A DNA stretch of 61,461 nucleotides, filler included, from Candidatus Nezhaarchaeota archaeon WYZ-LMO8 (GTDB taxonomy: Archaea; Thermoproteota; Methanomethylicia; Nezhaarchaeales; WYZ-LMO8): assembly GCA_004347965.1 (NCBI GenBank). It is 7 parts of 7 records of this genome, joined end to end, with 100 filler letters (N's around TTAATTAATTAA, not from the genome) between each part and the next. Parts side by side here need not be neighbours in the genome. Positions count along the whole stretch, not along the records: positions 28,220 to 36,692 come from QNVF01000043.1; 6 more parts are not named here. One strand, 5' to 3'. The notes under the pieces are model-generated. The model was not told the DNA's origin. It ran no database searches and saw only the letters and a program-made list of their open reading frames with translations. How positions within the stretch are numbered: position 1 is the first letter of the stretch; each line of letters starts with the position of its first letter. The translations under genes were made by a program, and so were the position numbers. This document shows positions 1-61,461 of this stretch, in pieces.

Positions 1-152
1 ACATCGCCAGTCCTTAAGGGCAACGATCTAAAGGGGTACTGCTTTCTAAGGTCTTCAGATAGATGAGCTGACATCAGCTTATGCCTAATGTGGTTTGGTG
101 CTTGATATATCAGGCGTCTCTGCTTTCTCGGCTGCTTAGTCTTTATGTGCAT
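1..152 (-). CDS. rpl24: 50S ribosomal protein uL24 (5' part, runs off window)
   Basis: Manual translation MHIKTKQPRKQRRLIYQAPNHIRHKLMSAHLSEDLRKQYPFRSLPLRTGD is the typical archaeal L24 N-terminus; follows rpl14; GGTGAG RBS. Confidence 0.93.
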   Translation of the reverse strand, partial: MHIKTKQPRKQRRLIYQAPNHIRHKLMSAHLSEDLRKQYPFRSLPLRTGD

Positions 153-162
153 TAAGCTCACC

Positions 163-591
163 TCAAACTATCAACGTTGCTAAGGCTGCTACTCGAGGCC
201 ACCTTTCAGCTGCTTCACGAGCTATTGGTCCTCTTATCTCAGTCCCCTTAGGGCTACCATCCTCTGTGACTATAACAGCTGCGTTATCCTCGAACTGAAC
301 CCATTGACCGTTAGACCTCCTAAAGGGCTTCTTCTGTCTTACCACTATAGCTCTCATAATTTGTTTTCTTAGCTCAGGCGTTCCCCTCTTCACTGAAACA
401 ACTATCATGTCCCCCACTCCAGCTCCTACAAGTCTTCTATGTTTGCTCTTCCCTCCAATCACGCCTATCATAGCAACCTCCTGAGCTCCACTATTATCTG
501 CACACCTTATTCTGGAGCCTGGAAAGACAGCTGGGGTTATCCTAGGCCTATAAGATATTCCAGCAGCTACTTTTGGTCCTCGCTTAGCCAT
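163..591 (-). CDS. rpl14: 50S ribosomal protein uL14
   Basis: [28 protein letters not shown] and [13 protein letters not shown] motifs. Confidence 0.97.
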
Positions 592-683
592 TGAGACTCC
601 CCAGTCAATGTTGTGGACTCAAAAAGCCTTGCGGGGTATAAAAATTTACTCTTTCGGTCCTTCTTGACCAAGAATACTCTCTT

Positions 684-1028
684 TTAGGAGACAGGTTTGC
701 CCAAGACTACGAAGCTCACGGTTTTAGCGAGAGGCCTACATTCCCCTATTATGACGTTATCGCCAACCTTGACGTCGAGACAGGGTGGTAGGTGCGCATG
801 TATTTTTCGTCTCCTCCTCTCGTACCTCTCATACTTCCTTACGTAGACCTCGTATTCGTGAAGTATTGTTGCTGTAGCCTTCATCTTCACGCTCATTACG
901 GTTCCCTCTAGAATCTTACCTCGAACTGATAGGGTGCCATGATAGGGGCAACAAGGATCACTACAGGTTCTTTCAGGAGATTTAATTCCCGGTACCCCTA
1001 TGTTCCTTGTCTTCACAGCCTTGCTCAT
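684..1028 (-). CDS. rps17: 30S ribosomal protein uS17
   Basis: CSDPCCPYHGTLSVRG, KYERYERRR, ECRPLAKTVSFVV. Confidence 0.97.
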   Translation of the reverse strand: MSKAVKTRNIGVPGIKSPERTCSDPCCPYHGTLSVRGKILEGTVMSVKMKATATILHEYEVYVRKYERYERRRRKIHAHLPPCLDVKVGDNVIIGECRPLAKTVSFVVLGKPVS

Positions 1029-1099
1029 GAAGTTAAGTCACCGCTAAGCGAGAAAGGATTTAGAAGTAATTTAAAAACTTTTGCGTAGAAAGCTTGAGC

Positions 1100-1387
1100 T
1101 TACCAGCGCCTCTTAACCACACGCTTTACTCTATCCTCTGGCCTACCTAAGAGGTAAGGTCCTTCAACCTCAACTATGACGTTGCCGGGAAGCTTAAACC
1201 TAATTGTGCAGCAGCTCTTGGGTATTACTTTAATGCACCCCTTATCATCCATTATCTTTAAGGTCTTCATCGTCTCATCTACGACCAACCCTTCAATCCC
1301 TACGTACCCTTGATGAGTGCTCTTAACCACTTTAGCTCTCAAGCCTATCAATTCATGGTTTAAAATGTTTTGCGGTGTTATTGGCAT
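1100..1387 (-). CDS. rnp1: Ribonuclease P protein component 1 (Rpp29/Pop4)
   Basis: ITPQNILNHELIGL, GIEGLVVDET, LLGRPEDR; usual position upstream of rps17. Confidence 0.93.
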   Translation of the reverse strand: MPITPQNILNHELIGLRAKVVKSTHQGYVGIEGLVVDETMKTLKIMDDKGCIKVIPKSCCTIRFKLPGNVIVEVEGPYLLGRPEDRVKRVVKRRW

Positions 1388-1463
1388 AATCCCCTCACAA
1401 CTGCTATCTTGATGGATTTGAGGTAAGGAGCTACGTACTCTAAGCCATCACGTTCCTAGGGCG

Positions 1464-2276
1464 TTAGCTCATAAGCTTCTTTTTGACTCCATCAGCTATC
1501 TTAGGTAGTATCTCTCCGGTTCTTCCTTGTAGAAAGTAATCAGAAATCCCCTCAATGGTAATTGGGGTGGGTTCAAGATTTACCTCGATTATCAATGCGG
1601 GAGGTACCTTCCTCTTAGCAAGGCGGGGAAGCTCTGCTGCTGGATATACAACCAACGAGGATCCGCATACCAACATGACGTCGCATTTTCGAACTTCCTC
1701 TAAGCTTCGTACTATAACATCTCGAGGTATAGGCTCTGTGAAGTATACCACGTCTGGCTTTAATGTTCCTCCACACATTATACAGATGGGTGGTAACTTA
1801 CCCTCATCTCTAAGCGCAATTAAGTTGAAATCGCTCTTTGGATACCTTGCACCACAATCTACGCATCTAAGCTTGTAGATGCTCCCATGAAACTCGATTA
1901 CGTTTTTGCTACCAGCTTTTTCATGTAGGCCATCTATGTTCTGCGTGATGACGCACTTCAATACCCCCATGCTTTCAAGTTCAGCTAAAGCAAAGTGTGA
2001 AGGGTTTGGCTGAGCTTTCTCTATGTAGCTTTCTAGGATTGAAGAGGTGCTTAGATACTCTTCCCAAAAGCGTCTAGGATCTCTAAGGAATAAGCTGTAG
2101 ACCTCATAAGCTCTCCTTTCAGCCTCTGGATTTCTAGTCCATATGCCCGACGGTCCTCTAAAGTCAGGTATCCCAGACTCAGTTGAGACTCCAGCTCCTG
2201 TAAGAGCAATAGCGTACTTCGATTTCACTAAAGCCTCAACAACCTCGTCGATAGGAATGTTCACTTTAACTCCCAA
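1464..2276 (-). CDS. cobB: Sir2-family NAD-dependent protein deacylase
   Basis: LTGAGVSTESGIPDFRG, TQNIDGLH, HG, two CxxC zinc motifs, GSSLVVYPAA. Confidence 0.93.
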   Translation of the reverse strand: MGVKVNIPIDEVVEALVKSKYAIALTGAGVSTESGIPDFRGPSGIWTRNPEAERRAYEVYSLFLRDPRRFWEEYLSTSSILESYIEKAQPNPSHFALAELESMGVLKCVITQNIDGLHEKAGSKNVIEFHGSIYKLRCVDCGARYPKSDFNLIALRDEGKLPPICIMCGGTLKPDVVYFTEPIPRDVIVRSLEEVRKCDVMLVCGSSLVVYPAAELPRLAKRKVPPALIIEVNLEPTPITIEGISDYFLQGRTGEILPKIADGVKKKLMS

Positions 2277-2412
2277 GAGAAAATCCAGAAAATACGTATT
2301 AAAGTTTTAAAATATTCGAGAAGATGAAGATGTCTCACTTTTCCATAGCCAAAAAGCTCTTTTCACCTATTGTAGAGGACCTTAATGATTAGGAGGACTA
2401 GAAAACGATTTT

Positions 2413-2490
2413 TGGTGCGGCCGCCGGGATTTGAACCCGGGTCCGCAGCGTGGCAGGCTGCCGTCCTAGTCCAGGCTAGACTACGGCCGC
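2413..2490 (-). tRNA. tRNA-Gly(GCC)
   Basis: Cloverleaf; anticodon arm GCAGC-CTGCCAC-GCTGC; T-loop GTTCAAATC; encoded CCA. Confidence 0.97.
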
Positions 2491-2517
2491 TTGCAGTAAA
2501 GTGATACCTAAAGTAGA

Positions 2518-2955
2518 TTATAGGCTTTTCTTTGCGTAGTCCCTTAAGAGCGCATCTATTTTTGATAGGTGCCTTGATAGGTAAACAGCTTGACTTGAAA
2601 TTTCTACTAGCGCTCCCTTCTCTACAACTAAGTGTACGATCTTTGCGTCAATTCCGGTTATCCTCCTTGCTTGCTCAGCTATCGTGTGTAGTTGCGTGCA
2701 GTGCGGTGAGCCATCCATCGTCAATATCGTTATTGAGCTCGGCTCTGCGTAAGCCATTATCGTAGCAATTTTGAAGCCCACCTTATCTAAGTGCTCCTCG
2801 CTCATGCATACGTAGAGTGCTGTCTTACCTCTCGTTACATCTTTAAATATGCTTGGATGCTCAATAGGTAGACACTTGCTGTATATCACAACGTCCTTAC
2901 CCTTTAAGAGGAGGCTAGTCGCGCTTGTAGCCATTAACCCCAGCTTTCTCTGCAT
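2518..2955 (-). CDS. Conserved hypothetical protein, probably Fe-S/ferredoxin-associated
   Basis: Spaced Cys residues and an ITILTMDGSPHC motif resembling Fe-S-associated proteins. Confidence 0.55.
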   Translation of the reverse strand: MQRKLGLMATSATSLLLKGKDVVIYSKCLPIEHPSIFKDVTRGKTALYVCMSEEHLDKVGFKIATIMAYAEPSSITILTMDGSPHCTQLHTIAEQARRITGIDAKIVHLVVEKGALVEISSQAVYLSRHLSKIDALLRDYAKKSL

Positions 2956-3007
2956 GAAAGCTATTTATGCAGAGCTTAACGAATAAACGTTTACTTGCTT
3001 TGAGGTC

Positions 3008-4168
3008 TTGATGATGTCTAGGAGAATAATATTTGCTCTAATGTTCTCAATGCTTATTATAACCACATCTATGGGCATCGCTAATCCCATAGTTCCACTC
3101 TACGCTAAAAAACTTGGAGCAACGTACACAGACCTAGGACTAATAGGCATAGCCTGGTCAGCTCCCTACTGCATATTCCCTGTTCTTGCTGGTATGTGGA
3201 GCAATAAAGTTGGTAGACTAAGGTTGTTTCTCGTAGGCATTTTAATGAGCACTATCGTACCTCTCCTCCTACTAGCTTCAAGCTCCCCCCTCCACATAGC
3301 GTTGCTCAGGCTTTTTCACGGGATAGGCTTGTCATTTCTATGGGCTCCTGGTGAAGCCTTAATCTCTGATGTGACTAGAAAAGAGGAGAGAGCACGTTTT
3401 CTAGGCTTCTTTAGTGCTTCATGGGCTGCAGGGTACTTTCTTGGACCGTTACTAGGTGCACTGATAGTTGAGCAAGCAGGATATGAAGGGGTCTTCTGGC
3501 TCTCTTTTCTTGTAGGCGTAACATCACCTTTCACGCTATTGCTAGCCGGTGGCGATGTTAAGCCGAGATATGTCGTTAAGAGAGGGATCTCCCAGCTTGT
3601 AAGGAAGGCTGTAGTTGAAGGTCTACCTCTCTACGTAGTTGCCATAACCTCCAGCATGGTCATAGCTATAATCTACAGCATCTACCCAGCTTACCTCTCA
3701 AAACTAACGTTCAGTGATGCTGAGATATCCACCATGATGAGCATAATAGCTGCTACAAGAGCTCTAGGCTTCTGGTCGATAAGCCTACCCTCAAGGCTTA
3801 AAGAGAGGGAGGTGATAATCATTGGCCTGTCTTCTCAGGTCATTGCATCCTTCCTCGTAGCGTACTCTCAAGACTACGTACTAGTAGCGCTATCCATGGC
3901 GATAATGGGCTATGCCATCGGGCTTCAAATGCCTCCAGTTACTTCAGCTACATCGAGGATACTCGAAGGTGAAGTTGGTCTTCCAATAGGCATAATGGAG
4001 GCAATGTTCGGCGTTGGATGGGTTATTGGTCCAGGAGTTGGAGGAATCTTAGCTGACCTTGCTTCGTGGGACTTAGCACCCTACCTCTTCATGAGCTTTG
4101 TGAGTCTAGCTTCGTTGCTATACTTCGTTATCGCGAGATCCACGTGGAATATTGAAAAGTCTCCTTAA
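3008..4168 (+). CDS. MFS transporter
   Basis: About 12 hydrophobic segments; motif A-like GMWSNKVGR; GPLLG. Confidence 0.9.
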   Translation: MMMSRRIIFALMFSMLIITTSMGIANPIVPLYAKKLGATYTDLGLIGIAWSAPYCIFPVLAGMWSNKVGRLRLFLVGILMSTIVPLLLLASSSPLHIALLRLFHGIGLSFLWAPGEALISDVTRKEERARFLGFFSASWAAGYFLGPLLGALIVEQAGYEGVFWLSFLVGVTSPFTLLLAGGDVKPRYVVKRGISQLVRKAVVEGLPLYVVAITSSMVIAIIYSIYPAYLSKLTFSDAEISTMMSIIAATRALGFWSISLPSRLKEREVIIIGLSSQVIASFLVAYSQDYVLVALSMAIMGYAIGLQMPPVTSATSRILEGEVGLPIGIMEAMFGVGWVIGPGVGGILADLASWDLAPYLFMSFVSLASLLYFVIARSTWNIEKSP

Positions 4169-4181
4169 GCTACACAATTCT

Positions 4182-4820
4182 ATGCTCCTCGCTAAGCGCA
4201 TAGATTACACGAACGTTAAGCCCAATGCAACGCTACGTGAAATTGAAGAGCTGTGCTTAGAAGCAATAGAGCTTGGCGTTAGAGCTGTATGCGTAAGCCC
4301 CTGCTACGTGAGCTACGCTAGGAGTCTCGTTAGAGGTGAAGTATTAATATCAGCAGCCATAGACCTACCATTCGGTTCATCAAAGATCGAGGTTAAGAGG
4401 AGGGCTGTTGAAGAAGCTATGGCTGATGGAGCCGACGAAGTGGACTACGTGATCAATATAGGGATGTTGAAGAGCGGCTTCAAAGAATACGTTGTACGCG
4501 AGGCGCAGGAAGTGCTTAAAGGAGCACGTGGAGGAACCGTCAAGGCCATAATTGAAACAGGCTTCCTCACGATAGACGAAATTAAAAGCGTATCCGTAAG
4601 TCTAGCTGATGTCGGAGTTCACTTCATAAAGACTTGTACCGGCTATGGACCGAGAGGAGTAACCGTAGAAGACGTTAAAGCGATTAAGGATGCTCTAAAG
4701 GGTAGAGCTAAGATAAAGGCAGCTGGAGGAGTGAGAGATAGAAGAATGGCGGAAGCACTTATCGACGCTGGAGCGGACATAATAGGGACGAGCACAGCAA
4801 GACAGCTGCTAAAACCTTAA
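4182..4820 (+). CDS. deoC: Deoxyribose-phosphate aldolase
   Basis: IDYT, GADEVDYVIN, VKAIIETG, FIKTCTG, IKAAGGVR, IGTS; start may be 4152. Confidence 0.92.
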   Translation: MLLAKRIDYTNVKPNATLREIEELCLEAIELGVRAVCVSPCYVSYARSLVRGEVLISAAIDLPFGSSKIEVKRRAVEEAMADGADEVDYVINIGMLKSGFKEYVVREAQEVLKGARGGTVKAIIETGFLTIDEIKSVSVSLADVGVHFIKTCTGYGPRGVTVEDVKAIKDALKGRAKIKAAGGVRDRRMAEALIDAGADIIGTSTARQLLKP

Positions 4821-4918
4821 GGAGATAGCTATCGTAAACTCATCTAATGGTTCCCCCTGAAAAATGCGGGAAGCAAAAGTCAAGTAAGCAATAAATTTCT
4901 CCAAATCCTCCCTCAACA

Positions 4919-5305
4919 TCACCTTATCACTAACAAGGCTGTGGCTACGGCAATCAGGTCATCGCCTATCATTGCTTCACCGTAACCAACGGCCGTCCTA
5001 TTGCCAATATACAGCGGTCTCCCAACTCCTACGATCTTTCCCTTCGATGCAGGCTTTAGGTAATGAACATCTAACTGAGCTGTCACAGCAATCTTCCCAA
5101 CCTTAATTAGTTCCTTGTTTATGTTTAAAGCGATGGCAGAGTCAAGCACACTAGCCACAACACCGCCATGTGCTACCCCTAGAGCTTGATGATGCTTCTC
5201 CTCTAGATCAAGCTCAATTATTATTTCTCCACCTCTAAACCTAGGCTTCATCCCTATGAGCCTGTACCAAGGAGCTAACGAAACGTTCTCAAGCCATCTC
5301 TCCAT
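4919..5305 (-). CDS. PaaI-family hotdog-fold thioesterase
   Basis: GVAHGGVVASVLDSA, TAQLDVHYLKP. Confidence 0.9.
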   Translation of the reverse strand: MERWLENVSLAPWYRLIGMKPRFRGGEIIIELDLEEKHHQALGVAHGGVVASVLDSAIALNINKELIKVGKIAVTAQLDVHYLKPASKGKIVGVGRPLYIGNRTAVGYGEAMIGDDLIAVATALLVIR

Positions 5306-5430
5306 AATTTCAAGGTCGAAGCCGTCAGCTTATAACCATTTTGTAGCGATGAGAGGTGGGAGGACAGTACCTCGCCTTCATCAATTATGATGAGTGAGTT
5401 ATAGAGCTAGGTCGGGGTATGTGGGTGTCG

Positions 5431-5551
5431 TGGTGCGGGGGGTGGGATTCGAACCCACGAAGGCCTACGCCACGGGATTTCTTACGCCCATCCGGCCTCA
5501 AATTCGAGGAGATCTTAAGTCCCGCCCCTTTGTCCGCTCGGGAACCCCCGC
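5431..5551 (-). tRNA. tRNA-Leu(TAA) with 35-nt intron at 37/38 (5479-5513)
   Basis: Arm CGGGA-CTTAAG|A-TCCCG after removing the intron; central helix CTTA/TAAG with AG|A and AA|A bulges; long variable arm; encoded CCA. Confidence 0.93.
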
Positions 5552-5577
5552 TTTCACTGCTGTTTCTTCTGTAGGGG

Positions 5578-5614
5578 TTTAAAAGCTTGATGTGGGCGTG
5601 GATCACCTTTTAAA
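5578..5614. promoter_or_regulatory. Divergent TATA-like boxes for tRNA-Leu (-) and mtnA (+)
   Basis: TTTTAAA about 27-35 nt upstream of each gene start, on opposite strands. Confidence 0.5.
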
Positions 5615-5647
5615 TCGCTCTGCTAATACATATGCTTGGTGATCTCC

Positions 5648-6712
5648 ATGACCTTCTTTGAAGTTAGGAGCGTGGAGTGGCGAGATGGCGTTGTTAGGCT
5701 CTTAGATCAAAACGCATTGCCATGGGAGATGCGGTACGTGGAGTGCAGGAGAGTCGAGGAAGTCGCCAGAGCAATTAGAGAGATGACTGTTAGAGGAGCC
5801 CCTGCGATAGGAGTGGCGGCTGCCATGGGGATCGCATTAGCCGTTGTACACTCCAATGCAAGGAGCTTAGAGGAGCTTCTTAGAGACGTGAGCTCTGCAG
5901 CTGAGATTCTCTCGAAGGCGAGACCCACAGCTAGGAACTTGTTTTGGGCCATTGAGAGGATGATAGGTAGGATTAGAGAGGCAAGGAGCCTTGAGGAGGC
6001 AAGGAGCATAGCTTTAAGCGAAGCCCTCAAGATGGCTGACGAGGATGTAGAGGTGAATAAAAGGATTGGTGATGTGGGTGCCACGCTCATAAGTGATGGC
6101 GACGTGATATTAACTCACTGTAAACAGCTGGGCTAGCCCAGCTGGCAGAGTGCAGGGGCCTTAGCTACCGTCGGCTACGGTACAGCGCTAGGTGTCATTA
6201 GGAGGGCGGTAGCTCAAGGGAAGAGGGTCAAGGTCGTAGCCACGGAGACGAGACCAAGACTTCAAGGAGCGAAGTTAACAGTCTACGAGCTTAAGAGAGA
6301 TGGCATCGACGTCACCCTGATAACAGACAACATGGTCGGTTACGTCATGAGCCGAGGAATGGTCAATAAGGTCATAGTTGGAGCGGATAGGATATTGAGA
6401 GATGGTCACGTGGTCAACAAGATAGGGACTCTAACCATAGCTATAGTTGCTAAAAGGTACTCGATACCATTCTACGTGGCAGCACCGTCATCAACCTTCG
6501 ACTTAAAGTCGAGGGTCGACGAAATAGTAATAGAGTATAGAGACCCCAGAGAGGTCTTAGAGGTTAACGGTAGGCCTATCACCATAGACGTCGAGGTGCT
6601 AAATCCAGCGTTTGACGTAACACCTCCAGACCTCGTAACAGCAATAATAACCGAGAAGGGAGTGATATGGCCTCCATACCACGAGAACATACCGAGGACC
6701 ATGGGGAGATGA
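5648..6712 (+). CDS. mtnA: S-methyl-5-thioribose-1-phosphate isomerase (eIF2B-like family); predicted spliced CDS join(5648..6123,6151..6712), 345 aa
   Basis: LLDQNALP, VRGAPAIG, ARPTARNL, LTHC[N][45 protein letters not shown]; the two track ORFs are in the same frame; GGTGA RBS before ATG 5648. Confidence 0.9.
6124..6150 (+). other. Putative bulge-helix-bulge-type pre-mRNA intron (27 nt) in mtnA
   Basis: CTGT-AA|A-CAGCTGGG-CTAG-CCCAGCTG-GCAG-AG|T; removal gives TGT AAT GCA (Cys-Asn-Ala) and eliminates an in-frame TAG. Confidence 0.82.
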
Positions 6713-6749
6713 AGTAAACATTTATCCTATCCCACGACAACTAGAACAC

Positions 6750-6810
6750 GGGCGATGAAAGGTCAGAGTTAAGATGAAAATTAATGATTGTAAGGCATTA
6801 GGTTGAGCCC
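6750..6810 (+). ncRNA. Box C/D sRNA, probable 23S rRNA guide
   Basis: GGGC/GCCC terminal stem; C GCGATGA, D' ATGA, C' ATGATTG, D TTGA; guides contain GGTCAGAGTTA and AAGGCATT. Confidence 0.7.
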
Positions 6811-6847
6811 CAATAGAAATATATGCTCAGGAACCTATGAGGATTGG

Positions 6848-6925
6848 GCGGCCGTCGTCTAGCCTGGACTAGGACACCAGCCTTCCACGCTGGCGACCCG
6901 GGTTCAAATCCCGGCGGCCGCACCA
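6848..6925 (+). tRNA. tRNA-Gly(TCC)
   Basis: Anticodon arm CCAGC-CTTCCAC-GCTGG; encoded CCA; T-rich terminator follows. Confidence 0.97.
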
Positions 6926-7061
6926 CCTTTTTCTTCGTTCTCTGCTTTCTCAATTTCTTGCTTATAATCACAAATTTAGTCTCAAAGGTAAGCTTCTTTA
7001 GCTAAACTTAAGAAGTCTTCAACTGCCCATTCCTTATATATTTGTGATGAAAGTTTAACAA

Positions 7062-7558
7062 TGAGAAGGGTGTTTATGTTGGATGAAGCCTACATAGGAG
7101 AAATTGTTCAGCCTTTCCCACCTCAATTTCTGGAGGATTTATTCGAGTTTGGGTAATTCATTGAGCGTAAAATACTCCGTCTATGAAAAGGAAATCTCTA
7201 GTGAGGCGTTAGAGATTGGAGAGATGGAAGGTGTTAAACTTGAGGATCGATACGTTGGTGGTGCACAAGTCTATTCAAAAGGAAGAGCTTCAATCGAGAA
7301 GCTTTTACAAATATATCAAGAATGATATCAGTATTGGATGTGAGAAGTTTTGGGGAAAAATGTTCGAAGAAATTGGGAGAGAGCGCCAAGAATCAATATA
7401 GGATAGATGAATTTTACTGGTCTAAATGGAAGGGCGAGGAAAGCCAAGGCTATAGTATGAAATTCGACAAATACAGTTTAAAATTGAGATGGATCCAAAG
7501 GAAGAGAAAATTATTGAAGGAATTATCGATTATGCAAAAAGCACCACGTGAAGATTAA
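7062..7558 (+). pseudogene. Fragmented cargo gene(s) of unknown function
   Basis: Several short overlapping ORFs in alternating frames inside the element. Confidence 0.35.
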
Positions 7559-7701
7559 CATCAAAATAAGCCGAAGTTAAAAGTCTGCTAATTTTCATTT
7601 GAGAAATGTTTCTTCCTTAGTCTTGAACTTGAATTTTGTTGAAGGTTTGTTAAGTTAATATAATATAGTGGCTGAAATTTAATTTAAAAGGAGGATGTTG
7701 A

Positions 7702-7944
7702 ATGATTGAAGTAGCTATTGGTTTAATGGGGCTGGCTTTAAGTGTTTTAGGGGTTGTGCTTGGTTATATATGGCGAGCCAATAGTAGATTAGCTAAGATG
7801 CTCCTCGAAGGTCAAGAAAGAATGCAAAAGGGAATGGAAGTGTTGCAAAAAGGAATGGAAGGAATAGCCTTAATGGTAAGAGATGTCCATGAAGGGCAAA
7901 AAGAGATGATGAAACTCTTAGCAGAAATATACAAGAAGATCTAG
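7702..7944 (+). CDS. Small membrane-anchored coiled-coil protein
   Basis: AGGAGG RBS; N-terminal TM helix; QKGME heptad repeats. Confidence 0.75.
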   Translation: MIEVAIGLMGLALSVLGVVLGYIWRANSRLAKMLLEGQERMQKGMEVLQKGMEGIALMVRDVHEGQKEMMKLLAEIYKKI

Positions 7945-8039
7945 TTTGAAACTCAAATTTGATCTTTAAAAGGCGGGAATAAATCTCCTGCTTTTATTTA
8001 AAGAGAATCTTAGTTCAAAACTTTTAAGATTGTTTTGTC

Positions 8040-8770
8040 ATAGATTTCTTTAGCTTTTCTGGGCAGAACCATTCTCTCAACACTTGTGGAGTAATGTTTA
8101 GCCCGGTTTTGCTCTTGCTTCAAGAAAAATTCCGTGTTTCTTGTTCGTTTTCAAAGAGAAGAGTTTATCACTGTTTTTGGTCCAATTTTTAACCATTGCT
8201 TTAGTGCTTTCTCAGCTTCATCGTCGTAGAATGTGATGTAGCTCTTTTTTAGAGTCGTGGTGAGGTATGACCATTCTCTTTTTAAGGACGAATATTGCTT
8301 TTTTACACTTTAAGGCTCCATATAACTTGCTCTTCTTTAGAGGGGGCCCTTTTGATGGTTGGATTTGGAAATTTAAAGCTTTGAACTAGACCCGGTCTTG
8401 CCAAGAAATCCCTAAAAAACCTTTGTAACGCTTTTAGCATGTTGGCATAAGTGTGTGAATTTCCATCCTTCAAATTTAAAAGGAAACTCCAAACATCTTT
8501 AACATCTACAGAATTGATGTTTCCTTGTTTCATCCACACCAAAAACTTTCTTATTTTATAGATGTACTGTTTCACCGTTTGTTTTGGAAAGCTGAAGATC
8601 GACTAGGCAGAATTCACTAAATCTCCTCAATATTTCCTTAAAATCAGAAATTCTCTCAAAATTATTCTCCTTATTCTCTATTTCTCTATTCAAATTGTTC
8701 TAATTTGCATTCTGGGCAATTTAAGAGGCTGCCACGCTGCGGACCCGGGTTCAAATCCCGGCGGCCGCAC
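8040..8770 (-). pseudogene. Tyrosine integrase C-terminal fragment, frameshifted and truncated
   Basis: Frame begins in the att (VRPPGFEPGSAAWQ); ORF 8303-8575; further pieces KRMVIP, KSYITFYDDEAEKALKQWL and TGLNITPQVLREWFC in shifted frames. Confidence 0.8.
8729..8770 (+). repeat. att site: 42-bp copy of the tRNA-Gly 3' half
   Basis: CTGCCACGCTGCGGACCCGGGTTCAAATCCCGGCGGCCGCAC; 42/42 match to tRNA-Gly(GCC); last 29 nt identical to tRNA-Gly(TCC). Confidence 0.93.
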
Positions 8771-8966
8771 TTTAACCTTTTTCTAGTGATGGCTGCTCGC
8801 TACGGCACTCCTAGTATTCCTTCATTACACGCTGAATAACTGGAGGCCCTCATAGGGGTTGATGAGTACCTTCATTAAGGAGCACCTCAAAGAAATCGAA
8901 GTAGGATCTCTGAGCGGAAATGCGATGAGAGTGTTGCGACGCATTCACGACCTAGAAGCTGCTAGG

Positions 8967-9482
8967 TTATGGCTCTCTCATCGAGAGACCAGCTTCTTCA
9001 GGAATTTCATCGACGTAATTAATGTCTAGAACATCTCCCGTCCAATCGATATTCGGCTCTGTTGTATTCAGCCCTGTTGGATAGGTGGTGGTTGAAGAGG
9101 AGCTTATGCTCGCTGCATTAAGGTTCAACTCGATGGGGTAGTAGACGCAGACGCCTTCTCCACCTGGGAGGGTGGAGTATTCTAGGAGCATGTACAGCGT
9201 AGCGGACCTATCTGTGCTGGGGAAGTAGGCTGATAGCACGGCGTTAATATTTGAGCTGGGCTTTATCTCAATCCAGCTAGTTAAGTTTGAGGTGGCTACT
9301 CCGTTCACTATCGTGATGTTCGTTGTCGTGTATGATTGGGGGCTAATCAAGCTAATGTTTGCGTACAACTGATCTAATATGCTCTGCGAGCTAAGAATGA
9401 GGCGAGCATAGTAGGATTTAGAGTCTACGTTCACTGCTCTAACGAATATGGCTGATGTAGTTGCTAGAGAGCTAGCTGAGAT
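8967..9482 (-). CDS. Hypothetical Ser/Thr/Asn-rich protein, probably extracellular (5' end lost at contig edge)
   Basis: Open frame up to the gap; several N-x-S/T sequons. Confidence 0.55.
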   Translation of the reverse strand: MSASSLATTSAIFVRAVNVDSKSYYARLILSSQSILDQLYANISLISPQSYTTTNITIVNGVATSNLTSWIEIKPSSNINAVLSAYFPSTDRSATLYMLLEYSTLPGGEGVCVYYPIELNLNAASISSSSTTTYPTGLNTTEPNIDWTGDVLDINYVDEIPEEAGLSMREP

Positions 9483-9582
9483 NNNNNNNNNNNNNNNNNN
9501 NNNNNNNNNNNNNNNNNNNNNNNNNNTTAATTAATTAANNNNNNNNNNNNNNNNNNNNNNNNNNNNNNNNNNNNNNNNNNNN
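9483..9582. other. Artificial contig spacer
   Basis: N44-TTAATTAATTAA-N44 (stops in all six frames). Confidence 0.99.
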
Positions 9583-10278
9583 GAGGTTTACGTCGGCACT
9601 TCTGGTTGGCTTTACGATTGGAATGTTGATGGTAGTCTCAATTGGTATGTGAATGAATCTGGACTTAATGCTGTTGAGCTAAATGCCTCCTTCTATAGAT
9701 TTCCGTTTCCAAGTCAGGTGGCTTCTTGGGCTAAGAGAGGTGGGAGGATTAAGTGGGCTATCAAGGTTACTAGGCTTATAACCCACGTTAAGAGGTTGAA
9801 GAAGGACTCGCTCCCTACTTGGAGTAAGTTTAGGAGGCTCTTTAGCTCGATGGACCACATAATCGACTTCTACTTGTTTCAGCTTCCACCAAACTTTAAG
9901 AAGACATGTGAAAACATTGAGAGGTTGAAGATTTACGCTGAAGAGACCAATCTAGGCCCTAGGTTTGCAGTAGAATTTAGAGATGATTCCTGGTTCAACA
10001 ATGAAGTTGTGAAGCTTTGCGAAGAATTGGGGATAACAATCGTATCTATGGATTCCCCAATAGGCACATGGATAGCTAGAAGTAGCGATGCCATCTATCT
10101 TAGGATGCATGGGCGTGATGTTTGGTATGCCTATGACTACGATGAGCTTGAGCTTGAAGAAGTAGCTACTAAACTTGTATCTCTAAAGCCAAGGAGAGTA
10201 TACGTCTTCTTTAATAATGATCACTGGATGCTTGATAACGCCAGAACCATGTTTAACATTCTTAGAAGGTTGCAGTAA
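9583..10278 (+). CDS. DUF72 family protein (start lost in gap)
   Basis: VYVGTSGW, VELNASFYRFP, LFQLPP, AVEFRDDSW, YLRMHGR, YVFFNND. Confidence 0.9.
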   Translation, partial: EVYVGTSGWLYDWNVDGSLNWYVNESGLNAVELNASFYRFPFPSQVASWAKRGGRIKWAIKVTRLITHVKRLKKDSLPTWSKFRRLFSSMDHIIDFYLFQLPPNFKKTCENIERLKIYAEETNLGPRFAVEFRDDSWFNNEVVKLCEELGITIVSMDSPIGTWIARSSDAIYLRMHGRDVWYAYDYDELELEEVATKLVSLKPRRVYVFFNNDHWMLDNARTMFNILRRLQ

Positions 10279-10361
10279 ATCCATGACCTTCAATCTTGCT
10301 GATACGAAATCTCAGTTAAATAGTGACTCTAGGAAGTTTTTTATGATTTTTCAAGTAAATT

Positions 10362-11165
10362 GTGCATGGGGAGTTCTGCGTGGGGCTTGACGTGATAATA
10401 TTAGCAGGAGGCTTTGCAAAGAGATTGAGACCCATATCAGACGTTATGCCCAAGCCCCTACTACACATAAATGGAGTACCCCTGCTAAACCATGTTTTAG
10501 AGAAGATTCTGGAGATAGATTACAATAGGATAATAATTTCAACTAATAAGAAGTTTGAGGGATCATTTAGGTACTGGATGAAAACTCTTGAGACAGTCTA
10601 CGAGAAAATTAAGATATTCTTGTCGGTTGAACCATCACAATCAGAAGAGGAAAAGTTTGGTGCTGTAGGTGGTCTCTCCTACACCATAAAGTTGTTTAAC
10701 GTCGATAACTCTGGGCATGACCTCTTAGTCATCTTGGGAGATAACCTCTTCGACTTCGACTTGAAGGGGTTTGTGAGCTACGGAGCGAGATTAAATAGGA
10801 TTGTTATAGGGGCTTACAACGTAAAAGACCCTGATGTAGCGAAAAAGTATGGCGTTATAGAAGTTGATGAAAACCGTAGGGTTACATCTTTCCTTGAGAA
10901 GCCTGAAAAACCCTCCTCAACACTGATATCGGTGGGGATATACTACGTACCCAACAGGTTCATACAGAAGATCGATGAGTTCCTAGGACTCCAGAAGTAT
11001 AGAGATGCAGTAGGCAAGTTCTTTGAGTGGCTTTCTAAGAACACTGAGGTGTATGCATACGAGTTCACTGGTTACTGGGCTGACATAGGGACTCCAGAAT
11101 CCTATTTAGAGGCGAATAGGTGGGCTAGTGAGAGGAACTTGGGGAGAAGATGGCAATGGCCTTAA
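10362..11165 (+). CDS. Sugar-phosphate nucleotidyltransferase
   Basis: ILAGGFAKRLRP..PKPLL, LGDNLF, EKP, WADIGT. Confidence 0.88.
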   Translation: MHGEFCVGLDVIILAGGFAKRLRPISDVMPKPLLHINGVPLLNHVLEKILEIDYNRIIISTNKKFEGSFRYWMKTLETVYEKIKIFLSVEPSQSEEEKFGAVGGLSYTIKLFNVDNSGHDLLVILGDNLFDFDLKGFVSYGARLNRIVIGAYNVKDPDVAKKYGVIEVDENRRVTSFLEKPEKPSSTLISVGIYYVPNRFIQKIDEFLGLQKYRDAVGKFFEWLSKNTEVYAYEFTGYWADIGTPESYLEANRWASERNLGRRWQWP

Positions 11166-11203
11166 CTTAAGCCTAAATGCTTTTAAATCTACTACAGCAG
11201 TGA

Positions 11204-11947
11204 TCATGGAGTGAACTTAAGCTTACTGAGCTCAGGGAGCTCGTAGACCCCAGCTTTAGGCTCGATGATTATCAGCTTGAAAGAGTCTACTTCCACTTGG
11301 TCTCTCAGTATTGGAGAGAGGAGGAGGCTTTGAGGAGTCTCATTAATTGTGGAACCACTAGCCAATGGCGAGAGGGCTGGCAGTACTATTACCGTGACGT
11401 TATTTAAGACGCCTTTTAAGAAGCACTTGAACTTCCTTTTAACTCCAAGGTTATCCTTAATTGCTATTGCTGGATGCTCATGTCCCATCAAGAGAACCTC
11501 AACGCTTTTAGGTACTTCTTCTAAAGGCTTGTGTCCGTGAACCATTGCGTAACGGTCTTCAATCATTATGGGATCGTGAAGCTCAGCCCCATACTTCTTC
11601 AGCATTGCTATTATGTAGTTGTCGTGGTTTCCTCTAACGACGTGAATCTTGAGATTGTTGCTTGAGAGCCACGTAAGCAAGTCCTTGACCTCGATCCACT
11701 CTTGACTTGATGGCACTCCAAATTCATGCTTGACGTCACCCAACACGATTATGCTCTCTGGTTTAACCTCTTCAATCATCTCATATATCATCTGCTTTGT
11801 CTTGACGTATGTGGACCTCGGTATGTAAACCCCCTGCTTCTGGAGGGCCTGCTCGTAGCCTATGTGTAGGTCTGTAATCACCAATACTCCTCTATCTCTT
11901 AAGTAAAGACCTGGTAGATCACTCACCACTTCAATGCTCTTTGACAC
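11204..11947 (-). CDS. Metallophosphoesterase (type often linked to Lhr)
   Basis: DLHIG, GDVKH, GNHD, HGH, GHEHP; start moved to GTG 11947. Confidence 0.88.
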   Translation of the reverse strand: MSKSIEVVSDLPGLYLRDRGVLVITDLHIGYEQALQKQGVYIPRSTYVKTKQMIYEMIEEVKPESIIVLGDVKHEFGVPSSQEWIEVKDLLTWLSSNNLKIHVVRGNHDNYIIAMLKKYGAELHDPIMIEDRYAMVHGHKPLEEVPKSVEVLLMGHEHPAIAIKDNLGVKRKFKCFLKGVLNNVTVIVLPALSPLASGSTINETPQSLLLSPILRDQVEVDSFKLIIIEPKAGVYELPELSKLKFTP

Positions 11948-12483
11948 CACGAAGCACACAATGAAGCACCCACGTAGCCAGCTGTAAAAGTAGATGTATT
12001 CAATACTATTATGCATTAATGAACATATGTTAAAGTAATCATGGAGTTCGAGTAGATAAGGTGGTAGATCGAGCATTTAGTGCTTAGAAATGTTGGTGAA
12101 TAATGTTCTTAGAAAATTGTCATGCTTTCACAATAATTTGCTTATTGCGCTCATACTTCTCTCGGATTCTCCAAGCACACTCCCTTCCGGTACACACCTA
12201 TTACGCACTACCAGTCAATTACAATTGCGGGCTAGTGTCAATGCAGTATCCATTTAGTCTTAGGTTTGGATAGTTAAGAAAGCTAAAGAGTAATATAAGG
12301 AATAGATAATACTGCTACGAACGCTACACTTAAATGCTTACTTTAATCACTTCAAACTTCATGAAAAACCAATGCTCTACGTCACTACACGTTCACGTCG
12401 GCAGCTTAGTTGTCGATAACTATACCCCTATAAAAAGTGTTAAAGGTTCTCTAAAAAGTGGGTATCCCTTAGGAGGCACATAA

Positions 12484-13728
12484 GTGCTACTAGATCCTGT
12501 TTCATCCTTAGTTCTGACCTTTTGCCTTCTAGGCTTCCTTCTTTACAAAAAGGTTAGCGTAGGCTTAGTGCTGGTGATAGCACCAATTCTCCTAGCTTTG
12601 CTAACCCTCAAGCCAGCAGATGCCTTAATGGTGCTTTATGATGTTATTGACCCATATAGTCAAAGCGGCTTATTCGCCTTACTAATTATGACGTCAACGT
12701 TCTTCATAGCATGGCTAAGTTACTTATATGATGATTGTGGAGAGGTAAGAAATCTTGGTGATAGCTTAAACAGGTTCACTAAAAGAACAGGTCTCCTCCT
12801 AGCCCTATCTCCAGCAATCATGAGTCTCCTTCCAATAGCTGGTGGTGCCTTGCTTTCAGCTCCCATAGTGAGCTCACTAATTAAGGACTCCAATTTGTGC
12901 CCCGCAAGAGGAAGCTACATAAACCTCTGGTTTAGACATGTTCCAGTTCTAGTCTATCCATTAGCTCAATCAATTATTCTTGCTTCAGCTCTAACCGGTA
13001 CGCCACTCTTCATTGTAATATTGTTTCAGACACCGGTTGTAGTAGTAATGACTGTTGTGGGCTACTTCTTAGGCTTGAGGGGAGGCACATATAGAAAAGT
13101 TGAAGAATTAACGTGGAATCGCGGGGATGTAAAGATTCTCGTTAAGTCCATCTTACCGATAGCATCAGCTACAGCATTAGCCATAACTTTAAGCATTACG
13201 TGGAAGGGTCTGGTGCAGCAGGGCTTAAGTCTTCTTGTAGCGTCAGTCACTGGCATAATTGTGTTAATCACGATATCTCGTATGGCTCGCAAGATCATTG
13301 GAAAGTCTTTATTAAAGTGGGGCATATATGATGTGACGCTAGCGACTTATGGAGCCTTTCTCTTCCAAAACGTCATGACGATTGCTGGTATACCTAGCGT
13401 GCTCAAGCCATTAGCATTGAGTAGCACAAGCGAATTACCACTGCTAGCTTCAATGCCCCTTCTCCTCAGCTTCTTGATGGGCTCAGTCATCAGCTCACTA
13501 ACAATATCGACGTCAATGCTCGCCGGTACCATAGAGTTTACGCCAAAGATGGTAATGCTCCTCTACACATCTTCCTTCTTAGGATATGTAATCTCACCGC
13601 TACACCTCTGCTTAGTTTTCACATTAAAGTACTTCAATACAACGCTATACGAATTCTATAAATATGCAATCCCATCAACAGTGATGACGTACTTAGCGAC
13701 CCTTCTATTCTACTTCATCCTACCATAA
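12484..13728 (+). CDS. DUF401-like multi-pass membrane protein
   Basis: LLPIAGGALLSAP, NLWFRH, SPLHLCL motifs. Confidence 0.75.
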   Translation: MLLDPVSSLVLTFCLLGFLLYKKVSVGLVLVIAPILLALLTLKPADALMVLYDVIDPYSQSGLFALLIMTSTFFIAWLSYLYDDCGEVRNLGDSLNRFTKRTGLLLALSPAIMSLLPIAGGALLSAPIVSSLIKDSNLCPARGSYINLWFRHVPVLVYPLAQSIILASALTGTPLFIVILFQTPVVVVMTVVGYFLGLRGGTYRKVEELTWNRGDVKILVKSILPIASATALAITLSITWKGLVQQGLSLLVASVTGIIVLITISRMARKIIGKSLLKWGIYDVTLATYGAFLFQNVMTIAGIPSVLKPLALSSTSELPLLASMPLLLSFLMGSVISSLTISTSMLAGTIEFTPKMVMLLYTSSFLGYVISPLHLCLVFTLKYFNTTLYEFYKYAIPSTVMTYLATLLFYFILP

Positions 13729-13793
13729 TCTATCAAGATTTATGCTTGATGTGAACTTGACTTAAAACCTAGAACTAGATGTTTAATGAGGCT

Positions 13794-16439
13794 CTACATG
13801 ATGTTTGCTCTCTGGATCCTCTCCATGACTTGATCGTATAGTCTCTGCATTAACACTCTCCTATCGTCCATTAGGACCACGTCACTCAATCCTTGAAGCA
13901 CCAAGCCGTGAGCGAATGGTGACGGTAGATCGTAGGTTGGCATCACATAGAACCTTCTAAGACCCAACTCAACTTCCCTAAGAACCTCCTCGGCCGTCTT
14001 GACGTCCATTAGGTCTTCAAGAACCTCTCTATAAGTCTCTTCTAGTACTGGGAAGTTCTCTATGTCCTCCACGACGTCCATGAGCACCTGCGCGTTAAAG
14101 ATCTGCCTGCTTACTTTAACCTCTTTACCCTTGTAGTTCCTAAGTATCATGAAGGCTCTCGTAGCACAATGCCTAAACCTCCTTCTAACCATCTCAGTAT
14201 ACTTGACTGCTTTTCGAAGGGTCTCTCTTAAATTGCTGGAATTCACGGCGCTAAGTAGAAGCTCCACGTTGTGTAGCATTCTTCTAGGCAGCGTTAAGAT
14301 GAAGCCTGTATCTCCAACTGTTACTGCAACGTTGACTCCAAGCATCTTCATGAGGGCGTAGGCGTAAGCCCTTGAGAGGGCGTCGTTAACTCTCCTACCA
14401 AAGACGCAGTGAAATATTATGTTCTGCCTGCTCTCAGGGTCTATATAGTCCTCGATTAGTATCACGTTGTTACTCGGTCTAACCTCTACCCTAAGCATCT
14501 TTAAGAATGATAGCATTGAAGTGAAGTACGTGTAAATCGAGTTCGCAGCCCTCTTATCGCACTTGTACTCCTCCATTAAATACTTCAAGGTCTTTGTCTT
14601 AGGCTCTTTCTCCACTAGCTGAAACATCTCCTCCCTAAACTTCCCTATGGCTTCTCCAAGATCGAAGCTTAATGGTAGCATTTCTGAGAACCACGATGGA
14701 ACTGTAGGCTTAACACCCTCCTTGGGAGTAACGTATGCCTTAAGACCGATGGAGTACCTGAACTCATACGGCTTGCCTCCCAGTATGAAGACGTCACCTG
14801 GACTAAGTCTCTCAAGAAACTCCTCCTCTATTAAGCCCACCCACCTGCCATCAAGCGTGAAGACCTTAACCGCCACTTCATCGGGAATTGTCCCAACATT
14901 GGTGGAATATATGAGCCTTAACAAGGGCCCCCTCCTCCCGAAAACCTCCTCCTCGTCGTCGTACCATATCTTCCCGTAGACCTTATAGACCTCAAGCGTT
15001 GAGTACCATCCACTCAAGTACTTCAAGACCGATTGGAAGCTTTCATAAGGCAAGTTTCGATAGCAATAGCTCCTCTTAACTAGCTTGTAAGCTTCTTTAA
15101 CTGACCACTTCTTCTCCAAAGCCATTCCAACTATGTGTTGAGCTAAGACGTCTAAGCAGTTCTCCGGTATGTAGACTCTATCGAGTCTCCCCTTGTAGGC
15201 CTCAGATACCATGACCGCATCTTCAACTAGATCGTCCATTTCCATGCCTATTAAAATGCCCTTTGAGACCTTATCAAGAGCATGTCCAGATCTACCCACT
15301 CTTTGTAGGCAACGAGAGATGGATTTTGGAGATCCTATTTGAGCTACCAGGTCTATGTAGCCTATGTCTATGCCTAGCTCGAGCGATGTGCTGCACACCA
15401 CTGCCTTCATCTTGCCCTCCTTAAGCCTATCCTCAACACTCCTCCTAATTTCTCTTGAGAGACTACTATGGTGGGCTGCAAGTTCATCACCGTCCACAAC
15501 TTTTAACTTTGAGAGGTGGTAGACGACTCTTTCAGTTCCACTTCGAGTATTAGTGAACACTAGTGTTGTCGTGTGGGACCTTATGAGCCTCTTGAGAAGA
15601 TTATACATTCTACTTGTTGTGATAGATGCTGGAGCATGTATTAAATCGTCTACTGGGCACACGACTTTAAGGTCTATAGCCTTGACGAACCTAGTATCAA
15701 CTACCACGCAATCTCTTGGAGTTCCATCATCGCTGTAGCCTACTAGAAACTGAGCTACGATCTCAAGTGGATGTATTGTTGCTGAAAGCCCTATCCTCAC
15801 AAAGGGTCTTCCAACAAGCTCTTGAAGTCTCTCAAGGCTTAAAGTTAGGTGAACCCCTCTCTTTGAGCTGCAGAGCTCGTGTATCTCATCTACTATAACC
15901 CACTTAACGGTCTTAAGCTTCTGCCTAAACTTTGGAGCACACAATATTATTGCTAAACTTTCGGGGGTTGTGATGAGTATGTGAGGGGGTCTTCGAAGCA
16001 TTGAAGCTCTTTCAGATTGAGTGGTATCTCCAGTTCTCACAGCAACCCTTATCTCGCCTACGTTCACTCCCTTAGCCTTAGCAAGCTCCTGTATCTCCTC
16101 TAGAGGCTTCTTGAGGTTCTTGTATATGTCGTAGTTTAAAGACCTTAAAGGAGAGACGTATACGCAGTAAACGCTGTCTTGAAGCTCTCCACTCCTAGCC
16201 ATCTTGAAGAGCTCGCTTATGATGCTTATGAAAGCTGCCAGAGTCTTACCACTACCAGTTGGCGAAGCTATAAGCACGTTCTTTCCCTCGTATATGTGGA
16301 CGATTGCGTACCTTTGAGGAGGCGTTATGTCTGGAAAGCGAGAAAACCACTCAGCAACTACGGGATCAAGTAGCTTGAGAACTTCCTCCTTAGTGTAGCT
16401 CCTAGTGGCTTTGATTATCAACTTTGACCCCGAGCTCAC
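13794..16439 (-). CDS. lhr: Lhr-family ATP-dependent SF2 helicase
   Basis: SPTGSGKT, TTPESL, DEIH, GLSAT, SLELGIDIG, QRVGRSGH, PSPFAH. Confidence 0.93.
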   Translation of the reverse strand: MSSGSKLIIKATRSYTKEEVLKLLDPVVAEWFSRFPDITPPQRYAIVHIYEGKNVLIASPTGSGKTLAAFISIISELFKMARSGELQDSVYCVYVSPLRSLNYDIYKNLKKPLEEIQELAKAKGVNVGEIRVAVRTGDTTQSERASMLRRPPHILITTPESLAIILCAPKFRQKLKTVKWVIVDEIHELCSSKRGVHLTLSLERLQELVGRPFVRIGLSATIHPLEIVAQFLVGYSDDGTPRDCVVVDTRFVKAIDLKVVCPVDDLIHAPASITTSRMYNLLKRLIRSHTTTLVFTNTRSGTERVVYHLSKLKVVDGDELAAHHSSLSREIRRSVEDRLKEGKMKAVVCSTSLELGIDIGYIDLVAQIGSPKSISRCLQRVGRSGHALDKVSKGILIGMEMDDLVEDAVMVSEAYKGRLDRVYIPENCLDVLAQHIVGMALEKKWSVKEAYKLVKRSYCYRNLPYESFQSVLKYLSGWYSTLEVYKVYGKIWYDDEEEVFGRRGPLLRLIYSTNVGTIPDEVAVKVFTLDGRWVGLIEEEFLERLSPGDVFILGGKPYEFRYSIGLKAYVTPKEGVKPTVPSWFSEMLPLSFDLGEAIGKFREEMFQLVEKEPKTKTLKYLMEEYKCDKRAANSIYTYFTSMLSFLKMLRVEVRPSNNVILIEDYIDPESRQNIIFHCVFGRRVNDALSRAYAYALMKMLGVNVAVTVGDTGFILTLPRRMLHNVELLLSAVNSSNLRETLRKAVKYTEMVRRRFRHCATRAFMILRNYKGKEVKVSRQIFNAQVLMDVVEDIENFPVLEETYREVLEDLMDVKTAEEVLREVELGLRRFYVMPTYDLPSPFAHGLVLQGLSDVVLMDDRRVLMQRLYDQVMERIQRANIM

Positions 16440-16672
16440 GATAGGTTAGTGATAGGTCTCTCTTAACCTTGCTGTATATGCTCGATGAGACGGGTTAAGA
16501 ATTAAAGTGTTGAAACCTCCATTTCCATTGGACTGTGGAAAGTAGAGTTTACGCCTAACCTTTAAGCTATGGCCTTGCCACTTACATCATTTACACTTTT
16601 GCTGTACACTTTTACTTAAAGCAGCTTCAGATTTACTAAAGATCCTTTAAACCAGGTATAGAAATTGGAAGG

Positions 16673-16996
16673 TCACTTCTTCATGAGCCCTATTATTGCA
16701 CCGACTACGAAGCCTATGCTTACAGGTCCTATGCTCATTAATCCTAGCACCACTGCGAGCTCCTTGACTGCCTGAAGTGCAGTACCAATAGTTTGCAAAG
16801 CTTGTGCAGGGGTTAGTCCAAGGCTCCATACTGATAAGAAGGTTCCTAGGACTAGGATTGCTATGAAGGCTAGTATGTACTTCAGAGCTTTAACTGATAC
16901 ATATCCTAATGCTAGACCTAGGAGGAACTGTACTGCCACAGCTGCTAGCACTTGGGGTTGTGAGAATATCAATGGTAAGTTTTCAAGTATGGACAT
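16673..16996 (-). CDS. Small membrane protein
   Basis: GGAGGTG RBS; three hydrophobic helices. Confidence 0.8.
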   Translation of the reverse strand: MSILENLPLIFSQPQVLAAVAVQFLLGLALGYVSVKALKYILAFIAILVLGTFLSVWSLGLTPAQALQTIGTALQAVKELAVVLGLMSIGPVSIGFVVGAIIGLMKK

Positions 16997-17234
16997 AACT
17001 TTACACCTCCTAAGAGTGTCAAGAACGTGGATCTTATAAGCCTTGTTAAGAATATGATCGTGGAACTTCGTAGAACTTCTTACTAAAGCTTTATCTTTTA
17101 AGGGAAGCTTAGCTAAGCACGATAAATGAGCAATGACCCTCTAACCTGCATAACCTCGATCCCTAGGATGACTCACAGAAAAACCTTTTAAGACACCATC
17201 TTGCTGAAATCCCATATCCTTAAAGGTGAAGGCT

Positions 17235-17483
17235 ATGAGTATTGAAAAGAAGTATGCTTTAGAGACGGTCAAAGAAGTAGTAAAGTGCTTAAGCGAAAAC
17301 GTAAACAATGGTCTAAGTGACAATTGCAAGAAATGTAGTAAAAAAGAGCTGTGCGACTCTCTTTACGACCTCATTATATGCGGTTATCGTATGTGTAGTG
17401 ATCTAATGCATGGGGCGGTAATGCACACAATACTCGAAATTGAGAGGACTGAGAGAGATTTAAAGGACCAGGCATCCTTATAA
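17235..17483 (+). CDS. Small Cys-rich hypothetical protein
   Basis: AGGTGA RBS; CxxC..C cluster. Confidence 0.55.
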   Translation: MSIEKKYALETVKEVVKCLSENVNNGLSDNCKKCSKKELCDSLYDLIICGYRMCSDLMHGAVMHTILEIERTERDLKDQASL

Positions 17484-17485
17484 GT

Positions 17486-18562
17486 TCACTTTTTAAGTGC
17501 TCTCTCAACTCCGTAAGCTATGATTTCGGATGCTGACTGTACGTCTTTTAAATTCACAAGTTCAACGGTTGTGTGCATATACCTTAATGGTATTGATATG
17601 AGCATGGACTTCAAGCCTGTTCTCGCTAGCTGAAGAACATCTAGATCCGTTCTCGTTTTTCCAGCTTCAGGACCCACTTGAAATGGTGTACCTCTACTCT
17701 TAGCCTCATTCTCAAAGAGCATTGAGAGAGACCAAGGTATTGGAGGACCTCTCGATATTACAGGGCCATGTCCAAGCTTTATTGGGCACTCTTTCTCTTC
17801 CAGCCCGGGGTAACCGCCTGCATGCGTTACATCGACTGCTACAGCGAGCCCGACACCTTCTTGGTGAAGCTTATATCCAGCGACAGTAGCACCTCGAGCT
17901 CCAACTTCTTCTTGAGCTGTGAAGACTGCGTAATGCTCGACACCCAACTCAGTTAAAATCTTGGATGCTAGGATCACTGCTACGCAGCCAGCTCTATCAT
18001 CGAAGCCTCTCGAAGCCATGATTGTTGACTTGCCTCTGGGTATTAGCACTAAGTCCTTACGTAAGTGAGCTGGGTCTCCTACCTTAATCAATTTCTCCAC
18101 TTCATCTCTGCTATTCAAACCTACATCCACAAACATGTCCTGTATTTTAGGTGCCTTCTCCCTTTCTTCAGGTCTAAGGTAGTGAATGGGCTTTGAGCCT
18201 ATAACTCCTAAGATAGCTCTATCCCTCCATTCCAATCCTTCAAGATCACTTCCACTACCGTAGATAACCACTACCTCACCGAGCAGTATCCTTTCATCCC
18301 ACCCTCCAATAGGTTCAATATACACTAAGCCGTTCTCCACAACGCTCTTGACCGTGAAGCCCAGCTCATCCATGTGAGCTATAAGTGCTACCTTAGGCTT
18401 ACCTCCAACCTTAACATAAAGGTTCCCGAGTTCGTCCACCTCAAATGATGCTTGAGGTATCATCACCTTAAACATTCCTTCTATCTCGCTCTTAATAGGA
18501 TCTTCCCAACCAGAGACTCCAGGAGCTAGGGTTAAGGTTCGCAACATGCTTAGAGAGTCCAT
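17486..18562 (-). CDS. M42-family (TET-like) metallo-aminopeptidase
   Basis: AHMDE, DDRAG, QEEVG, AVDVT, PLRYMH. Confidence 0.92.
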   Translation of the reverse strand: MDSLSMLRTLTLAPGVSGWEDPIKSEIEGMFKVMIPQASFEVDELGNLYVKVGGKPKVALIAHMDELGFTVKSVVENGLVYIEPIGGWDERILLGEVVVIYGSGSDLEGLEWRDRAILGVIGSKPIHYLRPEEREKAPKIQDMFVDVGLNSRDEVEKLIKVGDPAHLRKDLVLIPRGKSTIMASRGFDDRAGCVAVILASKILTELGVEHYAVFTAQEEVGARGATVAGYKLHQEGVGLAVAVDVTHAGGYPGLEEKECPIKLGHGPVISRGPPIPWSLSMLFENEAKSRGTPFQVGPEAGKTRTDLDVLQLARTGLKSMLISIPLRYMHTTVELVNLKDVQSASEIIAYGVERALKK

Positions 18563-18758
18563 GCGTGGTCACCGATAAGTTCAAGTTAGTATTCAAGGCT
18601 ATGTCTCCAATAGCTTAAATATTTTCAATGAGGATAGCTATTAAGCCTATGCCAACTAGCCTTCATAACGATTGTATCGTTGCTCAAGCTTTTAACTATG
18701 GTTAGACCTCTTTAAACCGCTAGCTATGAAGACGTATATTGAATCTTAAAAATGTCGA

Positions 18759-18934
18759 TTAGATGAAGCCAGGTTCTAACTTTTCTACCTCTCGATACTC
18801 TTCAAGTCTAACACAGCCTAGCTTTATTACTCTGACCTGCTCTACATTTCTTAATGGCGTTGAGATCGAGACTCTCATAGCTTTAAAGTCTATGCTCTTC
18901 AATATCCCTATATCGAGAAAACTGCTCTTCTCAC
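18759..18934 (-). CDS. C-terminal fragment, probably Clp1-type polynucleotide 5'-kinase
   Basis: Manual translation ...FLDIGILKSIDFKAMRVSISTPLRNVEQVRVIKLGCVRLEEYREVEKLEPGFI*. Confidence 0.5.
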
Positions 18935-19034
18935 NNNNNNNNNNNNNNNNNNNNNNNNNNNNNNNNNNNNNNNNNNNNTTAATTAATTAANNNNNNNNNN
19001 NNNNNNNNNNNNNNNNNNNNNNNNNNNNNNNNNN
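18935..19034. other. Artificial contig spacer
   Basis: N44-TTAATTAATTAA-N44. Confidence 0.99.
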
Positions 19035-19064
19035 CTTACCTAGGAAGGCTTAAGATAAATGTCT

Positions 19065-20771
19065 TCAGACTTCTATCTTCAGCTTTTCCACTAAGTCTTT
19101 AGGTATAAGTTCTTTAACCTCATCGAGGTTACGGAGAGGTCTTTTCCTCAATACTTGTAGTACCGCGTTCTTTGAGAGACTCGGTATGCTTTCAAGAAGC
19201 TTGCGATGTGCAGTGTTTATTTTTATTGGCGTTTCCACTCCTACGACCGATCGAAATCCATGTCTTAGGACGACTACATCAATCTTTTCCCTAATCTTGC
19301 GAGGATAAGGTAGAAACACTAGTATGGGATATGTGCCTGCTTGTCTTGCGTAGGTGCCTCCACTACCCTGCTTCTCGACGTAACAATCCTTCAACGTAGT
19401 CCATTCGGGAACTAACTTTCTAAGCATGGGTAGGTCTATTTCTTCCCTCATCCTCTTCTTGTATATCTTAAAGAGCCTCTTATTCCTCCTTATAATAGCA
19501 TCCCCTATTTCCCACATCGGTGTACCCGGAAAAGCCATTACTTGCCTAATGTTGATCCTTCTAACCAGCAGACCTTCCTTTAGTACTTCCCTCATAAAGT
19601 CTAAATTTGCCTTATAGGTTTCTTCCGTCTCGCCTTTCAATCCATGGACAAAGTTCACACCTGGTAGGAGATGTGGTAAGCCGTTGTAGCCCCTCTGTGC
19701 ACCCACACTGTTTATTATTCGGATTGCTTCGAGAGCTTCTTCAGGGTAAACCTTCAAGTTGTTCAGCTTCACAACTACTGGATCAGCTGATTCTATGCCA
19801 AAGGCTGCTACATCACCCGGAGTGTGATGTTCAATTATTATCTTGCATATCTCGAGCGATTCTCCTCGATGATGATAGACAGTGCCGGGATTAACATTAT
19901 CTATGTGCAGTGTCTCAAGGTTAGGTGCTACGGCTACTATGCTCTTGAAGAGCTTCCTTATGGCTTCTACGTTCGGCTTAGGGAATTCTCTTTCACCCAC
20001 CTCTTTAGATTGATAGGTGAAGAGGTCTGGTTGTCTACCTAACCTTATGTGTCTAACGCCAGCTTGATATAACGCCTCTACTTCGTCAGCAATCTCTTCA
20101 ACAGCTCTGAACTTTGGTTCGCCGTATAGAGGTTCTATGCAGAATGAGCAACCTCCAACAACGTATCTTGGACAACCCCAATAAGTCTCTATTTCGCATA
20201 TTAAGTTGAAGTTGTAATTTGGGTGTTGAGTCACTATTCTAGCTCCACGCACGGCTACTTTAGCTATGAAAGATGGGTCTCTATCGAAGACAGGTAACTT
20301 GAGGTCACGTTTAAAGTTGTTTAAGGCAATTTCGTAAAGATACTTCTCAAACGCTTTGTGGAACATGTAGTCGAAGTCTCTTTGAAGCTCTCTAGGTATT
20401 ATGGCCGTTCTACCACCTTCAACTCCAAATCCAAATGATACAACAGGTCCTACGAGAACTTTTAAGGGTTCTATGATCAAGCGAGACCACGTCTTCAATT
20501 CGCTCAGCTTAATTGGTGTTCCTCCTAAGTATCTTCCTGGAACAGCAACCCCCGCTATGAATATGACACAGTCGAACCTAGACAGCTTCATGAGGTAGTA
20601 GTCTAAGTTGCTTCTTAACTGGTCTACCGTGAAGTACGTGATTTCAGCGTAGGGATTTGCAAGCCATATAGCTCCAGCACTATACCTCGCATATATGTCG
20701 AGATATGGAGGAACCCCTAGACCGCTCGGTTCATCATTGTAACCGTCAATTATGCATACTCTAGACGGCAT
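19065..20771 (-). CDS. Radical SAM protein with C-terminal TRAM-like and helix-hairpin-helix regions
   Basis: IDGYNDEPSGLGVPPY; GCPRYVVGGCSFC (CX7CX2C); INTA...LESIPSL HhH-like tail. Confidence 0.85.
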   Translation of the reverse strand: MPSRVCIIDGYNDEPSGLGVPPYLDIYARYSAGAIWLANPYAEITYFTVDQLRSNLDYYLMKLSRFDCVIFIAGVAVPGRYLGGTPIKLSELKTWSRLIIEPLKVLVGPVVSFGFGVEGGRTAIIPRELQRDFDYMFHKAFEKYLYEIALNNFKRDLKLPVFDRDPSFIAKVAVRGARIVTQHPNYNFNLICEIETYWGCPRYVVGGCSFCIEPLYGEPKFRAVEEIADEVEALYQAGVRHIRLGRQPDLFTYQSKEVGEREFPKPNVEAIRKLFKSIVAVAPNLETLHIDNVNPGTVYHHRGESLEICKIIIEHHTPGDVAAFGIESADPVVVKLNNLKVYPEEALEAIRIINSVGAQRGYNGLPHLLPGVNFVHGLKGETEETYKANLDFMREVLKEGLLVRRINIRQVMAFPGTPMWEIGDAIIRRNKRLFKIYKKRMREEIDLPMLRKLVPEWTTLKDCYVEKQGSGGTYARQAGTYPILVFLPYPRKIREKIDVVVLRHGFRSVVGVETPIKINTAHRKLLESIPSLSKNAVLQVLRKRPLRNLDEVKELIPKDLVEKLKIEV

Positions 20772-20824
20772 AATTCCTAAAAAGATAAAACGTGCATCCT
20801 CTAATAAAGGCAGAGGATGAGCTC

Positions 20825-21811
20825 GTGAAGGTCAAGGACGTTGGTGAGTGGAGGATTATCGATAGGATATGGAGGACTCTTATCAGAGATCCTGAGGAGA
20901 TCATGGGCTTCAACGATGATGTGGTTTCTAAGAGACTCAGAAAGGGGTGGGTCCTCGTAGCACATACCGATGCACTTACAGAAATCGCAGACATCCTGCC
21001 AGGTATGACCCCTCATAGCATAGGGTTTAAGTCAGTCGTCATGAATGTAAGCGACTTCGCTTCTAAGGGTGTAAAGCCTTTAGGAATGCTATTTGCATTG
21101 GGAATGCCAGGAGACGTGGACGTCAGCTTTGTCGACGAGATAGCTAGAGGTTGGAGAGATGCAGCTAAGAAATATGGACTTTACGTATGGGGAGGGGACA
21201 TAACTGAAGCAAGGGAGCTTGTGCTATGCGGTACCATAATAGGATTAGCCAGGGAAGGGGATTTAGTAGCGAGGAAGGGAGCAAGAGAAGGGGATTTAGT
21301 AGCTTGCATTGGAGAGTTTGGATTAACTAGTATAGCTTACTTCATGCTCCTTGAAGGGTTAAGAGCCCCAAATGAGAGAGTAGAGCGTAGAGCGAAAGAA
21401 GCTGTCTATTACCCCAAAGCTTACTTAAAGGAAGGATTAAAGTTAGCTCGCTTAAAAGTCGTAACTTCCTCAATGGATTGTAGTGATGGGTTAGCATGGA
21501 CATTACATACGCTATGTTACCTGAACAATGTAGGAATGGTGATAAAGAATATACCCATTCCTAGTGAAGTATTTGAGTACGCTAAGGAGCACGGCTTAGA
21601 TCCCTACGAGCTAGCGTTGTACGGTGGAGAAGAGTACGCATTAGTGTTCACACTTAAGCGTGACTCCTTAAATAGAATTCCTAAGAGCTTACTTAGGGAG
21701 ATACACATTATAGGCGAAGTAACTTTAGATAAGAGGGTGAGACTAGAAATTGAGGGTGTTAAGAGAGAGGTTGAAGCTCGAGGATGGGAACACTTTAAAT
21801 CTAGAAAGTAG
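20825..21811 (+). CDS. thiL: Thiamine-monophosphate kinase
   Basis: GEW, DD, NVSDFASKG, GGD, MDCSDGL, GGEEYAL, GWEHF. Confidence 0.92.
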   Translation: MKVKDVGEWRIIDRIWRTLIRDPEEIMGFNDDVVSKRLRKGWVLVAHTDALTEIADILPGMTPHSIGFKSVVMNVSDFASKGVKPLGMLFALGMPGDVDVSFVDEIARGWRDAAKKYGLYVWGGDITEARELVLCGTIIGLAREGDLVARKGAREGDLVACIGEFGLTSIAYFMLLEGLRAPNERVERRAKEAVYYPKAYLKEGLKLARLKVVTSSMDCSDGLAWTLHTLCYLNNVGMVIKNIPIPSEVFEYAKEHGLDPYELALYGGEEYALVFTLKRDSLNRIPKSLLREIHIIGEVTLDKRVRLEIEGVKREVEARGWEHFKSRK

Positions 21812-22016
21812 AAGACTTGATGCCACCACAATAAGGTCCTTAAAGCCGTAGTTTAATGAGTTGTTTAGCAACATGAATCCAGCCACAAACTCCGCTAACC
21901 CCAAAGGATAGAAGAAGCTACTTGCAATCTGCATGATACCTACAAAAGCATGTCTTTGATATAGCTGGTTCTTGGCATGATTTACAGGTAAATTGTTTCT
22001 CAAACTTTAGAACTGA

Positions 22017-22089
22017 AGCCCCGGGCGGGATTCGAACCCGCGACCTGCCGCTTACGAGGCGGCCGCCATAACCACTAGGCAACCGGGGC
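22017..22089 (-). tRNA. tRNA-Thr(CGT)
   Basis: Arm GCCGC-CTCGTAA-GCGGC; GTTCGAATC; CCA not encoded. Confidence 0.95.
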
Positions 22090-22249
22090 TTCTTAACATT
22101 TCATTACCAAGCTTCAAGATAAAACTTACTTGAAACTTCCTAGTAAATCTCATGAAGGTTCAAGAAAACCGTTCCTTGTTTAGTAAGCAATACATTACGT
22201 TCTCGCACAAAATAGATATAGCAAACCTTTGTATGTCATCAATAGGTGG

Positions 22250-22362
22250 GCGGGGGTGGCCGAGTCAGGTCAAAGGCGCGGGACTGAGGCACGGTCCCTC
22301 TAAAGACCGCTCGAATCCCGTGGCGTAGGCCTGCGTGGGTTCAAATCCCACCCCCCGCACCA
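22250..22362 (+). tRNA. tRNA-Leu(GAG) with 25-nt intron (best fit 38/39, 22291-22315)
   Basis: Helix TGAG/CTCG, bulges GC|A and AA|T, intron stem CGGTC/GACCG; long variable arm; encoded CCA. Confidence 0.92.
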
Positions 22363-22498
22363 TGAATGTTACATTAACTTTTTTCGAATAGAAAAAGTCT
22401 CATGATTCACTGAGGTTAAGTTTATGCCAGTAGTGGCTGGATTAAGTAAGATATGGAATGAAGTTGATGAGTCATTTAACTTATGGGGTTAATTCTTT

Positions 22499-23176
22499 AT
22501 GACCTTGAAAGACGAGATTCGTGAGTACGCGAATAGGGTTTTAGGTCTTAATTGTGTAAAATTTGTTGCGGCACATGACTTCAAGGATTATGTGGAGCCA
22601 TGGGTTAAGACAATAATCCTGCTGGGAATAGAGACATGGGATGACGCATTTGACATGGTGTTGTTTAGAGCTAAAGGTAACGAGGTCGACATTTACTATG
22701 TCTATGAAGTTATAATGGCTGAGAAGGCACTTAAGCTATGCTTACACTTAAGAGACTTAGGCTTCAAGGCTAAGCATGAACCTTACCGCTTACCACTAAA
22801 GCAAGTGGCTGTTAAAGCTGGTGCTGGGTGTTATGGCAAGAACTCCCTGATCATAACCCCGGAGTACGGTTCTAGGATAAGGTTTACATGCATCGTCACG
22901 GACGTTGACTTAGAGCCTGATCCACCATTTAAAGCTGATCTGTGCGGTGAATGCAACTTGTGTATGAAGGCTTGTCCACTTAATGCCATAAGAGAACCGT
23001 ATAGGATTGATGTGAAAAGATGCGTTAACTCGCTAGCACCACCTTCAAGAGAAGTAGTTCGAGATGTCATGGAGTTAGCGCCAAAACTCTTAAGGAGACC
23101 AACAGAAAACGCCATGATTTTATGCTCAATATGTCAAGATGTTTGCCCTTACAATAGACGCGTAAAGAATTTCTGA
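22499..23176 (+). CDS. Epoxyqueuosine reductase-like 2x[4Fe-4S] protein
   Basis: AVKAGAGCYGKNSLIITPEYGSRIR, CGECNLCMKACP, CSICQDVCP. Confidence 0.85.
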   Translation: MTLKDEIREYANRVLGLNCVKFVAAHDFKDYVEPWVKTIILLGIETWDDAFDMVLFRAKGNEVDIYYVYEVIMAEKALKLCLHLRDLGFKAKHEPYRLPLKQVAVKAGAGCYGKNSLIITPEYGSRIRFTCIVTDVDLEPDPPFKADLCGECNLCMKACPLNAIREPYRIDVKRCVNSLAPPSREVVRDVMELAPKLLRRPTENAMILCSICQDVCPYNRRVKNF

Positions 23177-23197
23177 AAAGTACTAGACACTTAAATT

Positions 23198-23255
23198 AGG
23201 CAATGATGACTCTGGCCTCAACGAGTAGATGAAGAAGATCTTGAGTGCTGAGCCT
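23198..23255 (+). ncRNA. Box C/D sRNA, guide for pre-tRNA-Leu
   Basis: AGGC/GCCT stem; C ATGATGA 23203-09, D' ACGA, C' ATGAAGA, D CTGA 23248-51; guides of 11-12 nt. Confidence 0.9.
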
Positions 23256-23631
23256 CCATCCCTGATTCCACATTTCACGCAAAATATTAATGGTTAAACA
23301 CGTTATACTGTTCATAATCTTAATGCTGCTAATCAAAGGTGCATGCATCTTTCTCGTCTATTTCCTTAGAGGGACCAGCTCAATAACTTTAAAAGGTATT
23401 TAACCTTCATCCTGTCTGCAACCTTCATTATCCATGCATTACTAAGAATGGGTTCTTTACTAAAGCCGGTTTCTCAGCATTGTTAAGGATATCTTCTAGA
23501 TCTCTCATGTTGAACTTAACTTTTAGAAGCAAGCATACGAGGAAGATTCTAGAGTAATGGCACTATCGCACTTTAAGTGAATTTGCAAGTCATTGCTGCG
23601 TGAGGTAGTAATGTGACTGTTGTGGTAGGAG

Positions 23632-23690
23632 AGCATCAGCATTGGAGTTGATGATCCTCCTCCCTTCTCTAAACCCACCTCTCATCATCT
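23632..23690 (-). ncRNA. Possible box C/D sRNA
   Basis: C ATGATGA and D CTGA about 53 nt apart end to end; internal boxes degenerate. Confidence 0.5.
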
Positions 23691-23735
23691 AAAAGTATTT
23701 CCTTATGTGTTGATTTAAATCTATGGGGCTCTGTT

Positions 23736-24203
23736 GTGTGGAGACTGATGTTAACAACTGACGTTGGTAAGGAGCGTTGGACGGCATGGGAAGTTATTGA
23801 CACAATATTTCCATACGATACCAAGGCCTATGTTAGAGCTTTTAACGATAGAGGAGTTGTGCTTGTGTGGTCGAGACTTCCTAGTCATCAGTTAATAGAG
23901 CTTCTTACAGGTAGACTTACAAGAGCTCATAGGTTAGTAGAGCTTGATGATGCTTCTCCAGCAAGGCTTAGAGACATCATAGTCTCAGCTAGGAGAGTCC
24001 TTAGAGACCTAAAGGAGGTTAGTGTTGAGAGTAGGATACGTGGAAATTATCTTGAGGTTAGCGAGGAAGAGCTTTCTAGGATACTAATGGACAAGCTTGG
24101 ATTAATCGGTGGAGAGGTAAAGCTAGTAGTTGAAGTTGTGTGGGACGTCGCTGGAATATCATTGAGAACCGTTAGAAGCGATAATAGCTTGCGCTTAATT
24201 TAA
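23736..24203 (+). CDS. THUMP-like domain protein
   Basis: LMLTTDVGKE, GVVLV, SRIRG, LVVEVVWDVAGIS pattern; adjacent to cdc6. Confidence 0.6.
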   Translation: MWRLMLTTDVGKERWTAWEVIDTIFPYDTKAYVRAFNDRGVVLVWSRLPSHQLIELLTGRLTRAHRLVELDDASPARLRDIIVSARRVLRDLKEVSVESRIRGNYLEVSEEELSRILMDKLGLIGGEVKLVVEVVWDVAGISLRTVRSDNSLRLI

Positions 24204-24277
24204 TTATTTATTTTATTCAATTTGTGTGTTTATATCAACGTTGAATAAGTGAAGTATGGGAAAATGCGGTGCTTTAC

Positions 24278-25501
24278 ATGAATGAAGGAGATTTAAGCTT
24301 TGTTCCTAGTAAGTCCGTATTCAAAGATGAGAGGGCTCTCTCATTTGAGTACGTACCCCCAAGCTTACCTCATAGAGAGAAGCAGTTGAAAATGTTAATG
24401 AACTTCTTTAGGTACATAGCTGAAGGAGAAGGAGGACTTTATCAAAAGGCTCTTCTGATAGGAGATGTCGGAACAGGCAAAACAGCAACCTCTAAGCTTT
24501 TTGGAAGCATCTTAGAGGAGCTGTGTAGGAAGAGAGGAGAGGACTTTAAGTTCGTATACGTGAATTGCTATCGTGAGAGAACGCTTTTTCTCATTGGCCA
24601 GAGGATTATGGAGGCTCTAGCTCCATCATTGCCCACGAGAGGGCTCTCACCTCAAGAGCTTTTAAGGATGGTAGTTTCGCTACTTAAAGAAAAACGATTC
24701 CCTACGATAATCGTGTTAGACGAAGTCCACTACTTCGTAAAAACTGCAGGACAAGATGCACTTTACAATCTCCTCAGAATCTTGGAGGGCTACTATGAGA
24801 GTGAAGTAAGACTAGGTATGTTGTTCATCTCAAGAAGTAAGAACTTCATTTATGAGCTGGACGACGTTGTTAGAAGCAGTTTAACGAGGAACATAATAGA
24901 CTTTGTGCCTTACACATCTCATCAATTGATGACGATACTTCAAGAGAGAGTTAAGCTGGCCTTCAAAGAAGGGGCTATTTCTTCAGAGGCATTGGAGGTC
25001 ATAGCCGATAACGTGGGTGTTGATCGTGGTGGAAGGGGAGATGCTAGGCTGGCCATAGAGATATTATGGCGTGCTGGTAAGATCGCTGACATGAGGGGGA
25101 GGGGAGAGGTAACGCCAGATGATGTTAGAGAAGCCAGCAGTTTTATACATCCAGCTATTAGAATTGAAGATTTGAAGAGCCTTCTAGTGGATGAAAAAGT
25201 GGCTTTGTTAACTATAGCAAAAGAATTGAAGAGAGGCATTGCATACACGAGGATGGGGGCCTTTAAGGATAGATATCGAAGCGAGTGTGAGCTTTGGGGA
25301 CTTCGAGCTAAAAAGCATACTCAATTATGGAAGATCATTAAGAATCTAGAGAGAATGGGTTTTGTGACTACTAAGACCGTAAGTATAGGTAGAGGGAGAA
25401 CTACGTTGATAGGTTTGCCTTCAATACCAGCATTTCTATTAGAGAAAGAAATTTCAAAACTCCTGATCGAGGATATCGGAGGAAAAGGGGTTGAGCATTG
25501 A
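24278..25501 (+). CDS. cdc6: Orc1/Cdc6 replication initiator
   Basis: YVPPSLPHREKQ, GDVGTGKT, YVNC, VLDE, GDARLAI, C-terminal winged helix with GRTT. Confidence 0.93.
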   Translation: MNEGDLSFVPSKSVFKDERALSFEYVPPSLPHREKQLKMLMNFFRYIAEGEGGLYQKALLIGDVGTGKTATSKLFGSILEELCRKRGEDFKFVYVNCYRERTLFLIGQRIMEALAPSLPTRGLSPQELLRMVVSLLKEKRFPTIIVLDEVHYFVKTAGQDALYNLLRILEGYYESEVRLGMLFISRSKNFIYELDDVVRSSLTRNIIDFVPYTSHQLMTILQERVKLAFKEGAISSEALEVIADNVGVDRGGRGDARLAIEILWRAGKIADMRGRGEVTPDDVREASSFIHPAIRIEDLKSLLVDEKVALLTIAKELKRGIAYTRMGAFKDRYRSECELWGLRAKKHTQLWKIIKNLERMGFVTTKTVSIGRGRTTLIGLPSIPAFLLEKEISKLLIEDIGGKGVEH

Positions 25502-25763
25502 AAGTCTCCTGGGCTCTAAACCTAGGGTAAAGATACTTAAGGTTTTAATAGATAAAGGGGAGCTCAACATAACAGCCATAGCAAGAGAAGCTGGAGTCAA
25601 CCATAAAACAGCTTTGCGACACCTTGAGGAATTAAGGAGAGTAGGGGTTGTAACAGAGAAAGTTTTTGGTAGAGTAAGAATTTTCAAAATTAATTCTGAA
25701 GATCCTAGAGTTGAGGCTTTAAAGATGCTTTTTAAGTCTATTAGTAGTAGTGAAAGGAAATGA
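25491..25763 (+). CDS. ArsR-like winged-helix regulator
   Basis: LLGSKPRVKILKVL..ELNITAIAREAG..HLEEL..FGRVRIF. Confidence 0.85.
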   Translation: MSIESLLGSKPRVKILKVLIDKGELNITAIAREAGVNHKTALRHLEELRRVGVVTEKVFGRVRIFKINSEDPRVEALKMLFKSISSSERK

Positions 25764-26212
25764 CCATGGTTGACGTAACTGAGAAGGGTGATGTTTACAG
25801 AGAGGCGGAGGCGGAGGGTTTCATAAAGTTGAGGTCAGAAACTTTGAAGAGAATACGAGAAGGTAGCGTAGAGAAGGGTGATGTATTCTCAGTAACGAAT
25901 GTCGCTGCTATATTAGCGGCAAAGAAGACTTCAGAGCTCTTACCATTATGCCATCCGATTCCCATGACCAACGTCTCAGTTAAGATAAGTGTAGAAGACG
26001 AGGGAGTTAAGGTACGAACGACGGTTAAGGCTATTGGAAAAACAGGGGTTGAAATGGAAGCGTTAGTTGCTACGTCGATAGCACTAATCAACATATGGGA
26101 TATGGTTAAGAAGTACGAGAAGGATGAAGGAGGTCAATATCCTTACACAGAGATAACAAACATAAGGGTCAAGAGCAAAATAAAGAGGGGGATAGATGAG
26201 CAAAGTAGTTGA
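25760..26212 (+). CDS. moaC: Cyclic pyranopterin monophosphate synthase
   Basis: MVDVTEK, LLPLCHP, TGVEMEAL, DMVK. Confidence 0.96.
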   Translation: MTMVDVTEKGDVYREAEAEGFIKLRSETLKRIREGSVEKGDVFSVTNVAAILAAKKTSELLPLCHPIPMTNVSVKISVEDEGVKVRTTVKAIGKTGVEMEALVATSIALINIWDMVKKYEKDEGGQYPYTEITNIRVKSKIKRGIDEQSS

Positions 26213-26726
26213 TGAACATAAGAGAAGAGCTGCTCCAAAGGTTTCTTTCTATATAATAGTAACAAGCGACTCTCTTTATGCCCTCTTTAAGAGGGGGGAG
26301 AAGGTAGATGATGAGAATGGAGCGCTGATAGCAAAGATCTTAGAAGCAGAGGGACAAATAGTTAAGGGCAGGTCGATAGTTCCTAACGATCCATCCATTA
26401 TAAAGCAAGAGATAGAGATGGTAGTAGATACTTTAAAGCCTGATGTGATAATAACAACTGGTGGTACTGGATTAAGCGGTAAGGATGTGACTATTGAGGC
26501 TGTTGAAGGGCTACTTGAGAAGAAGATTCCAGGGTTTGGAGAGCTACTTAGATTTTTGAGCTTTAATGAAATAGGAGCTGCAGCTATGCTAACAAGAGCA
26601 ACAGCTGGCGTATACAAAAAAACCGTCATATTCTCAATACCCGGTTCTCCTCACGCGGTTGAGCTAGCACTTAGAAGACTAATAGTTCCCGAGGCAGGTC
26701 ACATAGTAGCTCATGTGAGGAGCTAG
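26196..26726 (+). CDS. moaB: Molybdopterin adenylyltransferase MoaB/MogA
   Basis: TSDS, TTGGTG, DVTIEA, PGFGE, PGSP. Confidence 0.92.
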   Translation: MSKVVDEHKRRAAPKVSFYIIVTSDSLYALFKRGEKVDDENGALIAKILEAEGQIVKGRSIVPNDPSIIKQEIEMVVDTLKPDVIITTGGTGLSGKDVTIEAVEGLLEKKIPGFGELLRFLSFNEIGAAAMLTRATAGVYKKTVIFSIPGSPHAVELALRRLIVPEAGHIVAHVRS

Positions 26727-26728
26727 CT

Positions 26729-27445
26729 TTGAGGACCATAATTGGTATAGTAGGTTCCGATAGGAAAGCAAGATTAAGGTTAATGAGGGAGCTGAGCAGT
26801 AGACTGGAGAGTGAAGGTTATAGCGTGATATTAGTATTTCATCATCGCGACATCGATGAAACTAATGCGTCAAGCACCTTGGTTGTGAACACTTTAGACT
26901 CTTCAATATTCATAAAGGCAAATTTTAAGCTCACCATTAATGACTTAAAAAGGCTACTTCCAAGCAAGTGGTGTTTGATGTTGGTTGATGGGTATAAAGT
27001 TGCCCCTTACATAGTGGCTGCTACATCTAAATACGACGTTGATGAGTTCGGTCCTCAAAGCTTAGCTATAACTCCTTTAAGCAACGATCTAATGGAGTTT
27101 ACAGCTCCTTTGAGAGATAAGATTATGGCAATAGAGAGAGTAGCCGAGGTTATTCACGAAGTTCTAATAGGAGATATCATGAAGATTCTGATGCAGAAAG
27201 ATTGTGGAGAATGTGGCTTTAAAAGCTGCAGGGATTTAGCTGAAGCCATTGCGAAGGGTGAAGATACCCCTCTTAGATGCGTCAAAAGAAGAGAGAATGT
27301 GAGGTTGATGGTTGATGGAGACCTCATTCAGCTAAATCCATTTACATCAAAGATGCTTGTTCAAGTCATATCGAGTCTATTGTCAATATTGAAGGGGGTT
27401 CCAAGAAGCTTCAATAAAGTAATCGTTGAAATAAACTTAGACTAA
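26729..27445 (+). CDS. MobB-like protein with Fe-S domain (P-loop degenerate)
   Basis: DCGECGFKSC...C then LMVDG..IQLNPF...LKGV; lies in the moa operon. Confidence 0.7.
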   Translation: MRTIIGIVGSDRKARLRLMRELSSRLESEGYSVILVFHHRDIDETNASSTLVVNTLDSSIFIKANFKLTINDLKRLLPSKWCLMLVDGYKVAPYIVAATSKYDVDEFGPQSLAITPLSNDLMEFTAPLRDKIMAIERVAEVIHEVLIGDIMKILMQKDCGECGFKSCRDLAEAIAKGEDTPLRCVKRRENVRLMVDGDLIQLNPFTSKMLVQVISSLLSILKGVPRSFNKVIVEINLD

Positions 27446-28119
27446 CCTTGCTTCTTCAAGAAGTCCTCCATGGATTCATCCAACTCAAGCCATCGTGATA
27501 TGTCCCGCTTAACAAGACCGGGTGTTTCGAATATCACATGTAGAAATGGTATCATCTCGGTGCTCGCCTTCCTCCTAGACAGGTGGCACTTTGAGGCTAC
27601 TTTCTCACATACAGATTCCCTTTTTGCTCTCATATCTTTAGCTTTAGCCATAAGTAACAGTTTTTGAGGAAAACCATACTTAGTGAATTTATATGGATGT
27701 ATTTTAGCCATAGCGACACCAGCTGTCATGAAATCTATGACGTGTCTCAGGAGTTCCCACCTTTGCCCTCTCTTCATTCTGCCCAAGAAGATGTCAGCTC
27801 TTGCAAGGTAGTAATATGCCTTAGCCAGCTCTTCAGGGTCTGTGTATTGTCTTGGCAAGTTCTCGTCTAACCACAGCATGAGAGACTCGTAATCTAGCAA
27901 CGATGAGTTGATGACGTTCCTAGCATCATCACATCGTTTTGATACAAATATCATCCTTAAGACGTCGAATGCTTGATATTGCCTATTTCTCGCTCGAAGC
28001 CATGAAACATCGTTCACAGATAGTCTCTTCTTGCCTTGAGCAGTTGCTTGCAAGTCATTGACTGCAGATCTCATATCACCTTCAGCTAGCTCAGCAATAA
28101 TTTTTAACGCCTTTTCATC
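27442..28119 (-). CDS. rfcL: Replication factor C large subunit (3' part)
   Basis: GDMRSAVNDLQ, WLDENLP, LARADIFLGR, W.LLR. Confidence 0.9.
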   Translation of the reverse strand, partial: DEKALKIIAELAEGDMRSAVNDLQATAQGKKRLSVNDVSWLRARNRQYQAFDVLRMIFVSKRCDDARNVINSSLLDYESLMLWLDENLPRQYTDPEELAKAYYYLARADIFLGRMKRGQRWELLRHVIDFMTAGVAMAKIHPYKFTKYGFPQKLLLMAKAKDMRAKRESVCEKVASKCHLSRRKASTEMIPFLHVIFETPGLVKRDISRWLELDESMEDFLKKQG

Positions 28120-28219
28120 NNNNNNNNNNNNNNNNNNNNNNNNNNNNNNNNNNNNNNNNNNNNTTAATTAATTAANNNNNNNNNNNNNNNNNNNNNNNNN
28201 NNNNNNNNNNNNNNNNNNN
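28120..28219. other. Artificial contig spacer
   Basis: N44-TTAATTAATTAA-N44. Confidence 0.99.
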
Positions 28220-28297
28220 GGGCCCGTAGCTCAGTATGGATGGAGCACCGGCCTCCGGAGCCGGAGGTCCCGGGTTCAAGTCCCGGCGGGCCCGCCA
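28220..28297 (+). tRNA. tRNA-Arg(CCG)
   Basis: Arm CCGGC-CTCCGGA-GCCGG; encoded CCA; starts at the first base of the contig. Confidence 0.95.
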
Positions 28298-28516
28298 AAG
28301 AAGTTTGGCTTATTTTCACAAATAGGACTTATTTTTCTCTTCTGTTTTTCTGATTTAGAGCTGTTCTGGGGATTAACCTTGGCTATGTGGAGGTGAACTC
28401 TGAGTAGTGCGTTAAGGAGCTTTGTCTCAGATACGCTCCTTAACGACTAAGGTTTTATATTCTGGCTTAGGCATAAAAGTCTAATATCTTTAATGTTTTA
28501 AGGTTAAGCTGCTTGG

Positions 28517-28822
28517 TCATTTTGTATAGCAGCTTTTAATCATGATTATTGATATTGATATCAATATTAGGCTGTATATTAAGAGGATTAGCAGCGGCTT
28601 ATCTGAGAGTGAGGATAGCTCATTAAGCCATTTATTCATGACTTCTAATCCCTCATAAGCAGTCATGTTAAAATCTGCTACACGCAATATAGCATTCCCT
28701 ATCATATCTCGAGTAAGGGAGGTTGTAACAGCCTTTAACCCAAAAAGATAGAGCGATCCTAACGCACCCAGAACACCTAATGCTAAAATCACAAAGCCAA
28801 GTAATCGACACAATCTAGACAC
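28517..28822 (-). CDS. Hypothetical two-TM membrane protein
   Basis: Two hydrophobic segments. Confidence 0.55.
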   Translation of the reverse strand: MSRLCRLLGFVILALGVLGALGSLYLFGLKAVTTSLTRDMIGNAILRVADFNMTAYEGLEVMNKWLNELSSLSDKPLLILLIYSLILISISIIMIKSCYTK

Positions 28823-28931
28823 TGCTAAACACCATAAATTATTTGTCTCACTTTAAGAATTATTAATAATTTGTCTTAGTGAAAGCTGTATAGCCAGTAT
28901 TTACTACGGCGCTTCAAATACCTCGACTATA

Positions 28932-29496
28932 ATGACTGATATGCTCGCTTCTCCAAGCACTTTTACTTCATCTCGAGACGTCGTGGTTCTTCCGGTGTTA
29001 AAGAAGGGCAGTGAGGGCAAGGTTTACTTATTGTGGAAGGATCTCCATAAGCTCAGCGAATTCTACTTTGATGAGTGCGGTAGCAGCGGCTGGATGCCCA
29101 AAGTCAGCATCGCTTATGGAGAAATAATCGTAATTGTGTGTCCAAGCATTCTATACAGATTAGCCGACGTAGGAAAGCCCACTATAAGCGGCATTGAAGT
29201 CTTGTGTAACGAGACCTTAACAATTAAGGCCGAAGCCTACGACGAGCAGAGCGCTTTACATAAAGTCTTTCTCGTTTACAGCATAAACAACTCCCCGTGG
29301 AATTACAAGAAAATGGATATCGCAAGAAGGTACGTAATGGAGCCAGTTGGGGTATGGCTTGTGAGAAGAGCTCTATATTACTGAAGTATCGGTAGGGATC
29401 GGTAGAGTGGAGTTCTACGTGGTTGCTATAGATAACGTAGGAAACTACGAAGTAATGAACGTCTACAGACATAGAACTTTCTATGCGGAAACCTAA
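28932..29496 (+). pseudogene. Frameshifted remnant of a surface protein
   Basis: ORF 28932-29384 continues in another frame as LYITEVSVGIGRVEFYVVAIDNVGNYEV. Confidence 0.5.
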
Positions 29497-29689
29497 TTCG
29501 ACAAGCTTAAGCCCATTTTACTTGAAGCACTCAGACGTCGTTCACGGCGATGGACAGGATATAGTCGTAGCTCTAAACACCGACAGCGATACAAGTGGTA
29601 GTCGTTCATTTACGGATTAGCTGGCATTACACTAACTCTTAAATATTCCAATGCTCATACTAATCGTGTTAATGAAGAGTGACTAGGCA

Positions 29690-30385
29690 ATGGAGTCTTT
29701 GAAGAGAAAGTTCTTAGAACTGCTGGAAAAGGACTTGGAGTTTCGCTATGCTGTGGCGGGTTACTTAGGGTTATCTGAGATACTCAAGAGACTCGACGTA
29801 CTAGCTGAAGAGCAGATTAAGATAGCCAAAGAGCAGATGGAGCTTAGAAGAGAGCAGATAAGATTAGCCGAAGAACAAGTTAAACTTAGAGAGGAGCAGA
29901 CAAGGATATGGGTTGAGATAGCTGGACTTAGAGAGGACTTCAACAGGATGAGAGAGGACTTTAACAGAATGTATAGGCAATTGGATATTAGGCTTACTAG
30001 GGTTGAGCGCACGTTAGAGAAGATAACATTAGATATTGGGGAGGAGGCTAGGATCATAGTTAAGTATAGGCTTAGAGAGATGGGCTACGATGTCGAAGTA
30101 GGCTCATTAATATTGCCGGAAGCTGAGATAAACATTTACGGAGTCTCGGATGAGATTTGCGTTGTAGGTGAAGCGTCCGTTAGAGCGTCTGCGAACATAA
30201 TCGACAAGATAAATGATAGTCTCGAGAAGCTAAGAACTCAATACCCAGACAAGCTTAGATCGAAAATACTGAAGGTCGTTTACACTAGCCTAGCTATGCC
30301 AGACCTAATTGAGAGAGCCGAGAAGGAGGATATATGGGTTTTAAAGGCTACAGGCGATACAGTTAAGCCCAAAATTTACAGTTAA
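29690..30385 (+). CDS. Archaeal coiled-coil repeat protein with PD-(D/E)XK-like C-terminal domain
   Basis: FLELLEKDLEFRYAVAGYLG N-terminus; LxEEQ and REDFNRM heptads; EINIYG..VGEA. Confidence 0.8.
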   Translation: MESLKRKFLELLEKDLEFRYAVAGYLGLSEILKRLDVLAEEQIKIAKEQMELRREQIRLAEEQVKLREEQTRIWVEIAGLREDFNRMREDFNRMYRQLDIRLTRVERTLEKITLDIGEEARIIVKYRLREMGYDVEVGSLILPEAEINIYGVSDEICVVGEASVRASANIIDKINDSLEKLRTQYPDKLRSKILKVVYTSLAMPDLIERAEKEDIWVLKATGDTVKPKIYS

Positions 30386-30583
30386 ATCGACTTAATAGCC
30401 ACGATTTACTTTCTAAATTTCAAAAATAGAAAGTTTAGCGAAGTTGACTTGAATTATGACTTTCAGAGTTACTTCCTCATCATCCATACATTGTAACTCA
30501 CGATCAATCTCGATGCACTGTACATATTCGTGAAATAGGGAGTGGCTAAAAGCATTATTAATAGGTGGACTTCGTAATGTTTT

Positions 30584-30787
30584 ATGGTGGGTGCGTTGAA
30601 CCTCTCAACTGATAAGATTAGAGAAGCTTTCAAAGTCGTGTACCTTTCTAGAGAGAGGTATAGGACGACTAAAAGAGACTTGCAGAGCTCGCTGAGATTA
30701 GGCGCCTTAGCGAGGGAGCTTAGCAGCTCGTATTTAGAGGTGATTGAGTGGAAGGAGTGGAAGAGGGTCTTAGCGCTGAGGACCTAG
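30584..30787 (+). CDS. Small hypothetical protein overlapping the nucleotidyltransferase gene
   Basis: 67-aa ORF behind a TATA-like box. Confidence 0.5.
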   Translation: MVGALNLSTDKIREAFKVVYLSRERYRTTKRDLQSSLRLGALARELSSSYLEVIEWKEWKRVLALRT

Positions 30788-31377
30788 CAGAAAAGCTCTA
30801 TAAAGAATTTGAGAAAAGCATACTACCAAAGCTCTTAGAGATTCCAGAGGAGACCAAGAGGTACCTCTACTTCATGGCGTGGCTCAATGAGGAGCTAGAA
30901 AGGAGAGATCTAGGTCGAGTAATAGTAACCGGCGGATTTGCTGTCGAAGTGTATACGGGGAGAATGCACAGGACCATGGACGTCGACGTAATAGTAGAAG
31001 GCGTTAATGCCATCAAAGTGGTTGAAACCTTCCTCACAAAGTTCTCAGAGAGAATAGGTCGAGGCTACCTACCGAGGTATGAAGTTTTGCAGCTAAAGTC
31101 TATAGACATAGTGTCCCCGATCTATGGGAAGAAAGCTCAGCCGACGAAGCTGCTGGTGGAAGGGCTTAGCATCTACTTAGAGCCCGTGGAGGAGCTAATA
31201 ATCACCTACTTAGCCGGCTGGAAGTACTGGAGTGCAACCGAGGATAGAGACAAAGCCCTCTGGTTATTCATAGCGTGGAGGGACAGACTAAACCATGACC
31301 ATCTCGAGAAAAGATCTAGAGAAGAGAGAGTGGAAGACTACTTAGAGCTCTTGAAGAAGAATGCGAATAGAATTTAG
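30748..31377 (+). CDS. Pol-beta-superfamily nucleotidyltransferase (DUF6036-like)
   Basis: VTGGFAV...RTMDVDVI signature; GAGGTGA RBS. Confidence 0.75.
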   Translation: MEGVEEGLSAEDLAEKLYKEFEKSILPKLLEIPEETKRYLYFMAWLNEELERRDLGRVIVTGGFAVEVYTGRMHRTMDVDVIVEGVNAIKVVETFLTKFSERIGRGYLPRYEVLQLKSIDIVSPIYGKKAQPTKLLVEGLSIYLEPVEELIITYLAGWKYWSATEDRDKALWLFIAWRDRLNHDHLEKRSREERVEDYLELLKKNANRI

Positions 31378-31721
31378 AAAGGAGAAAGGTAGTTAACACT
31401 TCCTCAAGCAAGCCACCATCACATCTCTGGTCGTTACTATTAGCATGCGCACCTAGAAGCTCATAGCAGCCGTGATGAAACCTTGAAATCTGGGGGATCA
31501 GTCTCAATTTCACTAACCTATTGCGCCCCTTAGATTACAAAATCTCCCAATAGCTTTATGCTTCACTGACACTAACCATAGACTTTAAGCAACACATGCA
31601 CTTAACTGATTCTATAATCGCGTGAGGTTTAATATCTAGACAGTCACCCTCAAATGAGCTATTTCCTCTTCACATCAAGGCTCTTTAAGCGCAAGTTGCC
31701 ATGTTGAAACTTATCAGAGCT

Positions 31722-34415
31722 TCATTGTTTAGAGCCCAAGTTCATTGCTATTCTCCTTAGAAGCTCTTCCTCGCTCACATCTAACGCGTGAAGCCAAGTC
31801 TCTAACTGCCACTCGACCGGGATAACTGATATGCCCGCTTCTTCGAGCACTTTTACTTCATCTCTCGAGTTCTCGTAGTTCCACTTAGGCATTATGAACT
31901 TCTTAACCTTGACCCTCTTAGTCTTAATAGCCGCTATTATCTTACCTGCCCCTCTCCAACCTAGCCCCCCAACAGGACCAATCCTACCTTTGATGTCGGT
32001 TTTACCGGTCATTACGATTGATGGGCTTACCGACAACCCCGAAAGCTCTGATATCGCCGCTACACTAAGTGCAACTCCAAGACTTGGGCCTGAGACTCCT
32101 CCCCCTGGAATTCCCTCAAGGGGGCTTACTACTTGGAATCTGAAGTCGTAATCGCTTATATCGATGCCGAGCTTCTTATTCAAGTAAAGCTTTATGTAGT
32201 CCACAGCGTTTTGTGCACTTTCAATAACGCTCACGTCTTCGACGGTGGTCATAGGGCTGATTGCTACAGATTTTGCAGCTCCAGTTACTGTGACTTTACC
32301 GGTACCTTTACTAATCGCACACTCTACTATCAGTAGCATTCCTCTTCTACCTTGAGGATCTGTTGCAAGTCCTAGAGCTACTCCAGGTCCTTGAACCACC
32401 ATGCTTTCTTGGGCATCCATGAGCTCCCTGTCGACCTCGTGCTCTAAAAGCTCTGCGGCCTTTTCGAAGTGATATAACCTTATCTTGTAAGACTCAGGTG
32501 TTATTCTTGATAATAAGTCCGCATCGATAGGCCCCATGAGTTCTCTTATCCTCTCTAAGTCCTCTTTGTAAACCTGGTACACCTCAACAAGTCTTATCTT
32601 GTCCCCTGCCTTCATAGCCTTAACGTATTCGCTTGCAGCTACGACCTCCTGGCTTCTCAACCTATTAGCTTCTCTTATTACTTCAGCTATGACCCTCGGT
32701 GAGACAACCCTAAACCTCTTAATTATGCTTAAAACTCCTTCGGGTGTAACCTCTTCGTGCAAGTGAAACATGTATTGCCTCAAATGTACTCTTACCACGT
32801 CAAGTCTTTCAGAGTCATTTCTAGGAAGCGGTACCTCGATTATGTAGGGCTCAAACCTGTTTAAGACAGCTTCATCTATTGCATCAAGCCTGTTAGTTGC
32901 AGCTATCACTATCACGTTTTCAAGAGGTTGCAAACCGTCGAGCTCCGTCAGTATTTGTGCTGTTAATCTATCGCTTACTGGATCTCCTCTCCTTTTATTA
33001 GCTATAACGTCAAATTCGTCAAAGAATATTATGCTTGGAGCATTTCTTCTAGCAAGCTGAAATAGGTCTTTAATGTTCTTCTCAGGGTCCCCAACCCATT
33101 TCGCATTCATAAGTAGTTGAGCTGCTGGAACGTAAAAGAACGTTGCATCACACTCTTTCGCTATGGCTTTTGACAAGTAAGTCTTACCACATCCTGGTTC
33201 TCCCCACAGCAAGAAGCCTTTGGGTGGAACCCAATTTAACTTACTGGCAAGTTCTGGTTTAAGGCTGAGAGATATGATCTTAAAGACCTTCTCTTTAATT
33301 CCAAAGAGCCCGCCTACGTCTTCATAACTTACAGCTGGCTTTACCTTGAGGACGGAGCTTAAGACCTCAGTACTCTTCTCCTGCTCCACGTAACCTCTTA
33401 GCTCCCTAGCTATAAGCTTGAAGTCATCTATGGTGACTTTGTATGAGAATTGCTCACTTCTTGGAGCACCTAGCATCCTAAACAGCTTCTCTCTTAATGG
33501 CTCAACCTTTCTTACTCTAACCTTGTTACAGGCATCTATGATGTCAAAGGGGGTGAGTTGAGTCTGCCTATAGGAGCTTACAGACCTTTCAAGCACAGTC
33601 ATTACTTCTTCAGGGTCTAAGTACGTCCATCCATATTTCTTGAGCTCAGCTTTTAAGACGGCAAGTAACATTTCTCGAGTTATGTTTTGATCAAGATCTA
33701 TTACGTATGCTCTTCTCCTGATGTCTTCTCTTATAGATTCAAACATGTTCGTAGCAGCTATGATCACTATCCTCTCATTGGTATTAATTACTCTATTAAG
33801 GTACTCTATGAAGACATCCTGAACTCTTACGTCTTCTCTATCAGCTCCATACAAAGGCTTATCAACCTTCATACCGATGCTATGGAATTCGTCAAAGAAT
33901 ATGACGCTTGGTGTGTCCTCAGCTCTCTTGAATACAATTGCAAGATTTCTTATCGATTGACCATATAGCGGATGAAATATCTCATCACTATTGACAACTA
34001 TTGGCTGAACATTAATTCCCAACTTCAAACCATAAACTACAGCTTCTCTAAGACAAACCTCCGCTAACAAAGACTTTCCAGAACCTGTTGAGCCCTTTAA
34101 GATAAAGAACTTTGGAGGAGGTGCGCCTTTAAATAGCTCCTTCACAGTAGGGTCCTCTATCACATGATACGCTATAGCTGTCATTATTGTTTGAAACTCC
34201 TTATCTCTACCTATCAAATCGTCCTTGGTATTAGGGAACTTCTTGTTAAGTTCATGAAGTCTCTTCTTGAGCTTCTTTGGCGTTAACTTTGCATTCCTCC
34301 ATCTCCTGTACTCTCTATTGGATAAGTATAGAGGGAGTGATAGGAGGGTCCTTAACTTAGGTCTTAAGAGCCACCAAGGTTTCTTCTCTTCAATCTCTCT
34401 CATCGATAAACTCAT
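31722..34415 (-). CDS. Tandem AAA+ ATPase fused to a C-terminal Lon (S16) protease domain
   Basis: D1 GSTGSGKS/IFFDE/AATN; D2 GEPGCGKT/KWVG/IFFDE/AATNR; protease GPSLG, MTG, PVGGL..GK; GGAGG RBS before ATG 34415. Confidence 0.88.
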   Translation of the reverse strand: MSLSMREIEEKKPWWLLRPKLRTLLSLPLYLSNREYRRWRNAKLTPKKLKKRLHELNKKFPNTKDDLIGRDKEFQTIMTAIAYHVIEDPTVKELFKGAPPPKFFILKGSTGSGKSLLAEVCLREAVVYGLKLGINVQPIVVNSDEIFHPLYGQSIRNLAIVFKRAEDTPSVIFFDEFHSIGMKVDKPLYGADREDVRVQDVFIEYLNRVINTNERIVIIAATNMFESIREDIRRRAYVIDLDQNITREMLLAVLKAELKKYGWTYLDPEEVMTVLERSVSSYRQTQLTPFDIIDACNKVRVRKVEPLREKLFRMLGAPRSEQFSYKVTIDDFKLIARELRGYVEQEKSTEVLSSVLKVKPAVSYEDVGGLFGIKEKVFKIISLSLKPELASKLNWVPPKGFLLWGEPGCGKTYLSKAIAKECDATFFYVPAAQLLMNAKWVGDPEKNIKDLFQLARRNAPSIIFFDEFDVIANKRRGDPVSDRLTAQILTELDGLQPLENVIVIAATNRLDAIDEAVLNRFEPYIIEVPLPRNDSERLDVVRVHLRQYMFHLHEEVTPEGVLSIIKRFRVVSPRVIAEVIREANRLRSQEVVAASEYVKAMKAGDKIRLVEVYQVYKEDLERIRELMGPIDADLLSRITPESYKIRLYHFEKAAELLEHEVDRELMDAQESMVVQGPGVALGLATDPQGRRGMLLIVECAISKGTGKVTVTGAAKSVAISPMTTVEDVSVIESAQNAVDYIKLYLNKKLGIDISDYDFRFQVVSPLEGIPGGGVSGPSLGVALSVAAISELSGLSVSPSIVMTGKTDIKGRIGPVGGLGWRGAGKIIAAIKTKRVKVKKFIMPKWNYENSRDEVKVLEEAGISVIPVEWQLETWLHALDVSEEELLRRIAMNLGSKQ

Positions 34416-35205
34416 ACCAGCCCCTCCAGTGAACAACTCCATACAATATGGCTAAACCAATAAACATGATAAGCGATATTATGAGGTTCCCAAGCTTAAG
34501 GTCTATTGAGAGTGTAGCGGCTAATGAGTACGCAAGCACACCAACAGTTATGAGAACCACAGCAGCACATGATAATGCAAAAGCGTAAAACATGTATCTT
34601 AGCACTAGGGCTATACTGTCATTAATGCTCCATCTACCAGTCTTTCTCACCTTCATGTCCTTGAGGTCGAGATAGGCGGTTAAGCCAAAGAGTAGTATGA
34701 AAACTGCATAGACCACAATCCCCCAAGGCTCCACAGACCATAAGCTGAGGGAAACAGGTATCTTACTAATAATAGATTGCGAGTCTATCTCTGACGTCAA
34801 GGGGATTACAAGCTTAAATGTTATGTTCCCTGGACAATGGTATGTATTAAGCCTTACCTCACCTTCCTGCGAATACTTTGTAAGTGTTAAGTTAAAGGAT
34901 CCTATCGAAGAAAATAAGAGCTCGCACATGCTCCTCTTGTAGGTCGTTGGATTAATTATCGTAAGAGTTACAATGCTTCTAAAACCTTCACGAAATGCTT
35001 CCTCAACTTTAATTGAAACATCCGGCGGGATTAAGTAATTGAGAGTTACTACATAAGTTCCCTGAACCTTAATCATGAGGAGTTCCCCACTTCTAAGTAC
35101 AACGTCGTCACTTATCGCAGTAATCATTGGTTCTTGTGCACATACCATTGTGAGGCTCATGAATATCAAGATTAGTGATGATGTGAACATGAAGCGTGAT
35201 ATCAA
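34390..35205 (-). CDS. Membrane protein: signal peptide, extracellular domain, three C-terminal TM helices
   Basis: Hydropathy pattern; stop overlaps the AAA-Lon start. Confidence 0.8.
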   Translation of the reverse strand: MISRFMFTSSLILIFMSLTMVCAQEPMITAISDDVVLRSGELLMIKVQGTYVVTLNYLIPPDVSIKVEEAFREGFRSIVTLTIINPTTYKRSMCELLFSSIGSFNLTLTKYSQEGEVRLNTYHCPGNITFKLVIPLTSEIDSQSIISKIPVSLSLWSVEPWGIVVYAVFILLFGLTAYLDLKDMKVRKTGRWSINDSIALVLRYMFYAFALSCAAVVLITVGVLAYSLAATLSIDLKLGNLIISLIMFIGLAILYGVVHWRGWYEFIDERD

Positions 35206-35492
35206 ATCATTTATCCCCTTAATCTCACACTTGACGGGGCTCCATAAAAACTGTTCTTCAAGTCTTTCTAGTTCATTGCATCCTTTAAATGCAAGATAGT
35301 TGCTCTAAAACAGCTACTTCTTAGTTTCCTTTTCTCAAGAAACTTTCTTAGGACATCTTGCTTTTTAGTAAATCATCATTGCCAGGGAAACTTCATGCTA
35401 AATAATAGTTAGTTGAAAGATTTATTACCTTAGAAGAATCATTAAATAAACCTTAAAGTCAAAGCTAATAGTATGAAGTCGAGGTTTTAGCC

Positions 35493-36692
35493 ATGAAAGT
35501 TCTTTCAACTCGTGAGAAGGTAGGTGCATTAAAAGAAATCGTAGGCCCTGAGAACGTCATAGACAGCAAGCCAGCTTTACTCATATATTCTAAGGATGCG
35601 AGCCCGATGAGAGGTAAGGTGCCCATAGCAGTTGTGAGACCATCATCTACGGAAGAGGTACAGAGGATAATCTTATGGGCTAACGAGACCAGGACTCCTC
35701 TATATCCTAGAAGCGGTGGCACAAGCTTGTGGGGAGCGATTCCCGTTGTTGAGGGAAGTGTCGTCGTAGACCTGTCAAGAATGAACAGAGTAATAAACAT
35801 TGACGAAAGAAACCTTGTGTGCGTTGTTGAACCAGCCATTACCTTCGGAGAGCTGGAGAATATCTTAGCGAAGCGGGGGCTAAGGTTCATAATGAGCCCA
35901 GAAAACGGAATGGGGGCAACTGTCGGCGGAAACTTTGCAAGTCATGGAACTGGTTGGGGGGCTGGGCCTAACTTCTCAAATCAAGGAGATTGTGTGTTAG
36001 GCTGTAAAGTAGTCTTACCAACAGGAGAGATCCTTACAACTGGAAGTATGGCTAATCCAAACGCTCATGGACACTTCTATCGCTACGCTCTTGGCCACGA
36101 CCTAACAGGGCTCTTCTGCGGCTCCGAAGGGACCCTTGGAATCATAACAGAGTTGGCGCTCAAAATCGAGGAGATGCCTGGAGCTCTGGGCTTTGCAACT
36201 TTTGGTTATGATGACCTAGAGGCTGCTGGAAAAGCACTGTACAGGGTGAGGAGGATGAGAATACCGACTATCTATGCTTACTTATCTACTAGCTGGACGC
36301 TCAACATGCTCTTCCCTGAGAAGGCTCCTTGGCCCCATACAATAAAGTTCGTAGTAGGGGCTAATACCAAAGAGATCATGGAAATCGAGCTTAACAGGTT
36401 AATGGATGCTGCAGGTAAAGATGGAACCTATCTAGGTCCTCAATTAGCTGAAGAGACTTGGAAGGAGAGGTATAGATGGGTAGGTCTCTTCGGCTACAAG
36501 CTTGGGATGAGAGCAGCCCTTCCGATGCACATACCCATAGGAGAAGTAGGATATTACCTCAAGGAGATAGAGAAGACCTCTCGCTATGTAAAGGATAGAT
36601 ATGGACTGAACGTTGGGGCAGGAGGCTTCATGTGCGATCGAAGTGTTGTAGTCATAGTAGTTACTTACTTCGATCCAAGCAGTAGGCAGGAA
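35493..36692 (+). CDS. FAD-binding oxidoreductase, GlcD/D-lactate dehydrogenase family (3' truncated)
   Basis: VVRPSSTEEV, PRSGGTSLWG, ATVGG, GSEGTLGIITE. Confidence 0.9.
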
Positions 36693-36792
36693 NNNNNNNN
36701 NNNNNNNNNNNNNNNNNNNNNNNNNNNNNNNNNNNNTTAATTAATTAANNNNNNNNNNNNNNNNNNNNNNNNNNNNNNNNNNNNNNNNNNNN
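36693..36792. other. Artificial contig spacer
   Basis: N44-TTAATTAATTAA-N44. Confidence 0.99.
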
Positions 36793-36846
36793 ATGCCCAT
36801 GACCTAAAGGCTTGAGTCCCTAAGTTCGTTTAAGTTTGAGAAGGAA

Positions 36847-37680
36847 TCACATCTCATATGGCACAACAATCACGAACGTCTCCACATATATCTGTCCAAA
36901 GCCGGGATGATGGTACCAGCTTCCCTCCTTTATTGATGCGTAGAATACTTGGTCGTTCTGAGGCTCGATGTATACTAAGCCTTCAACGCACCTTATGGCG
37001 TTGAAGGCGTGGTTGAACTCTCTCCCCTGAGCATCCCTACCTAAGACTACGACTATCCCCACGTCCCAATGGTTCATCTTCGCCTTAACCGAGAGCATTA
37101 ACGCGTAATCTCCACAGACGAAGTCCCACTTTGAATATGGAATCTTGTCTGTATCGTCTTCTGCAAGCCACCTCTTAAGATCGTTGATCGTTGGTCTTAC
37201 AGTTTCATTTAACAATAATGGAGAGAACAAGGCGAAGTACATCTTATCGTAGGCTTCTTTAAGCTTAGCATAGCTTGCTGATAGTGCCTGGTGCTCGCTT
37301 AAAAGCACCTCATACCTCTCTTGAAGGTTCAAGTAGTCTTGAAGGTGTTGCTGAAGGATTGTGTAGTTCTGAAGTAGTTCTGTGTAAGTTTTATTGAGCA
37401 TAGCGTAGGCGTCTTTAAGCTCAAGATGCTCGGATGTAAGCTTCTCGAAGCTATCGAGGAGAGTTGAGTAGCTGCCTTGAAGGTCGATGTATGATGCGCT
37501 AAGAGCTTCATGTCTCTTAGAAAGGTCTTCGTATTGAGCTTCAAGCTCTTGAAGTCTCTCTTTGAGAGTTGTTACTTCGCTTTGTAGAAGGTTGCTCATG
37601 TAGGTTGACAAACACGAATAGAAGAGGAGAGCAGATAGAGCAAATATGATGGCTAGGGTCTTCAACCCTCTAGGTGTCAT
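36847..37680 (-). CDS. Membrane-anchored coiled-coil protein with a C-terminal transglutaminase/papain-like domain
   Basis: TM anchor; long heptad run with Tyr/Leu; FVCGDYA, HAFN, YIEPQND. Confidence 0.75.
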   Translation of the reverse strand: MTPRGLKTLAIIFALSALLFYSCLSTYMSNLLQSEVTTLKERLQELEAQYEDLSKRHEALSASYIDLQGSYSTLLDSFEKLTSEHLELKDAYAMLNKTYTELLQNYTILQQHLQDYLNLQERYEVLLSEHQALSASYAKLKEAYDKMYFALFSPLLLNETVRPTINDLKRWLAEDDTDKIPYSKWDFVCGDYALMLSVKAKMNHWDVGIVVVLGRDAQGREFNHAFNAIRCVEGLVYIEPQNDQVFYASIKEGSWYHHPGFGQIYVETFVIVVPYEM

Positions 37681-37910
37681 GGCCTCTCCTCAGCCTTCAA
37701 TAAGATCTTTGAGTACCTTGCTAATGAGAGTATCTCAAGTGGTTCACCGCTCTTCAATAGAGTCCAAGGTTCCTAGCTGTACATGAATGCTTGAACTTTA
37801 AGTGCTTTGCTTCCTCTAAAGTTGTGACCAAGATTTTTGATGCGCTTACTAAAGCTCATGGATTGTATGTTCGTGCAAAGTTTATCTGTAATTTCAGCTT
37901 AACTACTTAC

Positions 37911-38834
37911 ATGAGTTTTAAGGTTCGAGCTAAGAGGAGAGAGCCTAGGTTTCTTAGGATTGATGGTACCCCGAACTTCTCATCTAAAATCTACGAGAAG
38001 CCTGGTGAGGTTGAGATTATTGCTCGTAGGCCTGTTGTAACTGCTACTCCGACTACTAGGGTTATAGATGCTCTCAGGATTATGGCTTCTCGCGGCTTTA
38101 GGAGGTTGCCAATAGCTTCAGTAACTGGTAGGCTTATGGGGATAGTTACAGCTATGGACTTCATGAACTACTTTGGTGGTGGAGAGAAGTTTAACTTGAT
38201 AGTTAACAGGCACGGCTTCAACATTTATAGTGCCTTCAATGAAGCACTTGAACCCATAATGACTAAGGACGTTGTGAAGGCCTACGTCGATGAGACTTTT
38301 GTAGACGTACTTTCTAAGATGGTTAGATATAATGTTGGAGCGATTCCGATAGTTACTAGAGAAGAGAAGGTTTTTGGGATAATAACTGAGAAGGATGTTG
38401 TCGATCATTTAGCGGATAAGATAACTGGTAAGACAGTCGAAGAGGTTATGACGAGCGACGTGGTTACCATAGGCCCGAACTTCACTCTTTATGATGCCTT
38501 GAGGACCATGGTCTCTAATGGTTTCAGGAGACTGCCAGTAGTAGATGATGGAGAGCTTAGAGGAATAATAGTGGCCATGGATGTGGTGAGGTTTCTAAGC
38601 TCTAGTAGAGTATTTGAGAAAGCGAGATCAGGTGATGTGAGGGACTTTTTGAGCGTCAAGGTCTCTGAGGTAATGACGAGAGAGGTGGAGACCATAGCTC
38701 CAAGTAAGGATTTAGGGGAAGCTGCTAGGTTAATGAGGAGTAAAGGTAAGGGCTCCCTACTGGTAATTGATGATGGAGAGCTTAAAGGGATAATTACTGA
38801 GAGAGATCTTGTTATCGCAATAGCTTTAGAGTAG
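37911..38834 (+). CDS. Four-CBS-domain protein
   Basis: Repeated FRRLP, GIITEKD/GIITERD, VMT motifs. Confidence 0.9.
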   Translation: MSFKVRAKRREPRFLRIDGTPNFSSKIYEKPGEVEIIARRPVVTATPTTRVIDALRIMASRGFRRLPIASVTGRLMGIVTAMDFMNYFGGGEKFNLIVNRHGFNIYSAFNEALEPIMTKDVVKAYVDETFVDVLSKMVRYNVGAIPIVTREEKVFGIITEKDVVDHLADKITGKTVEEVMTSDVVTIGPNFTLYDALRTMVSNGFRRLPVVDDGELRGIIVAMDVVRFLSSSRVFEKARSGDVRDFLSVKVSEVMTREVETIAPSKDLGEAARLMRSKGKGSLLVIDDGELKGIITERDLVIAIALE

Positions 38835-39428
38835 CTTTTTAACTATTCTTGCTCCTTCCTCGAAGGCTTTCTGGTTAATCTTAGCAGCATCTTTTCTAAA
38901 TGTCCTCGAAATAGCCTTCATTATGGATTCTTCACTTAGAGCTAGTTTACCAGTAGCCCAAGCTGACCCCAACATAACTATGTTAGCAGATTGAGGAGAG
39001 CCTATGCTACTGGCTATTTCGTGAGCATTAATAACATATACTTCTCCAGCTATGCCCTTCAGTTCCTCTAGTATTGCCTCTAAGCTTGGGTATTGAAAGT
39101 CTAATATCATTGATATGGGAGGAGGAAGGGCATTGCTATTCAACACTACAACCCCTCTTTTAGACTTTAAGTACTGCAGCACCTTCAAGGTCTCTGATAG
39201 CTCGAGCGATATGACCATGTCTGCTGAGCCCTCCATTACTAATGGTGAGCTTACCTTCTCCCCTATCCTGACGTGACATACGACTGAACCTCCTCTCTGA
39301 GCCATACCGTGAACCTCTGCCACCTTGGTATCGTAGCCCTCTATGATGGCTGCCATACCCATTATAGATGCTAGCGTGAGTATTCCTTGGCCACCAACAC
39401 CTGATAGCACTATGTCCACATGCTTCAC
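38826..39428 (-). CDS. iorB: Indolepyruvate:ferredoxin oxidoreductase beta subunit
   Basis: GVGGQG, EVHGMAQRGGSV, NIVMLG. Confidence 0.93.
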   Translation of the reverse strand: MKHVDIVLSGVGGQGILTLASIMGMAAIIEGYDTKVAEVHGMAQRGGSVVCHVRIGEKVSSPLVMEGSADMVISLELSETLKVLQYLKSKRGVVVLNSNALPPPISMILDFQYPSLEAILEELKGIAGEVYVINAHEIASSIGSPQSANIVMLGSAWATGKLALSEESIMKAISRTFRKDAAKINQKAFEEGARIVKKLL

Positions 39429-41275
39429 GACCTCACCACCTCAATAGCTTTGTATGGACAAGATCTCTCGCACAATCCACATCCGGTACACGTATTTTCA
39501 TCTATTACGATCTTTCCAGCTCTAGGTATCAGGGCTGGACATCCTACAAGTTTTATGCAAGTCATGCAGCCCTTGCACTTATCAGTCTCTACAGCTCTCT
39601 TCTCAAGCTTTACTCTTCCAAGCCTACTTTCTCTTAAAAGTGTTAGAGAGCAGGCTCTTCGAGAGACTATGACTGCTGGTCCTAATCCCCTCTTAACATG
39701 CTCTATTGCTTCGATTATGCTGGATATCATTAAGTCTACATCGTAGGGGTCTACGACCTTGCAGAACTCTACTCCACACGCTTTAGCTATGTCCTCGGGT
39801 AGCACTCTCTTGACTTGCTGCCCCATGGCATTTACACCGGTAGCTGGGCTCGGCTGGCCTCCAGTCATGGCCGTGAAGTTGTTGTCCAACACTACTAGTA
39901 CGAAGCTTGAAGGATTGAAGACCGCGTTTATTAGGGCCGGTATGCAAGCATGGTAGAAGGTTGATTCGCCAACAGTTGCTATGACCACCTTGTCTGTGAA
40001 CTTAGCGAAGCCGCAAGCTAAGCCCACGCCCGCTCCCATGCAGATCGTTGTGTCCACAAGTTCTAGCGGTGGATAGTAGCCTAGCGTGTAGCAGCCAATG
40101 TCACTTGGATATATGGCTTCGACCTTGACCTTCTTGACAGCCATCTTTATGGCGTAAAACGCGCTCCTATGAGGACAGCCAGCACATAGTATTGGAGGTC
40201 TTAATGGTGCTTGGAGCTTAACCTTGATGTCTGGTAGCTCAACGTTTACACCTAGAAACGAAGCTAAGCCTTTTAATACTCTAAGTGGCGTTAACTCGCC
40301 AGCTAAGGGAATCAAGTCCTTTCCGTGGACTCTGACTCTCAACTTTAAATCGTGGCAGAGAGCTTTAACTTGGAGTTCTACTAGGGGCTCCAGCTCCTCG
40401 ACGACTAGGACCTTCTCCTTGTCTTCTAAGAATCTTGCTACGAACTCCTTGGGAATGGGATGTATTGTAGAAAGCTTTAGAATCGAGGGTTTATAGCTCA
40501 AGTCAAGGTTGTCAAGAGCATCAATTACGTAAGCGTAAGCTAAGCCGCAAGCTAAGATCCCTACTTTCGACTCTCCCTCTACAGCGTTAAAGCTGGAATT
40601 ATTGAACTCCTTCTCAACAGCATTTAGTCTCTCGATTGCCTCTAACCTCATGCGTCTCGCGTTGGCTGGAAGGCAAACGTATTTTTCGGGCTTCCTCTCA
40701 AAAACAGCCTTCTTACTAGATCTTCTTACAGAACCAAGCTTTACTGGTCCTCTAGAGTGGCTTAGTCTCGTCACGGTCCTCAAGATTATTGGGGCTCCAT
40801 ACTTCTCGGATATTTCGAGAGAGTATATGGTCATGTCCTTAGCTTCTTGAGGTGAACTGGGTTCAACAACTGGTATGTACGCGTGAAGCCCGTAAATCCT
40901 GTTGTCCTGCTCGTTCTGAGAGCTGTAGCAGCTTGGGTCATCTGCTGATACTATTACGAAGCCTCCTCTAACTCCTGTATAGGCTGATGTGAATAGTGGA
41001 TCAGAAGCCACGTTTAAACCAACGTGTTTCATAGCTGTTAGAGACCTTAAATTACAGTAGGATGCTGCTAAAGCAACTTCGAAAGCTACCTTCTCATTGA
41101 CGCTCCACTCAACGTACAAGTCATAGTCCTTAGATAGCGAAACTAAAGTCTCAATAACCTCAGTGGATGGAGTACCTGGATAGGCTGTAGCTACCTTGAC
41201 GTCTCCCTCAATAGCGCCTCTAGCTATAGCTTCGTTACCGAGCATTAGAACTACTTCCTCTCTATCCTCCCTCAT
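39425..41275 (-). CDS. iorA: Indolepyruvate:ferredoxin oxidoreductase alpha subunit
   Basis: LGNEAIARG, YPGTPSTE, MKHVGLNVA, SSQNEQD, CAGCPHR, DIGCY, C-terminal 2x[4Fe-4S]. Confidence 0.95.
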   Translation of the reverse strand: MREDREEVVLMLGNEAIARGAIEGDVKVATAYPGTPSTEVIETLVSLSKDYDLYVEWSVNEKVAFEVALAASYCNLRSLTAMKHVGLNVASDPLFTSAYTGVRGGFVIVSADDPSCYSSQNEQDNRIYGLHAYIPVVEPSSPQEAKDMTIYSLEISEKYGAPIILRTVTRLSHSRGPVKLGSVRRSSKKAVFERKPEKYVCLPANARRMRLEAIERLNAVEKEFNNSSFNAVEGESKVGILACGLAYAYVIDALDNLDLSYKPSILKLSTIHPIPKEFVARFLEDKEKVLVVEELEPLVELQVKALCHDLKLRVRVHGKDLIPLAGELTPLRVLKGLASFLGVNVELPDIKVKLQAPLRPPILCAGCPHRSAFYAIKMAVKKVKVEAIYPSDIGCYTLGYYPPLELVDTTICMGAGVGLACGFAKFTDKVVIATVGESTFYHACIPALINAVFNPSSFVLVVLDNNFTAMTGGQPSPATGVNAMGQQVKRVLPEDIAKACGVEFCKVVDPYDVDLMISSIIEAIEHVKRGLGPAVIVSRRACSLTLLRESRLGRVKLEKRAVETDKCKGCMTCIKLVGCPALIPRAGKIVIDENTCTGCGLCERSCPYKAIEVVRS

Positions 41276-41435
41276 GAGCTGATCCCTAGCCTTTCCTACG
41301 CTTAAGAACTAGGAGTTAAAAGAGGTTTCTCTTATAATTTCCGAGGGATTTAACGATCTTATTAGGAGACCTTAGAGTCTCTCAGATAAGGAGTTACCTT
41401 TCTACGATAAAAAAGAAGAGTTAATTGAAGTCTTC

Positions 41436-41576
41436 TTATTTAACACCTGCTCTGAAGAAGTGGCCGTTGGGGCACTTGAACAGACCAATGGTTACAGGTT
41501 TTCTGCCCTTCGGTGCTAGAGTCCACGTCTTTGTTGGAGTAGCAACCTCAGCACCACACTTTGGACACTTGGCCAT
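41436..41576 (-). CDS. cren7: Chromatin protein Cren7 homologue, 46 aa, Cys/His-containing form
   Basis: [46 protein letters not shown]; Cren7 signature W.LAPKGRK.V.IGLFK; GGTGG RBS and TTTATAAA box upstream. Confidence 0.88.
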
Positions 41577-41958
41577 ACTCATCCACCGTGATAATGGTGG
41601 AAACTCATGTTTTATAAATGTTTCTCTATGATGTTCAAGTTAAAAGTAGTTGTATAGAAAGTTTTTGTTTTCAAAATTTTCGTAGTTTTTAAATCTTTTT
41701 TAAAATTTTTCGTTTGAGAAATTTATATTTTTGCTTAGAAAGCTTTAGAAAATTTGTTTTTAAAATGGAAAAACTATCTTTTTCACGATTTTTATTTAAA
41801 AATTGTAGAAAGAACTTTTTATGTGTTGTAGAGTTAATTTGATTTCGTCAATCAATTAAATGGCATTATCATCGACCTTGCTTTGAAGCCTTGGCTCTTA
41901 GTCGCCTCTCGAAGTGTGATGTGAAGTTTTCGACTGTTGCCTAACTTAGTTGTTGAGG

Positions 41959-42651
41959 TTACGGTGCTATCAGTGTTCCAATTTCCTCTCCTCTTATAGC
42001 CTTCTCTATGTTTCGAGGGTTCAAGCCGTTGACTATATGCGTTGCTATCTTTGAGCGTGCTATAACTTGAAGTGCTACTGAATCTATTAACTTGTAGCTT
42101 CCTGGTTCTGACTCCATCTTTAATATCTCCATTAACTCCTTCATCGTAACTCTCCTTAATAGTGTAGCTTGAGGATTCTTTTTCGGGTCTTCAGAATACA
42201 AACCATCTACGTCCGTTGCTACTATCAGCTTTACGGCTTTTATAGTCTCAGCAAGTAGTGCTGCCACTGCAGTTGTTGATTGTGCGGGGCTTACTCCTCC
42301 CATTACATAGATGGAGTCTCCAGGCTGATCAACTGAGAAGAGGTAGTCCTTGAAGAGGGCGTTGACGCCCTTAGTTCTTAAAGCATAAGTTAGGAGCTTT
42401 GCGTTAATCTTTGTTACTTCAATCCCCATGAGGTCCTGGAGAGCCTTAGGAGCTCCTAGAGCAGCTAGTAACTCGATGTAAAGCCTTGCTACTCGACCTC
42501 CTCCAACGACTGTGTGTATACTAACTCCTTCCCTCCAGAAGTTTGTTACTAGGTCAACGTAACTTGAAAAAACTTTTTTCCTTATTTTGCCCCTATCGTC
42601 TATTAGGACGTGCCCCCCGAGCTTGACTACGTAGCTTTCGCGTATCCTCAT
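41959..42651 (-). CDS. pyrH: UMP kinase
   Basis: VVKLGG, VVGGG..AR.YI, STTAVAALLAE, TDVDGLYSEDPK, IGT. Confidence 0.88.
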   Translation of the reverse strand: MRIRESYVVKLGGHVLIDDRGKIRKKVFSSYVDLVTNFWREGVSIHTVVGGGRVARLYIELLAALGAPKALQDLMGIEVTKINAKLLTYALRTKGVNALFKDYLFSVDQPGDSIYVMGGVSPAQSTTAVAALLAETIKAVKLIVATDVDGLYSEDPKKNPQATLLRRVTMKELMEILKMESEPGSYKLIDSVALQVIARSKIATHIVNGLNPRNIEKAIRGEEIGTLIAP

Positions 42652-42711
42652 AGCTGTAAGTGACTAAGTTCTTTTCTAGTAATAAACTTTCAGAGTTAAT
42701 TGTTGCAATTC

Positions 42712-43950
42712 TTATCGAGGAGCATACCTCAAAATGGCTGCCATGCCCTTAAAGGACTCTAGAAAACCCTTTCCTTCCTCCGTTCCACTAGAGATGATTT
42801 CAATCTTGGTGTTAAACGTCTTTGAGAGCTCTACCAAGTACTCTATCACGTCTCCTTGCTCTATATTAGTTACTTGACCGCATACAGGGCACTTGGAGTG
42901 TGCCCCCTTAAACTCCTCTACTTCATCCTCCCTTACGAGGTCTTCATTAGTCCATCCACAGGTACTGCAGGAGACCTTTACGTAGCTTAGTGGGACGTCC
43001 TCCGATACTATTAGAGTGTCGACAACCCCCTGTTTTAAGAGATAGTAGACCTCTCTGTATCCATAAGCGATTAAGTCGCTCTTCTTAGCTAGGTATTCTA
43101 AGAACTTCTGAATAACCTGCTTTTCGTGAACGTACCTCATCCCTTCTAAGAGGCTTTGCGCCCTTTCTATAACCTCGTAGACCCCTTCTTCTCCTGTGTA
43201 TCCTACATCTACTATCCCTATGACCATCCTCTTGAGGTCGTAGGGCAGGTAATCACCATCGTAGAAATCGTTCTTCGTTGGACCTGGTCCTCCAAGGATT
43301 ATTCCCTTGAGGTCTTTAACCTCCGAGAATAATTTTTGAGCGTATTCTCCAGCTCTCTTGTAGAATTCGTGAGCCATTATTTCTATCACTCTCTCAAATC
43401 TTCTAGCTGACTGACCTCCAGCACTATGCTTTCCAGGTACACCTGAGGTTATTTCATCAAGAATCTTTAATCTCCTGCCTGTAAGGAGAGCAAAGGTTGC
43501 ACTGCTCCTATCGATTACAATGATGCCGTAGCTACCCTTCTCCTCGAGCATTTCTTCTAATATCTCTGTGTGAAAACGCGAGTCACATCGGTATAGGTAT
43601 GTGTTTATGGGCTCTGGAGGCTCTATGACGTAGACCTCCATCTTCTCACTACCTGGAGGACCTCTAGGAATGTAACCGGCAAATATCACTAGCCCGTTCT
43701 TAGGCGTTGAAGTGAATAATTTAAGCCTCTGCAAGGTTACGGTTAGTGCATCAAGCACGTGATGCCTTGTGGTCCTATCCTTTATGTTAGCTGCTGTAGA
43801 TAGCTCCTCTCTTAGAGCTGATGTTACCTCGCCAAGCGGTCTACCAGCTGGTATGTAGAGTGATATGAGCTCTGTTCCCCTACCCATCTTGGACTTTAAC
43901 TCCTTGACTAATCGTTCAAGCTTAACCTTGTCTATGCTTATCGTCATCAC
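42712..43950 (-). CDS. prf1: Peptide chain release factor aRF1
   Basis: GTELISLYIP, NIKD, YRCD, GGQSARRF, zinc mini-domain. Confidence 0.96.
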   Translation of the reverse strand: MMTISIDKVKLERLVKELKSKMGRGTELISLYIPAGRPLGEVTSALREELSTAANIKDRTTRHHVLDALTVTLQRLKLFTSTPKNGLVIFAGYIPRGPPGSEKMEVYVIEPPEPINTYLYRCDSRFHTEILEEMLEEKGSYGIIVIDRSSATFALLTGRRLKILDEITSGVPGKHSAGGQSARRFERVIEIMAHEFYKRAGEYAQKLFSEVKDLKGIILGGPGPTKNDFYDGDYLPYDLKRMVIGIVDVGYTGEEGVYEVIERAQSLLEGMRYVHEKQVIQKFLEYLAKKSDLIAYGYREVYYLLKQGVVDTLIVSEDVPLSYVKVSCSTCGWTNEDLVREDEVEEFKGAHSKCPVCGQVTNIEQGDVIEYLVELSKTFNTKIEIISSGTEEGKGFLESFKGMAAILRYAPR

Positions 43951-45194
43951 CTTCTCTCAGCTTCGAATTTGAACTTTATTTCTGGATACTCATTTACGGC
44001 TATCCCGTCCTCCAAGTTATCTACTACTACCAACTCTTGTGCTCGACACGTCCCCTTTATGTCCTCAGCTCCAATCCTTATTGAGTCCATGAATGTGGAG
44101 CTGCCTATCCACAGGATTCTCAATGGATGACCTGGTGATAACCTGTTTCTTACCTTAGTCCTCCTCACAGCTGCTATAGTTGCCACAACGACGTTTCCCT
44201 TAGCTTCAAGATCTTCGTCGAATTCGCATTCCGATGGAGTTGGCCATGAAGTTAAGTGGATGCTCTCAGCTCCTACTCTTTCTTTGAAGGCAGCATGATA
44301 TATCTCCTCAGTTATGAAGGGACAGAAGGGGGCTAAAAGCCTTAGTATTATGTAAAGAGACTTTGTAAGCGTATATTGAGCAGCTCTCTTGCTTTCAACT
44401 GTGCTCTGCCAATAAAGCCTGTACTTTACGGCCTCGAGATAGTGGTCGCAGAAAACGTGCCACACAAAGTTTCTTAGAGAGTCGAGAGCTTCGTTGAATC
44501 GCATTTCCTCCATGGCTCTAGTTACCTGCTCTATGAGTCTCCTAAGCTTGGTTAAGAGCCATAAGTCTAAGACCTTCAGCTTGCTGGGCTTAGAGTAGTT
44601 GTAATCCGTTGTATTCGCTATTACGAGGCGTGAGGCGTTCCAAAGCTTTATTAAGAAGCGCCAGGCGTAATCGACATCCTCCCACCTAAACCTTATATCG
44701 TAGCCTGTCGAGCCGCTAGCAGCCCACTGCCTTAGAGCATCTGCACAATACTTTTCAACAACTTCTTTAGCCTCTATGTAGTTGCCGTAGGACTTATGCA
44801 TCATCCTACCATCAGTTCCTCGAACCATACCGTTGATAAGAGCCACCTTATAGGGGATGCGATTGAAGAGTGCTAGGTGCCTTACTAGTAAGTAGTAATC
44901 CCACGTCCTTATGATGTCGTAGCCGTTAGGTTGCAAGTCGTTCGGGTAAAGCTTACTAAACAGCTCTACATCATCAGGCCACCCCGCTATTACAGCGCAA
45001 GTTATTGAGGAGTCCATCCAAGTATCCATTACATCGCTCTCGCCTAGAAAATCACGTGAACCACATTTAGGGCAGCTATCAATAGGTGGCTGCTGCTCTC
45101 TAGGATCTACAGGAAGCCACTCTGGCTTGGCAACTATCACGTTATCACACTTTTTGCAGTACCAAACTGGTATTGGTGTTGCGAAGATCCTCTG
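43947..45194 (-). CDS. valS: Valine--tRNA ligase (3' part)
   Basis: TPIPVWYC, DVMDTWMDS, DIIRTW, MMHKSYGN (KMSKS equivalent), KLWNASR. Confidence 0.92.
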   Translation of the reverse strand, partial: QRIFATPIPVWYCKKCDNVIVAKPEWLPVDPREQQPPIDSCPKCGSRDFLGESDVMDTWMDSSITCAVIAGWPDDVELFSKLYPNDLQPNGYDIIRTWDYYLLVRHLALFNRIPYKVALINGMVRGTDGRMMHKSYGNYIEAKEVVEKYCADALRQWAASGSTGYDIRFRWEDVDYAWRFLIKLWNASRLVIANTTDYNYSKPSKLKVLDLWLLTKLRRLIEQVTRAMEEMRFNEALDSLRNFVWHVFCDHYLEAVKYRLYWQSTVESKRAAQYTLTKSLYIILRLLAPFCPFITEEIYHAAFKERVGAESIHLTSWPTPSECEFDEDLEAKGNVVVATIAAVRRTKVRNRLSPGHPLRILWIGSSTFMDSIRIGAEDIKGTCRAQELVVVDNLEDGIAVNEYPEIKFKFEAERR

Positions 45195-45294
45195 NNNNNN
45201 NNNNNNNNNNNNNNNNNNNNNNNNNNNNNNNNNNNNNNTTAATTAATTAANNNNNNNNNNNNNNNNNNNNNNNNNNNNNNNNNNNNNNNNNNNN
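45195..45294. other. Artificial contig spacer
   Basis: N44-TTAATTAATTAA-N44. Confidence 0.99.
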
Positions 45295-45899
45295 ATGGGA
45301 GTTATGCAACCAACGGTGTCTGCAACTCCAATCCTATCAGCTCCACGATCTATAGCAGCTCTATAGAACCTTAAGAGCCTTTTAAGTGGCGTCCTTGTAG
45401 CATCCTCACAAGTGAATTGCACGAAAATTCCGTGAGACTTAGCATACTCTATGACTTCTAGAGCGCAACCCAAAACGTCTTCGGCACTCATCTTCAGCTT
45501 CCACTTTAAGTGGATATCGGATGAAGGAGCGAATACTATGACTCCATCAACGTCGCAGCTCAAAGCTAGGTCGACATCTGACTTCAAGGCTCTGCAGAGA
45601 CACAAGACCTTGGACTCAGAGACAGCTTTAGAAACAGATCTAACAGCCTCCTCCTCATCGCTTGATATAGCTGGGAAGCCAGCCTCCACCTCTCTTATGC
45701 CGCAATCCTCCAACAGGAGGGCTATCTTCACCTTATCTTCAACTGTAAGTGAGACTCCTGGTGTTTGCTCACCATCCCTCAAGGTGGTGTCATAGAGTAT
45801 CGGCTTCCTATTATACCTAGCATTGTAAAGACTTGTCGCTATACCTCTCTCTTTCATGTCTTTGAGTAGCTCCTCAATGCTCTTAAGCTCACCAACCAT
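45295..45899 (-). CDS. Homocitrate/isopropylmalate synthase-family (DRE-TIM) enzyme, 5' part
   Basis: DTTLRDGEQTPG, EAGFP, EDATRT, ADTVG. Confidence 0.9.
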
Positions 45900-45964
45900 T
45901 AACTATCTGCTAAAGTTAGTAACCCTACTAGAAAAATGTTTATTCTCTAATGCAGAGCTTTGAT

Positions 45965-47518
45965 CTAGCTTCTTACTAGGAACCCGAAGTCAAGCTCCTC
46001 ATCCTGAACATAGCTCTTGCCAAGCTTAAGTGCGAGCTCAGCCTTGTAGAGCTCCTTACCTAAGTAGGCTGCATGACTCAAGGTCGTAACAAGTCCCCTC
46101 TTTATCAATTCGTTGTATACATCTTCAGCCCTCGCCCCCTCGATAATACACGTCACTTCACCAGCCTTGAAATGCGAGGCTAGCAGCCCCCTCCTACATT
46201 TGTCGATGGTTATCTTAACATAACCTGAAGGATCATAGTCATGCATTCTACTCTCGGAAGCCTTTACGACTTCACATCCCTCCATTTTCTCTACTGGAAG
46301 AGTTAAGTCCCTCTTCTCCTTAATAGCTAACAGGCTTAAGCTGAGGTCTTTCATCGGTTTTCGAGCCATCTTAGATAGCTTAGCCATTCTTGCAGCTATG
46401 CAAAGCTCTCTAACGCAATTGCAAGTCTTGTTACTTGCCTCCGTTGTGAGGAGTAGTGAGATTTCAAGCTCAGCAGCTATGGCTGCCATCAACCCATTGA
46501 TCCCAATGCTATCTACATCCATTAGCTCTGTCACGTTACCAACGCCCATCATCAAGGGAACGTTGGGTCGTCTTTTAGCGAACTCGTAGTAAGCCACTAG
46601 AGACTCTAAGAGACTTGGCTGTAGTGGAGGGCTCAGTATTGGATCAGCTATCACCTTCTTGAATCCCATTCTCAGAGCTTTATCAACTGTCTCCTCAAGA
46701 GCACTAACCTTATCACCTATGGTCGTTGGGTAGTACCCTTTCTTGACGTCCGTTGGTATCACTACGATAGCAACATCTCGCGGCAAGTCTTGTAGATCGT
46801 CTAGAATTCCACTATCAACACTTATAACGAGGTTTGCACCAGCTTCAACTGCAGCTGTTATCTCCTTCGGGTCTAGGGAGTCTATGCTGACTGCTACTTC
46901 AACCTCCTTTTTGATGGTCCTCACCAGCTTGCTTGCCAGCTCTGGTTTGCTCTCACCAGCCACCATGCCGATGTCAACGATATCAGCTCCATAGCTCTTA
47001 TACCTTAGAGCTTCAGCCAACGTTGCTTCAACTCCTTTGATTGGAGCAGAGGTTACCTCAGCAACTATTCTGAGAGACCCCTTAGCTATTGGCACTCCAG
47101 CTATATCGAAGTAAGCCTTACTTCTAAGCTCCTCCTCTAAGGCTCTAAGCTCCTCCTCTTCCCTAAGCTCTCTACTTAAATTCAGAATTTTGCAAGCTGG
47201 CTCCACCTTGGAGAGCTCGACCTTACCAATCATTGAAAGCACATAAGGTATGTCGGCTGCGTGAATGGGCCCCTTAAACGTTGGAATCCCAACCTCCTTC
47301 TCTATCACGGAGACGTCCCCGCTAATGAGTCCCGGAATCAATATCAAATCGAAGCCTTTGACGCCGTGAGCCTTCAACCTCTTAGCTATCTCAATTGGAG
47401 GAATTAAGGCTGCCACCTCGTGAGACATCACGTAGACCTCGAAGTCTACACCAGACTTCGAAGCGTACTCCTCAACGATCTTTGAAGCCGCTCTACCAGT
47501 AACCAACAGGACCTTCAT
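45965..47518 (-). CDS. Archaeal dihydropteroate synthase-like pterin-binding protein
   Basis: LLVTGR, LILIPG, GADIVDIG, SIDS, ADPIL, GNVTELMDVDS, HAAYLGKELYKAE..YVQD. Confidence 0.85.
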   Translation of the reverse strand: MKVLLVTGRAASKIVEEYASKSGVDFEVYVMSHEVAALIPPIEIAKRLKAHGVKGFDLILIPGLISGDVSVIEKEVGIPTFKGPIHAADIPYVLSMIGKVELSKVEPACKILNLSRELREEEELRALEEELRSKAYFDIAGVPIAKGSLRIVAEVTSAPIKGVEATLAEALRYKSYGADIVDIGMVAGESKPELASKLVRTIKKEVEVAVSIDSLDPKEITAAVEAGANLVISVDSGILDDLQDLPRDVAIVVIPTDVKKGYYPTTIGDKVSALEETVDKALRMGFKKVIADPILSPPLQPSLLESLVAYYEFAKRRPNVPLMMGVGNVTELMDVDSIGINGLMAAIAAELEISLLLTTEASNKTCNCVRELCIAARMAKLSKMARKPMKDLSLSLLAIKEKRDLTLPVEKMEGCEVVKASESRMHDYDPSGYVKITIDKCRRGLLASHFKAGEVTCIIEGARAEDVYNELIKRGLVTTLSHAAYLGKELYKAELALKLGKSYVQDEELDFGFLVRS

Positions 47519-47590
47519 GTACCTCTAAAAATTAGGAAAGCTAAATAGCAATTAAGGTTTCTAAAGGCTCTCCTCAACTAAGGTTAGAAG

Positions 47591-47646
47591 AGATTCAGCT
47601 CGTGCAAACTTCATCACCCTTCAGGATCGTGGAGGCTCATCACTCT
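47591..47646 (-). ncRNA. Box C/D sRNA (all four boxes consensus)
   Basis: GTGATGA-GCCTCCACGATC-CTGA-AGG-GTGATGA-AGTTTGCACGAG-CTGA with AGA/TCT ends. Confidence 0.92.
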
Positions 47647-47709
47647 ACTAAAGCTATTGAGAGCGAACTTTAAATCCTATGCCATATAACCTCTAATGGC
47701 GATCGAAAA

Positions 47710-47946
47710 ATGCCGGAAAACATTGAGATCCCAGAACCAATCGTCCAAGTACCTTCACGTAAAGAGCTACGAGTTAGAACGCGACCTGGTAAGGGCTTCA
47801 GTGTACCCGAGCTTAAGGCCGTTGGGCTTAATGTTAGGAGAGCCAGGAAGCTAGGCTTGAGGGTTGATGAGCGTAGAGATAGCTGTCGTGAAGAGAATGT
47901 AAAGTTGCTAAAGGAATTTCTAGAGAGGATCGCTAGCAAAGCTTAA
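47710..47946 (+). CDS. rpl13e: 50S ribosomal protein eL13
   Basis: [32 protein letters not shown]. Confidence 0.92.
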
Positions 47947-48067
47947 TTGTAGATCGACTATCATACTCGATTAACTTATTAAAGCTTTGAGGAAGGAAAG
48001 CATGACGAACGTTCGAGGAGTATACTGAAGTTTTTTAGGGTCCTCACGAACTCTATAGCGAAGTTAG

Positions 48068-48787
48068 ATGCCAGACGACGTCGTCGTGGTTGACAACGTC
48101 TATAAATCTTACAGGGTAGGAGAAGTCGTAACGTGGGCTTTGAGAGGAGTCTCTCTCAAGGTTAAGAGGGGGGACATGATAGCCATAATGGGACCCTCAG
48201 GTTCAGGCAAGACAACCCTCCTCAACATGATTGGCCTCCTTGACAGACCAACCAAGGGAAAGATTTACATCGATGGAATCGACACAAGCAAGCTAAGCGA
48301 TCACGAGTTAGCAAACTTCAGGAACTACAAGATAGGCTTCGTCTTCCAGACATTCAACTTAGTCGGCAGACTCACGGTACTTGAGAACATAGAGCTTCCA
48401 TTAATAGCTAGAGGGCTTCCTAGACATGTTAGGGCTAAGATCGTAATGGAAGCTCTCAAGAAAGTTGGTGGTGATGAGAGCTGGCTTAAGAAGAGACCTA
48501 CACAGCTATCTGGTGGACAGCAGCAAAGAGTCGCTATTGCGAGAGCCATAGTTACCTCCCCCTCAATAATATTAGCTGATGAGCCTACAGGAAACCTCGA
48601 TAGAGCCTCAGCAAAGGTGGTAATGAACACCTTCCTTGAACTCAACAAGAGTGGCCAGACCATAGTGATAGTAACTCACGATCCCGAGGTCGCAAACTGC
48701 ACGAATAAGATATACGTAATAAGAGATGGAATGATAGTCGACGTTAAGGAGCCCGATAAGAGCCGCAACATATTGCTCACAACTTAA
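48068..48787 (+). CDS. ABC transporter ATP-binding protein (LolD/MacB type)
   Basis: [43 protein letters not shown]. Confidence 0.93.
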
Positions 48788-48890
48788 CACATCGAAATTA
48801 AAGAAATGGGGAAGCAGCCCCTCGATATGTTTATGAGAGGATAGCGGTAGATTAAATTCGCGTACAATAATAAAGTTTGGTGGTGAAGTC

Positions 48891-51782
48891 TTGGCAAATA
48901 AAGTTGCCTTCACCTTACTGATCCTGACCTTAGCCTTGACCTTCTTAGTTATACCTATCTACACTCTTGCTCAATCTTCAAGTAACTTTGAAATTAAGTC
49001 GATGACCTTCAAATCGTCTGCTGGAACAGATGTTTATCCAGGAAGTAGGAAAGCTTACTTGAGGGTGGATGTGCAGTACAATGGCTCATCAAGCATACAC
49101 TCGGTTGCTGGACTTTTAAGTCCGCCAGCTGGAGTAACGGCCAGCTATGGCTACGGTCTAACTTCACCTGCTAGAGACCTCAACGGCACAGTTAAGGCTG
49201 TAGTGGAGTCAGGCGACGTTTTCTACTTTGAATTCTACTTGGATGTTGACAAGAATGTGAAACCTGGAAGTTATTCGGCGTCTTTATCCATAAGTTATAA
49301 AAGCGAGGCTTCTCAATACTCTGAGAGTTACACTATTGAGATAACGATAGCTGATTATCCAGAGCTTAGCTTCATAGCAATTGAAGTTTCCTGGAGCCCT
49401 GGAGCCTATCCAGGAACTACAGACACAGCACTAAGAGTTATCATCAGGAACGTTGGTCAATCCGACTTGAGGAGTGCCATCTGTAGGCTCGAGCTTCCAG
49501 AGGGTATGAAGCCTAGGAGCTCAACCACTCAAATCGGATATATGGCCGTCGGAGACCAAGTAACGCTACAGTTCACTGGTATAGATATTAGCGAAAACGT
49601 GAATCCAGGTGGATATAGTGCAATTTTAGTCGTGGACGGAGTTGCTCAAACACCCGACGGTGTTACCTATAATGCTTCAACGAACATACCCTTAACCGTG
49701 GAGGTTAACGCTATAACCAGCGACCTCTACGTGCTTGAGCCATTCTCAATACAATGGGGGGAAGCGAGGCCAACACCTTCGTATCCAGGGTCAAGGTACA
49801 TAGCCCTAACGGTAACCTTCGTTAACATTGGTGAGTATGCTGCAATTAGCTTAATGACTAGAGCGTCATCTCAGTTCTTAAACCCAATAAAGCCCGAAGA
49901 TGTCTACTCCGCTAGCATATATCCTGGAGGCTCTTGTAGCTTAACGTTCTACTTCGATGTGAGAGAGGAAGCTCCTCAAAACTTTAGCGTGATTCTAAGC
50001 TTGGAGTACTGGGTTGACATAGGTGGAGGCACGTTAGTAAAGATACGCTCGCAGAGGAACATGCGGACGTACGTGGAAGGTTACGTGGGAACTGACACCT
50101 TTGGACTTCATGTAGTTTCAGCTGGCTGGCTCAACAACTACAACGTGTTTCCAAACACCGAAAACGCGACATACCAAGTTGTCGTGGCCAATAGACTTCC
50201 ATTTCAGTTAAGAGGCATAAAGGCGTCTCTCACATTACCACAAGGGCTTAGAAGCGACGATGGAGGCTCCATTGCAACTGCTTACGTTAGCGGCCCAATC
50301 ACTAGCTACTCAACAGCAGCACTATCCTTTAGAATCTCAGTTGGTGCTGTTAATCCAGGAGCCTACAAAGCGACCTTGACACTGGATTACGTAGCTGAAT
50401 CTGGAGGTCCTGGGATAAGGAGGATTGAGAATCACGAAGTAAAGATAATAATTGTAAGCGACTTAGAAGCCGTAGAGCTAATTAGCGCTAGCTGGCTTGG
50501 ATCAGCAGCCGAGCCTGGAACTTACGGTTTGGTCCTTAGGGTTGATGTGAGGAACAACTACGTGGACTCCATGAGCGGTATAATCTTAGAGTTAGATCTA
50601 CCACAAGGCTTCTCCTTCGCTATAGATAACTCATCAAGGGTTAAGGTAGCTCCCTCATCACCTGAGCTAATACAAATAGCCCGGCAATTGTCCCCTCAAA
50701 ACCTACAAACTCTAATATCCATGATAGGTCCTATAGCTTCATCACCATCATCTCCACAGCAATATCCTCGAGGAGCTGCGTTATCGTTCCTAGTACCATT
50801 GAACGTCCTAGTCAACTCTACTGGGACTTACGTGGCTATAGGCAATGTAAGCTACGTGGATTCCTGGGGTTGCGTCAGGAAGTGTCGAATTGAAGTACCG
50901 ATTGTGGTCATTGGCTCGACTAAGTACATAGACGTCAAGATTCTAGGCTTAGTTAGCGTGAAGAGTAGGTACACCGAAGCTATGCTTGTACTACGTAATT
51001 TAGGCAGCTCACCCGTTTATAATGTCTACGTAACTATTAGGTCAGCTCAAAGCATCACACCACTCCAGGCCGCTACGAGCACCCCACTACTGATTGCTAC
51101 GCCATCCACCATCTACATCGACATTATGGATCCGAGGGTTGAAACCGAGATTCCAGTAACCTTTGCATTCAATCCCGTGGGCTATCAAAGCTTAACTGGT
51201 GCGACTACGGTAATGAACTACGGCGTGGTCCCTCTAACGATTTCGATCTCCTACAAGGACGCGAACGGCTACTCACATAGCTTTGAAACAACTGTGACTA
51301 TTGCCTTGGAGCCATTCATAGACATAGTTGCGAGAGATCTTAGAGCTGAAGCATCTCAGGGAACTCTCGACGTTAGTGGTACTTTGATAAACTATGGCTC
51401 AGCTACAGCATATAGGGTTGAAGTGAAGGCTTACGCTGGAGGTACTTCGGCAAGCTCCTTCATAGGGGACATAGACCCAGGCTCTCAAGCGGTCTTCAGG
51501 GTTAGGCTGAGATCCTCAGAGTTTGTGGATGAAATAGCTAAATTGACGATATGCTACTACAACATCTTCAACGAGTATTATCAGCGAGAGCTCAACGTCT
51601 CCATTATCCAACTCCAACCTAAAGTGGAGGAGAAAGCTGCAGGTGAATTTTTACAAATCTCGTTCTTTGGTTTGCTAACAATAGTGTTGGTCGCACTATT
51701 CCTTGTGCTAGTAGGTTTTCTCATATACAGGCTCTATAGGTCTCACATGCGCAAGCTTCGTAGTGAGGTAATTCCTCAATGA
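48891..51782 (+). CDS. COG1361-like (S-layer family) multi-Ig membrane-anchored protein
   Basis: Signal peptide, repeated beta-rich YPG..N.G modules, C-terminal TM; lies between ABC ATPase and permease. Confidence 0.8.
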   Translation: MANKVAFTLLILTLALTFLVIPIYTLAQSSSNFEIKSMTFKSSAGTDVYPGSRKAYLRVDVQYNGSSSIHSVAGLLSPPAGVTASYGYGLTSPARDLNGTVKAVVESGDVFYFEFYLDVDKNVKPGSYSASLSISYKSEASQYSESYTIEITIADYPELSFIAIEVSWSPGAYPGTTDTALRVIIRNVGQSDLRSAICRLELPEGMKPRSSTTQIGYMAVGDQVTLQFTGIDISENVNPGGYSAILVVDGVAQTPDGVTYNASTNIPLTVEVNAITSDLYVLEPFSIQWGEARPTPSYPGSRYIALTVTFVNIGEYAAISLMTRASSQFLNPIKPEDVYSASIYPGGSCSLTFYFDVREEAPQNFSVILSLEYWVDIGGGTLVKIRSQRNMRTYVEGYVGTDTFGLHVVSAGWLNNYNVFPNTENATYQVVVANRLPFQLRGIKASLTLPQGLRSDDGGSIATAYVSGPITSYSTAALSFRISVGAVNPGAYKATLTLDYVAESGGPGIRRIENHEVKIIIVSDLEAVELISASWLGSAAEPGTYGLVLRVDVRNNYVDSMSGIILELDLPQGFSFAIDNSSRVKVAPSSPELIQIARQLSPQNLQTLISMIGPIASSPSSPQQYPRGAALSFLVPLNVLVNSTGTYVAIGNVSYVDSWGCVRKCRIEVPIVVIGSTKYIDVKILGLVSVKSRYTEAMLVLRNLGSSPVYNVYVTIRSAQSITPLQAATSTPLLIATPSTIYIDIMDPRVETEIPVTFAFNPVGYQSLTGATTVMNYGVVPLTISISYKDANGYSHSFETTVTIALEPFIDIVARDLRAEASQGTLDVSGTLINYGSATAYRVEVKAYAGGTSASSFIGDIDPGSQAVFRVRLRSSEFVDEIAKLTICYYNIFNEYYQRELNVSIIQLQPKVEEKAAGEFLQISFFGLLTIVLVALFLVLVGFLIYRLYRSHMRKLRSEVIPQ

Positions 51783-53011
51783 GCCTTTCAGTTATGACCT
51801 TTATTGCAGATGCCTTTAAACTTGCCTTTAAGGTATTAAAGGAGAGGAAGCTTAGAGCAACATTAACGCTCTTAGGAATAATGATAGGTCCTCTCGTTAT
51901 GATAATGATGGGCTCAGTGGTTGCTGGCTACTCAAGTTATATAGTCAACCAAATAGCTTTATTGGGGCAGAACGCCGTCGTCATTTATCCTTCATCAGAT
52001 TACAAGCTTACACACGAAGACCTCAATTACATAAAATCGTTTACCTACGTTGATGAAGCTGAACCATTCTATGTATCTCAAGGAGTTATTAAAAGAGGCG
52101 TGGAGAATGTTCAAGTTTATGTCTATGCAGTCAAGATACCGCTAATTTTGAGGTCCATAGGTGGCTTAGAGGTAGTGGAAGGAGAGTTACCGATGGAAGG
52201 CGATGTCGTTAGTGCTCTTGTGGGCTATAAGGTGGCATTCGATGGTCAGGGAAACATGCTATACAAGGTAGGTGACGTGATAACCATAACTGTTAGCGAA
52301 GTCAAGGGTGGGCGCATAACGAAAACTAGGAGCATTAACGTGGTAGTTATAGGCATCCTTAACGAGTATGGAGGAGCCTTGCTTTTCAGCCCAGATCAAA
52401 CAATATTCTTAAACAGCGAAGCTGGAACTAAGTTGCTAAACATCAGGGATTGGTCTGGAATATTTGTGCTACTAAGAGATCCCATCTACGTCAACGAATT
52501 CACGACAACGCTTCGAGAAACCTATGGCGACAAACTTACTGTGATAGCATTTGGCGCAATAGCGAAGATAGCGTCCAGCATAGCCTCAGCAGTAACATTC
52601 ATAAACTTTACAACTTCACTCTCAGCCTTAGCTGTTGCAGTTGCAGGAATAACTGCGACTATGGTTACATCAGTCATCGAGAGAACTAGGGAGATAGGGG
52701 TCATGAAAGCGGTAGGCTTCACAAATGTTCAAGTTGTGCTAATGATCTTAGCGGAATCACTTGCAATGAGCTTGCTAGGCGGCTCGGTGGGAATGATCCT
52801 TGGAGTTGTTGGAGCCTATATGCTTGCATCACGAGGCCTTGAAATTGCTGGTGAAACAACATCTATAATAGTGAGAGCGCAACCTGCACTTACCCCAGAT
52901 CTCTTCTTACTGACCTCAGGGTTAACGGTCCTGGTAGGCATAATTGGAGGGCTTTTACCAGCTTACATGGCATCTAAGATACCGCCAGCCGTTGCTTTAC
53001 GTTACGAATAA
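51779..53011 (+). CDS. FtsX/MacB-type ABC permease
   Basis: RATLTLLGIMIG, SVIERTREIGVMKAVG, PAYMASKIPPAVALRYE. Confidence 0.93.
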   Translation: MSLSVMTFIADAFKLAFKVLKERKLRATLTLLGIMIGPLVMIMMGSVVAGYSSYIVNQIALLGQNAVVIYPSSDYKLTHEDLNYIKSFTYVDEAEPFYVSQGVIKRGVENVQVYVYAVKIPLILRSIGGLEVVEGELPMEGDVVSALVGYKVAFDGQGNMLYKVGDVITITVSEVKGGRITKTRSINVVVIGILNEYGGALLFSPDQTIFLNSEAGTKLLNIRDWSGIFVLLRDPIYVNEFTTTLRETYGDKLTVIAFGAIAKIASSIASAVTFINFTTSLSALAVAVAGITATMVTSVIERTREIGVMKAVGFTNVQVVLMILAESLAMSLLGGSVGMILGVVGAYMLASRGLEIAGETTSIIVRAQPALTPDLFLLTSGLTVLVGIIGGLLPAYMASKIPPAVALRYE

Positions 53012-53038
53012 GCCCTCACCATCGTATTATGATCAAAA

Positions 53039-53685
53039 TCAAAAAGCTCTAAGATTAACCTTAATCGGAGGACTATAGGAGGCAGTCTCGCAGCCTAACA
53101 TGACCTCTCGAGCAAAGCCTAGAGGTCCTGAGGATATTGCCTTAATTTCTGAGAAGAAGCTGCGTGCATCAATAGCAAAGTAGTTTACTTTAACTGGATC
53201 CCTCAGCTCCCCCTTAATTAACAAGAAGGTTGCGTCAGGTTCTATTGCAAGCAGCTCATTGACCAAGTACACTCGTTTAACTCCATGAACTAAGAAGCCA
53301 AGCTTCGTCTCCTCTACGATTTCCTTAAGGCTCCAATCTCCAGGGCACACAATTATATTGCTGTGTAGAGGCTCGGGGGGACAGCAAATCCCCTTCCATT
53401 ACCCGTAGGCTCGACACCATGTACATAGGCAGTCTCTCTATTATGCAAGAGGGAGACAAGCCTTCCATCTTCTATTAGCTTCTTGCGCCTAGCCTTGACC
53501 CCCTCGTCGTCGAAGAAGAAGTTTCCATACCCACCCTCAATAGTCGGATCGTCGAGTATCGTTAGGTTACTGTAGCCATCCTTTAAATGCCACCTCCAGC
53601 TTCTTGCATTTAAAAACTCTTCAACGATCACTTGCATGACGTGAGAAGCCGCCTTCGGTGATAGAACCACTTCGAACCTCGATCC
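53039..53685 (-). pseudogene. TldD/PmbA-family C-terminal region with a frameshift in a C6 run
   Basis: TILDDPT, FFDDEGV, LIEDG, PTGNGR; continues in another frame as PEPLHSNIIVCPGDW. Confidence 0.7.
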
Positions 53686-53785
53686 NNNNNNNNNNNNNNN
53701 NNNNNNNNNNNNNNNNNNNNNNNNNNNNNTTAATTAATTAANNNNNNNNNNNNNNNNNNNNNNNNNNNNNNNNNNNNNNNNNNNN
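53686..53785. other. Artificial contig spacer
   Basis: N44-TTAATTAATTAA-N44. Confidence 0.99.
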
Positions 53786-56253
53786 AAGAGATCGAAGTAC
53801 CAGAACGCATCAGGAAGTACAAAGAGAAGATACTATCGACCCCACTTCAAACAGATATTGAAAGGATGTTATGGTATACTCGAGTGTATAAGGCTACTGA
53901 AGGGCAGTCAATAGGTTCATGTATGCGTGCTGCATTAGCATTTCGCGAAACAGTTAGAAACATGAAGATCCGAATCGAAGAAGAAGAGTTGATAGTTGGA
54001 TGCTGGGCTGGAAAGAGGGGGGCAATACCATTAGCTATAGAAATATTCGGTCCCTACCATAGAGAAATCATTATGCCAATACTCTATAGACACCAGCCAG
54101 AGAAAATAAAGGAGGACTTCCCCGATGGTATAGCAAGCCTCTCTTCAAGGTGCTTAATGGAGTTAGCCACATCTCTATCTGATGAAGAGTATAAGCTCTT
54201 AATTACAGAGATAATTCCATACTGGAGAGAAAGGTCTCTTTATGCAATTTTACAGAAGAAGTTTGCTGAAGAGGGGCTGCAAGGAGAAGCCGTAAAGCTT
54301 CCCGATGAGTTCGTTCAGAGATACAAATTCTTGTGGCAAGCTCCATATGACTTAGATTTTGTAGCAGCAGTTACACCAATGCAGGGCCACATAACCATCG
54401 GTATGAAGAAAGTACTTGACTTAGGGTTTAAGGGAATAGCTCGTCAAGCTAAAGAGCGACTGGATGATTTGAGGAAGAGCTTGCCTGAAGATAGTGAGGA
54501 ACTTCAGAAAGCTAAGGACTTCTTAGAGGCTGTTATGGTCTCCTGCGAGGCTGTGTGCGAGTTTGCTGAGAGGTTCGCTAAGTTAGCTGAAGAGATGGCT
54601 TCACAAACACAGAGTGAAGAAAGGAGAAGAGAGCTTCTAGAGATAGCTGAGAGGGTGAGGAGAGTACCTGCTGAACCTCCAAGAAGCTTCATAGAGGCTA
54701 TCCAAGCAATATGGTTCACTCAAGTAGTCATGGCTATTGCTTATGGTGGAGAGCAAATCATAGCTCCAGGCAGGGTAGATCAATACCTCTACCCCTACTA
54801 TAAGCAGGACTTAGAGAAGGGCTTGATAACACCTGGAGAAGCAATAGAACTGCTCATGGAGTACTTAATAAAGACAGCTCAAGACATATACTTCGGGCCA
54901 AACAACATAACGATAGGTGGAGTTGATAGAGAAGGAAATTGTGCTGTAAATGATGTTAGCTACCTCTTCTTAGAGGCCTTCAAGCGATTAAGAGGTTGTG
55001 GTCGCGCAGGACTAGCTGTAAGAATAGCTCCTAATACTCCTCGAGAATTTATACGTAAAGCTGCAGAGACTTATCGTGTTACAGCAGGAATAGCCTTCTA
55101 CAACGATCCTGTAGTTATTAGAGGGCTTGTAGCTGACGGCTATCAAATAGAAGATGCTAGAGACTACTCAATAGTTGGATGCGTAGAGCCGACGGGGACT
55201 GGAAATAATAATGGCTATACATCAGGACAAGCTATCCGGCTACCCTCTATAGTAGAACTCACATTGTATGGTGGGCGCTTAAGCCTACTTGGCTGGAAGC
55301 AGGTGGGGCCTAAGACTTCAACTGAGTTTGAAACTTTTGAGGATGTTCTGCAAGCATTTGAGAAGCAATTGGATTTTGCTATTGATCTATGTGTAAGGAA
55401 ATCGTACATAAAGGACATGCTGATTGCAGAGTACTTCCCATGCCCACTTCTCTCTGCAACTATTGAGGGTTGCATAGAGTCTGCAAAGGACTTTACGAGT
55501 GGTGGAGCTAAGTACAATCACTCCAATGTTAGTGCTCAGTCTATAGCAAGTGTAGCTAACTCACTTGCAGCCGTAAAGTGGGTGGTCTTCGATAGAAAAC
55601 TTGTTTCAATGAATGAGCTGCTTGAAGCGCTCAAAAACAACTTTGAAGGTCGTGAAGAACTTAGGCAAATTTTGCTTAAAGCTCCAAAGTATGGGAATGA
55701 CGATCCATACGTTGACGAGATAGCTCTGTGGGTTGCAAAGCTTCTAGACAAAAAAGCAAGAGATAGACGATGCTGGATGGGCGGACCACATAGGACTTGT
55801 CTGATATCGGTGTCTGGCAGCCAGATCCTAGAGGGAAGGTTGATTGGTGCTACACCGGACGGAAGACTTGCACATTCACCAGTCTCCATAGGGATTAACC
55901 CGACTGAAGGAACGGCTAAAAATGGCCTTACTGCGACGTTAAAGTCGGCAGCTCTCGTTTCAAAGGCCAATCAAAGTGATGGTACATCTCTGACATTAAA
56001 TCTAAACCCAGCTTCAATTAAGAGCGAGGAGGGTCTTGATAAGCTCGTCTCTCTAATTGAGGCAGCGTTTAAGCTTGGATTGCGACACTTACAATTTAAC
56101 CCAATAAGCAAAGAGATACTACTTGATGCGCAGAAGCACCCAGAAAAGTACCCAGATCTAGTAGTCAAGGTGTCAGGGTACTCCTTCAGGTTTGTCGACC
56201 TACCGAAAATACTGCAAGACGAGATCATAGCACGTTTAGAATACGAAACATAG
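53786..56253 (+). CDS. Glycyl radical enzyme, PFL2/eliminase-like (start lost in gap)
   Basis: GRVDQYLYPYY, single-Cys loop VGCVEP, APKYGNDD, ATPDGR, Gly loop LVVKVSGYS. Confidence 0.93.
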
Positions 56254-56356
56254 CCCATAACCTTACCCTTTTTCTTTATTAGTTAAACGGAAGGTTATTG
56301 ATTTAGGTATTTGAAGAGCAAGGCGGAAGTCTGATAGAGCATAATACAGATGTAAG

Positions 56357-57307
56357 GTGATTAAGTTGCTGAGACAATGCGCTGAGAGAGGATTGGTATT
56401 TAATATTCAAAGGCATTGTACAGAGGATGGTCCGGGAATTAGGACCACAGTGTTCTTAAAGGGTTGTGTAATGAAGTGCCCTTGGTGTCAGAACCCTGAA
56501 GGCATTAAACCTTATCCTGAGATAGTATGGTATGACGTATATTGTATTAAAGATGGAAAGTGCGTTAAGGCTTGTACGAAGGGGGCTTTAGAGCTCACCG
56601 ATAAAGGAGTTGAAATAAATAGGACCAAGTGCGATATTTGCGGAGCATGTGTTAATGCTTGTCCAGCAGGGGCATTAGAGGTTATAGGAAGGTATTATAC
56701 AGTGAATGAGCTTGTACCTGAACTACTCAAAGACAAGGTCTTTTATGATGTATCAGGTGGAGGAGTTACCTTATCTGGCGGTGAACCTGCAATGCAGCAT
56801 GCCTTCTCTACTGCTTTAGTGCAGGAACTTAAAAGGGTAGGCATACACTCAGCAATTGAGACAGGATTGGGGGTAAAGTGGGAAAATCTGAGACCCTTAG
56901 TAGAAGCCGTAGACCTAGTGATAATGGATATAAAGTTAATGGATGAGAGAAAGCACTTGGAATGCACAGGAGTAGACTTAAACCTCGTGTTAACAAATGC
57001 TAAGAAAATATCAGAAATGGGTAAACCCATTTGGATTAGGACCCCAGTCATCCCTAGGTATACGAATTACGAGGATAACATTAGAGCCATTGCTCGCTTC
57101 ATCTATGAAAAATTATCTAACGTTGAGAGGTATGAGCTAATAGCTTTCAATAAAGCTTGCGTTAAGAAGTACGAGAGATTTGGGATTAAGTGGATACTTG
57201 CAGATGAGGAGCTTTTAACCGAAAGCCGAATGGAAGAGCTGGTTAAAGTAGCAAAGGAAGAAGGGTTAACAGCTGTTTGCTGGTCTGGCATCGCTAAGAG
57301 GAAGTAA
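56357..57307 (+). CDS. Glycyl-radical enzyme activase (radical SAM with ferredoxin insert)
   Basis: DGPGIRTTVFLKGCVMKCPWCQNPE; CDICGACVNACP; GGVTLSGGEP. Confidence 0.94.
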   Translation: MIKLLRQCAERGLVFNIQRHCTEDGPGIRTTVFLKGCVMKCPWCQNPEGIKPYPEIVWYDVYCIKDGKCVKACTKGALELTDKGVEINRTKCDICGACVNACPAGALEVIGRYYTVNELVPELLKDKVFYDVSGGGVTLSGGEPAMQHAFSTALVQELKRVGIHSAIETGLGVKWENLRPLVEAVDLVIMDIKLMDERKHLECTGVDLNLVLTNAKKISEMGKPIWIRTPVIPRYTNYEDNIRAIARFIYEKLSNVERYELIAFNKACVKKYERFGIKWILADEELLTESRMEELVKVAKEEGLTAVCWSGIAKRK

Positions 57308-57689
57308 ACACAATATTTAAAGAAACTGAAGAAAAACACTTCTTCTGACTACCTTAACTGCTTTGCCAGGCTATTGCTATTCCGCCATTAAAGTTTACTT
57401 AAAATCACAGCGAGGAAACTGGTTGCAGGTATGTTTGTGCGGTGAAGCGATGTTAAAAAGCTCATTCATATAAGCTTAGGCGAGTTCCAGTAAGAGGGTC
57501 ATGTTTACGTACGAGCAGTTAAGTTAAGCAATGTCTAATCTCGTTCATCTTTGATCTTGAAACAACTTAATACTAATACATTTTCAGTGATCTTATTTTA
57601 CGACAGCCATTGGTTTAGATAGCTTCCTACCGATGCGACGAGATACCCCATTTACTCTCCTCAAGCTTATTCGTAAAGCAAACCCTTCG

Positions 57690-57885
57690 CAAGCTAGCTC
57701 AACTAGTCTCTAAATTAGTACTTTGATCTTCCCTCTAAGTCTATGTAGAGGGGGTTTCATTGTCCACTATGCTTATGATGCCTTTGGGTGCTATGTTGGC
57801 TTATCTTCTTCATCTGCTACCGCGATAAAGGCTAGTTGATGTTTTCGTATAAGTTCCTTCATTTCTGAAGTTAATTTAGCAATAA
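57690..57885 (-). pseudogene. Remnant of a pyridoxamine 5'-phosphate oxidase-family gene
   Basis: AKLTSEMKELIRKHQLAFIAVADEEDKP, frameshift, then NIAPKGIISIVDNET. Confidence 0.55.
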
Positions 57886-58031
57886 CATGATCAACTGTAC
57901 ATAGTAACATGCAGTAAGCTTATGTTTTGCAGAAAGAGTCCTTAGACGTCTTTTGTATACGAAAGCTTCCTCAAGATAATGATAATTAGAAACTTTGATT
58001 AAAGACGTTGAAACTTTTCGATGATTATAGG

Positions 58032-58757
58032 TTATAAACCCAGATAGGATGATCTTACAACATCGTTCTTTAGCAACTCTTCACGTGTTCCCTCAGCTAC
58101 TATTTTACCACTTGAAAGTACGTAGCTTCTATCAGAGATAGATAAAGCTAGTCTAGCATCTTGCTCAGCTAATAGTATGCTCACTCCCTCTTGCTTGCTA
58201 AGCTGCTTAAGTTTCTCAAAGACTGTCTTCCTAACTAGCGGAGCAAGCCCAGCTGAGGGCTCATCAATGCATAGGAGCTTAGGCTTCGCCATCAAAGCCA
58301 TCGCAATTGTAAGCATCTGTTGTTCTCCACCTGAGAGAGTTCCCGCTACTTGTTTTGCGCGAGATTTCAGTATTGGGAATAAGTTGAAGACTGTCTCTAA
58401 ATTGCGTTTAAACTCCTCCTTACTACGACATAAGAAGCCTCCGACACGAAGATTTTCGATGACGGTCATTTCTCGAAAAGGTCTCTTGCCAGGGCACAGT
58501 ATCAATCCTCGACGGGCAATCTCTTCAGCCGTTAAGTTATCAATCTGCTCGTCTCTAAAGCGTATCTCACCCGATAAGCGTACTATTTTGCTATGGGTGT
58601 ACTTCAAGATCCCGGAAATGGCGGATAGCAATGTGGTCTTACCTGCACCATTTGGACCTAACACACCCACTACTTCGCCTTCACCAACATATAGGTTAAT
58701 CTTTTCTAATATTACTGCAGGACCAAAACACACTATCAAGTCTTTAACCTGCAACAT
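58032..58757 (-). CDS. livF: Branched-chain amino acid-type ABC ATPase (LivF-like)
   Basis: GPNGAGKTT, LSGGEQQML, DEPSAGLAP, EQD, SYLG. Confidence 0.88.
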   Translation of the reverse strand: MLQVKDLIVCFGPAVILEKINLYVGEGEVVGVLGPNGAGKTTLLSAISGILKYTHSKIVRLSGEIRFRDEQIDNLTAEEIARRGLILCPGKRPFREMTVIENLRVGGFLCRSKEEFKRNLETVFNLFPILKSRAKQVAGTLSGGEQQMLTIAMALMAKPKLLCIDEPSAGLAPLVRKTVFEKLKQLSKQEGVSILLAEQDARLALSISDRSYVLSSGKIVAEGTREELLKNDVVRSSYLGL

Positions 58758-58759
58758 GA

Positions 58760-59500
58760 TTAGACCTCCTCCCCTCCAAGGTAAGCTTCGATAACCCTTT
58801 TATCTTTCACAACTTCTTCTGGTTTACCGTCAGCGATTACTTCACCAAAATTAAGAACTATTACTCTATCGACTATCCTCATCAGCTCTGAAAGTTTGTG
58901 TTCTATCACTATTATGCTCATCCTCCTTGAGCTACCTCGACATAAAGCCTTTATCGCCTCAGATAACTCTTGGATCTCAGTTAAAGTAAGGCCAGCAAAG
59001 GGTTCATCGAGAATTAATAGCTTCGGCTCGGTGGCCAAAGCCCTAGCAATCTCCAGGCGTTTCAAGTCGGCATAAGTCAGCATAAAGGGATAAGCCCGAG
59101 CAAAGTATGATAGCCCAACAAGCTCTAATGCTTTCAAAGCCTTTCTCTCAACCTCTTCTATCTTGCTCCCTTTAAAGCCATACTTACTTAGAGCTGCAGC
59201 CATAACGCTCGAAATTATGGGTAAGGCCTTAATGGGCTTGGGTATTTGAAAAGTACCGCAAATCCCTCGTTTGACAACTTCCCAAGGTTTTAAGTGCGTG
59301 ATGTCCTCGTCCTCAAAGAGGATTCGTCCTGAATCAGGGCTCAATAGCTTCAAGATTACGCGTGCTAGTGTAGTCTTTCCTGCACCATTTGGACCAATTA
59401 AGCCTACAATCTCTCCTTCTCTTATGCTAAAGCTCACGCCCTTTAATGCAACAACTCCTCCGAACCTCTTCGTTAATCCTTCAACTTCCAGTAACTTCAT
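58760..59500 (-). CDS. livG: Branched-chain amino acid-type ABC ATPase (LivG-like)
   Basis: KRFGGVVAL, GPNGAGKTT, LEIARALA, IEH, VIEAYLG. Confidence 0.88.
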   Translation of the reverse strand: MKLLEVEGLTKRFGGVVALKGVSFSIREGEIVGLIGPNGAGKTTLARVILKLLSPDSGRILFEDEDITHLKPWEVVKRGICGTFQIPKPIKALPIISSVMAAALSKYGFKGSKIEEVERKALKALELVGLSYFARAYPFMLTYADLKRLEIARALATEPKLLILDEPFAGLTLTEIQELSEAIKALCRGSSRRMSIIVIEHKLSELMRIVDRVIVLNFGEVIADGKPEEVVKDKRVIEAYLGGEEV

Positions 59501-59593
59501 ATAAATCCCTCGTAGCTAGTAATCTTAATGAAGATAGCGTTAGATATAAAGCTGGAACATCTACCTGGTTCAGCATAACGGATTTCACCTAGT

Positions 59594-60589
59594 TCACCTC
59601 ATATGCTCAAGTTTAATGCCCTTAAGTCTCAAGACTAGCAACCGTCCAACTCCAAACTCCCCTCTAGGAATGAAAACTACTAAGAGCAATAGAGCATAAG
59701 GCACGTACTCTGCAAATGCTCCGATGTACCCTCTTGCTAGCGAGGTAGGGACATCTAGAAGTATTGTGCCTATTATTGGTCCATAGACTGTTCCAGCCCC
59801 TCCGATTGCACACCAGATTATAGGTAGGAATGATATGAGGAACGACGTGACCACTGGGCTTACTGTTCGAACTACATGTACATACAGAGAACCTGAAAAG
59901 CCAGCTAATAACCCAGTTAGTAGGAAAGCAAGTACTTTATATAAATGAGTGTTTATACCTGATGCTTTAGCAACATCTTCGTCTTCCCTAATTATTTGAA
60001 AGAAAAGTCCCATTTTTGAAGAAGCTATTCTCCAAACGAATATTGAGGAAAGTAGGAGGGATACTAACGCCACGTAGTATTCAAGTACTATGTCTCTAAC
60101 TCCCAAAAGTGGAGGGGCGAGTATTCCCTCCATGCCACCAGCTATCTCTCGAGGTAGAGCATTAACAATAATTGCTGAAAGAATCATTGGTAAGGCTAAA
60201 GTGGCTAATCCTAAGTAAGAGCGCTGTAACCTCAAAGAAATGAGACCTGGAATAATTCCTGAGATCATACCTAGTAGAGATCCTATCACTATTGAAAACC
60301 AAACTGGAAAACCAAATGTTGCGCTTGTGATAGCTGAAGTGTACCCTCCGATACCAAACATGAAAGCTACTCCTAAGTTAAGTTGACCAGCATAGCCAGA
60401 AGCGATGTTCCAGCTCAAGGCTAATATAGCGTAAATGAAGGTTATAGTGAAGGTTCTAGTAATGTGAAGTGGAAGGAGATACGGCATTATGAGAGCTATA
60501 ATCATGCAGCTCAGCAAGGCTATGGTCGTTGGTTGATTAAACAAGTCTTTTGACAGGTATTTACGTCGAGAGTTTAGTGTGCTCATCAT
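59594..60589 (-). CDS. livM: Branched-chain amino acid-type ABC permease (LivM-like)
   Basis: SWNIASGYAGQLNLG, YLGLATLA, IREDEDVA, GGAGTVYGP. Confidence 0.87.
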   Translation of the reverse strand: MMSTLNSRRKYLSKDLFNQPTTIALLSCMIIALIMPYLLPLHITRTFTITFIYAILALSWNIASGYAGQLNLGVAFMFGIGGYTSAITSATFGFPVWFSIVIGSLLGMISGIIPGLISLRLQRSYLGLATLALPMILSAIIVNALPREIAGGMEGILAPPLLGVRDIVLEYYVALVSLLLSSIFVWRIASSKMGLFFQIIREDEDVAKASGINTHLYKVLAFLLTGLLAGFSGSLYVHVVRTVSPVVTSFLISFLPIIWCAIGGAGTVYGPIIGTILLDVPTSLARGYIGAFAEYVPYALLLLVVFIPRGEFGVGRLLVLRLKGIKLEHMR

Positions 60590-61449
60590 ATCTTAACCCC
60601 ACGTAAACCTTGTGGCCTTACAAGTAATATGAGTAACGCTAACAGCATAGGCACCACATCCTTTAGATAAGCAGCCCCCGGTATTAGGAAGACCACAATA
60701 TTTTCTGCAAAACCTATGATAAATGATGCGATTATACATCCGTAAAAGCTTCCCAATCCACCCATTATTGCTATAGCTAAAAGTACTAGTAGTGGATGAA
60801 GCCACATGGTGGAGCTCCATGGATACATAGGGGCCACTACAACTCCAGCCACTCCCGCCAAGAAAACTGCAATCACATTAGCGTAAAGCTTAACTCTATG
60901 AGGATTTATGCCGAGCAAGACTGCCATTTCACTATCTTGTGCAGCAGCTCGAAGAGTAGTACCGAGTGGTGTCCTAAACTGTATGATCCAGAAAAGTATG
61001 ATAACAAACAAAACTGCTGACAAAGTTAGAAAATATTGTAGGGGGATGTGAACATTCATTATTGATATTGTGCCTTCAATAACTGATGGGATAATTAGAT
61101 ACAAGACACCAGCTGTAATGAAGTGAGATATAACTGATGCCATGATGGCGCCTATTATGAACGTCAAAACCAGCATTATCAGCTCGTGCCCTGTTATTTG
61201 CTGGATAAAATACTGAATAGCTGTACCGATAATCGTTACAAGCAATATCGAAAGGATAACTGCAGGCAGTATAGGGAGACCTACATCAACACGAAGCCAA
61301 TAAAGGAGGAAAGCCCCGAGCATATAATAAACTGTGTACGCAAGATTAAGCATTCTACCAACACTATACAACAAGCTGAAGCCAGATGCTAAGATAGCGT
61401 AAGTAGATGAAGCGATTAAGCATATCAAAATCTGAAGTATCATGATCAA
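60586..61449 (-). CDS. livH: Branched-chain amino acid-type ABC permease (LivH-like)
   Basis: GFSLLYSV..LNLA, LRAAAQD..MA.LLGIN, GGLGS, RPQGL. Confidence 0.87.
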   Translation of the reverse strand: MIMILQILICLIASSTYAILASGFSLLYSVGRMLNLAYTVYYMLGAFLLYWLRVDVGLPILPAVILSILLVTIIGTAIQYFIQQITGHELIMLVLTFIIGAIMASVISHFITAGVLYLIIPSVIEGTISIMNVHIPLQYFLTLSAVLFVIILFWIIQFRTPLGTTLRAAAQDSEMAVLLGINPHRVKLYANVIAVFLAGVAGVVVAPMYPWSSTMWLHPLLVLLAIAIMGGLGSFYGCIIASFIIGFAENIVVFLIPGAAYLKDVVPMLLALLILLVRPQGLRGVKI

Positions 61450-61461
61450 TCACCAAAAAAA

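Follow-up and report, generated by a model that had tools for sequence, protein, structure and literature searches.

The window analysed here is the whole stretch of 61,461 nucleotides from Candidatus Nezhaarchaeota archaeon WYZ-LMO8 (GCA_004347965.1), in which seven records of the genome are joined end to end with filler, and all positions are counted from its first letter. Near its start lies mtnA of this hot-spring archaeon, which encodes S-methyl-5-thioribose-1-phosphate isomerase (MtnA), an enzyme of methionine salvage. The gene occupies a single frame on the plus strand from 5636 or 5648 to 6712 (an in-frame TTG at 5636 precedes the ATG at 5648) and is interrupted by a lone TAG at 6134-6136. 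With the insert described below read through, the product matches MtnA profiles over their full length and above their curated cut-offs (434.7 bits against NCBIfam NF004326, cut-off 271; 388.8 bits against TIGR00512, cut-off 279). It contains the THC and VGADRI motifs, and we take the Cys and Asp of the THC...GADR motifs to be the catalytic residues.

The TAG belongs to a 27-nt insert (6124-6150) that splits the gene between the catalytic Cys codon and the Asn codon that follows it. Deleting the insert joins TGT-AA to T-GCA, which restores Thr-His-Cys-Asn-Ala-Gly and gives 345 codons from the ATG at 5648. In an alignment with the solved Archaeoglobus fulgidus homologue (1T5O), the nine inserted residues fall as a gap exactly between Cys and Asn. 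The features of the locus are as follows; the splice sites are predicted.

5431..5551, minus strand: tRNA-Leu(UAA), divergent neighbour of mtnA, with a predicted 35-nt intron (ARAGORN intron search)
5648..6123, plus strand: mtnA exon 1, ending in Thr-His-Cys plus AA of the Asn codon; the ATG is also the start of the database protein P0002 (162 aa)
6118..6121, plus strand: 5' strand of the central helix H, CUGU, exonic, pairing with 6145-6148
6122..6124, plus strand: 5' bulge AAA, with the predicted 5' splice site after its second base
6124..6150, plus strand: putative HBh'-type intron of 27 nt, with predicted cuts between A6123 and A6124 and between G6150 and U6151
6125..6144, plus strand: helix h', a perfect 8-bp hairpin (6125-6132 with 6137-6144, loop CUAG) that contains the TAG at 6134-6136
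6145..6148, plus strand: 3' strand of the central helix H, GCAG, intronic
6149..6151, plus strand: 3' splice-site triplet AGU, with the predicted cut after G6150; U6151 completes the Asn codon
6151..6712, plus strand: mtnA exon 2, from the third base of the Asn codon, stop codon 6710-6712 included
6848..6925, plus strand: tRNA-Gly(UCC), downstream neighbour of mtnA

The order tRNA-Leu(UAA), mtnA, tRNA-Gly(UCC) is kept across the Nezhaarchaeales-type clade. The exonic CUGU at 6118-6121 is made up of the last base of the His codon and the Cys codon. The window has a single copy of the perfect 20-nt palindrome at 6125-6144, which did not arise in any of 100 shuffles. It is also single copy in a related genome, G001 (source of locus L001, 79% MtnA identity), and an origin of the insert as a repeat or mobile element was rejected.

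A first-pass annotation of this DNA had described two mtnA open reading frames (ORFs) in one frame separated only by the TAG of the insert, a perfect palindrome, and a 4-bp CTGT/GCAG helix followed by an AAA bulge, an 8-bp stem and AGT. It had further proposed that cuts at AA/A and AG/T would rejoin the split THCN motif and yield a 345-aa protein. The single stop codon, the palindrome and the layout of the fold agree with our analysis to the base, and the outcome of the cuts follows by arithmetic on the sequence. As to whether the DNA might lack the insert, contigs from three further studies all contain it, so the insert is real DNA and no assembly artefact. One independent 953-nt contig differs from the window by 5 single-nucleotide polymorphisms, none of them within the insert, and aligns with 0 gaps.

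A scan of one genome per species gave 80 mtnA loci, of which the four closest to the window (79-89% identity; two are labelled Nezhaarchaeales) carry inserts of 30, 30, 32 and 31 nt at the same spot and the remaining 76 carry none. Further carriers came from a scan of metagenomes, including a distant one (L093, 60% identity) whose 24-nt insert has a wholly different stem sequence. Taken together, the two scans found the insert in 13 of 161 mtnA loci. When these 13 were spliced in silico, every frame was open: the 12 whole genes gave full-length products of 352-366 aa, and the remaining frame (L086) stays open until it ends at the contig end.

We then took a census of 400 species genomes sampled evenly from the phylum of G001, 392 of which have an mtnA-family match. 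Among 34 genomes with oddly low scores that were searched again, 20 have mtnA split in two frames at profile position ~159. A DNA pattern for the junction matched 27 of the 400 genomes, as against none for the reversed pattern used as a control; 24 of the matches lie within mtnA and three are chance matches in other genes. Two extra carriers with Leu in place of His were missed by this pattern. Overall, the mtnA intron was verified in at least 26 of the 400 census genomes, a lower bound. One low-scoring genome (G344; locus L213, G344:C72) has an mtnA without the intron and with a 1-nt frameshift just after THCNAG, which is either a sequencing error or a true pseudogene.

In total we obtained 26 distinct junction sequences with an insert at exactly the same site of mtnA. 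Their carriers belong to Nezhaarchaeales and to at least three to six further lineages within the phylum. Cuts in the canonical register give T(H/L/Y)CNAGA in all 26. The inserts measure 19, 22, 23, 24, 25, 27, 29, 30, 31, 32 or 34 nt; nine of the 26 lengths are multiples of three, about the one-third expected if the reading frame is irrelevant, and 17 are not. The unspliced frame stops within seven codons of the Cys codon in 22 of the 26 versions. Probable traces of the same interruption are found in a protein collection that was searched with the N-terminal mtnA ORF and restricted to proteins of 91-291 aa. Among the 120 matches listed, 70 end no more than 14 residues after T-x-C, two of which continue into NAG and are contig-end truncations, leaving 68; eight further proteins among the 120 listed continue out of frame after THCKW. 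The source names of these half-size MtnA proteins, which are known from protein sequences alone, include Bathyarchaeia and Caldarchaeum.

Alignment of the relatives, which the first-pass annotation had proposed as a check for intron presence or absence and for compensatory changes, yielded both the 26 same-codon inserts and a covarying outer stem. The central helix H is intact throughout, with four of four pairs formed in 26 of 26 introns (104 of 104 cells). Its successive pairs are C-G in 26; U-A in 21 and U-G in 5; G-C in 24 and G-U in 2; and C-G in 17 and U-G in 9. The 5' bulge is AAA in 21 of the 26 and AAU in 5, and the 3' triplet (AAU in 12, AUU in 7, AGU in 6, AUC in 1) always completes AAU or AAC, that is, Asn. 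The outer stem h' ranges from 3 to 10 bp over the 26 versions and covaries through compensatory pairs: pair 1 is C-G in 13 and U-A in 13, pair 2 A-U in 15 and G-C in 11, and pair 3 G-C in 19, A-U in 6 and G-U in 1. In a MAFFT alignment of nine sequences, pairing is 100% in H and 98.7% in h', both partners of three pairs have changed, and control structures slid by 1-3 columns along the same alignment are 24-53% paired.

The coding sequence on either side is under purifying selection. In six comparisons of the window with members of the Nezhaarchaeales clade, dN/dS was 0.03-0.08 for every exon whose dS was unsaturated, and these pairs include carriers in which exon 2 lies in another frame. No relaxed selection on the 3' half was found: exon 2 is the better conserved half, with 84-90% amino-acid identity versus 75-78% for exon 1. 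Synonymous sites are near saturation in the same six pairs, and the stems of the insert are far more conserved than these sites.

The layout is that of a relaxed HBh' motif, in which H is joined by one true bulge to h' and the second site lies 3 nt past H. It is matched in the window and in all 26 intron versions. Relaxed forms of the bulge-helix-bulge (BHB) motif were reportedly defined by Marck and Grosjean in 2003. The strict hBHBh' form has two bulges, each closed by an outer helix, which the mtnA intron does not have: the exon-exon helix h measures 0 bp in 24 of the 26 introns and 1 bp in the other two, and a shifted version with a 3-bp exon-exon helix is 77.8% paired in the nine-sequence alignment. 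We class the intron as relaxed because this helix is absent. Since there is no exon-exon helix, no closed bulge surrounds the 3' cut site, and a broad-specificity enzyme would be needed for cleavage.

The shape alone carries little weight. A loose HBh' search of the window (4-bp helix, 3-nt bulge, adjacent stem of at least 6 bp) returned 178 matches (82 + 96), so that the shape is common by chance and uninformative, and what makes the mtnA site significant is that its removal restores the gene exactly and that relatives have conserved it. A still looser scan with 7,460 matches was combined with a test for ORF merging, in which removal must fuse two open frames of at least 100 codons inside one gene. 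This flagged the 27-nt site in mtnA together with two overlapping registers, the remaining flags being stop/start overlaps between neighbouring genes; among the 7,460 loose matches, no other BHB-interrupted coding gene was flagged in the window.

Several other explanations of the insert have to be weighed, and a pseudogene, read-through, ribosome hopping, a split protein and an assembly error are each contradicted by the data. A decaying mtnA killed by a small palindromic insertion would account for an in-frame stop at the heart of the active site, and it gains some plausibility from gene remnants elsewhere in the window (43947-45899 and 53039-53670) and from the plain 1-nt frameshift of mtnA in G344. 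However, strong purifying selection on both exons, with the part beyond the stop the better conserved, excludes a pseudogene. The 26 distinct insert forms are spread over deep clades and come with no second lesion, their stems outconserve synonymous sites and change by compensatory pairs, and G001 has no other mtnA match, so we consider loss of function very improbable. We regard as equally implausible that the insert is dealt with during translation, whether by read-through or recoding of the stop codon or by ribosome hopping of the T4 gene 60 type. In T4 gene 60, ribosomes hop over a hairpin that follows a stop codon, and the mtnA insert, with its stable hairpin just past the Cys codon and an in-frame stop soon after it in most versions, resembles this only superficially. 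Read-through is excluded by the frame-shifting lengths, as 17 of the 26 inserts could not lead into exon 2 in frame. Hopping would call for matching take-off and landing codons, yet none are conserved in the 26 versions, in which the 3' triplet is AAU, AUU, AGU or AUC. Were the ribosome to hop from the Cys codon to UGC downstream, it would skip the conserved Asn-Ala and, in the window, resume out of frame. What is conserved, a 4-bp helix and two 3-nt sites, is what the archaeal splicing endonuclease EndA needs and not what hopping needs.

It is still harder to credit that the two halves are separate polypeptides that assemble, that the insert is removed from the DNA, or that it is an artefact of assembly. 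Split genes exist in some archaea, and gene callers annotate the N-terminal half as a protein of 161-168 aa in many metagenomes. Yet the first in-frame ATG, GTG or TTG after the TAG lies at 6332, so that 60 conserved residues would be lost, and the break falls inside the active-site motif THCNAG. Against removal from the DNA or an artefact stands the presence of the insert in contigs of the three other studies, with no insert-free join among the contigs of four assemblies, which drop rare variants; the single copy of the palindrome is a further point against it.

We therefore consider it highly probable that the mtnA insert is a relaxed BHB (HBh') intron of the pre-mRNA, spliced by proteins. 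This was the central proposal of the first-pass annotation, with EndA cutting at AA/A and AG/U, and it is supported by 26 inserts at one codon, 17 of them frame-shifting, by a central helix present in every version and an outer stem that covaries, by one register of cuts that restores the motif, by selection on the exons and by a two-subunit EndA in relatives (below). The annotation's picture of a rare single site was too narrow, as the intron is widespread, in at least 26 of 400 sampled genomes. In the proposed mechanism, the exonic C-UGU would pair with the intronic GCAG to form the 4-bp central helix, and the 8-bp hairpin of the intron would supply the outer helix h'. EndA would then cut after the second base of each splice-site triplet (AA/A and AG/U), and the ligase RtcB would join the exons, creating the AAU codon for Asn and an mRNA for the 345-aa MtnA; the excised 27-mer would probably be released as a circle. 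Unspliced mRNA would yield only a fragment of 162-166 aa ending five codons past the catalytic Cys. Cleavage, ligation and formation of the 27-nt circle in vivo are what we infer.

The machinery was sought in the two nearest genomes, G001 and G186; in the latter the mtnA insert is identical to that of the window, with 82-95% nucleotide identity elsewhere. Both encode two members of the EndA family. Of the two copies in G001, that of 191 aa matches the catalytic repeat of endonucleases with two repeats and retains Tyr/His/Lys, whose aligned His we take to be catalytic, and that of 178 aa matches the structural repeat, with a Gly aligned to this His. The nearest genomes thus appear to encode a two-subunit EndA (alpha plus beta-like), a type that reportedly cuts non-canonical introns (PMC5829648). 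RtcB is present in G001. No EndA gene was found among the window ORFs of at least 90 aa, and we infer that the organism's own EndA is of the same type as that of its relatives.

The same genomes contain an intron in cbf5. In G001 (L164 ~1690-1720) it is a 21-nt canonical hBHBh' intron with h, H and h' of 4 bp each, and the cut rule applied to mtnA restores GTLDP. In G186 (G186:C1:836956-837928), cbf5 occupies two frames that part at the same profile position, and in both genomes the intron sits at the codon of the catalytic Asp. Among tRNA genes, ARAGORN predicts a 25-nt intron in tRNA-Leu(GAG) of the window (22250-22362, plus strand), the intron to which the first-pass annotation had likened that of mtnA. 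The tRNA-Gly(UCC) syntenic with the downstream neighbour of mtnA has a predicted 18-nt intron in L001 (L001 4210-4305) that is absent from the copy in the window.

Introns of this kind are known from one other coding sequence. According to two papers, cbf5 is the only archaeal gene with a previously reported intron in its coding sequence (PMC7714728; PMC2738675); the pre-mRNA intron of crenarchaeal cbf5 was first described by Watanabe 2002 and treated further by Yoshinari 2006 and Yokobori 2009 (PMC2738675). Yokobori 2009 gives splicing as confirmed for no gene besides cbf5 and attributes predictions of further introns, in genes other than cbf5, to Brügger et al. 2006 (PMC2738675), and Schwarz et al. 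2020 name cbf5 as the sole earlier mRNA case of a BHB motif and add an intron in the 5' untranslated region of HVO_1309 in Haloferax volcanii (PMC7714728). A search of the freely accessible full-text literature returned no report of an intron in mtnA or in Nezhaarchaeota. The mtnA intron lies outside the cbf5 intron family in having another host gene, and is the same kind of intron: both are tens of nucleotides long, BHB-like and placed in a protein-coding gene at the codon of a catalytic residue. According to PMC2738675, the cbf5 intron often has a relaxed motif, attributed to hetero-oligomeric EndA, and is lineage-specific. In contrast to cbf5, which encodes an RNA-modifying enzyme, the host here is a metabolic isomerase, and the mtnA intron is without an exon-exon helix throughout, unlike that of cbf5 in G001 with its full hBHBh' motif. 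The cbf5 intron has experimental support, whereas the mtnA intron is known from sequence alone. Overall, the data point to an intron in mtnA that is real, widespread and of a known kind in a new host gene, with its splicing predicted.

Like the mtnA intron as proposed here, that of Haloferax HVO_1309 extends the substrates of the archaeal splicing endonuclease beyond tRNA and rRNA to an mRNA, but it sits in an untranslated leader, independent of frame, and involves a euryarchaeal enzyme and a single organism. Relaxed hBH and HBh' introns in tRNAs of Crenarchaeota are reportedly cleaved by EndA of the (alpha-beta)2 or epsilon2 type (PMC5829648; PMC2724299). These tRNA introns share with the mtnA intron the motif class, the size range (25 and 35 nt in the tRNA-Leu genes of the window) and presumably the enzymes. 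In mtnA, however, the intron sits in an mRNA, so that recognition would lack the aid of a tRNA body, and the cuts must be exact to the base to keep the codon. A more distant counterpart is the splicing of HAC1 and XBP1 in eukaryotes, a regulated stress response in which IRE1 cleaves and RtcB or Trl1 ligates. The likeness lies in a short coding intron removed at stem-loop sites independently of the spliceosome, in ligation of the RtcB type and in a protein output that depends on splicing; the nuclease and motif differ from those of the mtnA intron, which is not known to be regulated.

The exon sequence next to the intron offers an alternative pairing. The exonic UGCAG (6151-6155) repeats the intronic GCAG (6145-6148) and competes with it for CUGU(A), and in the ViennaRNA minimum-energy fold of 6095-6180, CUGUA pairs with the exonic UGCAG instead. 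This fold is no more stable than that of shuffled sequence (z = -1.03 versus shuffles). The GCRG duplication, an exon copy of the 3' helix strand of the intron, is seen in all 26 versions of the mtnA intron and possibly underlies an alternative conformer or records the way in which the intron arose.

In a FastTree phylogeny of 188 MtnA rows, an unrooted gene tree, the 33 rows with the intron fall in uniform clades: 14 in a Nezhaarchaeales-type clade, seven in one with UGGC-type stems, eight near Terraquivivens and the rest in three small clades. Six changes are required on this unrooted gene tree, at least three of which are forced by well-supported branches. In a first, smaller tree, two changes were required and an AU test did not reject a single intron clade (p = 0.239). 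The intron may have an ancient origin with losses or a history of repeated gain at one codon. A fuller reading, which we offer tentatively and think rather doubtful as a whole, is of a widespread intron, ancient or repeatedly inserted, with splicing that is possibly conditional through the competing fold. Under it, several Thermoproteota lineages would carry the intron either from an early common ancestor or through repeated site-specific insertion at one and the same codon, for instance by EndA and RtcB acting in reverse on an mRNA, followed by reverse transcription and recombination. The exonic GCRG may give a competing fold, which could make synthesis of MtnA conditional; such conditional splicing, if true, would couple salvage of sulfur and S-adenosylmethionine (SAM) to the state of the RNA-splicing machinery.

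A second coding mRNA intron, hosted by the gene of an ordinary metabolic enzyme and present in at least 26 of 400 genomes, would take mRNA splicing by EndA and RtcB beyond a curiosity of one gene. It would also explain the half-size MtnA calls, labelled "partial" or "hypothetical", in many hot-spring and sediment archaea, as a result of which mtnA is mistakenly counted as broken when pathways are reconstructed. Taken together, the 26 natural variants amount to a ready series of mutants for defining the smallest mRNA substrate of a broad-specificity EndA, which in these variants would consist of a 4-bp helix, two 3-nt sites and an outer stem of 3-10 bp, with no exon-exon helix. Recurrence at one codon is also relevant to the question of how such introns originate and spread.

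Lastly, in Pfam scans that covered 54 ORFs (90 aa or longer) and eight small flanking ORFs, no homing endonuclease was detected near mtnA, and the only mobile-element trace in these scans is a 90-aa N-terminal fragment of a phage integrase (8303-8575, minus strand). It lies in an AT-rich stretch at 7000-8800 (33-38% GC versus 45-53% around it), directly 3' of tRNA-Gly(UCC). Apart from this fragment the stretch has only small ORFs that match no family, and it is probably what remains of an element that integrated at the tRNA gene. At 43947-45899 (minus strand), a 397-aa ORF corresponds to the last third of a class I aminoacyl-tRNA synthetase core with the anticodon-binding domain, and an adjoining 218-aa HMGL-like ORF covers profile positions 2-172 of 260. 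Both ORFs appear truncated at a common junction (~45140-45243), which could reflect a deletion, a split gene or a chimeric join. At 53039-53670 (minus strand), two adjacent ORFs in the same frame are separated by one stop; the upstream ORF covers only positions 48-115 of the 220 in the PmbA/TldD C-terminal domain, and the pair is a probable gene remnant.

Follow-up and report, generated by a model that had tools for sequence, protein, structure and literature searches.

Two overlapping genes on the minus strand of the window were found to encode what is probably an FtsH-like, ATP-dependent protease with two rings, tethered to the membrane and new in its architecture. The window is the whole stretch of DNA that was analysed (61,461 nucleotides; Candidatus Nezhaarchaeota archaeon WYZ-LMO8, assembly GCA_004347965.1). 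In the product of the larger gene, two AAA+ modules are joined to a Lon protease domain in one chain, a fusion that is real, conserved and not the product of misassembly. The smaller gene encodes a membrane protein. The family is widespread in archaea, and we could not find a description of the double-AAA plus Lon architecture in literature searches, in agreement with the first-pass annotation, which had not recognised it as characterised.

Locus and reading frames

ORF calling on the window gave a protease frame of 906 aa at 31722..34442 (-). The start chosen earlier, at 34415, is Met10 of this frame and agrees with the 897-aa gene calls of relatives. The protease gene is given here as 31722..34415 (-), 897 aa from Met10 plus stop (relatives called at 893-929 aa), and residues are numbered on the 906-aa frame unless indicated. 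A second possible ATG lies at 34400, 8 nt upstream of the partner-gene stop.

The protein begins with an all-helical basic domain (34143..34415, -; residues 10-100), with a WW..R...LR / YRRWRNA.L motif in the alignment consensus and AF2 helices at 3-59 (897-numbering). It is followed by AAA module D1 (33438..34142, -; residues 101-335), AAA module D2 (32568..33437, -; residues 336-625), a helical linker (32424..32567, -; residues 626-673) and the Lon (S16) proteolytic domain (31725..32423, -; residues 674-906). AF2 helices in the linker span 632-636, 647-657 and 660-671 (897-numbering), and its H649 is invariant in the family alignment. No TM segment was detected in the protease, as had been noted before; no 19-residue stretch exceeded a Kyte-Doolittle value of 1.55.

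The partner gene (34390..35205, -) encodes 271 aa plus stop, and its end overlaps the protease gene start. No slippery site for a programmed frameshift fusing the two genes was evident in the overlap sequence.

The membrane partner

The partner consists of an N-terminal signal-like hydrophobic helix, a beta-sandwich ectodomain, three TM helices and an acidic C-terminal tail, with hydrophobic segments at residues 5-23, 163-181, 206-224 and 241-259. Its AF2 model (pLDDT 77.8) has strands within 27-137 and helices at 160-187, 194-230 and 239-260. From this secondary structure, an extracytoplasmic beta-sandwich domain is predicted at residues 27-137 (34795..35127, -). The three-TM core (34426..34728, -; residues 160-260) has a conserved basic cytoplasmic loop after TM1, and Y166, F173, L179, R191, W192, D196, A199, Y207 and Y255 are invariant or near-invariant in the partner alignment. 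The acidic tail (34393..34425, -; residues 261-271; consensus WRGWYELIDEED) is cytoplasmic in the predicted topology, with R261 and D268 invariant in 15 sequences. The partner matched no family in Pfam, NCBIfam or PADLOC, and a Foldseek search of its model against the PDB gave nothing at E <= 0.001, with generic Ig/cohesin-like rows only.

Gene order was compared at 21 loci, comprising the window and 20 of the 54 positive genomes, picked for long contigs and spread. A gene for a small signal-peptide/TM protein lies immediately upstream of the protease in 21/21, and is co-directional with it in 17. Partners of the window's type overlap the protease start in 10/10. A second type, with two TM helices and no acidic tail, accompanies the remaining half of the family and is divergently oriented in one genus (4 loci). 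The hhalign probability for homology between the two types was only 23.6%.

In seven Asgard proteins of 989-1015 aa, the three-TM core and tail form an N-terminal extension of the protease, the tail continuing straight into the KPWW motif of the protease N-terminus. The partner core was aligned to residues 8-122 of one of these fused proteins (P0044) with an hhalign probability of 98.4% (E 4.3e-15). Such a Rosetta-stone fusion shows that the two are functionally linked; it need not mean that the partner acts as an anchor.

The protease had earlier been called self-contained. This is probably wrong because a membrane partner stands upstream at every locus compared and is fused to the protease in Asgard. 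A soluble, self-contained two-ring enzyme, for which the upstream protein would be a substrate, sensor or regulator (anti-sigma-type) and no anchor, is unlikely. Such an enzyme would fit a protease free of TM segments, a partner ectodomain that could sense the envelope, and a second partner type without the tail, but the covalent joining of three-TM core and protease in Asgard would yield permanent membrane proteins. The ectodomain is also dispensable: in two genomes the partners, of 124-134 aa, do without it, as do the Asgard fusions, but the TM core and tail are retained.

AAA modules

Two complete AAA modules and an S16 domain were confirmed, with all the motifs that the first-pass annotation had listed. 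D1 contains a Walker A motif (GSTGSGKS, 117-124), a pore loop (PLYG, 158-161), a Walker B motif (IFFDE, 181-185), AATN (229-232) and DIRRRA (240-245). The counterparts in D2 are GEPGCGKT (414-421), KWVG (448-451), IFFDE (472-476), AATN (514-517) and VLNRFE (526-531). Pfam AAA matched the protease at E 1.2e-54 in two stretches, the second of which (67.4 bits) is D1, a divergent member of the classical clade; its best NCBIfam match was the CDC48 D1 region (47 bits). D2, also of the classical clade, scored 175 bits with the NCBIfam PAN model, 171.5 with CDC48 D2, 126.5 with FtsH and, below PAN and Cdc48 D2, 120 with CdvC. The best PDB matches, VAT/p97, align to the D2 region. On these sequence scores, the AAA and Lon_C matches are far above chance.

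Conservation was counted in 38 family sequences of 27-93% identity. The D1 Walker A Lys is kept in 38, the Walker B Asp in 37 and Glu in 35, the pore-loop Tyr in 29 and three Arg in 36 each. In D2, the Walker A Lys, the Walker B DE, the sensor-1 Asn517 and Arg529 are kept in 38/38, and the pore loop is aromatic in 31/38.

In the best trees, D1 and D2 form a lineage of their own inside the classical clade, apart from Cdc48 D1/D2, PAN and Vps4, and the Vps4 clade excludes both modules. AU tests rejected no alternative grouping among Cdc48 D1/D2, PAN and Vps4 (D2 with Cdc48 D2, p 0.40; D1 with Cdc48 D1, p 0.27; D2 with Vps4, p 0.24), so that a placement outside the Cdc48 clades is seen in the best trees and is not statistically secured. 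In the best tree there is a hint that a separate duplication, unconnected with Cdc48, gave rise to D1 and D2. The Arg-finger regions had been described as lacking the Cdc48 RPGR and as more Vps4-like. The former was borne out, the host's own Cdc48 having the form RPGRFD; the latter holds for the Arg-finger motif only, since D2 scores nearest PAN and Cdc48 D2, and D1 nearest Cdc48 D1.

D2 was also matched by the PADLOC IetA models (129.8 bits) and by NCBIfam IteA (121.7 bits), as would suit an anti-virus or stress-defence ATPase-protease module analogous to IetAS. We regard such a role as very improbable: the matches are generic for classical AAA proteins and far below the cut-off (121.7 vs 510), and PADLOC found no defence protease or BrxL-type match. 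The gene is single-copy, with identity that declines with kinship, which fits a vertically kept housekeeping gene, and the flanking genes apart from the partner are ordinary and variable.

Lon protease domain

Pfam Lon_C matched residues 674-878 with 62.1 bits (gathering cut-off 21.1; E 6.9e-17). Scores of the domain with NCBIfam models were 61 bits for spore LonB, 60 for LonA and 57 for LonB, and its best match in the PDB was the P domain of A. fulgidus LonB (E 5.9e-13). In a phmmer alignment to the protease domain of the latter, Ser787 (codon 32082..32084, -; in GPSLG) and Lys834 (codon 31941..31943, -) fell on the Ser and Lys of the LonB chain; the coordinates given for both earlier were exact, as was the distance of 47 residues. 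This spacing is due to a four-residue insert (GWRG) relative to A. fulgidus LonB. A spacing of 47 is found in 28/38 family sequences (range 44-55). The catalytic Ser is present in 38/38, the Lys in 37/38 and the Pro before the Ser in 36/38.

The RadA model matched the Lon domain weakly (17.9 bits). An unfoldase or segregase whose Lon-like domain served assembly or self-processing only, as in RadA or ComM, could account for this match, but is hardly to be expected given the retention of Ser, Lys and preceding Pro and the scores of 57-61 bits with true Lon models.

Conservation and distribution of the fusion

AAA and Lon_C occurred together in 81 clusters among the 120 protein clusters listed, and 18 more 50%-identity representatives gave one continuous alignment across all modules. 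A locus scan based on the family alignment settled on generic Walker A/B patterns and retrieved Cdc48/FtsH-like loci only, none of them from the family. The family was present in 54/401 sampled Thermoproteota genomes, with open frames of 902-957 aa in 50 of the 54 and a single gene copy per positive genome. At the taxonomic levels of genus, family, order and class, identity was 72-91%, 76-80%, about 61% and 60-65%, respectively. All 4 complete close-tier frames from the Asgard sample had lengths of 1014-1019 aa; Promethearchaeum syntrophicum MK-D1 gave no match to the C-terminal query.

One DNA contig of an independent hot-spring study covers 31769-33506 with 0 differences. A further contig spans 33842-34772 and crosses the junction of partner and protease genes, and RNA-library contigs partially cover both genes. 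An artificial union of a Cdc48-like gene with a Lon gene through faulty assembly or gene calling, conceivable in an assembly of 78 contigs and a window of seven contigs joined by N runs, is refuted, since the protease gene lies entirely within a single 8473-base contig, the same architecture recurs in relatives and in hundreds of independent records, and the contigs from elsewhere bridge the junctions with 0 differences.

Comparison with known systems

The protease is distinct in architecture from LonA, LonB, FtsH and Cdc48, as the first-pass annotation had held, and all curated whole-protein scores are well below their cut-offs. With Cdc48/VAT/p97 it shares tandem classical AAA modules (the CDC48 model is collinear over residues 67-679) and aromatic pore loops in both rings. 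Its tandem matches p97/Cdc48 D1-D2 because about 620-650 columns, at 25-27% identity, are aligned in the top Foldseek matches of the protease AF2 model (pLDDT 82.5). Unlike Cdc48, it has a helical N-terminus instead of a Cdc48-type N domain, and family members lack CDC48_N (PF02359/PF02933) in precomputed Pfam lists, in which the Cdc48 matches P0086-P0120 carry it. The Arg-finger regions of the family also lack the RPGRFD form, the TIGR01243 score is 214.1 bits (cut-off 802.65), and the C-terminal end, with which Cdc48 would contact the 20S proteasome, carries a fused protease.

Like archaeal LonB, the protease has a C-terminal S16 domain with the Ser-Lys dyad at homologous positions, and both (probably) associate with the membrane while their ATPase and protease parts lie in the cytoplasm. 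LonB is described, in the available part of PMC9569914, as having one Lon-type AAA+ module with an inserted TM anchor, an Asp preceding the Ser and 42 residues separating Ser from Lys. The present protease instead has two classical AAA modules and a putative anchor that is a chain of its own; Pro precedes the Ser, 46 residues separate Ser from Lys, and scores are 59.8 bits with TIGR00764 (cut-off 516.6) and 59.7 with spore LonB (cut-off 723). By the criteria in that same part of PMC9569914, a Pro next to the catalytic Ser on its N-terminal side makes the active-site motif one of the A type, as in LonA, and the LonA domain score is 60 bits. LonA differs in its long N domain, its single Lon-type AAA+ module and its solubility; the TIGR00763 score is 80.8 bits (cut-off 608).

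FtsH served as the working analogy; it combines an AAA motor of the classical clade with a protease in a single polypeptide. FtsH is held at the membrane from its N-terminal side and has an extracytoplasmic domain, a layout copied by the Asgard fused forms. It differs in having one AAA ring and a zinc metalloprotease; TIGR01241 matched with 142.6 bits (cut-off 600) via the AAA part only, and M41 peptidase was absent among the Pfam matches shown for the protease. In ClpAP and ClpCP, two stacked ATPase rings feed a serine protease chamber. There the ATPase and the protease are encoded as different proteins, the ATPases belong to other AAA+ clades, and the chamber has the ClpP fold (S14). The family would resemble these systems in its two ATPase rings and serine protease, and differs from them in being a single chain with a Lon domain.

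Proposed mechanism

In the FtsH-like model that we favour, the large subunit would form a hexamer, as related AAA and Lon proteins are all hexameric, in which two classical-clade AAA rings are stacked on a proteolytic chamber with the Ser-Lys sites of the Lon domains. The ATPase sites of the two rings are predicted to be intact, and the pore loops of both are aromatic. In an ATP-dependent manner, substrates would be threaded through D1 and then D2 into the chamber, and then cut. The small subunit, with its putative signal peptide, beta-sandwich ectodomain, three TM helices and cytoplasmic acidic tail, would bind the basic helical N-terminal domain of the protease, the proposed docking site, and keep it against the cytoplasmic side of the membrane. 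This would turn the entry pore towards the membrane, as in FtsH, and the likely task would be quality control, or regulated turnover, of proteins in or near the membrane.

It is also possible, if not quite probable, that the family is a third, so far unrecognised class of energy-dependent protease in TACK and Asgard archaea, a functional analogue of FtsH made of a two-ring classical AAA motor and a Lon chamber, with a tail-docked three-TM subunit (fused in Asgard), coupling through the ectodomain and possibly its own AAA duplication. In that case the acidic tail would bind the basic N-domain, and the partner ectodomain could link extracellular events to intracellular proteolysis.

Proteolytic context and significance

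The host genome has proteasome genes and two Cdc48 genes, and its sole other Lon_C gene encodes a 277-aa TM protein. No LonB was found at the curated cut-off in 61 genomes of the class (0/61) or in the phylum sample (0/401). A LonB-like gene of 735-782 aa (344-371 bits) occurs in 22 genomes, none of which is among the 54 family-positive ones. The groups in this comparison were set after the data had been seen and the kin are not independent, and a Lon-like gene of ~800 aa also occurs in two family-positive genomes (G073, G332), so the either-or pattern of LonB-like gene and family is an imperfect complementarity and a hint only. In a 31-genome sample, too small to carry meaning, PAN exceeded its cut-off in 7 genomes and the family was present in 5, with no overlap.

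The available part of PMC4343526 states that FtsH does not occur in archaea, and the available part of a review gives archaea only two ATP-dependent proteases, beside which the family would be the third. No characterised AAA+ protease is known to combine two classical AAA rings and a Lon chamber in one covalent unit, as the family would. The split form, with its anchor in trans, and the fused Asgard form would constitute a natural experiment on the membrane targeting of AAA proteases, and the thermophilic source should suit structural work. Because none of the 401 genomes has LonB over the cut-off, quality control of membrane proteins in these lineages may fall to the family.

The AAA-AAA-Lon gene and its setting

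A single long open reading frame of 906 aa was found in the window at 31722..34442(-). Its Met10, used as residue 10 in the numbering below, is the start at 34415 chosen in the first-pass annotation and agrees with close relatives (source names Nezhaarchaeota/Nezhaarchaeales), in which the gene is called at 897 aa. Pfam assigned two AAA domains (E 1.2e-54) and Lon_C over residues 674-878 (E 6.9e-17). All motifs listed in that annotation were located by script where it had placed them, including catalytic Ser787 (32082-32084, minus strand) and Lys834 (31941-31943, minus strand), at a spacing of 47 residues. The lack of a TM segment was likewise borne out: no membrane-spanning hydrophobic stretch was found in the protease, the highest Kyte-Doolittle mean over 19 residues being 1.55. 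The AAA-AAA-Lon reading frame is confirmed.

The source genome is 1.35 Mb in 78 contigs and 93% complete, and the stretch is present in hot-spring metagenomes. The window consists of contigs C35-C41 of this one genome, with N runs at 9483-9582, 18935-19034, 28120-28219, 36693-36792, 45195-45294 and 53686-53785. Since these are seven separate contigs, gene context is valid only inside each piece; the protease gene lies wholly within C38 (28220-36692). There it forms a two-gene unit with the upstream gene 34390..35205(-), flanked on one side by a convergent gene (30748..31377(+)) and on the other by one read divergently from 35493(+). The upstream stop codon falls 8 nt past an in-frame protease ATG, within the longer protease reading frame; as read from the DNA, such an overlap of stop and start is the usual picture of translational coupling. 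Near the unit (28932-31377 and 35493-36692), ORFs of 150, 231 and 209 aa matched no Pfam or NCBIfam family, the 231-aa ORF having many coiled-coil-like repeats. The gene read divergently from 35493 encodes a GlcD-like FAD-linked oxidase and is truncated by the contig end.

Recurrence of the fusion

The architecture was searched for among 5.8 billion proteins. AAA and Lon_C occurred together, in proteins of ~850-1015 aa, in 81 of the best 120 clusters; the rest were partial (4) or ordinary Cdc48 (35). Sources of the 81 were Nezhaarchaeota, Methanomethylicia/Verstraetearchaeota, Bathyarchaeia, Hecatellales, Sulfolobales-labelled MAGs, Brockarchaeota, and Odin-, Hod- and Promethearchaeota. An exhaustive search of 50%-identity representatives yielded 18 more proteins aligning in one stretch over the three modules (29-40% identity). 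The C-terminal 346 residues were then used as query against 401 sampled Thermoproteota genomes, and a strong match (E < 1e-30) was obtained in 54. An open frame of 902-957 aa was present in 50 of these; the other four gave frames of 335, 335, 655 and 755+197 aa, from assemblies of 70-220 contigs. The family was also present in 8 of 201 sampled Asgard genomes. The ESM Atlas has two clusters from archaea, of 118 and 110 members, in which 97-98% of the proteins combine AAA with Lon_C. Contigs from a DNA run of another study covered 31769-33506 (Lon, D2, start of D1) and 33842-34772 (D1, gene start, upstream gene) with 0 differences. Misassembly, considered in the first-pass annotation, is refuted by this recurrence and the identical independent contigs.

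An Atlas cluster of 93 members (~1140 aa), labelled bacterial, also had AAA and Lon_C and is noted as a lead only. Together with the proteins P0134 and P0138 it represents longer relatives (1120-1261 aa, AAA and Lon_C) with an N-terminal W..R...LR motif; the bacterial label (Thermodesulfobacteriota) is that of the Atlas.

No description of a tandem-AAA Lon fusion was found among freely accessible full-text articles, in keeping with the earlier impression of an unrecognised architecture. A review puts the number of ATP-dependent proteases in archaea at only two. Seven Lon domain architectures, none with two AAA modules, are tabulated in a survey from 2008, and the passages of a 2022 Lon classification treat only subfamilies A, B, C and BA. 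The word 'Lon' is absent from a Cdc48 family paper (PMC5070193) and an ESCRT paper (PMC11188069). In databases, family members go by no more specific names than "AAA family ATPase", "SpoVK/Ycf46/Vps4 family" or "hypothetical".

Catalytic residues and type of Lon domain

Residues were counted across 38 aligned family members, which share 27-93% identity with the window protein. In D1, the Walker A Lys was kept in 38/38, the Walker B Asp and Glu in 37/38 and 35/38, the pore-loop Tyr in 29/38, the sensor-1 Asn in 27/38 and each of three Arg in 36/38. The Walker A Lys, Walker B Asp-Glu, Asn517 and Arg529 of D2 were invariant (38/38 each), and its aromatic pore loop was kept in 31/38. In the Lon domain, Ser787 was kept in 38/38, the preceding Pro in 36/38 and Lys834 in 37/38. 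One chain carries what two active AAA rings and a Lon Ser-Lys site require at the sequence level.

Ser787 and Lys834 aligned to the Ser and Lys of the A. fulgidus LonB protease domain (phmmer, E 5.9e-13), with a 4-residue insert before Lys834. According to PMC9569914, the residue before the catalytic Ser is Pro in LonA and Asp in LonB, and the Ser-Lys interval is exactly 42 residues in both. By that account the family shares the Pro with LonA but has 46 residues between Ser and Lys, and differs from LonB in both respects; because of this combination it fits neither subfamily.

Affinities of the AAA modules

For D2 alone the scores were 175 bits (PAN), 171.5 (the D2 part of CDC48), 126.5 (FtsH) and 120 (CdvC); D1 alone reached only 47 bits, to the D1 part of CDC48. 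An AlphaFold model (pLDDT 82.5) matched p97/Cdc48 chains over ~620-650 columns. Resemblance to Vps4, seen in the first-pass annotation in the Arg-finger regions, is confined to that motif. A quick tree was built from 93 AAA modules (20 of 113 rows, both modules of ten Cdc48 proteins, were dropped). In it, family D1 formed one long-branched clade (SH-aLRT 100), and family D2 lay outside the group of Cdc48 D1, Cdc48 D2, PAN and Vps4 (92). A more careful tree used 55 of the 113 rows, omitting long single rows and extra Cdc48 and family rows, and placed D1 and D2 on the same side of one branch (94/100; the tree drew a warning for long branches). AU tests rejected none of D2+Cdc48 D2 (p 0.40), D1+Cdc48 D1 (p 0.27), D2+Vps4 (p 0.24) and D2+PAN (p 0.38). 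By scores and best trees, D1 and D2 appear as a lineage of their own inside the classical clade. The D1 and D2 branching orders mirror one another in the quick tree, a pattern that fits one old fusion.

A separate locus, L149 (G008:C1:329500-334000), encodes a protein of at least 849 aa in which two classical AAA modules follow a long N-terminal region with multiple TM segments. It has no protease domain, and its genus lacks the AAA-Lon family.

Other proteolytic genes

The genome has three proteasome-family genes, a CdvC-like gene and two Cdc48 genes. The latter are broken at contig ends (C72, C2, C17, C54) in the same conserved stretch, where a repeat shared by the paralogues probably broke the assembly. 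Its only PAN-like gene (C25:4263-5195) is divergent, scoring 189 bits where the cut-off is 500. Of 31 sampled phylum genomes, 7 had canonical PAN, a set that shares no genome with the 5 family-positive ones of that sample. On contig C42 (L002:1234-2067) a 277-aa protein has an N-terminal TM segment and Lon_C (46 bits) without an ATPase, and is a predicted stand-alone membrane Lon peptidase; akin frames of 267-367 aa occur in many relatives. LonB above the curated cut-off was found in neither this genome, 61 genomes of its class nor the 401 of the phylum. The phylum sample contained LonB-like frames of 735-782 aa (344-371 bits) in 22 genomes, and also another Lon-like type (783-844 aa, 141-163 bits). 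The diversity of Lon proteins in Thermoproteota looks under-described.

A probable membrane partner and a proposed role

Sixteen kb were fetched around the gene in 20 of the 54 positive genomes (chosen for long contigs and identity spread) and examined with the window. In 21/21 loci the product of the adjoining upstream gene, 124-298 aa long, has a hydrophobic helix at its N-terminus and TM helices at its C-terminal end. By sequence the partners form two clusters. The window's type (10 loci) has 3 TM helices and an acidic tail (consensus WRGWYELIDEED), and, with the genes as called, extends 14-53 nt past the protease start. The second type (11 loci) has 2 TM helices without the acidic tail; 7 loci are co-directional (gap -23 to +127 nt) and 4, from one genus, divergent. 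Alignment of the types with hhalign (23.6%) gave no support for homology between them. The partner model (pLDDT 77.8) comprises a beta-sandwich (27-137) and helices 160-187, 194-230 and 239-260; no specific structural relative of it was found. In two genomes the partner is a short form, reduced to the TM core and tail. At the loci examined the protease gene is strictly paired with one for a membrane protein, and a cytoplasmic location is predicted for the tail of that protein.

The N-terminus of seven Asgard proteins (989-1015 aa) consists of three hydrophobic helices with the loop and tail motifs of the partner and continues directly into the KPWW motif of the protease. The partner alignment matched one of them over 110 columns (hhalign 98.4%, E 4.3e-15), and the 201-genome Asgard sample contained 4 complete close-tier frames of 1014-1019 aa. 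Judged from these alignments, the partner is naturally fused to the protease N-terminus in Asgard proteins.

In one metatranscriptome library of another study, contigs matched both genes with 1-6 differences, and one (34260-34544) bridges the protease-partner junction. This is only a weak hint of expression or co-transcription, because DNA carry-over is possible and a contig is no proof of a single transcript.

The main rival account, in which the partner is a substrate or regulator of the protease and not its anchor, appears unlikely. We lean, with some reserve, towards an anchored machine. The protease chains would form a hexamer, the acidic tail of the partner would dock on the basic helical N-domain, and substrate would be threaded via D1 and D2 to the Lon chamber, so that the pair may have an FtsH-like role at the membrane.
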